Assembly (NCBI GenBank): GCA_951406725.2
Contig: OX597818.1
Location: forward strand, 66,402,001-66,466,000
Length of the DNA: 64,000 bases
From: Octopus vulgaris
Taxonomy: Eukaryota
Direction: 5' to 3'
Part shown: piece by piece, positions 1-64,000 of the stretch
How the letters are laid out: each line of letters begins with the position of its first letter
Numbering within the stretch: the stretch's first letter is position 1
The notes under the pieces: model-generated
What the model was told of the DNA's origin: nothing
Seen by the model: the letters and a program-made list of their open reading frames with translations, nothing else
The model's database searches: none
Program-made: the position numbers and the translations under genes

Positions 1-9
1 TGTAAATGA

Positions 10-371
10 TTCATTCATTTGAGTATGACCATGCTAGAGCAACGCTATGAATTGTTTAGTCGAAAAGGCTACACTGGTACATAATATTACGTCTGGCATT
101 TCTTCTTACGGAACTTTTTTGCCAAAACACTAGGTTAACGTGGTGTAAAAATATCAACGTTGGTGGTGAGATGGAAGCAGACACACAGACAATCCATCCC
201 GCGCGCGAACACACTCACGGAGCTTCTTACAAGTTCCATCCGTCAGATAAACTCACATGCATTTTTTCGTTGGAGTGTATACTGGAAGACACCTGTCCCA
301 AGTGTCACAAAGTCGAACTGTAAATGTAGATATGTGGCTAGGAAGCAAGCTTTTAGCCAACGACACCTACG
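10..371 (-). mobile_element. tRNA-derived SINE family A, diverged copy
   Basis: Reverse complement aligns by eye to the intact copy at 61372-61770 (CCATGCTAGAGCA, GAAGACACCTGTCCCAAG blocks). Confidence 0.7.
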
Positions 372-479
372 ACTATATTCTTTTATGCATATAATTACAC
401 TCATACACGAACATACTTGTATATATACCCATCCACTGTGTTTAGCCACTTGTGGGTAGTAAAGAAATATATATATATA

Positions 480-851
480 TCTTTATATATAAAAGAGAGG
501 TTGTGTGCTGTCTGTCTCCTATGATTTAGATTCCTAACTACTCCTACATTTTGCGGTGCAGTTTAACCAAAACCGGGTACCTTATAGTCGTGATGCATAT
601 CGAGTCCCTTTTGGGTATTAGCGCGCGTCTACGATGAGTCTACGATGAGTCTACGATTTAAAAAAATTACCATCAATTTTTCCCATTTTAATGCTTATTT
701 GGCATATATAAGGGAAGTTACTCTCTAAAAATTTATTATCAAATCTCAGAACGTAAAAAGCTACAGTAACACCCCCTCCCCTTTACATCTCTAAAAATGC
801 TTATATAGTTATTTCCTTTACAAACCCGAGCAACGCCGGGCGATACTGCTA

Positions 852-852
<1 letters not shown>
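480..852 (+). mobile_element. Non-autonomous Helitron
   Basis: 5' TC at 480-481 after A; subterminal hairpin CCCG-AGCAACGC-CGGG at 825-840; 3' CTAG at 849-852 before T; no TSD; homologous copy at 55498-55886. Confidence 0.85.
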
Positions 853-909
<57 letters not shown>

Positions 910-1749
910 GTGCGCGCGCGCGCGCGTGTGTGAGTGTGTGTGTGTAGGTATGTGTGCGTGTGTGTGTGTGTTTATGATGCAGATGAAGATGCATGTAGGC
1001 AATTTTACAATTAATGAAACTTATACAGAATGAGAAAGAACTAAATACTCGATGCACCCAACGTGTCAGGCGTTTGCAGTGTTTCGCTTATACTGGCTGT
1101 TGCTCTTTTCATAGTGTCTGTATAATATTGTAGGTATATCGAAGAAACTCTGTAATCGGAAACATAGTTGTAGACATTCGAAGTATATAAATAAATGTTT
1201 GCCTTTATACTGGTTTCCCATGTCATTTCTTACACACGCACACACACGCACGCACACACCAAAAAACACACACACACACACGTACACTTGAAGCACATAC
1301 ATACGCATACACGTACACGTGTGCCTTCGTGCGCACGCACACGCTCTCACATGCCGGGAAGCAGTCACAGGCAAACTTTTCACCCTCAAAATCGCGATCT
1401 ATGATCGGTGATTGAAATACTTTGTTACAGAAATGATTAACTAAAAGTTTGCCGGAATCCCCACTAGCTGTACATCGCAGTATGAAAAGTGATACCACCG
1501 AGGTACTCTCTGCTCAACCCTAAGAAGACAACCTAGAGTAATTTTGGCAGGAAAATATCTGTCATGTACATGCATGCATACGTAAGTACAAAATACATAC
1601 ATGGATTCTTATACACCTACATACACGCATGCATGTATGCATACATACATGTATACTTACATACATACATATATATATACATACATACATGCGTACGTAC
1701 CTAGACACTTAGTTACCTAAACATGTATAGAGCAGAACGCTCTCACTGT

Positions 1750-2420
1750 CTTCGCGTTACGTGCGTTTAAATGGTCCGGTAGGGCGATATTATTGAACAA
1801 TATGGCAAGTATAGTAATTTCGCAGTTTAAATATGAGCACATTATTTATTGTGGTAAAAACCTCCCATCGTTCCCTTCTCTCCACATTGCAGCTTCCGTA
1901 TCAGGGCGCACATTCTTTAGTTGTAACTTATGTAGACGTATTAATTTACTACCTCGACTTCATTGCTTCCACATTCGTTTCCGCCATGTGGTACAGTTTT
2001 GAACCACATGTTTGATTCGATGCATTTCATTTTCAATTCTATTGGCAACCTATACTGTTTATTTCCGTCTGTATTATGTGCAGCGGATCTCTGCTTCTGA
2101 CCGATGTATACAATTTCATCTGCGATTCGGAAGTGTGTTAGTAATTGATATTCAATTAACCTTTCCAGTTTCTGTCTCTCGAGATCACTTCTAAATATAC
2201 AGAGAAGTGTTCAAGTGTTCTGGAGAGATAATATCTCCTTCTGGATACCATTCTCAGTTGTAACAACCACTGGTGACAATAGCGGTGCTAAATCAGTGGT
2301 TTCTACAGAAACTGATTGCCTGTGTATTGTGCCTTAACAAATACCTTTCCGGAGATATCAGCACTGCTTCATCTCCACACCATCGATTGTCATTTCGTAG
2401 TAAACGAAAGCGATGCACAA
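1750..2420 (-). pseudogene. Degraded RTE-clade LINE reverse transcriptase fragment
   Basis: Frameshifted minus-strand translation gives GDIISPEH (QGDxISP), LLTHFRIADEIV (HLRFADDIV), EVEVVN*YVYI and LAILFNNIALP. Confidence 0.65.
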
Positions 2421-2479
2421 ATGCAAATCATAATTCATTCGCTCGTTCTAGGTGCTCATGTAAATAGAGCAATACGAAG

Positions 2480-2980
2480 TAGCAATACAAAGAGAGATCG
2501 AATCTCTGCGTGCTGATGTGTCAGATCTCGATGCACTTGCTATGGGATTAAATGTTAAAGACGAAGCTAGCTAGGAAAATCCAGTTTTATAAACTTCCCC
2601 GCAACCAAGGAAGGATTGAAGCAATGAATGCAACTGAAAGCACAACGGCTTAGAAGGGATGATAAAAACAATTAAATTTTTTATCGACAAAACAAGACAT
2701 TGAAGCCGGATGCAAAGAAAGTTTTTTGGGGTGTTTACAAAAGTAATCCACAAGCTACCTAAGACTGAGGAAATGGAGAGTTTTGGAAGAAGATATTTAT
2801 CAAAACAAAATGGAATATAATGATAAATCAGACTGGAGTGAGCTTGAGAAAGGGAAACTGGATGAAGTTGAAGAGAAATAGAAGAGGTTCTTAGGAAGCC
2901 TCACAAATGGAAAACCCCTGGACTGGAATAAATTCCTAACTTCTGGCTAAATTGTCTGACAGAAGTACATAGAAGTACAC
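2480..2980 (+). pseudogene. R4/Dong-type LINE ORF fragment (region upstream of RT)
   Basis: Translates to LKAQRLRR..FYRQNK..DAKK and WKTPGLE*IPNFWL, parallel to KAQGIRRY..EQNK and WKAPGHDKIPNFWL in the 34.7-38.9 kb element. Confidence 0.75.
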
Positions 2981-3039
2981 CACAGGTTGCTCTGACTATT
3001 CCCTACAATCATTTTACTTATGAGCAATTTATCTTTGCC

Positions 3040-3385
3040 CCTAAATGCAGAAGTAGTTGAGTGGCACCAGATCCATATGTTGAAACTGTTTGGATAATTA
3101 TCCTTTGTAAACGTGTGTTTCGTTCAAAATCCTTAAATAAATCTTATTGGGGGACCTTTACAATAGGATCGGCTACTCGACCTGAACTGGGCCGTAACTG
3201 CAAGGTCATGCGGTGTTTATCTTGATATAAGATCACCATGTCGCATACATATGGTTGTGATGTGCATGTGCCTAGTGTACCCTTCGTCAGACTATTAGCC
3301 ATGATCTGTATACAGGGCTTCGTATATTTATACCCCACCCTAGTCTCACTTTGATGATATGCACTGCTCTCTCGCTCAATAATTA
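3040..3385 (+). repeat. Interspersed repeat, probable LINE 3' UTR ending in an AAT tail
   Basis: Homologous to 20590-20970 (ATCTTGATATxAGATCACCATG...GCACTGCTCTCTCxCTCA); follows an R4 fragment. Confidence 0.6.
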
Positions 3386-4552
3386 GAAAAACAAACATCA
3401 ACAACAATAAAATCAATATGGATAATAATAATACAGGCGAGTGAGTTCCTACAACTCTGGCTGTAATCCATAGCATTTCCTGAGTACGGTTTCTTGCCAT
3501 ACTTTATCTGCTTAATGATCCTTACTAATAAGTAAATCGCACATAACACGTAAGACAGGCAATTGAGGATCAAAGGGGGGGGGCATCTATATATATTGCA
3601 AAACCGATTTAAGCGTTTGTATACGAGATGTGCGGTTTACATAAGAGCAGGGTTAATAATGTTTAGTTGACCTGTAGCGGGAGATATTACAGAACCTGAT
3701 CGCAAGAGCACAAACTGATCTTTGTGTATTCATTTTCTTAGAATGTTGTTGTTTTGGTAACTTTCCATTGCCTTTACCTCGTGATTGTTTGAGCAATATC
3801 TTCTTCAGTAAAGTCTTCAGCCGTTTCCAAATCGTAAAATCTTTTCAGAAAATATATTTTTCTCCTATTACAAAACATATTTTTGAATTCACTTTTTCAT
3901 GCAATATGTTAAAAGACTACGGTGAGTACGTCGCAGAATTTCAGTGTGGGTATTCAAGTGGGGCGAATATTCTTTATTTCTATTCCCATTGTACTAGAAA
4001 TCCGGGAGCAGTATCAAATATAAACCAATATTTTAGGTTTCTTTCCATGAAGGTAACAATATGCTTCCCATGTGATTCATGCCATACAATTCCATTGGTG
4101 CTGGCAGAGTTGTACCACAATTTATTGTTTCGTGAGCTCGTGTCCTATTGCAATAATTGATATCACCGTAAGTAAAATATACCTAGATATTTGCAATGTA
4201 TAATAATAAACGAGCAAAATTCGACATATAACAAACACTATCAATTCATAAACATTTCCTAGGAATATCGTCTTTTGTCGAATTACCTTCAATGGAAAGA
4301 ATACCACCCAAAAATACATCGATTCCAAGAATTTTTTTTTCTTTCTGCAATAGATTATCCGTGTGCCCCTTTTTCAGAGAATGATATCAAGAAATGGATA
4401 AATAATAAAAGGAAAAGAGGGAAACACAGATAGAGGGAGACAGAGAAACACCGGCAGTCCCAGAAAAAGAGAAGGAAAGAGAGAGAATCCCTTTACACAA
4501 TCTGCATTTAATGGACTGTTTTGTCACGCAAGCGTATTTCTGTGTGTATATG

Positions 4553-4602
<50 letters not shown>

Positions 4603-5619
4603 TTATTATGGGAGTATGAAACGTTACATCGTTTTACCTGGCATATTGTAAGGTCAGAAACTGCATATTTATACCTGGCTGAGAAACTTGAATGGAACAG
4701 GTGTCACCAGAATGACAGAAACAGGCAACTGAAAGAAAAAATGTTGCGTACATTCAAAATTTTATCGTTAACGGATTTGGTTCAAATCCAGGTGATATTT
4801 ATTTTAGTTTTTCATAGACACGGCCCGATAAATCAAAATATCAGATAAGTATACCATACAATTTAATGAAATATATGCTCCCAGCTATTATCTGGAAATG
4901 TGCCAAAGCTTAAATTGAATATTATGTAAGGGAAGATTATAAACCTACGACGAAAAGAATGCCATATAGAATACTGTTAATGATGTAGACGGAAAATTTT
5001 CAATAACAAATGTTGAAATAAAATTCTCACCAAATTGCATAAGAGAAACATTGAAAATATCGGAGAGACACAAAAGAATGAAATAAATAGGAAAAATAAA
5101 CGAGAAAAAAAAACAACTTTCAAGCTAGCAGCATTTAGGAAATATATATTTGTAATTATATTAATGGGATATTAATTTCTGTTATTTATTCCATAAGTCT
5201 CGGTAACTTATACATTGATTGCCAAATTCTTACAGACATATTTCTGACATACACTACACTTCCTATGCTATGCATTTGTTTGCTATAAGCACACACACAT
5301 ATACACACGAAATAAATAAAAAAAAACCATTCATAGTAACACACGTAGGCCACAGACGAATATACTCACACAGAAACTGTTACACTGTATCTCACATTTA
5401 TGCATACGCACATGAACACATACACAAATACATATGGATTTATGTTTATGTATAACTGCTTAGATATGTTTATATGTCTCTATGTATGGGCATACACACA
5501 TACACACATATGCACGCAAACACACTCACACACAAACACACACACGTATGTACATTATTTATATTATTTATTTGATGAATATTTTTGCTCATCTTCTTTC
5601 TGATATACCCTACATAACA

Positions 5620-5790
5620 TGGAAAAATACCTTAGGAATGAGAATCCAGGTTCGAAATTTCCTCAAGACACCCGATGAGGGCTGGAAGGTACATCAACCG
5701 AAATGGTGTGTTGACAACAAACAAGATGATGGAAAATATCTATCAAATGTAAATAATGTACTTAATTCCTCATCTCTTAAATATAAAACT
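5620..5790 (+). mobile_element. Penelope-like pLTR remnant with decayed hammerhead
   Basis: GACAC-CCGATGA-GGGCTG..CAACC-GAAA-TGGT-GTGTT at 5667-5712. Confidence 0.5.
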
Positions 5791-5930
5791 GTAATATATA
5801 TATATGTAAATACATATATATGCATGTATATGTGTGTGTGTGTGTACTCTTTTACTGTTTTACTCGTTTCAGCCATGCGGCTGTTGTCATGCTGGAGCAC
5901 ACAGACACACAGATGCATATTCACATATGC

Positions 5931-6367
<437 letters not shown>

Positions 6368-7478
6368 AAAATTGAAGTCTATACAAAAACAAAGACGTAG
6401 AGAAGTGTAGGAAAAAACAAGTGCAATAGTTTGTTGCTCGGGAGAAATGGGAGATTCTTATGTGTGTTTGTGTGTGTGTGTGTGTGATTTACTATCTACT
6501 CGGTCGTTAATACAGAAAAATAACACCATTCACATGATATTACACTAAGTCAAAACAACCTGGAGCACAAGGCGAACCATGTTGCGAGAATTTAAACTAC
6601 TTGGAGTACAATAAGAACCCTACTGCGAGGTCGATATCGGAAAGATTGTGCCCTGTGCTCGCTAAGGTTTTATTGGAACCAAATTAATTTTTAAATTAAT
6701 ATATTAGAGTTGAGTCTTTGAAGATCATGGAGTCCTGATCTGTTTACACCGTAGCCATGAGGCAATGTTTTCGTTCTTTCGTGGTCAACGTCTGAAGGTG
6801 GATATAAATTTGAACTGAGTTGGAACTTTTTAACATGGCATCGATTTAAACAATATAATTCACAAGTGATGTACATCATATTCCCAAGTAATATGAAACG
6901 AAATAATTATGGTGTTGATGGTAATGATTAGAATGGCAATAACAACAGGAATAACGTCAACAACAAAATCAACAACGATAATAATTATAACAATGGCGAA
7001 ATGAAGATTATAAAGAAGAATGAAACCAACTACTACGTGCAGCAACCGGGCGGAGGCAATTGTAAACACAAGTGCACTAAAGGTTATGATGATGATGGCG
7101 ATGATGATGATGATGACGAAGAAGAGGAACAGGAAGAAGAAGATAATGACAATAATAATATTAATAATAATTTGAATTAGAAAATAATAAACAAAGTAAA
7201 AATGAAGATATAAGAGAAGAAGGAGAATGCCATCGATTCAGTGAATGAGAGGAGTGAAGCAATGAATTTTAGAAGTAATCATGATAAATTATGGTAGTTC
7301 GATTTGTATTAGAAGAAATTCAAGAATCCTACAATTTCAGGAATCCAATAACGAAATTAACGGCGCGATTCTTTATTGATGGATTTGCTCCAACATGGAA
7401 CAATTAATTAAATCTAGGATTTACTCGTTTGTTTTATTCATACACGCACACAGCACAAACACGCACTCATGCACATAG

Positions 7479-7512
<34 letters not shown>

Positions 7513-7594
7513 TTATATATATATATATATATAATTATACACACATGTTTGTGTTTATTTAATACATGTGTATTTGCATGAGTGTATACATACA

Positions 7595-7646
<52 letters not shown>

Positions 7647-8114
7647 TATGTACACATATTGCTTAATTGTTGAAATGCATGTATGCATATGTGTGCGGGC
7701 ACAGACACACAATCAAACACAGACATTGTTTACAATAACATATGCTTGCATCCAATTGCCGCTAGAAGGTTAGAAAGCAAGATAGAAATAAATGTAAAAG
7801 AATAATCCGCCAATATTATTAGCGATATAATGAACACTTTCGTGACCACAATGAGATCAGCAAATAAACAAACTTAAGGTTCGCTGATGAAATATGTGTT
7901 TAATGAGACAGCACTGCAAACGCATATAGTGTGCATGTCATAAAATCTTTTCGTAAAATGTTTAGAAACATTGATGTTGAAATGAATATTGTACAGGAAC
8001 TTCATAGTGTCCTACTATATAATGATGTTCATGCTACAGATCCATCGATGAATATATACACACTCATATTGTAATGAACACATATATACTTATACGTAAA
8101 TGTAAATATATATA

Positions 8115-8400
8115 GTTGCAAGCGTGGTTATGTGGAAAGAAGATTGTTCCTTAATCACATGATTCCGGGTTTAGTCCCGGGAATTTAGGTAAGTGTCTTT
8201 TAATAGTGCTAACGTAAAACTTGTGAGTGAATTTGGTACAAGGAATTGAAATAAAACTTGTCTTGTGTGTGTGTGCGCGCCTTAGTGCCTGTGCCCCCCT
8301 TCACTTCACTGCTTAACAACCAGTACTCACAACAAATACTGGGATAGATTTGTTCGTCTAAAATAATTCAAGTTGCTGCCCCAGGATGGCCACACTCAGG
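8115..8400 (+). mobile_element. SINE family A, strongly diverged
   Basis: GGGTTTAGTCCC B-box, GTAAGTGTCTT and CTTGTGAGTGAATTTGGT match 61372-61770. Confidence 0.65.
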
Positions 8401-9970
8401 AAAGAAGGGGGAAGCAAATAAACGATAAACATTTTTAGTCTTATAAATGAGTGATTATTTTTGTGTTTGTGTGTACTTCTATATGTGTGTGTGTGTCCCT
8501 GTGCGTGAGTGTGCGCACGCGAGTTAATGAGTTGATGAGTATATTATGAATGTATATAATCAAACGTAGAAATTTTGCTTTGAAATATTCGTTGTTGATT
8601 GTTTTGGTATCAACGCATTGAAAAGGAATTTTATGACAAAGGAACTTTCTACATTTTGAGTTTGAAAGGACAGAAGACACAATTGCAAAAAACAAAATCT
8701 GCTTCAAATGTTCTGTAAATTACATTTCCAAATCTAAAAGAGACTGGAAATTGTATTGTTTGGTGAATATATGAAATGTAAATGTCAGCAATTGGATTGA
8801 ATATTGTGAAGAATTGAGGATATTGTTTGAAACGATCCTTGACATATAATAGATCTTAATTCAGTGCAATAAACAAGGAAATCCTGATGCATCTCTTCGA
8901 GACAGAATTATAGCATAGTCAAAGATATTGCAAAGGAATTGCTGACTAGAATTACACGTTTCCTTTCAATAGAATCAAATAGCACGGAAGAATTGTAAAT
9001 GTGAAAATGACACATACCCACTGAGAAGCAAGAAAACTGAAGATTGCAATATGGAAAAAAAAATATTGGTTTATATATTGATGTCAAATGTCGAGTAGAA
9101 GGCCCGTTATTTCGGGGGAGAGCCACATGACGGGGTATATTACATAAACGTGCACATTTTTCTGTGCTCTGTTTAATGATAAGGATAGAGATCACAATAG
9201 TAATACTAAAGCAATGTGCGTATAATCTAATTAATTTTATTAATAATGATTCAGTAATTGTGATTATAAACATACAAAGAATAGAAAAAGAAAGAATATA
9301 AATTCTAAAGCAAAATAAATGAAATGACTATTTCATTCATTATTGCATTGCCCACGTATAAATGAATAACTTACACAAGGCTGTTTCCAAAACAATTTCT
9401 TCGAAACATGTAAGAAAAATAAACGCAGCTGATTATTACGAAATAAACAAAACGTTTTACATGCAAACATCTCTCTTTTACACAATTATATATATTTTGT
9501 TAAAATAAAAGTATGTTGTCAGAGTGTAGTCAACAATCACGCGACGTTCTCTTCAAAATTAAAGTTTTCCTTTACTGTAAACATACTTAAGGAATCGTTC
9601 AATCTATTATTCGTTTATTATCATTTACATAAACTACATAGCGACATAAGAATTAGCGCTTTACGTGAGTTATAGACTTATTTAGTTAAAATATTCACGG
9701 CAATATATTGCCCACGTAATATTCAAATCACATGGAGAATGTTTTCCTAGAAATCTATAAAATAAAGTCTTTAACTGATTCAGAAATATACGGTGAATAT
9801 ATCTATGCATGCACTATAGATAGGTGCAAATTCATTGGGTTTTGAAGAACGTTTTGCTGCATATAAGGTATTAGTAATTACCACACAAATATCTAAAAAA
9901 TATTCGTCCATTTTAATTAAGGAGCGACCTATCTTAACAAGACTACACGGGTCATATGTTTCCCTTAATA

Positions 9971-11246
9971 TCAGGTTATCCCATAAGTTCTGAACGAATT
10001 TGGAATAAAGAAAACAACTTATCAAATGTTAATTGAAATTTAATATTCAATGTACTTTCTCTGATTACCTATGACATCCTTCCATCTATTTAAAGTATTT
10101 TAATCCCATCAATTTAAGACACTTTTGGTTTCAAAGCGAAGAACTCTAAAACGTCAGTTTCGATCTCCTCCTGGCTTGCGAAAGTTATGTCCCACAAATG
10201 ATTCTGTAAACTACGAAACAAATGGTAGTCTGAAAGTGCAAGGGCTGGAGAATAAGTTTGACGAGGAATTGTTTTCAAACCAAGCTCTTCCCTCTACTGT
10301 GATGTGATTTTTACAGTGTAGGGTCACGTATTGACCTGATGAAACATCATTCCTTTACGATTCACTAAAGCAAGTATTTTTTACTTCAAAGCTTGGTTCA
10401 AACAATCTAATTGCAGACAGTAGACTTGAGCATTGGTTGTTGCATTATATAGTAACAATTCAATGTGAATTACCCCTTTGCAATCCCATTAGATAGAGAG
10501 AAGAACCGTTTTCTATGAAGTTCCCTTCTCGGTTGTGATTGAGTTTTTTTCCTTTTTACCAAGTCACTGTTTACGAAGTTTAACATTTCAATATAAGATC
10601 CATTTTTCGTCACCAGTCACACGTCTATCCAAAAAGTGTGAAATGAGTTCGCGACAATGAAGAAAAGAGCAGATGTCAACTCGGGATTTGCGGTTACTTT
10701 CGGACAATTCATGAAACACTCATTTTCCAAGTTTAGGAACCTTTCCAAGTTGTTGAAGATGACGATGAACACTTGTATGGTTTGAAGTAAGCTTTATTGC
10801 CAATTCTGCAACTGATAATGCAGGATTTTCTTCAAGTTTTTCCTGAAGGATCTTATCCTCAGACTCAACAGGACTTCGATCTTCATTTTCAAGGCAGAAA
10901 TCTCCACTTTTTAATTTTTCATAACATCTTCTGCAAGTTCTTTCATTCAAGCATTCTTTCCTATAAACTGAGTGTATATTTCGAGTCGTTTCGCCAGCAG
11001 AGTTTCCTTTTTTGTACTAATAAAGCATTATGTGTCTCAAACGCTCTTTCGATTCTTCCATGTTAGAAAAAGCTTTATTCAAAGACATTTTAATTCTATT
11101 ATTCTGTAAAATAATATGTAATTAATTTAAATGTACAAAAGTGCGTAACTTTAATTTTTAATTCTATTACACATTCTAAAATGCTTTTAAATTTCATTCG
11201 GTTTTAAAAAGAGGTAAAATCAGAAAGAACTCATGGGCTGTCCTGA
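9971..11246 (-). mobile_element. Full-length decayed mariner DNA transposon (~1.28 kb)
   Basis: TIRs TCAGGTTATCCCATAAGTTCT and (rc) TCAGGACAGCCCATGAGTTCT, each flanked by TA; internal transposase pseudogene. Confidence 0.93.
10040..11061 (-). pseudogene. Mariner transposase with stops and frameshifts
   Basis: MEESKERLRHIMLY, HTH region (ORF 10720-10950), *VFHEL (WVPHEL), TGDEKW, YSPALALSDYHLFRSLQNHL. Confidence 0.92.
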
Positions 11247-11359
11247 TATTTTCCTCAGAATGAACTGAGGGTGCACCATACACAATCAGTAGGAAACATA
11301 CTGGGTTGTGTATTTCTAGATTATACTGGAGTGTTATGAATTATCAAGATATTGGTTTG

Positions 11360-11560
11360 AACGTTTGACACAAGGTCAGCTATTTTGCGAGATATGAGTA
11401 AACCTACCACATCGAGCCCCAGTGCTCGATATTTTCACGACTCCGGAAGGAGGAAGAAAGGGTCAACCTCAGGGGCATTTCAACTTAGAAACTAAATTCG
11501 AAAGTAATGTCGCTAATAATTTTGTCCGACGCAGTAACGGTTCTACCATTTCGGCACCTC
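11360..11560 (-). mobile_element. SINE family B, diverged
   Basis: Similar to 39322-39524 (ACACAAGG, ATCGAGCCCCAGT, GGTCAACCTC). Confidence 0.55.
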
Positions 11561-12799
11561 ATATGCATTATTAAGATATTACAATGACATTGATTCAGGT
11601 GAATCGAAAGTCATTTTATACCTAAGAAATATGTATAAGGATTAACGACTATCGATTAATTTATAAGGATTAACGATCAACTTTTAGAATCCACATACGT
11701 TTGTTGATTAGTCTTGGAAACTAAACAAGACATAATAAGTATACCAGATAGTTCGTTGGAAGATAGAGTATACTACGCTTACAGACGTATAATTTTGAGC
11801 GAGTCGAAACTCACGGGACAATAAAGAGTTCTTCGTTACCTCATGATTATTGAAACGTTTAACAGCGGAATTCTTTGGATATTTTTGGCATAATCAGGTC
11901 GCTTTATGTACTTATCGCATATGACCGGTATGGCAGTTGACAATTTAGATAATATTTTTGAGTGTTTGATCTCGTCTCAAATGAATTTCTATATAAATAA
12001 ACTAAGAACTTCCTCACATTATACAGACGTGGTGATTTTAACAATTATTTGCGAATTCTTTTCATATATATATTACCGTTTTTGTTCATTCTCACTGTTC
12101 AATTGTTCTCCTAGGAACAGTTTGTCTGCCATTAAGTTTTCCCTGGATATAATCGGCGTCGTTTCAGTGAAGCGTTAGGCAATTTGCTCCCAAGTATATA
12201 TAAGGTGTCTCTATAATACATCTGTCCTTCCACCCACTCTTAGTGAAAAAAATAATAAAATGGGGAGTGCAAACAAAGAAGATTTATCTACTTAAATACA
12301 TGCATTTTATTATCTTTAACTGGTTTTCAATTTTGAGCTCAAATTCCTCTCGGGGTATATCTTTATACTGGCTCCATGAATGTTGCTTTGGAAAGAATGT
12401 TGTATTGCCCTAGAAATGGAAGAAAGGAATAAAGAAATTTCCCTTGTTTCTTATTTATAAGCTAATTGCAAAATATAGCCTAATTTAAAGCTGTTTTCTT
12501 ACTGATGTAACATGGAGTATGGCAAACTAGTTGTAGATTCGTTTTCATGATACAGTAATAAGACTACAATGTTTGAGATAAATTTGACCATATTATGTCC
12601 CTTCTTCTCGGGAAGAGCTTGATGTGAGGGTTAATAGCATTTGAAAGCATAAACTTAAATTTCTAGTTGGAAAACACTTAAATTACATGGAGGACTGCAA
12701 GTCATAAGACGGAAAGTGACGTGTTGCAACGGGGTCTACGAAACCGTGACTTGCAGGAATGCAGAGAGAAGACATACTCATTATGTTCAAGCGCTGAAG

Positions 12800-13330
12800 A
12801 TTATCTTCACAGCTTTGAACAGGGCCTTGCGCTCAATTCAAATAGTTATGTGAGGACAAAACATTTCTGGGATGGTATATGTGCGGCAGAATGGTTCGAT
12901 TCATTGTTAAACCTCGGAAACAGTCAGTAGTGGTTGTCAAGCATTTATATGACTTCACCAGCCTCCCTTTCTAGTATTCTAATACCCCGAATTTTAATCG
13001 CATGGATTACTATGTGTGGAGCATAGTTGAGAAAAAAACATCAATCGCTCTACCAGTAACAGCAGTAGCAGAAGCAGCAGCAACAAAATATCTAGCTGGA
13101 TGTTAAGACAGAAGAAGGGTTCGATGAATTTGTCGTTGGGGATAAAATGAGGAATAGATACGCTAGATTTAGGAGCAGTCTTTACTTAAAGTAGCCGAAA
13201 GCTTCTTTAAGTAAAATGTTGTTTCTCAGTCATAATCTAGTTCGTAATTTAGAATCTTTAAAAAATATGTTTTCTTTTTGGATGGGAGTTTGTGTTTTCT
13301 CTTCCTTTTATGGAAACTGTCAAATTTAGC
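12800..13330 (+). pseudogene. Tc1/mariner-superfamily transposase C-terminal fragment (possibly maT-like)
   Basis: FEQGLALNSNSYV..SQ*WLS..NTPNFNRMDYYVWSIVEK resembles WPPNSPDxNPMDYYVW. Confidence 0.65.
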
Positions 13331-13729
13331 CTGAGAGGAAATGTTAATTACATTTTAATTCTTAAGCGATAAAATTATAAATTCTGTGAGATAATATCAA
13401 TGCCAGCGATGATATGTGACGTATTCGAAAATATATTGAATACAGTGGCATTATCAATCGTAACAGGATTTTTAATCACACACTTCAGTATGATGCTATT
13501 TTCAATAAACCTGTGTTCTGTAGTTCAATGGTGTGTCTGTTTCCAATAAATCTTTCAAAGAGGCTTAGACTGATGTTACATTCGAAATCCAAGTAGGACA
13601 GAAAATATATATTAGAACACTCCTCTATCACTGAAACGAATTTAGATGTGAATGAGTTTTCCCATTCGGTTCCGCCAAAACTAAGTAGCAAATATCCTAG
13701 CTTCATTATTTGCCATCGAATAATCTCAT

Positions 13730-13795
<66 letters not shown>

Positions 13796-13798
<3 letters not shown>

Positions 13799-14237
13799 TT
13801 TGATCACTTTGACCGACCAGTTCGTCAGGCGTCCATTTGACACTGCTGGTCACAGCACGCTGTCCACTCCTCCCTGGAACGCGCATTTCTCATCCAAGTG
13901 ATCCCAATCGTCCTCCTGAAATCATAACTCCACCGCCGTGGAGATCTTCCGGGTGGTCTTTTCCGCTCACGCGTGTACCACTCGTCAACTGCGTGCGTCC
14001 ACCGATTATCGGTGAGCCGGGCGACGTGTCCAGCCCATCTATACTTGCTGCGTGTATACTCTGCGATGACATCTCTCACGCCGGACTTCTTTCTGATGAT
14101 CTTGCTACTTATGTGCTCTCTCAACGAGATACCAAGCATTGACCTTTCCATGGCATTTTGAGCCGTTACCAGTCTTTGCTCTTCTCTCTTTGTGGTAGCC
14201 CATGTTTCACTACCATATAACATTGCAAGCAGAACTG

Positions 14238-14241
<4 letters not shown>
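13796..14241 (-). mobile_element. 5'-truncated RTE LINE (3' end) inserted in (TA)n
   Basis: Uninterrupted ORF 13825-14223 MLYGSETW..RWAGHVAR..RPPGR; short 3' UTR with (CAAAGTGAT)2 tail; TA arrays on both sides. Confidence 0.9.
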
Positions 14242-14301
<60 letters not shown>

Positions 14302-14451
14302 CGATATTGACTGCGGATATGATATAAGACGCATCGATATCGTAACGTAAACTCTTCAGTCCCTGGAAAAATCTGACGTTGTGTACTTCTATAGAATTGT
14401 CAAATAGTTGACAAATAAATGAATTTAAATCATATTTCTTATAATTTAAAT

Positions 14452-15025
14452 CAGTATTTCGTCTGCCGTTATGTTCTGACTTCTAATTCCGCACAGGTCG
14501 ACTTTGCCTTTCATCCTTTCGGGTCGACAAATAAAGTACCAGTTACGCACTGGAGTCGATGTAATCGACTTAATTCCTTTGTCTGTCCTTCTTTGTCCCT
14601 TCTATGTTTATCCCCCTGTTGGCTATAAAGAAATAAGACACATTAGCACGGCGGCCGAAATGCTTAGCGGTATTTCGTCTGCCATTACGTTCTGAGTTCA
14701 AATTCCGCCGAGGTCGACTTTTGAACTCGACCTAATTCTTTCGGGGTCGATAAATTAAGTACCTGTTACGCACTGGGGTTGATGTAATCGACTTAATCCC
14801 TTTGTCTGTCCTTGTTTGTAAATTCTGTGTTTAGCCCCTTGTGGGTAGTAAAGAAATAGGTATTTCGTCTGCCGTTATATTCTGAGTTCAAGTTCCGCCG
14901 AGGTTGACTTTGCCTTTCATCCTCTCGGAGTCGATAAATTAATTACCAGTTGCGTACTGGTGTCGATCTTATCGACTAATCCCCTCCTTCAAAATTTAGG
15001 GCATTGTGCCTAGACTAGAAAATAA
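14452..15025 (+). mobile_element. Three head-to-tail SINE family B copies
   Basis: Repeated GAGTTCAAATTC B-box and GGTCGACTTTGCCTTTCATCCTTTCGGGGTCGATAAATTAAGTACC core (from memory, resembles the MetaSINE central domain). Confidence 0.85.
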
Positions 15026-16554
15026 TATCTTCGTTTTAAAATAAAAAAATAACTGATTTGGTGTCTATCGTGAATCGTATCATATACATGCATTCTGTAC
15101 GATGCTCCATCGTTTCATTTCTAATGCCACACAATTCTTTCGATCTTCCAGAATTATGGTAACTCTCCTAAAATGATTTTCATCGATATGGTAACACCCA
15201 AATCTTACACAACACAAATATCCTTAATCGCAAATCTGGTTTTTCTTCGCATTTCATTGCATTAGAGACAAAAAATTAAACCTGCAAAATTTTTAAAAGC
15301 TAGGTAACTTTGAAAGACACATCTTTACTATCATACAAGTAAAAAATATATAATAAAAAATGAGAAAAATTCACGTCCATATGTAAAGGAGCAAGCTACA
15401 TCCATGCTTTACACCCTTAAAACATTCACTCTTCGAGAAGAACGGATTCTCTGTTCTTTCCCTTATCTTATTCCACTCTCTTAAAAGTTGATTTATGATC
15501 AGATTCTGGGAAGTGACACGAAACTCTTCTCGCACGTAAGTCCTCGTCACTATCACCACGCAACTGAACTGTCGGCGTGAACGATCAGTTAGGAAATATA
15601 TTCTAATATATTATGCTAGGATGATATTCTGTTTTTTTTTATATATAACTGAAAGGAAGCTCTATTTAGTGTAAGATACAATATAAATAGAACAGTAAAA
15701 TAGATTGCTTTATAACTGATACAAGTGTATACATATTCGACTAAAATATCTTGGTTAATATTGATGCCACAAGGCAGAAATTACTTCTTAAGTAGTATTT
15801 TAAAAGCACAACTAAACACAACGATGGGTTAATAATATCCCAATAAATGTTGAAAAGAAATATGTTACTTTGTTTGCTGTGTAATAATTCAACTAAAAAG
15901 ATAATAATAATAATAATAATAATGATAGCATCAGTTACATTAATTCGTATTATCATTCTTGACACAAAATTTAGCCCATATCTATTGCAAGGTGAGTGTA
16001 TGGAGTGTACAATGTCCTGATCCCTTTAACTTCACCGTCAGAACTTGATTTGTATTCAAGACATTATATATCTGGTCATGCATGTAAATAATATTTGCAT
16101 CTACACTAGGTTTGCTCTCATAAAAATGACAAAATAAATGATAATACACTTAGTTTTATTTGTTATAACAAACTTAAGCATCTCAGACAAAACTTTCTCT
16201 GCAAATATAGAGGTTATCAACTTTCATTAACTGCTTATAAATAACGATTTATGTGTTTTTTACACGTATTTACCCAAGAGCTAAACTTGACATAACAAAT
16301 TGGAAAGAAAATATATCAAATTATGTGGACAGAAAATTAAGTTTGCATTTCGTTTAACTCTTTTTCTCCACTCACATAGACATAACTTTTAGTAGTTACA
16401 CATAACACGGAGTCAGGAATACTGGGAAGACTTAACACAAAGGGATTCAGGCATAGCCGTGCACACGCCGCGCACACACATACGCACACATGCACACACG
16501 CGCGCGCACACACACACACAAACAAACATGCATAGACTGGAAAATGTACACATG

Positions 16555-16619
<65 letters not shown>

Positions 16620-16813
16620 ACCACACACAATCACTGAATATATTTCCTAAATCCACTGCTGTACGTATATTGCAGAACATTTATTCAAGTGAAGACGCCA
16701 ATGTGGCTGACAGCTCGAGACATGAGAACGGAATCTATATTATGTAAATCTTGTATACTAAAACATGTTAAGTGAATACAGTTTCTCGTTATGAGGTAAA
16801 ACGTATTTTAAGC

Positions 16814-16853
<40 letters not shown>

Positions 16854-16869
16854 GTGTACCGTTTTTTAT

Positions 16870-17268
16870 ATATTTCAGTCATTAGAATGCGGCCATGCTA
16901 GAGAACCTCCTTTAGTCGAAAAAATCGCCCCAGGACTTATTCTTTGTAAACCTGGTATATATTCCATCTTCCATTTGCCGAACCGCTAGGTTACGGTGAC
17001 AGAAACACAAGAACATTGGTTGTCAAGCGATGGTGGGGGAGGGGAGAAACAAAAACGCACCCAACTACACAACTACACAAATACACACACAGACAAACAT
17101 ATATATATATTTATACGACGTGCTTCTTTCAGTTTCCGTCTACCAAACCCACTTACAAGTGTTTAGTCGGCCCGAGGCTATAGTAGAAGACACCTGCCCA
17201 TGGTGCCACGCAGTGGAATTGAATGATGTGGTTAGTCAGCAACCTATTTACCACACAACCACACCTGT
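16870..17268 (-). mobile_element. SINE family A
   Basis: Near full-length reverse-complement match to 61372-61770. Confidence 0.85.
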
Positions 17269-17354
17269 ATATATACATACACACACACACACACACATAC
17301 AAACACACATATATATGTGTATATATATATACATACATGTATATATATATATAT

Positions 17355-17830
17355 TTTCATCTAACCTCCCCCCGACTCCTACTTCTCTTCAGTCCTTCAT
17401 CCTTTTACCCCTACTCTCTTTCCCTCCTCTTCCCTTCTTTCCCTTCTACCCTCTTCTTCTTTCTTCTTTCTTCTTCCCTCTTCCCCCTCTCTCTTTCTCT
17501 CTGCTCCCTGATTCCTCTTATCTCCCCCTCCCCTCCTCTCCATCTCCCCTCATTTCCCCTTCCCTCCCCCTCATTCTCCTCATTTCCTTCCTTCTCCTCT
17601 CCCTCCTCCTCCTCCACTCCACTCATTTATCCCTCCCCTCCTCCTCTCATCCCCTCCTCTATCTTCTCTCCCCCTCTCACTCTCCCCACAACCCCCCTCT
17701 ACCCAACCCTCTCACTCTCCCCACAACCCCCTCTACCCAACCCTCTCACTCTCCCCACAACCCCCCTCTACCCAACCCTCTAGCCGAACCCACACCCCAC
17801 ATGGGCTTTCCCCACTCTCGCCCCCACCTC
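17355..17830. repeat. Polypyrimidine tract containing a ~35-bp tandem repeat (about 3 copies, ~17671-17781)
   Basis: CCCTCTCACTCTCCCCACAACCCCC(C)TCTACCCAA repeated. Confidence 0.85.
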
Positions 17831-17959
17831 CCCACAATATCACACCACACTACACTACACCATACGACATTACACATCACATCATAGATACATTCACACG
17901 TCCAGACCACCAGCCCTCTTCCACATGCACATACATACTCTCTTATGCACACACGCACC

Positions 17960-18272
17960 TTCATGTTGGGGCGAGGTCACTTGACTCTGTTATCTCCCCT
18001 ACTATTCCTCTAGCGTCTAACGTCTGACCTCTGATTTCTGACTTCTGCCTGAAATCAGAACGCCATGTTGGATCGTTAGCCCCTACACGCAATTTTTTTT
18101 TCTCTCCTAGTTTCCCTCCTTGTTTCTTTTCTGTGTATCTTTCTGTCGAAGAACGTAGGCTCGAAACGTAAAAGACTTGTTTTATTTCTATTCCTGAGCG
18201 CCATACTAATACATTGTTTGTTTGCACTCCACCTGCCTTCGTCTTTTGTTTATTTTCGTAAAACTTCCCGTT
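17960..18272 (+). mobile_element. Penelope-like element 3' end/pLTR with hammerhead-like motif
   Basis: TCTTT-CTGTCGA-AGAAC GTAG GCTC-GAAACGTA-AAAGA at 18138-18175; related termini at 29160-29255 (+) and 6370-6460 (-). Confidence 0.6.
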
Positions 18273-19944
18273 ATATATATATATATATATATATATATGC
18301 ATACGTAGGCAAGTCGAAACTTACAAATAACAAAAGAGAAGAGTGAAAAGTACTTGCACATGGAAAACGCTAATTTTGCGATGAAACGAAGAGGAGAGAC
18401 CCGGGAGAGGATTAAATGCTCTAAAACAGCATCCACACTGTTTTAGGGCATTTAGTGTGGATAAATGGCTGAAGTGTGGATAAATGGCTGAAGAGCCTCA
18501 AACAAGGGAGCACAAGTATCAGTCAGAACATTTAGTGATGAAATGAAATATGCTCCCCACCCCCGCAAAAAACTATGTTGGAATCTTATGAACACCAAAA
18601 CAGAAAACCCCCATTTTGTGATTTTATTTTCATTCACTCCAAACTACTATGGTGACTTGTCAGAAATCTATTTTTCCTGCTGATATCTTCCAAAATACTA
18701 GTGACATCGATTTGCAACACTTGCGTATGTTTTTTCCACCGATTTTAACATAATTCATTTAATATCTCTGAGTGTTTGCGATAATTCCTCTCCATGTATG
18801 TAGAAAGTTGTTTAACGATCACGACATTCATGAAGATCGCGAGTTACAGAGATTCTTTCTTACTTTTAATCCGATTTCTCAAATAAAGATGATGTAATTT
18901 TCTCGTACACATTAGAGTGCTGAAAGTTAAATATAAAAAGCAAAGCGCGGCTCCTACAAAGGAAAATTATGTCAGAGATGATATTGACGTGTAGAAATAA
19001 TGAACAATTATATTTAAATGAAACTAACAGTAAGGGATTAATCGCAAAGTATATAAATATACAGAAAGTATTTTATATATTATAGTCTAATGAATATATA
19101 TGAGAAAATGTAAACTTGCACGGATGATAAACATCAATTCTATAAACACACAAACGGCGCAGCATATATAAAATCAAATAAGATATCATTCCAGGCAAGT
19201 TTCAATGTAAATAATTTGTTTTCTAGAATACAGCACAAACACACGTCATTGTTGAATATCTTCGTTAAACCGTGACATAGACACGCGATATTAGCAAGCA
19301 ATAAAGATTATCGCTGTAATTATGTCGTCCGCTTTTTCGCTGGAAACAACATCGTCAGTATGATTTTAGTTATCAGCTCTTTATCAGCATTTAATCACGA
19401 TCATTCTCTCTCTGCTCTCGTGTAACAATGAAAAGGGTAATGTTAGTTCGCGATATTATTAGGAAACGCTTAAATTGATAAAATAAATACATTTCAAACG
19501 AACATTTTCTTCCTGATTTCCGTTCAGTTGTTTTGCAACTTTCATTAGATTTCTTCATGTATTCGCTTCAAACAGAAATATATGATGTCGATAAATTATA
19601 GCAGGAAACACTGACTTCACTCTGTCGATTAAGACCAATCATTACGACACATTAAATTTAGATACACTTTCAGCCGTACGCTTTATATCTTTTTATCACA
19701 AAATTGCAATAATCTGTTTGTGTCTTAATAATGATCTACACAATTATTCTTTTCTTTCTGAAGGTGTCACATTCTTTTCAATGCTTTTGAATATCTTAGA
19801 ATATAAAATATGACATTATCAATAATCTTCTCAATTTATAAGGGACACAATTGAAGTAAGCAAAATAGATTATCATTATCCGAACACGGTTCACAGAATT
19901 GAAATCGACTTCTTAGTTTTCATGCAGTGACCATCAGAATCATC

Positions 19945-20090
19945 GTCATCAACAACAACAATAATGAAGATAATAATATGATGATGACGATGACGATGCC
20001 GACGAAGATGATGATGATGATGATGATGGTGGTAACAATAATAATAATAATAATGATAATAATAATAATAATAATAACAATAACAACAAC

Positions 20091-20175
<85 letters not shown>
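19945..20175. repeat. (GAT)n/(AAT)n microsatellite
   Basis: Directly visible. Confidence 0.95.
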
Positions 20176-20176
<1 letters not shown>

Positions 20177-20589
20177 ATGGATTACTACACCAGGATCTCC
20201 ATTAAAAGACAAACCTAATCATGGGTGGAATGGGATAAAGGAACCTGTGGAAGACTTGAAGGAAACGGTCTTTTAACCAAAATAATCATAAAAACGAAAT
20301 TTTATAACCATAAAAAGCACAGTTCCTTCTATGCACGATGTCTCAGTGAAGCATGTGCGAAATAGACAAATGAAATCAACACCGGAATGGTAAACAATTA
20401 TGAAAATATAAATAGAACAAAACAGTACGTACATAAATTGAATGATTACGCATACACTCGAATGTCTACATTTTATATACATTTTAATAACCATACGACT
20501 ACACATACATCCCAATGTTTACACAACTACGTGAAACATTGTCAGATGTTTGACGTTAAACAGTTGAGCCTATATCCCTTACTGGCTGA

Positions 20590-20970
20590 TGATATGTGCA
20601 TCTCAGGAAACGAGCAGAAGTAGTGGGGGAGCATCATAACCATGTGTTGAAAGGAATTCTTTGGCGTTTGGATAATTCACCTCTCGAAACAAAGGGTGTT
20701 CCGTTAAACATCCTTAAACACACCTTATTCAGGGATCGTTTGAACAGGTTGGAGTATTCGACCTGAAGAAAATTCTAACAGGGCGCCACCAGGAAGATCT
20801 TGCGCTGATAATCTTGATATGAGATCACCATGCCTCGCACACGTGGTTGTGATACATGTGCCTGGTTTAATCTTATCAGACGGGTAGTTATGATGTGTAA
20901 ACTGGACTTCGTATATTTCTACCAGTGTCACTTCTGTGGCAAGCACTGCTCTCTCACTCATTAATTATAA
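20590..20970 (+). repeat. Interspersed repeat, same family as 3040-3385
   Basis: Internal homology; ends in a TAA/GAT array. Confidence 0.65.
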
Positions 20971-21050
20971 TAATAATGATGATGATGATGATGACGATGA
21001 CGACGATGATGATGATGATGATAATAATAATAAACATAACAATAATAGAA

Positions 21051-21346
21051 ATTACCTGGAAATAGAGGTAACTAGAATATGGAATTTAAAAACAGAAACA
21101 ATTCCTATCATTATAGGTGTATGGGACATGATAACAGAATATTCAGACAAATACGTAACAAAAACACCAGGACTTGCAAACACATATAACATACAGAAAA
21201 TTGTACTACTGGGCACTGCACACATTCTACGCAAAACACTTTCAATACAGTAACCATCAAAGCAGCACAACAAATCACAACACATACCCAAGGCACACAG
21301 AGCTGCACTTGGTAGTGAAGTGAAAGCACGATATAAAAAAATTCTG
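21051..21346 (+). mobile_element. 5'-truncated R4/Dong LINE 3' end
   Basis: LEIEVTRIWNLKTETIPIIIG..IQKIVLLGTAHILRKTLSIQ* plus 3' UTR matching 38590-38883; flanked by AAT repeats. Confidence 0.9.
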
Positions 21347-21364
21347 AATAATAATAATAATAAC

Positions 21365-21475
<111 letters not shown>

Positions 21476-21489
21476 GATGATGATAAGCC

Positions 21490-21790
21490 CGCTACTAATG
21501 CCAGACTCTAGGAGCTACTACAAAACCTGTGATAAAGATGCAACAATAAAAATAATAATCTTCGAAATATGTGAGCAACGGCTAACCAACCAGGCAAAGA
21601 CAATAAAAGCAAAAGATGGTTAATAGACATGGAAATTGAAGAAAATAGATATACTACGACAACAACAGATAACGTGCCAAGCGAGGCCAGAGAAATGAAT
21701 GGCAGCAGTAAAGACGTAGACCAAAGTGTTAATGTAAATACACGGTCAGGAAATGAAGCAGAAGTAATGGGAAGGGCTATCGTATACGAT
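21490..21790 (+). pseudogene. R4/Dong-type LINE N-terminal fragment, different subfamily
   Basis: FEICEQRLTNQAKTIK..RWLIDMEIEE resembles the R4 N-terminal EQRLxxQ motif. Confidence 0.5.
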
Positions 21791-23203
21791 GACTTCTGAA
21801 GCTACAAAATGTATCCAATGTCTTTTCCGCTGAGGTAAACTTTCCTGGATCTCCTGAATTGCAATAACAAAGAGCTGACTTGTCACACTTTTTTTTTGAT
21901 TTTCACAATGTCGTGAAAAGTAGGATATGATTCTTACTTTGGTTGCGGGGTCATGGCCATATCCCTCTATTCATTACCTTTTGAAAGAGTTTGCGATTTC
22001 CCCGTTACAATCAAGGAGATCCTACACAGCTAATGCCTGATTTTCTTTTCCAGGCGACCACTGTCTACACGCTTTACTTTCAAGCATTGCTAGAAACCAC
22101 AGAATTGAGTGAAAAGATCTTAACTTTATGTACATAAGCGACTGACGTCAAGATCAAACTGTACCAAATGACTTCTCATTGCGTATATTAGCTCTGCTGC
22201 CATAGCAACAGTCCCGATATTAGTTTGATCAGACTTGTACACATTGAACTTCCAAAAAGTTCCTATTTAAAATATTACTTTCATAAATCTAAAATTTTGA
22301 AGGTACTGCTAAGTAAAACTTCCCTTAGAGTCAAGGATTGCTTTCAACATATAAGTTTAATCCTTTTGGCAACGACATTCTTTCTGGAATATTTCGGTCT
22401 ATATCATCTCTAGAAATTTTAATTTTTCTTTGAACGAAATAGAGTTGTTCAGATCTTGTCGATAGAGAGATTATAAGCACTGCACTGTCTTCTAATTTTT
22501 AGTGTTCAATGAACAATATATTTTGTTTCCATTTTAGTAATATATTTGAAACTCTTCCAGAAGCATTTACGTTTAATAAACCATAAAATATAAAGACTTT
22601 TCATGAAAGAGTTAATATTTAGTTAGAATATAAGTCTTGGAAAGTGGTACTCCATATGCAGACTACTATAATAAATTGATTTTCTATGGAACTGAAGCAA
22701 CTTCATGGCTATTTGATGTGCTGTATGTAGTACTGACGAAAAGCAATAAATCTAGAAATATGCATATACACTCTTTTTCCATCTTCCGTCGCATCGTTTG
22801 CATTGACATATTCGTATACGAAAGGCCATAACATTAAATATTGAGTTAAATTTCTAACAAAAATTAGTTGAGATAAACTTATATATATATATATTTACAT
22901 ATATATAATCACATATATATATACATGTCGATTAAAGAGCTATTAAAATGTCTGATGTTTTTAAACATTTTTTCAACGCAATTTTAATTTTATAAGATAT
23001 GAGAAAATAATCTCAATGGAATCTCAGAGAACGATGGAATTAAAGAGTATTGTCTTTGTCATGTATAATTGTATGTAGATATTTTGAGATGTCGTTCTCA
23101 TCTTGATGTAAATTGAAAATTGAAAAATCTCAACTAAAAAACTTGAAAAGTTGTCAAATATTATTTAGAAAAGATTTTCAACATAAGTAATGTTTAATAC
23201 AAT

Positions 23204-23493
23204 TTCGACTTCGTTGTTCCGTAGGAAACGACGTTACGACCATCTTAAAATCAAGAGGACGCGTCCTCTAAATGATTATTCAATGTCATGTGTACGCAAT
23301 GGCCTTCCTGCAATAGTAATCCCTGGAGGATGCTTCCACACGCTGGTTATTTGTTTCTCCTTGCCCCCACCCCAATATATGTTGCTTGCAATATATATTG
23401 AATACAAATATAATCGAATAACCAGCTTGAGGGGCCTTCATTCTGAGTATCCAATGGTAGTGACGTCGTTTTCTACGGAATTGCCAAGTTGAA
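23204..23493. repeat. ~40-bp imperfect inverted repeat pair (MITE-like)
   Basis: Arms 23204-23243 and 23454-23493 share TTCCGTAGxAAACGACGTxACxACCAT. Confidence 0.7.
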
Positions 23494-23821
23494 CGCACGA
23501 TGACATTACGTCTCAGTATTGTTACTCTCATCTTTTATAGAAATTTCCAAATCTTAAAGATATTTTCCCCTATGCCGACATATTCTGATCAAAGTGTGGA
23601 TATTCTCTAAACCCCATGCTTTTGTGTACCTTCCAAATATCTGGTAACTTGGACAAGGGTTTTTTAGAACAGTCTCGATCCGACCAATCGTTGCCAGTTG
23701 ATTTGGTTGGTGGAAACTGAAAGAATCCCATCGTAAATATATATACATACGCGCACATATAGTACACTGATGCGCGCCTGTGTGTACACATATGCACACA
23801 CACACATACACACACACACAG

Positions 23822-23879
<58 letters not shown>

Positions 23880-23882
23880 ATA

Positions 23883-24247
<365 letters not shown>

Positions 24248-25118
24248 TATACATGTGTGTGTGTGTGTGCACGTTTAGCAATTTCTGTTGCATGGTTCCT
24301 GAAGTGAAATCGTGTGTTAAAAAAGGTATTGCTCTATTTGGAGAGGAACATTTTATTTTTGGCAAATAAACACATGCGCTCTGTATTTGTTTTTCACTGG
24401 TTTGTTACACTTCTTATTGTAACTCATCTCCCTTGTACGGAGATCTATCTTCACACACAGATGTGTGAGGATATATAAAGTGCATGGGATTATTTGGCAA
24501 AATATAAATGTGTGTGTCTGTGTATATGTGCTTGTCTATGCATGTTTGTGTCTATGTTTGTTCTAGTGGTTCGGTAAAAGTGATCGATATAGTAAATACA
24601 ATGCTTAGCAAAAAGCATCATTCGACTATTCCGAAGCTCCTGACGAGTTCGGCCTTCTGCCTTTTTGTTTGCCTTCGGGTATTGCACCCACAAACATACA
24701 TTCGATTGAAAATTCTTCAATGCGTTGCCACAGCATGGCCTCACTCTAACAACTGAAACTAGTGAAAGTTTCAAAGATAAATTAAGGTTTCCGTCATAAA
24801 ATCGCTGCAATCTCAAAACCGTGCTGTTACCATGGGAACTTAAATTAAATTAAATATATATTCCGTATATTACCATCTAGGAAAAGGAGATTTATGGTTT
24901 TAAATTAAGAAGAGTTTCAGAAGGATTTATTTGGTGAATGTGAGGAATATATTCTCATTTGCATGTTTTATCGAATACATATTTTCAGAGCTGGCAATTA
25001 CCTCTAAATTATTTGCGATTATTAAATTTATACCTTAACATAAATAAGGAAAGTTGCAGTTATGAATAATATATAGAGAGAAATAGACAAACAGCAATGT
25101 ATACAGAGATGAAAGACA

Positions 25119-25340
25119 TACGAAGTTGATCAATAAGTATCCGGACTGTTGCCATAGCAACTGAAATCAAGTACGCAGAGTGAAGCTGCTGGGCAGAAAT
25201 TAGCCTTGTACTTTGCTGTACATGCGCATCACGTTATAAGGTTCTAGCACACATCATTGCAAGCACTGCTTTAAACAACGGAAATGAGCAAGAACCTTAA
25301 AATTTAGTGAGCATTCACAGCAGAGTGCATGGTCAATTTC
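25119..25340 (+). mobile_element. Mariner-like terminal fragment
   Basis: TACGAAGTTGATCAATAAGTATCCGGACTGTTGC matches the reverse complement of ~22200-22241. Confidence 0.5.
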
Positions 25341-26776
25341 TGCCAAGTAGCTTTACTTTGCGTGCTTTAGCTTCATTACTATACCAACAGACTGTATACA
25401 TATTGGTCAGACAAATTATACACCTTTTAGCAAACACACACAAAAATCTTCCGTTCCAACATCCCGTTTTACAGCCTTCGACTGTGACTCTAATATAATC
25501 TGCAGTCTTTAATGTTGCCTTGCACTCCTTCCCACTTTCAAACAATCTTACTTTCTATTCGAACCTTCATTTCTATCAAGATACCTCCAAAACATTCCAG
25601 TTCCTTTATCCCACTACCCCATGGTCATTTTACACTGTACATGCTACATAATTATTCCTACATTCGTTGATTAAATTTTCACCTTTCCTTACTATTTGGT
25701 TATTATTTTATTTTTGTGGTTTCAAAGACGTTCACAGCAAAATATTTCATTTTCTTATTTGTCTTACATTTCCCGTTTCGTTTTCATTTATTTTCACAAA
25801 TTTTCTCGTCTCTAAATTTATCCCTTCTTTGCAACGTTATACCATACCATATAAATCATAATTCATGCTTGATCATCTCCTCCTTCACTTCACATAATAT
25901 ATCATAATATAATATAATAAAACATAATATATTGTACAATATCTAATGTATATACAATATATGTGTGTGTGCGTGTGCATAAATGTCAAATACCAGATAG
26001 ATAAGTGTTTTTTGCGCTTCCTCTTTTACTTGGGAAAAACTCAGTAAAATACATAAGGTGAAAGATATGTGCAGAATATTCTTTAGTAGTAAAAGAATGA
26101 TGAATTATCTATGCTATATGTACTATTTATATCATCACTGTTAACAGATTCCACTTACTTCCGACCAGTTAATAATTCAATCCATCCGTGACAATTTGAA
26201 CGTAGCGGCAGTGATATACTTATTGTGTTCTGATTGAATTTGTATATATTATCACATTCCAGAAACACCTGCTAATTGGTACAGTTTCGATATTATTAGT
26301 GCAGAGATAATGCAATCTTCTTTTCATGCACTTAATATATTGAGACCGAGTCTATCATTCCTCATTATAGTTATCCGCCAATTAAGAACTGATCATAAAC
26401 AAGTATGCTCCAATATTCTCCAGACATGTCATTTCATAGTTACCGGACATTTTAATGAATACAAGTGACACTTGAATAAAACTGTAGCGTACATTACATA
26501 GGAATATCACACTTAATGTGAGGATATTAATCCTATTATCTAGTGCAGATGTCTCTCAAACTAATATTAGATTCTCTTACGATCACGTTTGCTTATATGC
26601 ATTGGATTTTCGACACCTAGCCATGAATAATGTTTTAGAAGGTAAATTTCATTACCAAGAGAGCGCATATATGTAAGCCAAATATTAAAAAAAATCATAC
26701 TTGGTGTGACTCGTCCTTTTCATTCAGCCACTGCTTGCAAAGTTCTAGATTATACAACAGGGAATAAATATGTTAA

Positions 26777-27375
26777 CCCTTTGACAACGATTGACGCAAA
26801 TATACGATCACACTTTTGCTTGCCTACCCGCGGTTAACGTAAATATACGATATAGAAATGCCATACATCTATCACGGACTTTTTAGCGGCTGACGTATGT
26901 TTACGTTCGCTTTCGTTTACTTTATCGCTTGAGGTGCGCGCACTCGCCGTCCCGTGCATTTTCTTAGCTATTTTATGTTACGTTCAAATTATGACACTAG
27001 TAGTAGACCAATTACATGCGGATACATTACATGCATATGCGTTGGTACAGGAGGTATAAAAGTAACGGTTTCCAGCGAAAACGCATCATAATTCAAAATA
27101 TCTTCAAATCAAGTTCTGCGTTCGCGCTTCGGCCCTCCATCATCGAATTTACGTTCGTCATCGCACTCGACAAAAACTGCGGCAAGAAACTCGTTGTCGC
27201 GTCAAATGTCCGCACGACTGACACCTACGTCAACTCGTTCGACGTCAACTCGCTCGTCGTCAACTCACTCACCATCGCGTCAATCATCCGCTCGACCGAC
27301 ACCTACACGAGAAACTGAGCCACGACCTCGTACTTCCGGTGTCGCTACAGCTGCTGCGGAAGCCGGTGATACTCT
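26777..27375 (+). mobile_element. piggyBac-like left end with CpG-rich S/T/R low-complexity ORF
   Basis: TTAA|CCCTTT terminus at 26773-26782; repeated subterminal TGACGxAxATATACG-like motifs; no catalytic domain seen. Confidence 0.5.
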
Positions 27376-27960
27376 TTCAGCCATTGAAACCAGGGGCTTG
27401 TGTGCATGCAGGGGGATGGTACTGATGAAACAAGGGCATTTTCATTAGTTTTCCTGAGTGTTGGCATTTAGTAACTGCCTCTGCCTCTGCCATTAGACAT
27501 AAGACTCGCCATTTATTGCGTGGTTATTTTGAAGATATTCCTAAACACAATGCCATCTGCATTCCCCCAAAACTGAGGCCACCCCCATGAATGAAGTTGA
27601 AATGACGTTAGCCTTTATTGTAGCAGGCGCATAGAGGTTAACCGAACACCCATCCTGAAAGAGGTAAAGTTCAAGGAAACCAGCTGGATACGCTTCAAAC
27701 AATGTCAGCTTTTCCTGTGATATGATGAGCACGGTACACTTTTGGTCAAGTGTCAGAATCTGTGGTGCCCACCCACCGGGAAATAATTTGTGTCATACCA
27801 AGTCCATTGTGCAGAATATTCTCAGCTCTCTCGAGGGATATACTATAACATTGGTCACTTGATTTATAGTAAATCTCCTTACATTCACCGTCATGTGGTA
27901 AACATGAGTAATGTTTTCCTCAGTCTTTTCATTAAATGTGCGAAACTGTGTATTAGCAAT
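27375..27960 (-). pseudogene. Mariner transposase internal fragment
   Basis: TEENITHV..RRFTINQV..ENILHNGLGMTQIISRWV..LTLFEAYPAGFLE..QDGC..EYLQNNHAINGESY..LFHQ. Confidence 0.8.
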
Positions 27961-29250
27961 TAGTCGATAACCGATGAAAAATTTGGAACCTTCTATTTTT
28001 ATCGCCCGTCCAATTTTACACTTACTATATGTTATGTTGTATGTTTATTTACAACGTACAAGACGTCCATAGCTAGATCATCGCCAAGACAATGTTCCTA
28101 TCCTAAATTCTTCTTCCCAAATTAGTATTGTTGCTAAAGTTGGAACGTTGTCCACTGGTGTAGGAATCATTTCAACATCAAAGTCCTGGAGAGGTAAGCC
28201 ATTTTACTACGCTTATAACTCTCCAGAACCATATTTTCTTTCTTTCATTCATTAGACAGCAGCTGCGTAATATAAGGGCTTTAGTTGAACGAACCCCACT
28301 TCTCAGTTATGCCGTTACTTGTTTTTAAACCTGGTTTTATTCCATCTTTTGGCGTATCAAGGATTACGGACACGTAAACAAACTTCTGACTCTTCAGAAC
28401 TGGCTTGTTCCCAAAATGTAGGCTAAGTGCAATAAATATTTAGGGAGAAAACAGGCAAATGTGTACAACAACAAAGACAAAAATGAAAACAGAAAAAAGA
28501 ACGGAGAAAGTGTTACACAATTATAAATACAAGAAACGAGAAAATAAAAACAGTTGTCTTTCGATTAATAGAGACGAAATAAGTTGAACTGGGGTGTATA
28601 GAAAGAAAACCTTGAGGTAGGAACATGGGAGATGAAAGACATTAGACAGGAATGCAAAGATGCTTGGCGGTCAGCAGTCAAGCTAAGAAAGAAAGATCAT
28701 GCCTGCCCAACGCCGGTCAGGTGGAAGGAAAGGAGAGAGGTAGGGGCAGAAGGGCTGAAGAATTAAGGGGAGAACGAAAAAACGAAAAACATGAAAGGGA
28801 CATAGAGAAGATATAAGGAAGATAATCGAGGAAAAGTAGGTATATTAAAGCGAGAGAAGGCCAAGGAAGCGAGAAGAAAAGAGGAAAGAAAGAAGAAAGC
28901 AGGGGGTGAAGGAAAGAATAAAAGAATGGTATAGTGACCTTGTTCGCATAGAAATATTTAATGCTCTTCGCTTAGATTTTTGTCTCGATTGAAACCGACC
29001 GAGACTGTAAGGATTATCTGGAAACTTGGCTGTAGAGAGAAGGTCACGGATGACCTGTCCCCTTTTTTGTCCTGTCCGATTTTGTATCGCCTATCTCTCT
29101 GGATGTTTTATTGCCGCCTGTTGCGTGCATTTTCAATTTTTTCGACCGCACTTCTCCCCTCTCTCTCTATTTATATGTATATATACTAATACTTCTGTTT
29201 GTTTTGTACACCACCTGTTTCGTCTTTTGTTTCTTTTTTTCATAAACTCT

Positions 29251-29325
<75 letters not shown>

Positions 29326-30660
29326 ACAATTAAATTCACTACAAAAATATAATACGAAATTATTGAGTTGAAAGAAAAGAAAATTCATGAAAATTTGAAT
29401 AAGAATTACACACTAAGAATATCTTTCATTGGCTTGTGTATTGAAAGTGTAATTTTTCGAACATTCTTGAGGAATATGTAACGCTGTAGATTCGTTTCCT
29501 ACCATCGTTCAGGAACATAAGTATAAATAATGGTGATGGCACCTCATGGACGAGAATATCTGAAACCTTACATAAATACTTATAGTTACTGAAGTAATCA
29601 TATATGCTATGTGTGACACAATTGTATATAAGAAATATCTAAAAGTGTAAGGAAATAGAGCGCCAGACGATGAACCACATATTACAAAATCTGAAAACAT
29701 TTGGAAACTAATGCTCAAGAAATGAAAATGCGACTCCAATATTTCTCTGTGAGATGGCATTATTGGTTTCGCTAATATGATTTGCAGACGAGTATTATTA
29801 TATTACAGTTCTTAATACAATGAAATTATCGATTATTTTAATCTAGAAAATTGTTTGCAATTTTGGTGTAATAAATCATAAGAAAATAGTTCAATAAACA
29901 TTAAAAAAAGAAGAAAAAATGTATTGCTAATGAATAATGACAGCAAAAGATTGATTACAAAATGAAATAAACTTAGTGAAACGCAAAACTAATATACACT
30001 TTCGGATTTGGAATTATTAAATGGCTACAATCGTTACATGACTTTATGGGTGTGTTTGTGTGAATGTATGTGTGTGTAGGCATGGATATGCATATGTTTA
30101 TGTATGGATGTGTATGAATGCGTATATATATATGTGTGTGTGTGTGTGTATAAATAGATATATGCACGTATATGCATGTATATATGTGTGTGTGTGCGTG
30201 TATACACTACCTTGCATTCTGGCTCACGCACATGCGCATGTGTGCACTCACATAACCACACATATTCGGTCTACGTATACAGAAGCACACATAATTTCAT
30301 ACATACAGATGTGGTTACTTACACACGTACACATACACAAACATATTCCATAGCATTTCGTTCCCCATGTCACCCCCGGATATCACCACCGCATTGACAC
30401 AATTTCGAGCCCTTCTTGTTTCATCACCATGCAGTGATAGTTTAATTAACGTACGTTTCTCGTTTTTCTTTATTTTGTTTTTCTCTCCCCATCCATCTCA
30501 TTACAAGAGCATTTGCTCGAAATATGAAAGACATCCAACAATATCCAAGAACGACAACCTAATACACCCTGATCTTGTGAGCACAAGGGATTCGTGCGTT
30601 GTTTTAATTTTTTTTACCGTAAGTATATAGTTCTTTACTACACGTATAGTTTGTACATTC

Positions 30661-31046
30661 TTTTACTCTTTTACTTGCTTCAGTCATTTGACTGCGGCCA
30701 TGCTGGAGCACCGCCTTTAGTCTAACAAATGGAGCCCAGGACTTATTCTTTGTAAGACTGGGATTTATTCTTTCGATCTCATTCTATCGAACTTCTAAGA
30801 GACGGGATCGTAAACACACCGACATCGGTTGTCAAGCGGAGGTGGGTGAAGAACTAACAAATGCATATATGTAAGTATATATACGATGGGCTTCTTTCAG
30901 TTTGCTTCTACCGATTCCTCACACAAGCCTTTGGTCGGCCTGATGCTATAGTACAAGACACTTGCCCATTGTGTCAAACAGTGAGAATGAACCCGGAATC
31001 ATGTGGTAGGGAGGCTAGCTTCTTCCTTCACGCCCACTCCTGCGTC
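30661..31046 (-). mobile_element. SINE family A, full length
   Basis: Matches 61372-61770 including the (AGTAAAAG)n tail. Confidence 0.9.
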
Positions 31047-31062
31047 TCTCTCTCTCTCTGTA

Positions 31063-31180
<118 letters not shown>

Positions 31181-31379
31181 GAACAAGGTTTACGTTACGC
31201 CGCAATAATTTATGTATAAAAATTATATATAAAAATAAAAAATGGGACAAGAACGCCAAAACATTCAAATAGATGACACAAAAAACGGACGGGTCATTCG
31301 AAGCCCCTAATATTCAGTCAAGAACCGGATCATCCTCCCAATTCGGCTACGCACACACACACACACACACACACACATG

Positions 31380-31469
<90 letters not shown>

Positions 31470-32915
31470 CATATATACTGTTGTGTCTGGGGAGAATCAT
31501 TTTCTTCTTGTGCCTTATTATGTAACACACTCACCGGTAAAATTTCCACTTTTTTCTTATTTTTATTTTCCCAACATTTTCGTTGCATCTTGCAACCTTT
31601 TCAATAGTTTTGACTCTGTCCGTTTTGAATTCATATAAAGACTCTTGCAAACCAAATCCGAACACGAAATATATATATAATACATACACAGATACACTAC
31701 AACACAATACATACAAATACTAATCATCTATAACCAGTCTTTGAGATACGGACATAACTGCATATTTCTGCATATTTGCATTTGCGTAACCATCCCCTGC
31801 AGCCTCTTTAACCATCACCACTCGATACTTCAATCACCTAGTTTCTAACAGTTCTACTCGTTCTCTTTTTCAGTATTTTATCGCGTTCATTTTATGAACT
31901 CGCATGGCCGGCAAACATTTCTAAGATTTATTCTAAATAATAAATAATATTTGATACACATACATTAACAGTCTCCTGAAATTTAATCAACGTGCATTAA
32001 TTGAATCACTTGTTATTAACAATTAATTACAAGTTACAATCGTCAACAGAATTTGTAAATTTTATGTATCACCACTTGATAAAAGCAACATAAATACTAA
32101 CGGAATACTAAGAGACTAATGGAATCGTTCACGTAAAAGCTATTCTAAAATTTACTTCCAATATTTCACATAACAAATTAGGGACTCGAAATATCTTAGG
32201 AACAGTATAGGTTCATTTGGCTTTTGAACATCCATTAGTCATCGAAAAATATTCATTTGATCGTTATGCGTTAAATTGCTGAGTCAATGCAACTAAAACA
32301 ATTTTCAGGAATTCTAACATAAGTATTATACCGTGTCTTTAAAACGTAATTTGTATCTTAAAGGCTGTGACTAAGACGACACCCACAGAATTGCTCTTGA
32401 TAAATCTTCCAACGACCAGAAATTTTTTCAAGAGTTAATCATGATTTTTACTTATTTGTGAGAAAAAGACTAATAACAATTTCTATGCATGACATCGCTA
32501 TTTCTATCTACCTAGCTTAGTAACGCCTCTTCTACAGCTGAGCAAAATAGAAGAGAGGAATCTTTTTTCCAAACGTACAATGGAGAAACATTCTCTCGAG
32601 TTGTATTTTCGTTCTTCTTAATCTGCTTTGTTTCATTTTGCTATATACTTACCTAGCTAACATTTCCTCCATTTTTCAACACCATTCCTCTCATTATTCT
32701 GTCTGTAATGGAATTATGATCATAATAATGTATAAAATTCTCTCATGCAGTGACCTTTGAAAGAAAGAAAATTCCCTCAAGAAATTATTCTGTTATTGTC
32801 GGCAATTATATTTTATATAATCTAGCTTGAAATACCATAAGATACTTTTTACTATTTAGAAAGACGAATCATGTCAGAAAACGCATTAATACATGAAATA
32901 TCGTGTGTGTGTGTG

Positions 32916-32951
<36 letters not shown>

Positions 32952-34239
32952 AGTTACATACACGAGCACACATAGAGTTCAATGAATGGCTACACAATTC
33001 ACGCCTTCCCCCCACACGCATGCACAGATACGCATATACTTGAACATTTAATCACCTCCACACTCAAATGTTTGTATGCATATACGCTACTTTTCATTTA
33101 ATAACTTCATAAGACATTCATCGGAGAAATAGCAGAGATAAATATCAAATTCTTGAATATTAGCATTAAACGTGACATTTAGAAAGGGTTAGAGAATTAA
33201 AGCAAGAATAGGAAAGAGCGGAGTGAGTGTGGATTGTAGGGGTAGGTGTACATAGATTGCGTGAGAGAATTAATTTGACACAATACTGAAGTACACGTAA
33301 GATGAATTAAAGTACAGTACTTGTAAATTAACTGTTTTCTTCTCGACTGTGACGCCATCTTTATTTGAATTAACACCATCATAATATTGGCCAACATTTT
33401 TATCATTGGCTTGGTTTATACGAAATTAACTTACAAATTTTATAAGCGGGTGATCACCGCAGTGTGTGCTCGTTTTGAAATTCTGAGTTAACGAGGGATT
33501 TCGAATTTTGACTGACTGCTTGTAATTTCAGGGAAGTTGGAAGAAATCGATTACGCTGGTATCGATGCTCAAATAGTACTTACTGCATGGACCGAGAAAA
33601 TACGAAAGGGACCGCGGCATCTCTTGTGCGTAAACTCAGATGAAATACTGCGAACGATTTTGCCAGCCGTCATTTTTCTGAGTTAAATATTGACGATTAA
33701 TATAGACAAATACGATTGTCTAGATCAAGGACTGTGTTTATTAATTATATTTAGTAGATAGATTGTCATTAAGGGGGAAACTATATGAAATTATAGTTGG
33801 CATTTATGTCTGTAATAGAGGTGTTTATGAACAAAGCTGACAGAAAATACTTTATCCTCTGTGGAAGTTTTGTCACTATAAAAGTTGATTAAATTATGGG
33901 TGTGTGTAGATTACTTGGATGAGATCTGGTGTTTACGTGAGAGGGAACGCCATTCGCTGCCTATTCGTTTGTACATTTTGTGATGATGTTCCTCCTCAAT
34001 AATTTCACCTGAATTATTATTGGCAGCACATTCATAAGCATTTTCATATTATATTCTTAATCCACATCATCAGCATTTTGCTACCCGCTTACTGTATTCT
34101 ACGAGAGAATAAATATCATCGCCACCATCACCAAAATAGAAAACGAAAATTACATTGTAATATATTTAAAAATCCTATTGAAAAGACTTGTTCTCCCACT
34201 AATGTTGCAACACCAGCTGACAAAAATACATGTGTGATG

Positions 34240-34653
34240 ATGTTTAAAAAATTGAACAAACTTAAGTAAATGGAGATTGTAATCGGAAGAATAATGCATC
34301 TCGCAATATCTGCAGAGCCGCCTAGTATTGAAGCACATGCAATGATATCAAGAGAAGATAACAAGATGTAGACAGAACACCTGGCAACCTCACAATAAGC
34401 AAATTACAAAAGATCATGTTTATGGGCATCTCACATATTCTACATAAATTACTCACTAGATAACAACAACACCAGAACTTACAAACACATATAACATACA
34501 GAATATTGCAATACTGGGCACAGCACACATCCTAAACAAAACACTTACAATACAGTAATCATAAGAGCATCACGGCAAATCACAGCACATACCCAAGGCA
34601 CACTGAGCTGCGCTCGGTAGTGAAGTGAATGCACGCTACAAAAGTAAAACTAT

Positions 34654-34655
<2 letters not shown>
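34240..34655 (+). mobile_element. Two stacked R4/Dong LINE 3' fragments
   Basis: LQKIMFMGISHILHKL followed by IQNIAILGTAHILNKTLTIQ* and the family 3' UTR; then (TAA)n. Confidence 0.8.
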
Positions 34656-34721
<66 letters not shown>

Positions 34722-34723
<2 letters not shown>

Positions 34724-37700
34724 AAGAGAAGAACACCGGGGACGTTTAAGATGTAAGAAGGAAAATTCAGAGCTCCGAAATCTATCCACAAACATCGAAA
34801 ACAATGACATCCTATGGAGCCAAAGTTTTACTAACAAAGAATTGGACTGTATCCGAGTAAGTAATACTAATTGAAATTTATTACTATTTTCGAAACGAAA
34901 TGATGTATTTTGACTCGATATCATCTCAGCCTCTAACGCAACACATGTAAACATGCGTGGAACATCACGATCATCTCCGACCCCAAACACCATGTACAAA
35001 GGAACAACGAAGAAATTAAATGCCACCGATACAATTCAACCTAAGAATAACAATCGAGCGGTACGTACATTAAACTTACAACAAAAAATGTACGAAAAAC
35101 TACACGTGCGAAATGATGTGACAACAGAAATAAACGGACCGGTACCCTACGAAAATGACGACCGTCAAAATAATGGGCCGGACGTTGTACCTCAAGTCCC
35201 GCAAATAAAAACCAAAAGACGTAAATGGACACGTGAGGAATACATTTCTATCTTACACGCATACTTCACAGCAGTACTCTACCCAAAAAATGAAAATACA
35301 ACAACACATACATATAAAATATGGAAGGAAAATAATAGAGATATATAACAGGAATGCACAAAAAGCTGGCTGAAAACTTTAACAACGTACTAGCAGAGCC
35401 AGAGACAATGCCTAATAAATTAGCTAACGTACGAAGATACATTCTCAACACAAAAAAAATATCAGAAATAGAAATAGAACACCTAAAAGAAAACATACAC
35501 CAGGAAAATGTAGATAGAAGCCACACAACAATGCCCAATAATATAAACATTGAAACTGTAAAACACGAAGACAAACGCAACATTCCCAACAAACACGATG
35601 TAAACAACGAAGGGGAGCCTAATGATTATGATAATATAAAAAAATAAAATAATCAAAGAACTGAAAACCACAGAGCTCAAAATGGACCACCGACCATACC
35701 TCCCAAGAATCAAAATAAACAAAATAACAACACCTATTATAAACAGCATAAACCTAGCCGTCACTGAACTGATAGCCACTGAATAAAAAAAAAGTGATAT
35801 CACTGAGCTAAATATCCTAATATACGCAGCAGCCACTGCAGCCACAAAAGAAGCTGGATACTCACCCAAACCCGCCCAAACAGGAGTACCACCACCCAAA
35901 CAAACCCTGTGGATAAATGACATCCAAAGCAAAATATAAAAAATTAGAAAAGACCTGTCGATTCTTAATGAAATCAGCAAACAATCAACGCTACTGAGCA
36001 ACAAAAAGAGAACAACAATGCTCCGCAAATATAACATCACAGAAAAAGATTTGCCGGAGATAAAAGAAAAGCTGAAGCAAGATATCCTTGCCAAAGCTCA
36101 AGGGATCCGCCGGTACGAGAAACGCCAACGCTTCTTTGAACAGAACAAAAAGTTCAACTCCAACCCCAAAAAGTTCTATCAAGAACTGGAAAAAATTAAA
36201 TAGAAGTCACTGCAGCACCAACGACAGAAGAATTGGAAGAATTCTGGAGAGAAATATGGTCGGCGAACGAACCACCAAAAAAAGGAGTATCAAAATAACA
36301 AACTCGGCATCTGAACAACTTTGGACCCCCATAACAACTGAAGAGGTCACCCAGGCACTGCAAAGACTAAGCAACTGGAAGGCACCTGGGCATGACAAGA
36401 TCCCCAACTTCTGGTTGAAATATCTAACAGGAATGCACAAAAAGCTGGCTGAAAACTTTAACAACGTACTAGCAGAGCCAGAGACAATGCCTGAATGGCT
36501 CACGAAGGGGAAAACCATCTTAATTCCCAAATCAAATGAAACAGCAAAACCAGAAAACTACAGATCAATAACATGCCTCCCTACTATGTTCAAGGCATTT
36601 ACTGCAGTGATATCGCAAAGGCTGAACAAGCAGTTGGACGAAAACAAACTGTTCCCAGAAGAGCAGAAAGGATGCTGCAAAGGCTCATATGGCTGTAAAG
36701 ATCAACTAATGATTAATAAAGCCATAACTGAAGACAGCCACAGAAAGAAGAAAGGCCTCAGTATGGCCTGGATTGACTACAAAAAGGCGTTTGATGGCAT
36801 CCCCCACACATGGATCCTCGAAACACTAGCCATTAACAAAGTAGCACCAACAATCATAAAATTCATTGGGCACTCTATGAATAAATGGCAAACAGTGCTA
36901 CAGCTCCAAACAAAAGAGGGACTCATGAAAACCAAAGACATATCCCCATTAGAAGAGGAATATTCCAGGGAGACACCTCTCTCCACTCCTTTTCTGCTTG
37001 GAACTGTCACCTCTATCTGATATGCTAAATAGAACTGGATGCGGATATAAATGTTACGGCAAAACGATCAGCCACCTTTTATATATGGATGACCTAAAAC
37101 TATACGCTGCAAATGACAAACAGCTGGAAACACTATTAAAGACAGTTCATGGATTTACCAAAGAAATATAGATATGAAATTTGGATTAGAAAAATGCGCC
37201 AAAGTAATCTTGAAAAGAGGAAAACTAGTTAAGAATAGCAACATCACACTAGATAAAACCAATGAAATGAAAGAATTAGACCAAAGCCAAACTTACAAAT
37301 ACTTAGGAATCCATGAACTAGATAAGACACAACACACACAAATGAAAGAGAAAATTAAAAAAAGAATATTATAGACGAGTTAGATCAATACTAAACACAG
37401 AGCCCAATGCTAAAAACAAGATAATAGGTATCAACACTTTGGCTGTCCCAGTTATAAGTTACAGCTACAATATCCTTAACTGGACACGAAATGAACTGAC
37501 CAAAATAGATAGGAAAACACGAAAAATACTGACAGGATCTAGGATGCATCACCCAAAATCTGACATAGAAAGACTATATATACAACGTATGAAGGTGGTA
37601 GAGGCCTTATACAGCTGGAAAACTAATATAAAATAACCACCATAGGACTGCAAAAATATCTACTTCAGAAGGAAGGAAAACTGATCAAGATAACGGCAAA

Positions 37701-38883
37701 ACACGAGCAAAACAAAAAACTGTTCTCAGTATTTAAGGAAGCTGACAAATACAAACAAGAAATCATACCACTAATAAATATGAAGAAGAAGAAGAAGAAG
37801 AAGAAGAAGAAGAAATAGAAGAAGAAGAAGAAGAAGAAGAAGAAGAAGAAAACAGTAGAAGAAGAAGAAGAAGAAGAAGAAGAAGAAGAAGAAGAAGAAG
37901 AAGAAGAAGAAGAAGAAGAAGAAGAAGAAGAAGAAGAAGAAGATGAAGAAACAACAAAAGCTATAAAACAAATGAAATCCAAACTAAAAATAGAACGGCA
38001 ACGAACCATGATAAAACGATGGCAAGAAAAGCCCCTTCATGGTAAATACTGGACTAAACTAAACGCAAAAGAAATAGACAAAGAAAAATCCCAGCAATGG
38101 TTGAGAAGCTCAAGGACTCAAAGCAGAAACAGAGGGATTTTTAATTGCAGCACAAGACCAAAGCCTCCCCACCAGAAATGACCAAAAACATGTAATGAAA
38201 AGAAATATTACAAGTAACTGCAGAATATGTGGAGATGGACAAGAAACAATAAATCATATTATCTCTAGCTGCCCAGTCTTGGCTAAGAAGGAATATATTC
38301 ACAGACATGACAGAGTTGGAACCTACATACATTGGAAGCTATGCCAACATTATGGAATAACAACAGAAAAAAGATGGTATAGGCACCCACCAGAAAAGGT
38401 CACAGAAAACGAGAAAGCAACCATACTCTGGGATATGCCGATACACACAGATAGAGAAATTAAGGCCAACAGACCAGATATAGTTGTCAGAGATCATGAA
38501 GAAAAAAATGCTTTCTAATTGATGTATCAATACCGTCAGATGACAACGTGTCTCTAAAAGAAATGGAGAAACTCTAAAAATACAAAGACCTGGAAATAGA
38601 GTTAACTAGAATGTGGAATCTGAAAACAGAAACAATTGCTATCATAGTAGGTGCATTAGGCATGATAAAAAATATTCAGACAAATACATAACAAAAATAC
38701 CAAGACTTACAAACACATATAACATACAGAAAATTGCACTACTAGGCACTGCACACATCCTACGCAGAACACTTTCCATACAATAACCATCAGAGCATCC
38801 CAACAAATCACAGAACATACCCAAAGCACACAGAGCTGCGCTCGGTAGTGAAGTGAAAGCACGCTATAAAAATAAAACTACTG
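34722..38883 (+). mobile_element. Near full-length R4/Dong-clade non-LTR retrotransposon in (TAA)n
   Basis: TAA arrays on both flanks; single long disrupted ORF with RT, CCHC knuckle and restriction-like endonuclease. Confidence 0.93.
34953..38786 (+). pseudogene. R4/Dong polyprotein (RT + CCHC + RLE) with frameshifts and stops
   Basis: WKAPGHD, YRSITCL, EQKG, WIDYKKAFD, YMDD at 37082-37093, YKYLG, CRICGDGQETINHIISSC, RHDRV, RPDIVV..LIDVSIP..KYKDL. Confidence 0.95.
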
Positions 38884-38916
<33 letters not shown>

Positions 38917-38924
38917 CATCCTTG

Positions 38925-39126
38925 TATTATATGTACAAGTCCTAGAATTTGGGCGGAGTGGAGAGTGAATCTCGTCACCCCTATTACTTAACTGGTACTT
39001 AATTTATCTATTCCCAAAAGATGAAAGGCAAAGAGGAACTCGGTGGAATTTGAACTCAGAATGTAGCGATGGGTGAAGTACTGCTAAATATTTTGTACGG
39101 TGTACGAATAGTTCTGCCAGGTCGCC
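38925..39126 (-). mobile_element. SINE family B
   Basis: GGAATTTGAACTCAGAA and GATGAAAGGCAAAG core in reverse. Confidence 0.8.
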
Positions 39127-39321
39127 ACCTTTGACAATAGTAAGGATAATAATAATCACATAAATTATCAGTCACAGTTGTAGGATTATCGTTAATGACA
39201 GCTTTATCACCGCCGAATCATCATGACGTTTTCATTATATTTGACAAATTAACACTGGAAGAAAGAGAAGAATTATTAGTTTTATCTCCATTTTTATTAC
39301 CACCGTTATTGATATGCTTTT

Positions 39322-39524
39322 CTTCTCTAGGCACAAGGTCCAAAATTTTTGTGGAGGGGTAGGGTCGATTAGATCGACCCCAGTACGCAACTGACACTTA
39401 ATTTATGGATCTCAAAAAATTGAAAGGTAAAGTCGGCCTCGGGAGAATTTGAACTCGGAACGTAAAACAGACGAAATACGGCTAAGAATATTGCCCGGTG
39501 TGCTAACGTTTCCGCCAGCTCGCC
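39322..39524 (-). mobile_element. SINE family B, full length
   Basis: Head GGCGAGCTGGCGGAAACGTTAG (A-box-like), B-box GAGTTCAAATTC, core as at 14641-14858. Confidence 0.85.
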
Positions 39525-41329
39525 TCCTTGCCGCCACCTGGCGTTATTGATATTATTGTAATGTGGGGTACGACTTTTACGTTACATATATTATACTTAC
39601 ACGACATGTCCCTCATCGCATTTCAAATTAATTCGATGATAGACATTTCAAATTTCAAATTATTTCTGTAAATATGATGTTTAAAAAAATAATACGTTGT
39701 GAATTGTATTTTTATTTATGTGTTGTATTCAGTTCGAGCTTTTGAATATTTTATCAGAATCAACATCTCAACCAGTCACATTTTTCTACTCGTCCTGTTC
39801 GCAACCATACTTTTTTGAGTACAAACGATGATTAGCCAACAATTATGTTCGTCTTAATTATCTTGACAATCATAATTGTTTCCCAATTCCTCATAGACTA
39901 TATCTTCTAATATTTTCGCTTATCTTTTTCATCATATTATCGCAAAAGCATCATCGTCGCCATCATAATTCACGTAGATTTTGACATCATTTTTCATATA
40001 ATGCTAAATCATATTTTATTGTGTAGAGTCATCGGAATCATGATCGCCATGAACATTACAAACATCAATATAATTAACTAATTTGGCCTTTATTATTAGC
40101 AATATCTTAATTATCATTAGTGATATGTACATGATAAATAGTTTTGCATTTAGTTTTAGTAACAGAAGATTCATCGTTAGCAGCGCTAACATGAGAATTC
40201 ATGTTTGTTTTTTATAAACTTAGCAACAGGGTGATCATCATTATCATCATCATATTTATTTTAATCGTCCCAAATTCAGTCAACGATTCCTAAGAAGTAA
40301 CATCTCCAATACAGTTTTTATACACACTCGGCAAACATTCATAAAAATGCTCAACAAATCTTTAGACAAATTATTATTTATTTACGAAGCCAGGCTGATG
40401 TTAGAGATAGGAAGCAATGATTTAACAATATTTTGTATTTAGAATCTGTAAGTTGAAGAAAATCTTTCAATAATTCTACTTGCAAAGTAGGTTACAACTC
40501 TGTTTTCTTGAGACAGATTTCATATTAAAAACAAAAATAACCTCTGATGAAGTGCAGAACATTTGCTATAACCCATGAAACATTCATTGCATTGTCAATA
40601 TTCTAAAGATAACTTTTTTGAAAATACATAGGGCGTCTATATGTCCTTGTTTTCGTCCCGGGTTCATTTTTGTTTTTTGTTTTGCTTTAGCTCTAACAAA
40701 TGGAGAATGTTTCCGCGAAGTGCCATTGTTTAGAGATATCTTGTTAATGGGAACATTCACGCCTTTACGCTAGGAAGTGATCATACCATCAGCAAAGTTT
40801 TCTGTAATACACTCTATATCATATAGAGGTCATTACTACACATAAATGCCCCACACTAGGAGTCACTCTTAAAGTCAAAACTACTAAAATACAAGGTTTT
40901 TCACACTGACTACTTGATAAATTCTTCTAAAGATTTCATCCTATTTTAAAATTATAAATTTAACCGGAGTATATTCAGTACTGAATTTTTATTCCGAATA
41001 AGCAAGCTGTTACCGAATTGTAATTAGAAAAAGCCCACCATTTACATAGATGTATAAGGGGTGAACATTTCTATATCCTACGTTGGATACGATGGTTGTT
41101 CGTCTGGTATGTTGATTTTGTTCATTCCTTATAAATCTTGACTTATGCTTGAACTGATCAGTAAAGAGTGCACCACTGCACTCATTGTGAAATCACGCTG
41201 ATCTGCAACTAAATTATGTATTTAAATGAATTGCTTCGAGAGTTGTATTCGGTACGATGTGTTTATTTATTTAGTAGTTTTGACTTTAAGAGTCCCTCCT
41301 AGCGTGTGGCATTTATGTGTAGTAATACC

Positions 41330-41379
<50 letters not shown>

Positions 41380-42946
41380 AAAGAGATTTATTAGTTTAAT
41401 GCTCGGTAAGTGAAAAAGTCTCTAATGTTTAGAGCCTACATTCTTCCTCAGAAAAGAAAACAGAATGAAAGAAGGAGAGGAAATAAAGAATGTTTAGTGG
41501 CTAGCGATCTATCATGGCGATCTATCACATATATATTTATCTTATTATATGATCGAACGCCACGCATCGTTTTCCAAGTAAGTTTCCAAGATAGCAATAT
41601 GTATATATAGTAGAAACAATATGTAGAAATGATATGCATCACATGGAACAGGTCGAGTTTTGTTACAGGATGGAAAGTTTGTGGTGTGGTTTCTCATTGT
41701 AAAACACTCAAATACTCTCTTGTGATATGTATTCAATTTATAGAATGAGAAGTAAAAACCTTAAAACTTTTGACAGCGTTTGATGTCGGCAAAAGTGCAA
41801 CGAAGAATTTAGGTGGCATAAACGTAAACGTCACGTCCGTGAAACACATTGTATGAATAACTTGTCAATTTTAAAAATGCAAAAAGTATGGGAACATATA
41901 GCGAATGAGAAACAAAAATCATAAAATTGTAGTTCAGAACAATTGTGAATGAATACTAAAAACAAAGACGTCGTTAAGAATTTAGCCCGTAGTGTAACGA
42001 TTCTGGCAAATCGCTGATTTAGTTACAAAGAAATACAAGACAAGAGATTATTAAAGCATGATTGCAGAATTTGATTTTAAACTGTGTTTGAGAATACAAC
42101 TGAGGAATTATTTGTGCTAAAAGCCAGACTGTGCAGCAACGGATTCTTACAACCCAGACAGTGATGAAAAACCTTCAACAAATATCCTAGCAACGGGATA
42201 TGGGTGCAATATTGTCGTTTATGCGTCAGTAGTTGTTGTTCTTTGTTCTTGCTGAAGATAATAATGAATATAATGGCGACGATGTCGACGAGGACGATGA
42301 TTATGGTGATGTTATTGATGTCAGCTCTGAGGAAAATAACAGCAATAATGATAATAACAATGGTGATATTGACAAAGACGATGGCGGTAAACAGTGAAGA
42401 GAATGCATAAAAGATGGAGAGCATGAGTTAGAGACACAAACAGAAAGTTTGATGTTGTTCATTCTTGCATTTCAAACTGTGTGCACAACTTTAATATGTC
42501 TTGTTTTAGAAAAAAAAATTGACACTCCAAACAATGAAGAATTTTAATGAAAAAATCGATAATTCGACGTTTGTTTACACTTCGTTAAGTCAATAAGTTC
42601 AATAATTTTCTTTATTATTTCTGTTGTAGATTTTTTTCATCCATCTTAAATATAGTGCAAGCTCCCATTTCTTCCAGAAAAACTCAAAAATACGTACATA
42701 TATACACTGTCTCAATCACACACAAACGAACGTAGACTTATACGCAAACACGCGCACACACATACGCACAGGCACAGACACACACAGACACATATATGTA
42801 TGAGTATGTGTAAGTGTATATTTACGAAGATGCATGTTAAACAGGGGCGTGTATGTGTTTATATTTAATTGCTTGAAGCGTAAATATGTACTCCTTAAAT
42901 CAAAATGATCAGAAATACTTTTCTACATTCCACTTCGAAATTGTCG

Positions 42947-42952
42947 CTTCTT

Positions 42953-43048
<96 letters not shown>

Positions 43049-43150
43049 ATTATTATTATTATTATCATCATTATTATTATTATTATAATCATCATCATCA
43101 TCATCATCATCACCACAACCATTATCATCATCACCGTTATTATTGTTGTT
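42947..43150. repeat. Compound (TCT)n(TTA)n(TCA)n microsatellite
   Basis: Directly visible. Confidence 0.95.
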
Positions 43151-43713
43151 GTAGTAAATTCGATCTCTGTTTATGTACTTCATCGTTTCTGTTTTCTTTC
43201 CCAGGCGTTGATCACACTGGAATATTGATGGTCAGTGAAGAGGGTGACGATTTTGAAAATGAGGAATCTTTTCAAATAAGGAAAACATTCATTATCGATC
43301 CACATTTAAAATGTATTTACTTAAAGGAATGTATCAACATGAAATCGATATTTCATATTTTAGAAAGCTATTAAAGTGAAAGTATTTCATTTTCAAATAT
43401 ACGTTAAAAAATCACGCATGCGTATCCATACACACGCATGCACCGCCATGTATGAAAACATATTTCAAGGAATAAAAATCGTGAAGAATCGAGAAAAAAA
43501 TTTCATTTTTAAACAGACGTGTAAACAATGCCCTGCATTAAAAAGGTTTTAAATAATTTCGAAACAACAATTTACTACATCAAAACGCCCGAAACGATAT
43601 TTGTTTCTTGTTAATATTAACTTCTTTCTGTTCCAGCGGATATCAATAACTTTGCGCAATTGATAAACTACACACATTAAAACAATTTACCATCTGGCTA
43701 ATGAAGCGCCGAC

Positions 43714-43838
<125 letters not shown>

Positions 43839-44299
43839 TATGTATGAGAGGAACACGCTTTCAGATGCCTGCAAATGAGGAAATTCGCCGTTGCTCAATA
43901 TAAATGAGTAATAAACATTTAAGCACGGAATATTTTGAAATAAATGTCTATACGTGATTATCAAATAAAGACTTCATTTCAAGAAAGTTCGTGTCAAAGT
44001 TAACGAAGGAGTCTGCATCATACGACGCAGAGTAGATTAACGAAACACTTTAAAGAGTTAAATCACAGCATGTTAAATTGAAGACTGAATAAACTGCATC
44101 AGTATAGACATATAGAGATATTTGGATCCACATGTAGGTATATGGATATATATATATAGATATAGATATATATACATATGCATATATATAGACACATTCA
44201 CATACATACATACATATACAAATAGATACGTATACATATATTTAATTATTTGTATGTATGTATATGCAAATATATGTTATATATATATATATATATACA

Positions 44300-44468
44300 T
44301 GTTGCTCTTGTCATAGACTTTGTCCTGTCTCCTGTTCCTGAAGAACAGCTGTGCTCGAAACATAAAACCACCTTTCTGTCTTTCCCTCAGCGTCTGCTTA
44401 TACTTAGCATGATTCCCGTCCTAGCGTTCTTGCTTCTCTTGTTTGTTCATCGTTGTTTTGATTTTATA
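44300..44468 (+). mobile_element. Penelope-like pLTR remnant with hammerhead core
   Basis: CTGAAGA (44338-44344)..GCTC-GAAACATA-AAAC, followed by a pyrimidine-rich terminus like 18180-18272. Confidence 0.55.
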
Positions 44469-44747
44469 TATACATACACGAATACAGATGATTATACATA
44501 AACAAAGTCACATAAATACATGTAGGATATTTAAAATTTCACCTTTTCATTCCTTCCAGAATTCTTATTTTTCATTTCATTTCAAATATTTAATTTTTAT
44601 TCTCTAATCGCACGAATTTATATATATATATATATTTATACTTGTTCAATATATTTTAATATATTTATGTACTAATGCTTACATCCATTTAACTTTCACC
44701 GTATCATTTATCATATATAATTTTAATAAATGTATTAATTCATTTAA

Positions 44748-45125
44748 TTCGCCCATGCTGGAGTACCGCCAGGCGTCGAGCAAATCGATCCCAAGTCTTA
44801 TTCTTTGTAAGCCCATCGGTGTCTTTGTCGAACCTCTAAGATACGGTGACGTAAACACACAAGCATCGGATGTCAAGCGATGTTGGGGAGACAAAGACAG
44901 ACACACAAACATATACACACACTTACACACACACACACACACACACATATGAATATATATACGACGGGATTCTTTCAGTTTCCGTGTGCCAAATCAATCT
45001 CACAAGTCTTTGAACTGCCCGAGGCTTTAGTAAAAGACACTTGCCCAAGATTCCACGCAGTGGCACTGAACCCGGGCCCATGTTGTTAGTAAGCAAGCTA
45101 CATACCACATAGCCACACCTGCGCC
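44748..45125 (-). mobile_element. SINE family A
   Basis: Reverse-complement match to 61372-61770. Confidence 0.88.
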
Positions 45126-46314
45126 TATACACTGCCACGTTATGTATTTATATATATGTCTGAATTTTTAATATATCTATATATTTATATATTTTAAATG
45201 TATCTATGTATTTTAAAGTATTCTCTATAATAATAAACTCTGTGCTTCTGGTGATGCATCTATATCAATTCTATTGACGAAAGCGAGTTGGATTATTGTT
45301 TGTGGACTGAGTTATCTGGTGTTATTCTCACTTGTATATTTATCATATGTCTCATGTCTGAATTACCTGAGCACATCTAAGTGCACACTTTAATCTGATG
45401 TAAAATAGGAGTTTATCTTGTTTTCTTTCAATAATATAACGATATATGTTTCTGTGCTTGTGCGTATGTGTGGGATATTTTATGTGTGTATGTGTGTTTG
45501 TGCGTGTGTGTATGTATACATATCAAAAACGAAGACAGATTTAAAATCTGAAGAAGAAGAAGGAAAAAAAGGAAAAGAAGAAGAAAAAGAAGAAGAAGAA
45601 AATGAAGAAGAAAAGGGAGAAGAAGGAAAAGAAGAAGAAAGGGGAGAAGAAGAAGGAAAAGAAGAAGAAAAAGAAAAAAGAAGGAAAAGAAGAAGAAAAA
45701 GTAGAAGATACAAAAAAACAATGTGATACGCTACAAAAACAAGCAAACAAAATAGCAAACAAATCTACACCAATATATTCAATTGTAGACAAAAGGACAT
45801 AGTAAAAGCCAATTCCTTTTGTTTTAATATTTCTTCTAAAGTGGAATAAGTTTGTAAAAATATTTGATGAGACATAGACGGAAATGGAGAATAGCAGAAA
45901 ACGGAGTGAATAAGACAGAATTTCTATCGCTCCAAAGCCATATATTCTCACAAAAGTGAAGTTCTCTTTAAAAATGTTAATAAGTGGATGCTGCAGTCCA
46001 ATATTTGATAAAACAGAAAAGTAAGGAAGGAAAATGAATGCCTGTATCTACAAAGGCAAATGTTATAGTTTCTATAATGGGAAGTCTACACAGATATGAG
46101 ACAACTAAAAGAAACCGATATGGACCACTATGTTAGGAATGATACGCAATAGCTTATAGGGTGGTTACCGGAATTTTTTAGGCAGGGATTCACAATCAGC
46201 GCCCTGGAAATGTTATCCATCATTTATGTATAACTATAACGATATATATATATTTGTAAGTATGTGTGTGTGTGTGTGTGTGTGTGTGTTTGTGTGTGTG
46301 TATGCATATATATT

Positions 46315-46356
<42 letters not shown>

Positions 46357-46425
46357 TATATGCATATATATATGTTTTTTTAAACTTATTACGCAAAAAT
46401 ATATCTATCTATATATATATATATA

Positions 46426-47002
<577 letters not shown>

Positions 47003-47021
47003 TAATGACGTCGCAACTCGC

Positions 47022-47152
47022 GTCTACCGCTAAGTGAACAGGAGCAACGTGAAATAAATCGTTTTGCTCAAGAAGACACACATTCCGGTCCGGGAAGCGA
47101 ACTCACTATATGAAGATTGTGTGTCTGACGCTCTAACCACTGAGCCAAGCTC
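47022..47152 (-). mobile_element. tRNA-derived SINE head, third family
   Basis: rc TGGCTCAGTGGTTAGAGCG (A-box)..GAGTTCGCTTCCC (B-box), then TGTCTTCTTGAGCAAAAC. Confidence 0.7.
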
Positions 47153-47195
47153 CGTCATACACACGCACACACACAGACAGACAGACACACACACA

Positions 47196-47256
<61 letters not shown>

Positions 47257-47779
47257 GATATATATATATATATATATATATATGATCATTATGTGCGGTG
47301 AACTGGCAGAATGCTCCGTACATATATTCTTAGTTCAAATTCTGCTCTTTGTTGCAACTCACCCTTGTGAAATCGATAAAAGTTTAAGAATTGACCTCGA
47401 CGTAATTGACTTTCCCCCACTTCCACGAAATTACTGGCTTTCTACCAGAATTTGAAACCAAAACATAGATTCTTTCAGTTGCCTAAAGATTTTGGTAGTC
47501 ACAAACCATTTAAATGTGATTATATAAATGATGTTATGTGATATAGATGAATGTTGTCACTTGATTCCTTTTATCTACCATTTCTTGTTTACTATTCATC
47601 CTCCTACGCAAACTCTTTTAATCGACACGTTTTCTTGCGCCAGTAACCAAAGGGAATATACATGAGCGACTTCAAAATCTACGCTTCAGATTATGTACAG
47701 TTATGAATACTACATCTTATCCATTTACTAAACTATGCCATTGCAGGCACTGTTTAGAAACTTGTGTTGTCTTACTCAA

Positions 47780-48098
47780 GAGCGCAGCCATGTTGGAGCA
47801 ATGCCTGGAAGAATTTATAGTTTTGCTTATCCACATACATATTCCATCGTCAACTGTTGCCGAACCGTTCTCTTATGGGGAAATAAACGCACAAACGCGG
47901 GTAGCCAAGCGGTGACGGGTGAATATATCAAACATAACAAACGACGGTTTTCATTCAGTTTCTCTCTACCAAATCCACTAACGAGGTTTTCGTAGGCTCG
48001 AGGCGATAGTAGAAACCACTGCCCTAAGTTTCCACGCTGTGATATTGAACCCAAAACGAGGTGGTTCTGAAGCAAAGTTCTTCCCACGCAGCCACTAA
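47780..48098 (-). mobile_element. SINE family A, diverged
   Basis: GCAGCCATGTTGGAGCA, GCCGAACCG and ACCAAATCCACT blocks. Confidence 0.75.
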
Positions 48099-48704
48099 CT
48101 TGTGAAAGAACTACATTTAAGTGAATCACCTTAACAACCAATATACACATGCCTAATAATCTCGAACTAGAGAGAAGAGAATAAACAAATAAATATATAT
48201 ATAATAGACACATTACTATAATACTGTAAAAGGATTTGGATATAGATATAAAACAAAAACCAATAGTATTCCAGATGTCGCATTAATAGATTTTCGCTTT
48301 AATATTCCCAAATGGCCGCTAAATAAACTAGGATGTCTAGACAAAGGAAACAAAATACAGGAAAAAGAGAACCAACTTTCAAAATACTCTAAATAAAACA
48401 TGGCAAGTAAATATATATTTAATATGAATATAGAAAAAGATGTGAGTAATGAAAGTAAGGGTATGTTTTGATGTTATGAGTTCAAGTAATGCATAAAGAC
48501 GAAAATTTAATAATTGAAAATCAATGCAATCACAGAAACTTCTAACATTCCAAAGAAAATCAAAGGTCTCTACCTTTAGTGAGAGCAACAAGAGACTTTG
48601 ATTTAAAAACGCATTTTAAACAAGAAGGTAATAAACTGTGCTGAGACACGTTTAGTTATATTTTGGTAAACCACTTGCTCTTTTCAAGTTACAGTAACAG
48701 CAGC

Positions 48705-49030
48705 CGTGCATTCTAAGTTGGGTTCATCATGTTGCACTGCCTGGAGCCACCTTCTAGTTCTGGTTCTATGATCTCATGCTAATACCAGATATTTTCCTTC
48801 GAGGCGAAAAGCTCCATCACTGAATCTGCTATATCTTCCTGGCAAAAGAAGAGTCGGGAGCGCACGCAGTTTGCCATGAAGAAATAATAATCGGTGGAAG
48901 ATATTTTTCCGGATTCCTCACGTGCATAAGCAGTGGATATGTAAGGCCCGGCGTTTGGAACATGTCGCGAATCATGGGCGTTTGGAACACAAGATGATAC
49001 ACTGTATCTGGTGATATCATGAGAAGACAA
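48705..49030 (-). pseudogene. Mariner transposase C-terminal fragment
   Basis: NAGPYI..STDYYFFMANCVRSRLF..ELFASKENIWY..RRWLQAVQHDE. Confidence 0.75.
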
Positions 49031-49039
49031 TTCAGTACG

Positions 49040-49412
49040 ATTTCATTCCTAACGGCCAAACTATTGAGCCACCTTGTACTCTAAGTAGCTGAAGATGATG
49101 TACGCCACTGTGCCGGAAAAATAGCTGGCATCAACATAAAATTAGTTCTACTGTAGCTAGAAAACGCAATGTTTCCTACCACTCCAGGAACTTGAGAGAA
49201 TCCAACTGTTAGTATATAGTGGGGACTGTGTTCATTCAGATTACTATTTGTTCCGATCCAAGTCCTATTTCCAGATGTTGCAACGTTTTATGAAGCAAGA
49301 GGACGTTGAATCTTTAGTGAACGAGGTCTTCGTCTCTAAAGACGAGATCAAAGAACTGACAAAAAGGTGGCTTCAAGTGGTGCAACACGATGGCCTCTAC
49401 TTTGAATGCTGT
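49040..49412 (+). pseudogene. Mariner transposase C-terminal fragment
   Basis: QELERIQLLVYSGDCVHSDYYLFRS..EDVESLVNEVFVSKD..KRWLQVVQHDGLYFE. Confidence 0.8.
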
Positions 49413-51727
49413 GATGCATATTAAAAATATTATGAAACTTTTGAATCAAAACTAATAAAAATATGACCGAAAGCTGAGATTTAATCTAAAGTATTAGCCA
49501 GAGCATGACATTTAAATTTGGATGTTAGATTATTCCTCACATTACAACAATTATGTTTTATAACTGGACGTGTTTCAAATATACAAAAGAAAAGACAACA
49601 TTTGATGTGAGTTGGTATGTGCAGTTGATATCAATGAAATACTGCAATTTCCAGTTAATTAGATGCCCTAACCAGGTGGGGCTATTCAGTTAGACATAGC
49701 TTTGACCAATCTTTGGTCGAAACGTGTCTATGGTATTTAATATTTGTTTTGACAGATCAGAAATCATCGAAGATAACCCGTTGATTGTTTTCTTCATCCG
49801 TTTGCTACCTCCGCTGCATAACATGAGAAAACCTGTTCCTGGTCTGCTATGCGTTGCTATTCGGAAAATATACAACCACAAAGAAAATTGTTATAAAGGA
49901 ATGTGAATAGTGTACAGAAATTTTAGCTAGAATTTTCCGGCAATGGAAGATATTATTTGATGATTAATAAAAACATTATTCAAAGCAAATCAGAATGGAA
50001 CACCATAACAGGTCTAGAAAGTATTATATGGAAAACATTAATCGAAACAGTGAGTAAAATATTACTTTAATGAAAAGATTAGGAAACCGTAATTGAGAAC
50101 AAAAGCAGACAAGAGCCGAAAATTACAGATGCGACAAATGTATAGAAGCTCAAAGTAAGATACTAACGTCAAGATGGTTAATGAGACTTTATCTAATTAT
50201 CTTTCATTAAGTGACTGGCTTTCCGGTCATAGAAATGTCAATGACTACGAAGACTGTAGCTAAAACAGCCATGTGTACAATGTTTTCGGTCGATGCCACG
50301 TCTTCGGAAATGTTATAATGTGGCTTTATATGAGACTTTAGGAATTAGAGAAAATATGACAGCAATCTGAGAATCTTCTACTACACTATGTGACTATCTG
50401 AAGCTTAAGATTTCACGTATATCCTCCAACCTCTAGAAAACTCTAACAAATTGAAGAAGGATTGTTGATGTATTGTTTCAGCCATTATGGTATTTTTACT
50501 TCAATCACATCCGGTAAAACGTGAAAAACTAGTCTTGATCCATAACTATTGAATGCAAATAGTGATAGGGACACATCTTCACACGTCTGTAAACAACCAT
50601 GAACAAATATACATTCAAAGCGTAGACTTGCTTGTCACACACCCCAGGTAAGTGTCAAAAGAGTTGCCAAACAATTGAACATGACGTTGAGTTTACAATT
50701 TGTATTACAGCCAATCAAAATATACATTATACCGCTTAGACCATCGTCTTAAGTCTCACCAAACGACTTCACGCACTCTCATCTTCCTATATCAAAACTA
50801 CCGTCACCACAGACACATAACACCGATCATGCGCAAGTGTTTTTGTATTCTTTTGAAAAGCAATCAACAACGACAAAATTAACACACGTCATATTTCCCG
50901 TTCCTTAAACGACGATCACACGAAACACAAACACAGGAACAGCAACGACAAAATAAAATATGTGACCTTTTATTATATACAAAGTTTCGCAATTGACATG
51001 AAAAATGAATTTACGATATTGAATATGATAAGAGAAAATAATTAAGTTAATAAACATTACTATGGTAGACGTCTCATAAATGCAAAGAAACATAAAACAA
51101 CAAATATTCAATTTAATATTAAAGAAAGAAAAAAATACAGACATAAAGAATATTTCACTCAGAAATCCCTAAAATACGTGTCAGCAACTTCAGAGTATGA
51201 TAAATAAACTTTCCATTCGTTCGTTCAATGCAACCCGAATATCAGCGACCTAACTATTTTGACAAATTCTGAGTTGTTCATCACCTTAGAGGTAACTAAG
51301 TATAAACTTGATTCTTCTCAGATCAACGAAAGGGAATAGAAATAATGTACATTTTTAGGAAAAAGAAAGTGTGGTCCCGCTCGCTCAAGAGGTGTTTGGA
51401 TAATGATTGTTTAATAAAGTTGAACGAAACACTCTTATTTCCAGAAGTGAAATTTTCAAACCCAAAAATAATTCCTCTCAAGACATTGCTATGATGCTCC
51501 TCCTCTACCAATGCTCTTGATCACGGATGCTCTTATCGTCAGCCAAATAAGGACATGCTCAAATAGTTAAGGTCAAACGACTGACAAACGAATCTGTAAT
51601 ATTGAGCAGAAGATTTGCTGTAGTCTATTTTTTCAACCAAGACAAAACACATACATGATAACACTCAAATCACTTGAGATTAGAAGCCATGAGAGTTAGT
51701 ATCTGTAATTGCATCACATCATCATCA

Positions 51728-51762
<35 letters not shown>

Positions 51763-51879
51763 GTTGTTATTGTTTTTGTTGTTGTTGTTGTTATCATTAT
51801 TAATATCATATTCCGATTGAATTGCATTTGATCTGAACTTCTAACGAAGTCTCAACCATAGCCCTAAGACACATATACA

Positions 51880-52450
51880 TTACATTGAGAGAAAATTCCC
51901 GACAATGTGGATTATTGACTGCAAAACAATGATTTGAACTTCATAGATAGTCGTTTTCCCGGGGATCTGGTCAAAAAATGCTGCCTATCTTTGTTATTCC
52001 CAGGAAACCTCCAACAACAGGGGTGCATTTGGTTTTTAATTGCCATGTCCTAGACATCTCAATCTCAAGATCCTTATATTTTAAGCTTTTAAATTCTTTT
52101 GCTGAAATGTTTCCTTCAAGAGGTACTGTTATATCAATTAATAGGCATATTTTTGGATTTTTTAATCTCTGAAGACGATGTCTGGCGTGTTATCATGTTT
52201 TGCTTCCTTCTATATATTCCGTAATTCCATTGGAAGTTAACATTCTCTCTTTCAGTGATTTCCTCTGGATGATGGTCATACCAGTTCTTAGAGCGCAGGA
52301 TACCATTTTGACGCCATATTATCCAATGCAAGAATTGGCCAACTCGACGATGCCTGGTTCCATGTTCTTCAGGGGCAAGGATTTAGTCACCGGCAACAAT
52401 GTGGTTAATACTCTCTGGTTGTCAATTAATATCAGCTTCACTAAATAAAC
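51880..52450 (-). pseudogene. R4/Dong LINE RLE-domain fragment
   Basis: ESINHIVAG..RHRRVGQFLHW..NWYDHHPE..PDIVF..LIDITVP..KYKDLEIEMSRTWQLKT; TTA array downstream at ~51730-51800. Confidence 0.85.
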
Positions 52451-52786
52451 ATTTCAATACCGGTGTTATGTTATGGACTATTTTATCTTTCCGTATCAGT
52501 GATAAATTATATATTTTAAAAAGTTTGCTGTAATTGCGCCTAAAGAAAGGTCGAAACCTATTTGTATAGGTGTTCGGAAGAATGTTTGTTTATTGAGTTG
52601 AGGCTGAATATATATCTAGAATTAACATCTTTAGAAATTATCACGGATCAATTTTGGAGGTGATTAAACAAAGCCAGCATGAAAACAGTCTGCCACAGAA
52701 AGTATGACTATCAACAAAATTATTTCAGGCCATATCAAACGGCATTGAAGATAATGAATTATTTTTTAAAAAAACGATAAAGTAGT

Positions 52787-53258
52787 AGAGTGGTTGTATA
52801 CTGTCAACTTAATGTGACAGTCCCGTATGGGAATTGCACCACCGCTGTTTAGCCCTAGGAAGCCTCGAACGCTTCCTGTCGGCTTTGACACATTTTCTGT
52901 GTCCTTATATTTGTGAAGGGGAGGCACGCACCCCTACCAGCCAAGATTCACACCTGAGGACATGCATGTTTCTGGGTCTTAACCCGTCATCAGCCCAGGA
53001 TAGTGAGATCTGCTGATTGAGGTGCATGTCCAGCCTTCACAAATATATATATTTACAGCGAAATCTATTCACTGATCACCGTAATCAGAAATATTAAATT
53101 TCTAAATGTCTCAAAGAGACATGAGTGGTGGTGGAGTGAGAGAGTGGTTGTATACTGTCAACTTAACGTTACAGTCCCGTATGGGAATTACACCACCGCT
53201 GTTTAGCCCTAGGAAGCATCGAACGCTTCCTGTCTGCTTCGACCCATTGTGTCCTTAT
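52787..53258 (-). mobile_element. Retrozyme-like ~1.3-mer repeat (354-bp period)
   Basis: Direct repeats 52787-52908 and 53141-53258 flanking a hammerhead; no meaningful ORF; many hairpins. Confidence 0.7.
52944..53011 (-). ncRNA. Type I hammerhead ribozyme
   Basis: rc: CCTGGG-CTGATGA-C GGGT TAAG ACCC A-GAA-ACATGCATGT-C-CTCAGG; stem I extends via TCAC/GTGA and AGAT/ATCT; GUC cleavage predicted between 52959 and 52958. Confidence 0.82.
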
Positions 53259-53270
53259 GTATATGTGTAC

Positions 53271-53332
<62 letters not shown>

Positions 53333-54494
53333 ATGTATGTATACAGACATATAAGTACACAATCATACACACATGCTGTATATAGTTATATGTAAACTAA
53401 TATATAGGAGTGTATGTATCTATTTGCTCCATAGTATATGTACGCCAACTCGAAACGTCAGTGATATTAAATATAATTTGATATATATTGTCCCAGAAAA
53501 TTATTGTATTGCAGAATCTTTGGTATGGCAGTAATGTGTGCAATGCAAACTGACTTTAAACAGTGCAATAAAAACGATATATGTGTGCGTGTGTGTGCGT
53601 CTTTGTATGTATATATGTATGTATATATGTAAATGTACATGTATGTGTATGTTCCTGTGTTGTGTGGGAGGGTGTGCTGTGAAAACAATTGGAATCTCTT
53701 CAAATCTATTGAAATCAAAAGATGTCACATAACTATTTCACCAAATCTATTTTTATGGTTAATTGATTCAGTGCTAAAATATTGATTTTTTTATTGTTAA
53801 ATAGTGACAAGGTATCCAATTACTCTTAATTAGTAAGTATAGACTTGTTTCCATTTAGAAATACTACAGCCAATCTCTATATAATGATAGCCTTTATATG
53901 TGTTGGCTGGTTGTTTTTTCTTTTCCTTTTTTTTTGGTGTGGGGAGGGTCGCTGTTTATAGGGAACAGTGGAAGTGAAAAATGAAATAAAAACACAGAGA
54001 AAGACAGAACGAAATGTCCAGGATGAATGCACCTAATGTGCTCAGTATGAAAGATGGTGGCAGATAAAGATAGAGAGAAAGAGAGGGATGCTCGGTTAGG
54101 CGCCCGTTCTTCTATTTTGATTCTTATAATATTCTCATTGAAAAAATGAACTCTTTATTTGAAAATTTGCAGAAAGCTATTTTCGATGGGTCGTCATCGG
54201 CTGCATTTAAAGCGATTAAAAAAAAACATACTCTTTGCAAAAACACAAATCAAAAATAAATTATTTTCATCTAATTCTATTTTAAGGTAATAACAATTAA
54301 TTTCATTATCTTATATAAACACCAAAGTATTTGATAAATAGTTATAATTTAAGTATTTGCATATTTATTTGTATTCAGTAAACCAAAAGGAAAAAAAAAA
54401 ACATTTCTTAATATAAAAAGTGAAATTATTTCAGTGTTCGTTGGCAACATTTCTCACATTATATTCTTTAACAGGATCTATATTGGTTATAGTT

Positions 54495-54784
54495 CCGTGC
54501 TTCTCAAACTATTTCATATGGCGTACCAGTAGGTTCTTTTTCCAATGTTCTAGGGACCGGTAATATTAATTTATACGGGAAATATATATATAATGAATAT
54601 AGTAAAAGTTGACAATTTACTTTGCCTTATATTTCTTTTGTAAACAATTAATACAATATTACATAAGTATTTTATAAGCATATCTCAATGTTTCTTTCTT
54701 TTCTGGAAACTCGCTGCGTCGTACCGGCAACTGATGTCTCGCTGACTGGCACCGGTCTGCGGGCCACCACTTTGAATTGTACCT
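54495..54784. mobile_element. hAT (Charlie-like) MITE, diverged
   Basis: Left end CCGTGCTTCTCAAACT, right end CCACTTTGAATTGTAC, GC-rich subterminal xxACCGG motifs. Confidence 0.5.
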
Positions 54785-55497
54785 ATCTACAGCATATTAT
54801 TCATTTCTTATTTTCATGCAAGAAAAATGCATCCCGCTCCGTCTCCCAATAGTCCTACTTGAGTACCCATCAAGCTATGTGCTATAGAATAAAGCTATTT
54901 TGTGCTTATATATACCTAACATAGCTCTGGTACTCAATCTATGTATATGCGAGCAAGATGAACATCTAAAATACAGTTCAGAGTGAAGAAAGGAATATAC
55001 AGTAAAAAGAATATGATTTAATATCCATCATCGCAGAAAGTAAGGGAGGCAACACAGCGCAAATGCTGAATTCGCTGCCTTAAGCATCTACAAACAGGTC
55101 TTTCGCAACCGGGATGCATACAACTGCATGCAGAAAATGACTGCAATGTCGATATTACAGTATACTTCATTTGTAAGTAGCACAAATACGAAATTTGGAG
55201 TTTAAGCAGGGTTGAATGTAACAGAATATTGTTTTTTCCACAGATTAGTATTTATCTCTTAGTAGTATTTAGAAGGGCTACAAATAATGCGCGAATTATT
55301 TTGAAAAATCTCGGATAACCAGTAAGAATTTTTTAATATTTCATCTGAAATTATAAACATTCAAAATTAGAACTACTGCTTGATGAAAAATGATTAACAA
55401 ATATAAATATATAAACAATTCATTATATGTAGTATGCAATATAACTCAGAATAGACGCTGAATTAGAATGGTAAACTCTCAGTTATTTTATTTCATA

Positions 55498-55886
55498 CTA
55501 GCAGTATCGCCCGGCGTTGCTCGGCTTTGTAAGGGAAATAACTATATAAGCATTTTTAGAGATGTAAAGTATAATAGCCATCTCAATATGGCTAACAACA
55601 AAGGGGGAGGGGTGTTACTGTAGCTTTTTATGTTCTGAGATTTAATAATTAATTTTTAGAGAGTTACTTCCCTTATATATGCCAAAAATGCATTAAAACT
55701 GTATGGTAATTTTTTTTTTAATCGTAGACTCATCGTAGTCGCGTGCTAATATCCAGAAGGGCTTGATATGAATCACGACTCTAAGATACCCGGTTTTAGC
55801 TAAACTGCACCGCAAAATGTGGGAGTAGTTAGGAATCTAAATCGTAGGAGACAGACAGCACACAACCTCTCTTTTATATATAAAGA
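55498..55886 (-). mobile_element. Non-autonomous Helitron
   Basis: Reverse complement begins A|TC and ends hairpin + CTAG|T; colinear with 480-852. Confidence 0.87.
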
Positions 55887-58419
55887 TTTCTTCAAATGTA
55901 TCATGAAAGAACGTCTCTCCTTAATCAATAATTTCATTCCAATTTTATCAGGTACAGATTGAATACTTCATTCACAGATTTCTCCTACAAGGTGTACATC
56001 TAAAATACATGTAAGAGTGAGGGAACGAAAATAAGGTTAAAAGGATTTGATTTAATACCCGTCATCGCAGACAGTAAGGAAGGCAACACAGCTCAAATGT
56101 CGAATTCGCTGCACTTCAGCAGTATGCAGTTGTTTTTAATAAACCGTACTTGAAGCATCTACAAACAGGTCTTTCGCAACCGAGGTAATTATAACTACAT
56201 AAACCAAATGCCTGCAATGCCGTATACTATTTGTAAATAGTATACGCACGGAAATTCAGGGTCTCTTGACAAATTATTTGAAGGAATGTCTCCAGTAATA
56301 TACGTATCTCCAGATGCGGTAATTAATATAAATAATATTTTCTGTTTATTTCGTTTTGTTACTCACTAACCAGGCTGGGCCTCAATATTTGTGTCAGTAA
56401 GTGTCACTGCAACCATTATATCAGACGTCAGTTTAGTTGTGTTTAGTGGTTTTCTTTTAATATGAGAAATAAGTAACACTCATATTTAAATATATGTAAA
56501 TATGAGAGTAATATGTGTGTGTAAATAAGCGTTAGATAAAAATGTCTGTTCGATATTATATACATTGTTCATAAAAAGGTTTACATTAATTATTTCTCGT
56601 GTATAATACGAACATCTGACTGAAACACCTATTACATAAGTGCACATCTCAACAATCAATATTTTTGACAATTTCCGTTACAATGGTGAATAATTCTTTT
56701 ATTTATAAACAATATAGACTTAAAATCATGAGTTATTACAAATAGTTTAACATTAAAATACAATGATACGGTACCGGTCTAACCGGGACCTCAATTGAAA
56801 AATATATTTCCGACTATTTTATCTCTATTACTGGGCGAATATCAACAATAAATATCATTGCAAACATTTTCATATGCTAAAATAATGAACACCACAACTA
56901 CCCCATGAAATGAATAGCAGCTTCAACTGGCTTTAAGAGCAAGCAAACTATGTTGAGTTAAACAAAACAAAAGCCAGTGAAGTGTGCATGTACAACGTCT
57001 AGCCAAAATAATTCATTCATTTAAGTAAAAAAAAACAAACAAACAAACAAATGTTTCAAGATTGGAAAGAAAATAAATCAAATAAAATGGAAAGTATAAG
57101 AATTTAATGAATCAACGAAAGAGTAGAACTTTCCAGGAAAAAGTCATAATATAAAAAAAAGAACTGAAATGATTGTTTACTCTTAACCGTGGTTTGAAGA
57201 TCAGAGGAATTTCATGGTAAAATTCACTGTTTATTCAGTTCATCCTCTTAGCTTCATCTCGTTCGTTTAGTGAAATGATGGTTAGTGAGAGTGGAAGAAA
57301 AAAAACATAAGAGCGAAATAAACAGGAAAGAGACAGAGAGGGAGGAGTGAAGGAGGGAGACAAAGAGAGACAAAGAGAGAGATTCATATTGACGTATGTA
57401 CATAGAGAAGAGACTGGATAATATTTTGTTAGTATAGTTTTTTTTTTCTTCCGAAAAGTATGACTTTATTAGACGTAGTGTATGTATTGCAAAATAAAAG
57501 GCAGCAGCTGTAATATTAGTTTTAAAAGTTGCTATATAATGACTTTCTATTATCTCCGTACTCTATTGTCTAGCATGATTATGTTTTCCTGGCGCAGATG
57601 TTTACTTTTGCTGACAACGATTTCAAGTGTGTCAGAACAAAAAGCAACTCATGAAGGAAAGATATAAGAAAGGGATTAGGCAAAACTCCGTAGGAAATTA
57701 CACGATATACTAAATGGAGGTATAAGAGCTACGTGTAAATTGCGGTCAAATTTAAGTACTAGATACACCCTTTGAGGTAAAACTGCTTCAGTTTATTTTT
57801 CAATAATTAGAATTCAATTTTCATTATTAAAATAATTGTAACATTTCTGCTGTTATCTGAAGAATGATTCAGGAACACAGTTTATGAATTTTATATTCTT
57901 TTAATTCCCTATTCTTGTCCACATTTAATTTTATTAATATTTACTTGTAATTGTAAATTATTGTTTTGGTTATTTCATTCTAATAAAAACCTTAAATTAT
58001 TGGGATGTTATCTGTTAACATCTTCAATTATGTATGAATGGTACACTCCGTTATGCAGTCAATGATGAATAGATCTTGTAAAATGAGAGTTTACAGGCAC
58101 AGAGTTGTCCTGTTTGAACGGCGAGATGCCAGTTTACCTGAAACGAAGCAATGTAGATATCAATAAAACTGTTCAAATTACGGTTAAAATTTATATATTC
58201 AAACTTTCACCGCTCAAGCATCACTCCTTCATGGAGGGCTTTCACATCCTCGTATTTATACTTAAATAAATTTTCATTATGAGTATATGGTTATCTTCGA
58301 CGGCGCCATACCATCAATACTCTAACAACTTTCTAAGGCAGTAACGAAAAGCCATCAACAAAAAACTGACGAAAACGCAATACGCTAGCACAAGTTCTTG
58401 AATTCAAAGGCTTCTGTGC

Positions 58420-58720
58420 GGAACTGTAGATGTGGACATGTTGGTCACCCTACGTAATATTGTGACTTGGCTCCACCTGATTGGCATATGTTCCCAGCAT
58501 GAAACATGATATGCCTAGGAACCAGTATCACAATGATCACGACATCATATCTGCGGTTCAGGGCTTGTTTGACTGAGTGAATGAAATCGTGTTCACCAAG
58601 GGGATCAAAGCAGTACCGCAACGACGATCGAAGAAGTGTGTATACCGCAAGAAACATTACGTTCAAGAAGAAGCGTCATTTAGTAAGAGTGTGTAAGAGT
58701 TTATTGGTCAGCTTCTGTGT
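58420..58720 (+). pseudogene. Mariner 3' fragment
   Basis: HPT*YCDLAPPDWHMFP resembles HPPYSPDLAPSD. Confidence 0.6.
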
Positions 58721-58732
58721 ATATATATATAT

Positions 58733-59263
58733 AAGCAATAATAAATCTCTGAACGAGGTATAGACAGTAACTGCACGACAATGTGAAGTATATTTGCCAT
58801 CTAAATATGGTTAACCACTAAGGATGGATGTTACTGTAGCTTGTAGCCCCAGGAGGACATCTTCTCCAGCTGGCTATTGACAGTTTTTTCAAAGGGAGGT
58901 CATCCTTCCATTGTCAACCTAAGTGATATGGACGGACAGCAGATTCTGGGTATTGACCCGTCATCAGCGCACGACAATCACCGGTTTTCTATGGAAGGGT
59001 CCCAATGCAAATACATATATCCTTTTTCCAGTGACTTTTCGTCACTGATCTTGAAAAAGTGTAAAGAAGCAATAGTAAATCTCTGAACGAGAATATACTT
59101 CACATTGTCGTGCAGTTACAGTCTATACCTCGTTCAGAGATTTATACCGATAGGGCACAGAAAGTGTGTCAATAGCCAGCTGGAGAAGATGTTATCCTGG
59201 GGCTACAAGCTTACAGTAGTATCCACCCTTAGTGGTTAGCCATATTTAGATGGCAAATATACT
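58733..59263 (-). mobile_element. Rearranged retrozyme-like element (334-bp period) with decayed hammerhead
   Basis: Direct repeat at 58733/59067; inverted blocks 59092-59145 and 59167-59263; rc CTGATGA-CGGGTCAATACCCA-GAAT at 58943-58967; TA arrays on both flanks. Confidence 0.65.
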
Positions 59264-59289
59264 ATATATATATATATATATATATATTG

Positions 59290-59750
59290 AGGTTATGAGA
59301 GGTAATGGTGTCAAGAAGACACAAAGATGTCAGGGGTAATGCTGAGTAAGTGCTATGGACAGACTATAGTTAAGTTCCAGGTTTGGTGATTATGCGAATG
59401 AGGAGTCCAACTTAAGCCATATATCAGCATGCGCATATATTAAAAAATTAACAGAATCACATAAAATCCCAAAGATTTAAAAATATTTTTAAAGAGGTAT
59501 TACAGCTGTTTCCAGGATATTTTATATATCCGTTCATCGGAGATGGTGAGAGAAAATGGTTAAGCAATAGTTTTTTCAGAGAAGATATGAAATAGAGAGT
59601 GAAGTGGGGGAATGAAAACAGATGTGAGATATGCTGGGATATTGTATCTGCTGTTCCATTATTTAGGCAGAATAGTATACATATATGATTCCAGTGCCTT
59701 GTGAGTAAAAATCGGTCATAGAGGTTGTAAACGGTGTCATTGAATCGATT
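59290..59750 (-). pseudogene. Possible heavily degraded Penelope-like RT fragment
   Basis: Weak motifs PNLELNYSLS and (F)LDT across frameshifts. Confidence 0.35.
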
Positions 59751-59757
59751 CAATAGC

Positions 59758-59797
<40 letters not shown>

Positions 59798-59836
59798 TTA
59801 TATATGCATTTATATATATATATATATGTATGTGTG

Positions 59837-59906
<70 letters not shown>

Positions 59907-60879
59907 CATTTGTGAATGTGCCCGCGTGGGTTTCCGTGTATTTACATGGTTACGGTCTGAACAATTTTGTACTTATAACATTGACGTTTTCCTAGAAGTG
60001 TATGAAAGCAGTACTGTAATATGGTGTACGAAATTATGCATAGTTTCATTATTATTTTACGAATACTGGAATATATTGACTCATCATGTTTATGTATAAA
60101 TGAATATCTATTTCACAGAATACATTCCTCTCGTTTAAGATGTTTCTGTCATATCATAAACATATCCGAGTTAAACCGAAAACAAATCTAATAAACCATA
60201 CATCTCTATTTCCCGTCAGTCAATGGGATGAAACGAAAGGACTAAACTAATAAAAAAGAAACAGAGAAATAACATACTCTCAAAGACATTTATGATCGTA
60301 TAACTTCGGTCCCAGAATCAAAGGTCAATTTCTAGCGAATGTCTTCCCTTACAGCATTAGAGAGACTGTCGTGAGGGCAGGAGACAGTGATAAATATTTT
60401 TACTAGAACCCTGCCTCTAAGTCGGTTGTGTAACGATTTTCCCAATTACCTCAGGATAACAAACAACAGTACCAACCTGCGATGTCGACACTGAATTATG
60501 CGCTTCTGTTATGCTAGTGGTCGTAGAAAAGCCACTGGCTAACAATGCACGTATGATCCTAGATATAGAAATACATATAACCTTACGTATTTTGGGATTA
60601 ATTTTATTTGTTTATTTCCTTTTTGATATTTATTTCATTTGTTTTCGGGGGTTTTATATAAGTTTTAATATTACGTTAATAAGAACATCTACCACGTGAG
60701 GTACATATTCAGCAAACCGTTTATACATCAACCTGACGAGTCGATATTGTGCCGTATTATATAATAGTATGTGTAAGATGTATTACTTCGTATATTATAG
60801 GGAGAATAATCTTTAAGCAAAACGTGAATGAAACAATTGGGAAATTATGCAGCAGAACAAATACCTCAGTCCATCTTCG

Positions 60880-61350
60880 GACTTACCATGGCTGCGTGCG
60901 GGCAGAATAATTTAGCTCTCCGGAAAAATTATTTAGCAGCATTCCTTCCGACTTTACTTTCTGAGCTCAAATTACGTAGGGATCGATTTCCCTTCATACT
61001 TTCGGGGTCAATAAACTAAGTAGCATTGGGTCAATGTAATAGATTAACCCCTCCCTAAAAATTGTTAGCCTTATCGACTAATATCTGAAAAGTGTGTATA
61101 TGACTTAAATTTTTAGCTGGAATATGATACCGTATTCAATATGCAGCCACCAAGTAGAATCGTAAGCAAGAGGGGAAGAGTGCTCAGCGGCATTTTGTCC
61201 AGCTTTTACGAGTACAAATTTCGCATAGGTCAACCTCCCCATTTATCTTTCCGGGGTCAATAAAATAATTGCCAGTTGAGCACTGGGGTTAATTTTAACG
61301 ACTACAACATTTCCCAAAATTGCACGATTTCTGCCAAAATTTGAAACCAA
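60880..61350 (+). mobile_element. Two degraded SINE family B copies
   Basis: CTTTCGGGGTCAATAAA core twice; CCAAAATTTGAAACCA terminus. Confidence 0.7.
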
Positions 61351-61371
61351 TATACATAGAATCTAAACATA

Positions 61372-61770
61372 GGCGCAGGAGTAGCTGTGTGGTAAGTAGC
61401 TTGCTAACCAACCACATGGTTCCGGGTTCAGTCCCACTGCGTGGCACGTTGGGCAAGTGTCTTCTGCTATAGCCCCGGACCGACCAATGCCTTGTGAGTG
61501 GATTTGGTAGACGGAAACTGAAAGAAGCCTGTCGTATATATGTATATATATATATGTGTGTATGTCTGTGTTTGTCCCCCTAGCATTGCTTGACAACCGA
61601 TGCTGGTGTGTTTACGTCCCCGTCACTTAGCGGTTCGGCAAAAGAGACCGACAGAATAAGTACTGGGCTTACAAAGAATAAGTCCCTGGGTCGTTTTGCT
61701 CGACTAAAGGCGGTGCTCCAGCATAGCCGCAGTAAAATGACTGAAACAAGTAAAAGAGTAAAAGAGAGTA
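61372..61770 (+). mobile_element. SINE family A, best-preserved copy
   Basis: A-box TAGCTGTGTGG at 61382-61392, B-box GGTTCAGTCCC at 61425-61435, TTGGGCAAGTGTCTT, central TA/TG tract, (AGTAAAAG)n tail. Confidence 0.92.
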
Positions 61771-62273
61771 TAGATTTGCATAGGTTTTAGAGATAACATC
61801 ACTAACGCAATCCGTTTCATTTGAATAATAGTATGTGCTAGTGGTTCCCTTCTGCTGGGATTCGTAACGCGAAATCTAAGATTAAAGCTCAAATCACCTA
61901 CTTGTTAGAGTGAGGCAGTCACGACCGCTACATTTGATGTTGCTTTAGTGCTGTGTGTGTGGAGCAGCACGGGAGATAACAAGCTCAACGATTTCTTCGC
62001 GTGTCATGAAAGTTGAGAAGAGGAGACTGAGGAGCGATTAGCTCCCTTGTCTTGTAAACCCCTCGCAAGAAATGAAAACCTAAACAGTTTGACTATTGAG
62101 TGGTCTGAATTGTACAAAGATGTTATCCGCCAGGAATAGGGGAATCACCAAAACATGATATGCTTGAAGAATAGAAGAGGGAAGGAAAAACTATGTAAGA
62201 AGCAATGGAAATGCTTTGCATTATTAACGCGCTTTTCCATTTGCTATATATAGATATATATATATATATACAC

Positions 62274-62305
<32 letters not shown>

Positions 62306-62312
62306 ATACATA

Positions 62313-62347
<35 letters not shown>

Positions 62348-62366
62348 GATATGTATATATATATAT

Positions 62367-62452
<86 letters not shown>

Positions 62453-63167
62453 ATGTGTATGCATGTATTAAACATATACCCAGCGATCTTGGCATTTAAA
62501 TATTTATATTTGATTCTAATCTTTGAAATTGTTTTGCGAGTATATTTGCAAACCTTAAACACCTCAATCTTTAATAATACAAATATACAAATTTCTATAT
62601 TCATATCTGTGAAGCAAGAGAAAATAAAATTTCAGAAATAGTACATCAACGTATAAACGGTGAATATATGACAAGAAGAAATTTCACAAACGTCATGTTT
62701 GCTTTACAGAGATCACATTTATTCAATTTTTATCTGCCCATTGAACCGAATGGAAATATATTTTCATTTAGAATTGTCTGAAAGCCATGTGAATATCACA
62801 TTTATCTATTTTATTCGAGTGACTCACTGACAACTGGAGTTCATAAAAATCAAATAGGCAAAACATTTAAACATTTAATTTTTTTTTTTTAGATACTGCA
62901 GTTTTTCTTTGGTCTCATAACTGCAAATAACATTCCATGGCTATTCAACCCCTTTCTCTCTCCATGTCTATCTATATATCTATCTAGCTACCTTTCTATG
63001 CATCTCTCTATATACATACAAATACATACGTACACTCATACACACACACACACAGATATGTACACATACATATGCAGATAAGGAGAAAGATAGAGAGAGG
63101 GAGAAAGATAGAAAAACATATTATCAACCTGCATAAATTCGTCGTTATATTCACCCTATATTTCTCG

Positions 63168-63221
<54 letters not shown>

Positions 63222-64000
63222 GTAATAAATTTAATGTTTACGCATGCATGTTCGAACACATACATTCACACAGACTCGCATACAGTTTATATTTCGTTAA
63301 TATGTGTATATTTATTTCTCCATCAAAATATATCTTTATCTTACATGGACATTTTCATTACGTTCGAATTCTATTATTGTGAAACAGGAAATGGTAAAAC
63401 TAGACACGTCACTCGATTTCAAAATAAAGTGAAATTTATTTTCGTTTTAAAATATAGAGATACTTTTATATATGGAGTTAACATGCTCGGTTTTCTGATT
63501 TTAATTGCAATCTTAATGAAAATGTATCCTATTTATGATAAATAACACTTGATGTATACAAAAAGACAGGAAAACGATTCCACTATTTTATTCCGTTCTC
63601 TTATTGCTGTTTTTGTGGTTTATGTGAATTTCAGAAAATATTCGGTTCTTCCATTAACCAAATGGATTGATAGATGAGATTAACTGTTGTTAAAAATCAT
63701 TTCTTTGGTAATTTCTATAAACATAAATTAACGGAAACATTTCTCTGGGTGTGTCACCTTCAATGCAGTTCCCTGACATCTTTACGTGTATTCAATTTCT
63801 ATAGAATGCTTACTAGCCACTTAGGATTCATATGCAGATTAAAGAGCACTGTATACCGTATTAACACGGCAATTATTGATTTTTCTAATGTTTTCCAAAT
63901 GTTGTTGTTTCCTATTTTACACAATTTTATTTAACACTTGATTTCATTAAACGTGAAGTAAAACTTCGAGAAAATCTACATATTATTCTATGGTAAATCT

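Follow-up and report, generated by a model that had tools for sequence, protein, structure and literature searches.

Metazoan non-LTR retrozymes are small repeats for which the available text of PMC7229834 gives units of 350-390 bp in mussels. Circular RNAs have been demonstrated there for the mussel, coral and axolotl retrozymes, and Penelope-type elements (PLEs) are proposed as the mobiliser. In Xenopus, 8 of 9 retrozyme dimers showed no cleavage in vitro, according to the accessible part of bioRxiv 10.64898/2026.07.22.740005. In the insertion layout of EN+ PLEs, as set out in the available pages of bioRxiv 2021.04.23.441226, copies are truncated at the 5' side, form partial tandems, include an inverted 5' copy and are tailed at one end. 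Tx1 LINEs and SINEU elements form another relevant group. They insert into other transposons or snRNA genes, use flanking transcription and gain U1 or U2 heads at their 5' side (Kojima 2015, PMC4494074, available sections).

Here we describe a 354-nt hammerhead repeat of Octopus vulgaris that adds a new family to a class already known, the non-LTR retrozymes. Its copies were likely inserted by a PLE reverse transcriptase and GIY-YIG endonuclease acting in trans. So far, the mover of animal retrozymes has been argued from co-occurrence and pLTR similarity; in the present case, the PLE insertion layout is seen directly.

A 354-nt unit with a type I hammerhead

The window is the whole stretch of DNA that was analysed, 64,000 nt long. 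It contains a direct repeat (52787-52914 and 53141-53268) with a spacing of 354 bp and 88% ungapped identity; with BLAST, the arms are 91% identical over 122 nt. The ~120-bp repeats reported by the sequence-only reading as a 1.3-mer are therefore real. We number the unit along the minus strand, with position 1 at 53140, position 354 at 52787 and the predicted cut after position 182. Sequence, BLAST and a descriptor search delimit one full retrozyme unit (52787-53140, minus strand). Upstream of it, BLAST identifies a 5'-truncated partial unit (53141-53258, minus strand) corresponding to unit 233-354 and 91% identical to the full unit. The full unit differs at 10 positions from the majority of the best genome copies. 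An (ATCT)n microsatellite (53271-53332) lies in the 5' flank of the insertion. No ORF of at least 100 aa overlaps the 354-nt unit in the window, in agreement with the non-coding character claimed earlier.

At the other side, the copy finishes at unit 354, the fixed untailed 3' end (52787-52800, minus strand) that arm-end counts find in 59 of 128 arms of the 3'-anchored sample described below. No tail follows past 52787. Copy alignment shows that unit 1-57 (53084-53140, minus strand) is the segment forming the 57-nt 3' tail of other copies. Elsewhere in the window, a 41-bp segment (58934-58974) matches the minus-strand hammerhead core at 84% and is probably a fragment of a sister family. A repeat with a 223-bp period (1.8 copies, 82%) occupies 14454-14858.

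Sequence and covariation define a type I hammerhead at 52953-52999 on the minus strand. Stem I pairs CCUGGG with CUCAGG (52999-52994 and 52958-52953, minus strand) and has a bulged extension. The core comprises CUGAUGA at 52993-52987, stem II GGGU/ACCC and GAAA. Stem III is palindromic (ACAUGCAUGU) and is followed by GUC, with the predicted cut between 52959 and 52958. Every element of the complete minus-strand ribozyme proposed before was recovered at its place. One feature was absent from that description: positions 10.1:11.1, which close stem II, are C·A. A purine-pyrimidine pair is usual at these positions of hammerheads. C·A is present in 69 of the 93 distinct hammerheads taken from the loci, a set filtered for paired stems, and is thus a family trait and no decay of the window copy.

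A descriptor requiring all three stems to be paired gave a single match in the window; over both strands of 300 shuffles (19.2 Mb) it gave none. The Infernal scan with Rfam hammerhead models, suggested beforehand as a check, came out negative: no hammerhead model matched here, at gathering score or at E<=10. Covariation was studied on 78 homologous hammerhead regions selected by BLAST, independently of pairing. In this set, 93.8% of the stem cells are paired, against 17-48% in slid controls. Double changes number 109 versus 32 in shuffles (0 of 500 shuffles as high), both counts being inflated by sequence relatedness. The sequence of the stem III palindrome differs between subfamilies.

The hammerhead sits at the tip of a long imperfect hairpin (52906-53047, minus strand) recognised by repeat and fold analysis, whose 36-nt arms (52906-52941 and 53012-53047) are 78% complementary. 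The whole 354-nt unit folds with a z-score of -9.4 relative to shuffles, none of 100 being as good; the 101-nt hammerhead region alone (z -1.2) folds no better than shuffles. The minimum-energy fold differs from the hammerhead, and the active fold is 2.7 kcal/mol costlier. With this cost and the C·A at 10.1:11.1, the predicted ribozyme may be weak.

The window stretch is a single-ribozyme genomic copy of a non-coding hammerhead repeat. It is an old dead-end insertion, since it has one ribozyme, no tail, no inverted arm and repeats that have diverged by 9%. With its single ribozyme, it is unable to release a unit-length RNA. By the two-hammerhead rule given in the accessible text of bioRxiv 10.64898/2026.07.22.740005, it is not an active retrozyme.

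A dispersed repeat family and its sister families

The genome searched comprises 2.8 Gb in 227 contigs. An exact core pattern gave 126 matches and an exact 35-nt pattern of the 3' end gave 255; control patterns gave none. A first look yielded 3200 candidates for the 354-nt family, which is dispersed over many contigs. Copies are 80-95% identical, and from this range the true copy number is probably in the thousands. Long tandem arrays of the unit are absent, and neither genome pattern nor locus BLAST searches found a trimer. Exact core patterns count 3 head-to-tail dimers versus 126 single cores, the two figures coming from different patterns. Few loci (L005, L031, L032, L033) carry two hammerheads head-to-tail, and the longest copy, at L032, has ~2.1 units. 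Multimeric copies, for which a genome check had been proposed, are thus present, and the picture of a tandem repeat holds for these few dimers; as a description of a family dominated by single cores, it was overstated.

Three sister families have a similar size and layout. One of them (L110, L113, L114, L118) has CCGAUGA as its core (U4C) and pairs A with U at 10.1:11.1. Another, younger one (L287, L286, L288-L310) has a 358-nt unit, ~96% identity and 2598 first-look candidates. Its core is of the U3-A8 type, its two 3' ends are separated by 24 nt and some copies have ~2.4 units; it is the best candidate for bench tests. The U3-A8 variant has been reported for PLE hammerheads (PMC4209133, available part).

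Being non-coding and retrotransposed, with a type I hammerhead and multimeric copies, the 354-nt repeat is of the metazoan non-LTR retrozyme kind, as the sequence-only reading had it. The novelty implied for the class was too strong, since non-LTR retrozymes are already published in the accessible parts of PMC7229834 and bioRxiv 10.64898/2026.07.22.740005. A literature search found nothing on point about an octopus family of such repeats; Repbase and Dfam, most subscription papers and the supplement of PMC7229834 lay outside its scope.

Insertions show a Penelope-type layout

Insertions were studied at 75 loci drawn from the first 100 of the 255 3'-end matches, a choice made to avoid a bias towards long copies. 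Ten places already examined were excluded, which removes mainly long copies. The 3' ends of 128 arms fall at unit 350-354 (59 arms), at a tail extending 50-60 nt further (46 arms) or elsewhere (23 arms). The family therefore has two fixed 3' ends 57 nt apart, unit 354 and 354+57. The 5' ends are variable and truncated. Head-to-head inverted pairs are found in 42 of the 75 loci. When both ends of a pair are standard, one arm is tailed and the other untailed in 26 of 30 cases; ~15 would be expected if the ends were independent. A microsatellite directly follows the end in 31 of 52 untailed arms and in 21 of 37 tailed ones; the background is 12.7%.

These steps can be read from the DNA. Copying starts at unit 354 or 354+57, mostly into microsatellites. 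It often yields a head-to-head pair made of one tailed and one untailed arm.

The template is a circle or an uncut multimer

Among 105 arms, 39 pass the cut site and 22 pass unit 116. Three arms stop at unit 180-188, about as many as a steady stop rate predicts. This rate is 0.18-0.27 per 30 nt from unit 265 to unit 26, and among the 105 arms 5' ends accumulate neither at the cut site nor at the putative transcription start. Stops are more frequent at the unit junction (7 of 11 arms at risk), a point against the explanation favoured below, although 3 of the 4 arms scored at position 1 extend by some bases into the previous unit. Since 39 of 105 arms cross the cut site unstopped, the template was not a linear cleaved monomer, so it was a circle or an uncut multimer. 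With the cleaved monomer excluded, circle versus multimer becomes a clean test.

With modest confidence, we favour insertion by PLE enzymes in trans, probably on a 354-nt circular RNA. Transcription would rely on the unit's own TATA promoter (unit 86-98), with a start near unit 119, ~63 nt before the cut; both assignments are deduced from sequence position. The rare two-hammerhead loci would be transcribed and cut twice, and the resulting 354-nt RNA would be closed by a host ligase. The palindromic stem III may favour a dimeric fold for cutting. As the DNA shows, copying stops at a steady rate, and neither the cut site nor the putative start acts as a barrier. This regenerates the putative upstream promoter and, occasionally, a new two-ribozyme locus. 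A circular template explains the read-through at the cut site and the promoter regeneration without trimers.

Less probably, the same element and PLE machinery used a linear uncut multimer, or RNAs joined by template jumps. The hammerhead would then cut rarely or serve recognition, and no circles would be made. This explains the read-through equally well, and dimer loci do exist. It also fits the C·A mismatch in the core and the weak in vitro activity of PLE hammerheads noted in the available text of PMC4209133. In addition, L033 resembles a switch between two RNAs near the cut site. In its tandem units (L033:1330-1915), private variants are shared 3' of the cut and different subfamilies are found in the 5' hammerhead half, which speaks against one circle copied twice at that locus. 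On the other side, L032 and L031 extend upstream of the putative start in the first of two units (to unit 28 and 96). A transcript from the unit's own putative start cannot give these copies, since both begin before that start and the searches yielded no trimer as a source. Moreover, linkage is intact across the cut site, with r2 values of 0.84 (147-183) and 0.80 (145-184) in a set containing some duplicate rows. Jumps between unlike RNAs at the cut site are therefore rare. No linkage break at the cut site was found overall, L033 being a single chimera.

Tandem neighbours differ by a median of 4.7%, versus 8.6% to other copies, and 15 of 15 are below the median, a closeness that a circular template would explain. 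The unit and parts of the cassette described below are present in contigs of sequencing runs presumed to be RNA; none of these runs is on record as RNA, and the contigs, which carry no strand, end, circle or level information, were not counted as evidence. The original proposal of a genomic copy made from a ~354-nt circRNA is right about retrotransposition. It went too far on the circle, since an uncut multimer or template jumping fits equally.

Search for a partner PLE

PLEs were searched for with a GIY-YIG motif, which gave 5868 matches in the genome versus 2 in the control. ORFs of 750-850 aa that combine RT with GIY-YIG are present. In the 39 PLE loci read, out of the 5868 motif matches, no sequence is shared between the unit and a PLE. 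An RT plus GIY-YIG ORF between the repeats was found in 0 of 193 unit-matching loci, and the sole internal ORF belongs to the ORF1 cassette. PLE fragments occur in the flanks of 6 of these 193 loci.

It is improbable that the unit is the pLTR plus leader of an unsampled autonomous PLE and that the copies are the 5'-truncated ends of that PLE. Such an origin would account for the PLE-like copy ends; the PLE loci read cover 39 of the 5868 motif matches, and 21 of 57 Xenopus retrozyme families match PLE termini in the accessible part of bioRxiv 10.64898/2026.07.22.740005. However, the unit is preceded by another unit, an ORF1 cassette, an inverted arm or flank. Copies exceeding a whole unit enter unit sequence and no ORF, and none of the PLE fragments at the 6 loci is in the pLTR position. 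The sequence-only reading had itself named a unit always attached as pLTR to a Penelope ORF as a refuting case; in the loci examined, no such ORF is attached.

Several loci were considered individually. L034, L035 and L067 were rejected as autonomous PLEs with this pLTR, since they contain the ORF1 cassette and unrelated LINE fragments. The PLE beside a sister-family copy in L241 and the PLEs beside L003 and L032 were rejected as partners, being (AT)n-joined with no homology. At each of these three loci, the retrozyme copy is located in an (AT)n run, within or next to one and the same PLE family. This placement reflects a shared target preference or hints at a partner. At L235 (G000:C1:27838500-27848499), a PLE forms a 4271-bp tandem in which a 454-aa upstream ORF overlaps a 775-aa RT-GIY-YIG ORF. 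The 454-aa ORF has no Pfam match, and no canonical hammerhead was found at L235.

An ORF1-only passenger

Some copies of the unit carry a 1.6-kb insert, present in 4 of 40 core-picked loci, 4 of 75 3'-end-picked loci and 0 of the 30 best matches. This cassette rides in about one retrozyme copy in twenty. It encodes a single protein of 460 aa, whose ORF is intact in L103, and no RT was found between this ORF and the AATAAA end. The CCHC knuckle of the protein scores below the Pfam cut-off. Its atlas neighbours are a ZCCHC3-like RBD and zf-CCHC (0.89-0.92), with a recognition value just under the threshold of the tool. The sole named homologue is from Octopus bimaculoides, and many genome relatives have open frames. 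A single-sequence structure model has a pLDDT of 39, too low to be of use, and no solved structure related by sequence was found.

The insert is bounded by unit ~140 on one side and unit ~121 on the other; most solo copies therefore carry a 14-21 bp duplication, whose exact place varies from locus to locus. The cassette 3'UTR motif has 134 matches; of 30 3'UTR hits, 27 have ORF1 directly upstream. In loci picked by the 3'UTR, 13 of 25 distinct ones run directly into a hammerhead repeat, of four families in all. Other cassettes run into further cassettes, forming 1.8-kb arrays without hammerheads. These arrays were considered as hammerhead-bearing, protein-coding retrozyme arrays and rejected, the spacers of L104 and L107 having no hammerhead. 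Young arrays with a ~1.8-kb period are found at L104-L106 and L274 (G000:C4:70029500-70056000), L107-L109 (C4:27048000-27069000) and L285. They start 27-30 nt behind a TATAAA word and have distant ORF1 families, once an autonomous LINE, at their 3' end.

This LINE (L106/L274) encodes a CCHC-bearing ORF1 33% identical to that of the cassette and has APE, RT and zf-RVT domains, its ORF2 being split in this copy. The L274 LINE and the cassettes have the same 3' end. From the related ORF1, the shared 3' end and the absence of RT, the cassette is an ORF1-only derivative of an L274-type LINE. From its domain layout, we take the LINE in L274 to be of L1/Tx1 type. A search found no description of an ORF1 cassette paired with a retrozyme in the literature covered, with Repbase, Dfam and most subscription papers outside its scope.

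Site choice and co-mobilisation

Scored with a loose hand-made pattern on heads placed by eye, 27 of 31 array-leading junctions show a TATA-like word that starts 24-38 nt ahead of the duplicated head; the independent contexts among them number only about six. For three unrelated promoters, clean TATAAA words are found at -27 to -30 of the cassette heads. Two solo cassettes retain no more than a ~20-nt head. In L089, it corresponds to retrozyme unit ~119-138. At one locus, the solo cassette L092 (L092:3178-3196), the head is the first 19 nt of the U1 snRNA of this genome, inside (TG)n. Addition at the 5' side by template switching, as described for SINEU-2 in the available text of PMC4494074, explains the U1 head equally. 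A recurrent cassette target is an unidentified repeat with CCAAT and TATA boxes (L108:4560-4700, L119, L251); Rfam gave no useful match on ten cassette-target loci.

Position behind a TATA-like box, and not sequence, seems to guide the cassette to its site. The junctions suggest that the cassette, inserting ~20 nt behind the starts of Pol II, depends on the host promoter for its transcription. If so, the retrozyme start is near 53020-53024 in the window. In the window copy, the TATA-like run at unit 86-98 (53043-53055, minus strand) would, judging by the cassette heads, be the unit promoter. The cassette junctions also place a putative start zone (~53020-53024) and the cassette target region (unit ~116-151) at 52990-53025 on the minus strand, which is empty here. 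As seen in the DNA, the ORF1-only L1/Tx1-type derivative inserts just behind the putative start; it may borrow the retrozyme promoter.

In L037, L275 and L276, both arms of the inverted pair have their beginning within the cassette and continue into the retrozyme; one arm is tailed in L275 and L276. Since these arms start in the cassette and enter the retrozyme, a composite RNA was copied by a PLE-type route. The DNA of these loci shows that the retrozyme-cassette composite follows the same PLE route as the unit. Hammerheads flank the cassette on both sides in L035, L102 and L090, 2.0, 2.05 and 2.3 kb apart, and the ORFs are broken. L103 has the intact ORF and one hammerhead.

We suggest, tentatively and with considerable doubt, that an ORF1-only LINE derivative targets Pol II starts, 24-38 nt behind TATA-like boxes, lands ahead of the hammerhead in several retrozyme families and takes over their promoters. 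The resulting ~2-kb two-ribozyme units would be excised as protein-coding circular RNAs and moved by PLEs. The derivative would thus spread by both LINE and PLE machinery and supply an RNA-binding ORF1 protein to an RNA that lacks one. If the two-hammerhead composites were cut and closed, an animal would possess natural retrozyme circles that code for protein. The cassette parasitises ribozyme repeats and is then carried by a different class of retroelement.

The opposite derivation, in which a ~2-kb ORF1-carrying element is the parent and recombination between short direct repeats produced the 354-nt unit, is very unlikely and already largely refuted. It would fit the at least 30 near full-length cassettes among the matches listed and the copying of composites by the PLE route. 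It would also fit the clustering of cassette lineages by host family: a tree of 60 cassettes, with four long rows poorly aligned and some host labels taken from a short head only, has 13 host changes, versus 31.4 after shuffling. However, the minimum is 4 changes, and the sites occupied by the cassette include four repeat families, other cassettes and positions behind TATA promoters that are unrelated. The tree is one of long residence in host families with repeated switches. Furthermore, the repeats, which vary in position among loci, resemble target duplications that follow an AATAAA end, the cassette ORF and 3' end match a LINE, and only 4 of 75 unit loci contain the cassette.

Finally, a satellite, or a duplication at the DNA level, whose hammerhead is a relic or due to chance would fit a partial tandem adjoining a microsatellite without Rfam match, as in the window, but is hardly credible given the dispersal over many contigs, the fixed 3' and variable 5' ends, the inverted pairs and the covarying stems.

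Comparison with known systems

The 354-nt unit falls within the 150-400-nt size criterion for non-coding non-LTR retrozymes. It resembles the metazoan retrozymes in the available text of PMC7229834 by its non-coding unit of ~350 nt, type I hammerhead, palindromic stem III and partial tandems. In contrast to these, the octopus copies are mostly of sub-unit to 1.3-unit length, dispersed, with inverted arms, a 57-nt tail and few dimers. The octopus family further differs by its C·A at 10.1:11.1 and by the ORF1 passenger that accompanies some copies. The non-autonomous PLE derivatives of Li, Clavereau and Pollet (bioRxiv 10.64898/2026.07.22.740005, accessible part) share PLE-dependent retrozymes, dispersed monomers and rare dimers. 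Their case is built on co-occurrence and pLTR homology, in vertebrates only, whereas ours comes from the insertion layout. A homologous pLTR was not found for the octopus unit in the 39 PLE loci read.

With EN+ PLEs (Craig et al., bioRxiv 2021.04.23.441226; PMC4209133; available sections of both), the unit shares the 5' truncation, partial tandems, inverted 5' copy and one-end tail, as well as microsatellite targets and a hammerhead in a terminal repeat. It differs by having no RT-GIY-YIG ORF, a tail of 57 nt instead of 30-40 bp and a full type I hammerhead where the PLE form is minimal.

The cassette recalls HAL1 (half-L1; PMC5753468, accessible part), with an ORF1-type protein only, an AATAAA end and the 3' end of an autonomous APE-RT LINE. 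Unlike HAL1, which is described there from mammals, it is site-directed, forms head-to-tail arrays, seems promoterless and rides a PLE-mobilised ribozyme repeat. The one cassette with a 19-nt U1 head is reminiscent of Tx1 elements and SINEU (PMC4494074, available sections). In contrast to these, the cassette has several targets that are unrelated in sequence and alike in their position behind a TATA-like box, and its main hosts are retrozymes. The retrozyme adds one family to a class already known. Two things go further, its marks of PLE insertion and its start-site-seeking passenger, the ORF1 cassette.
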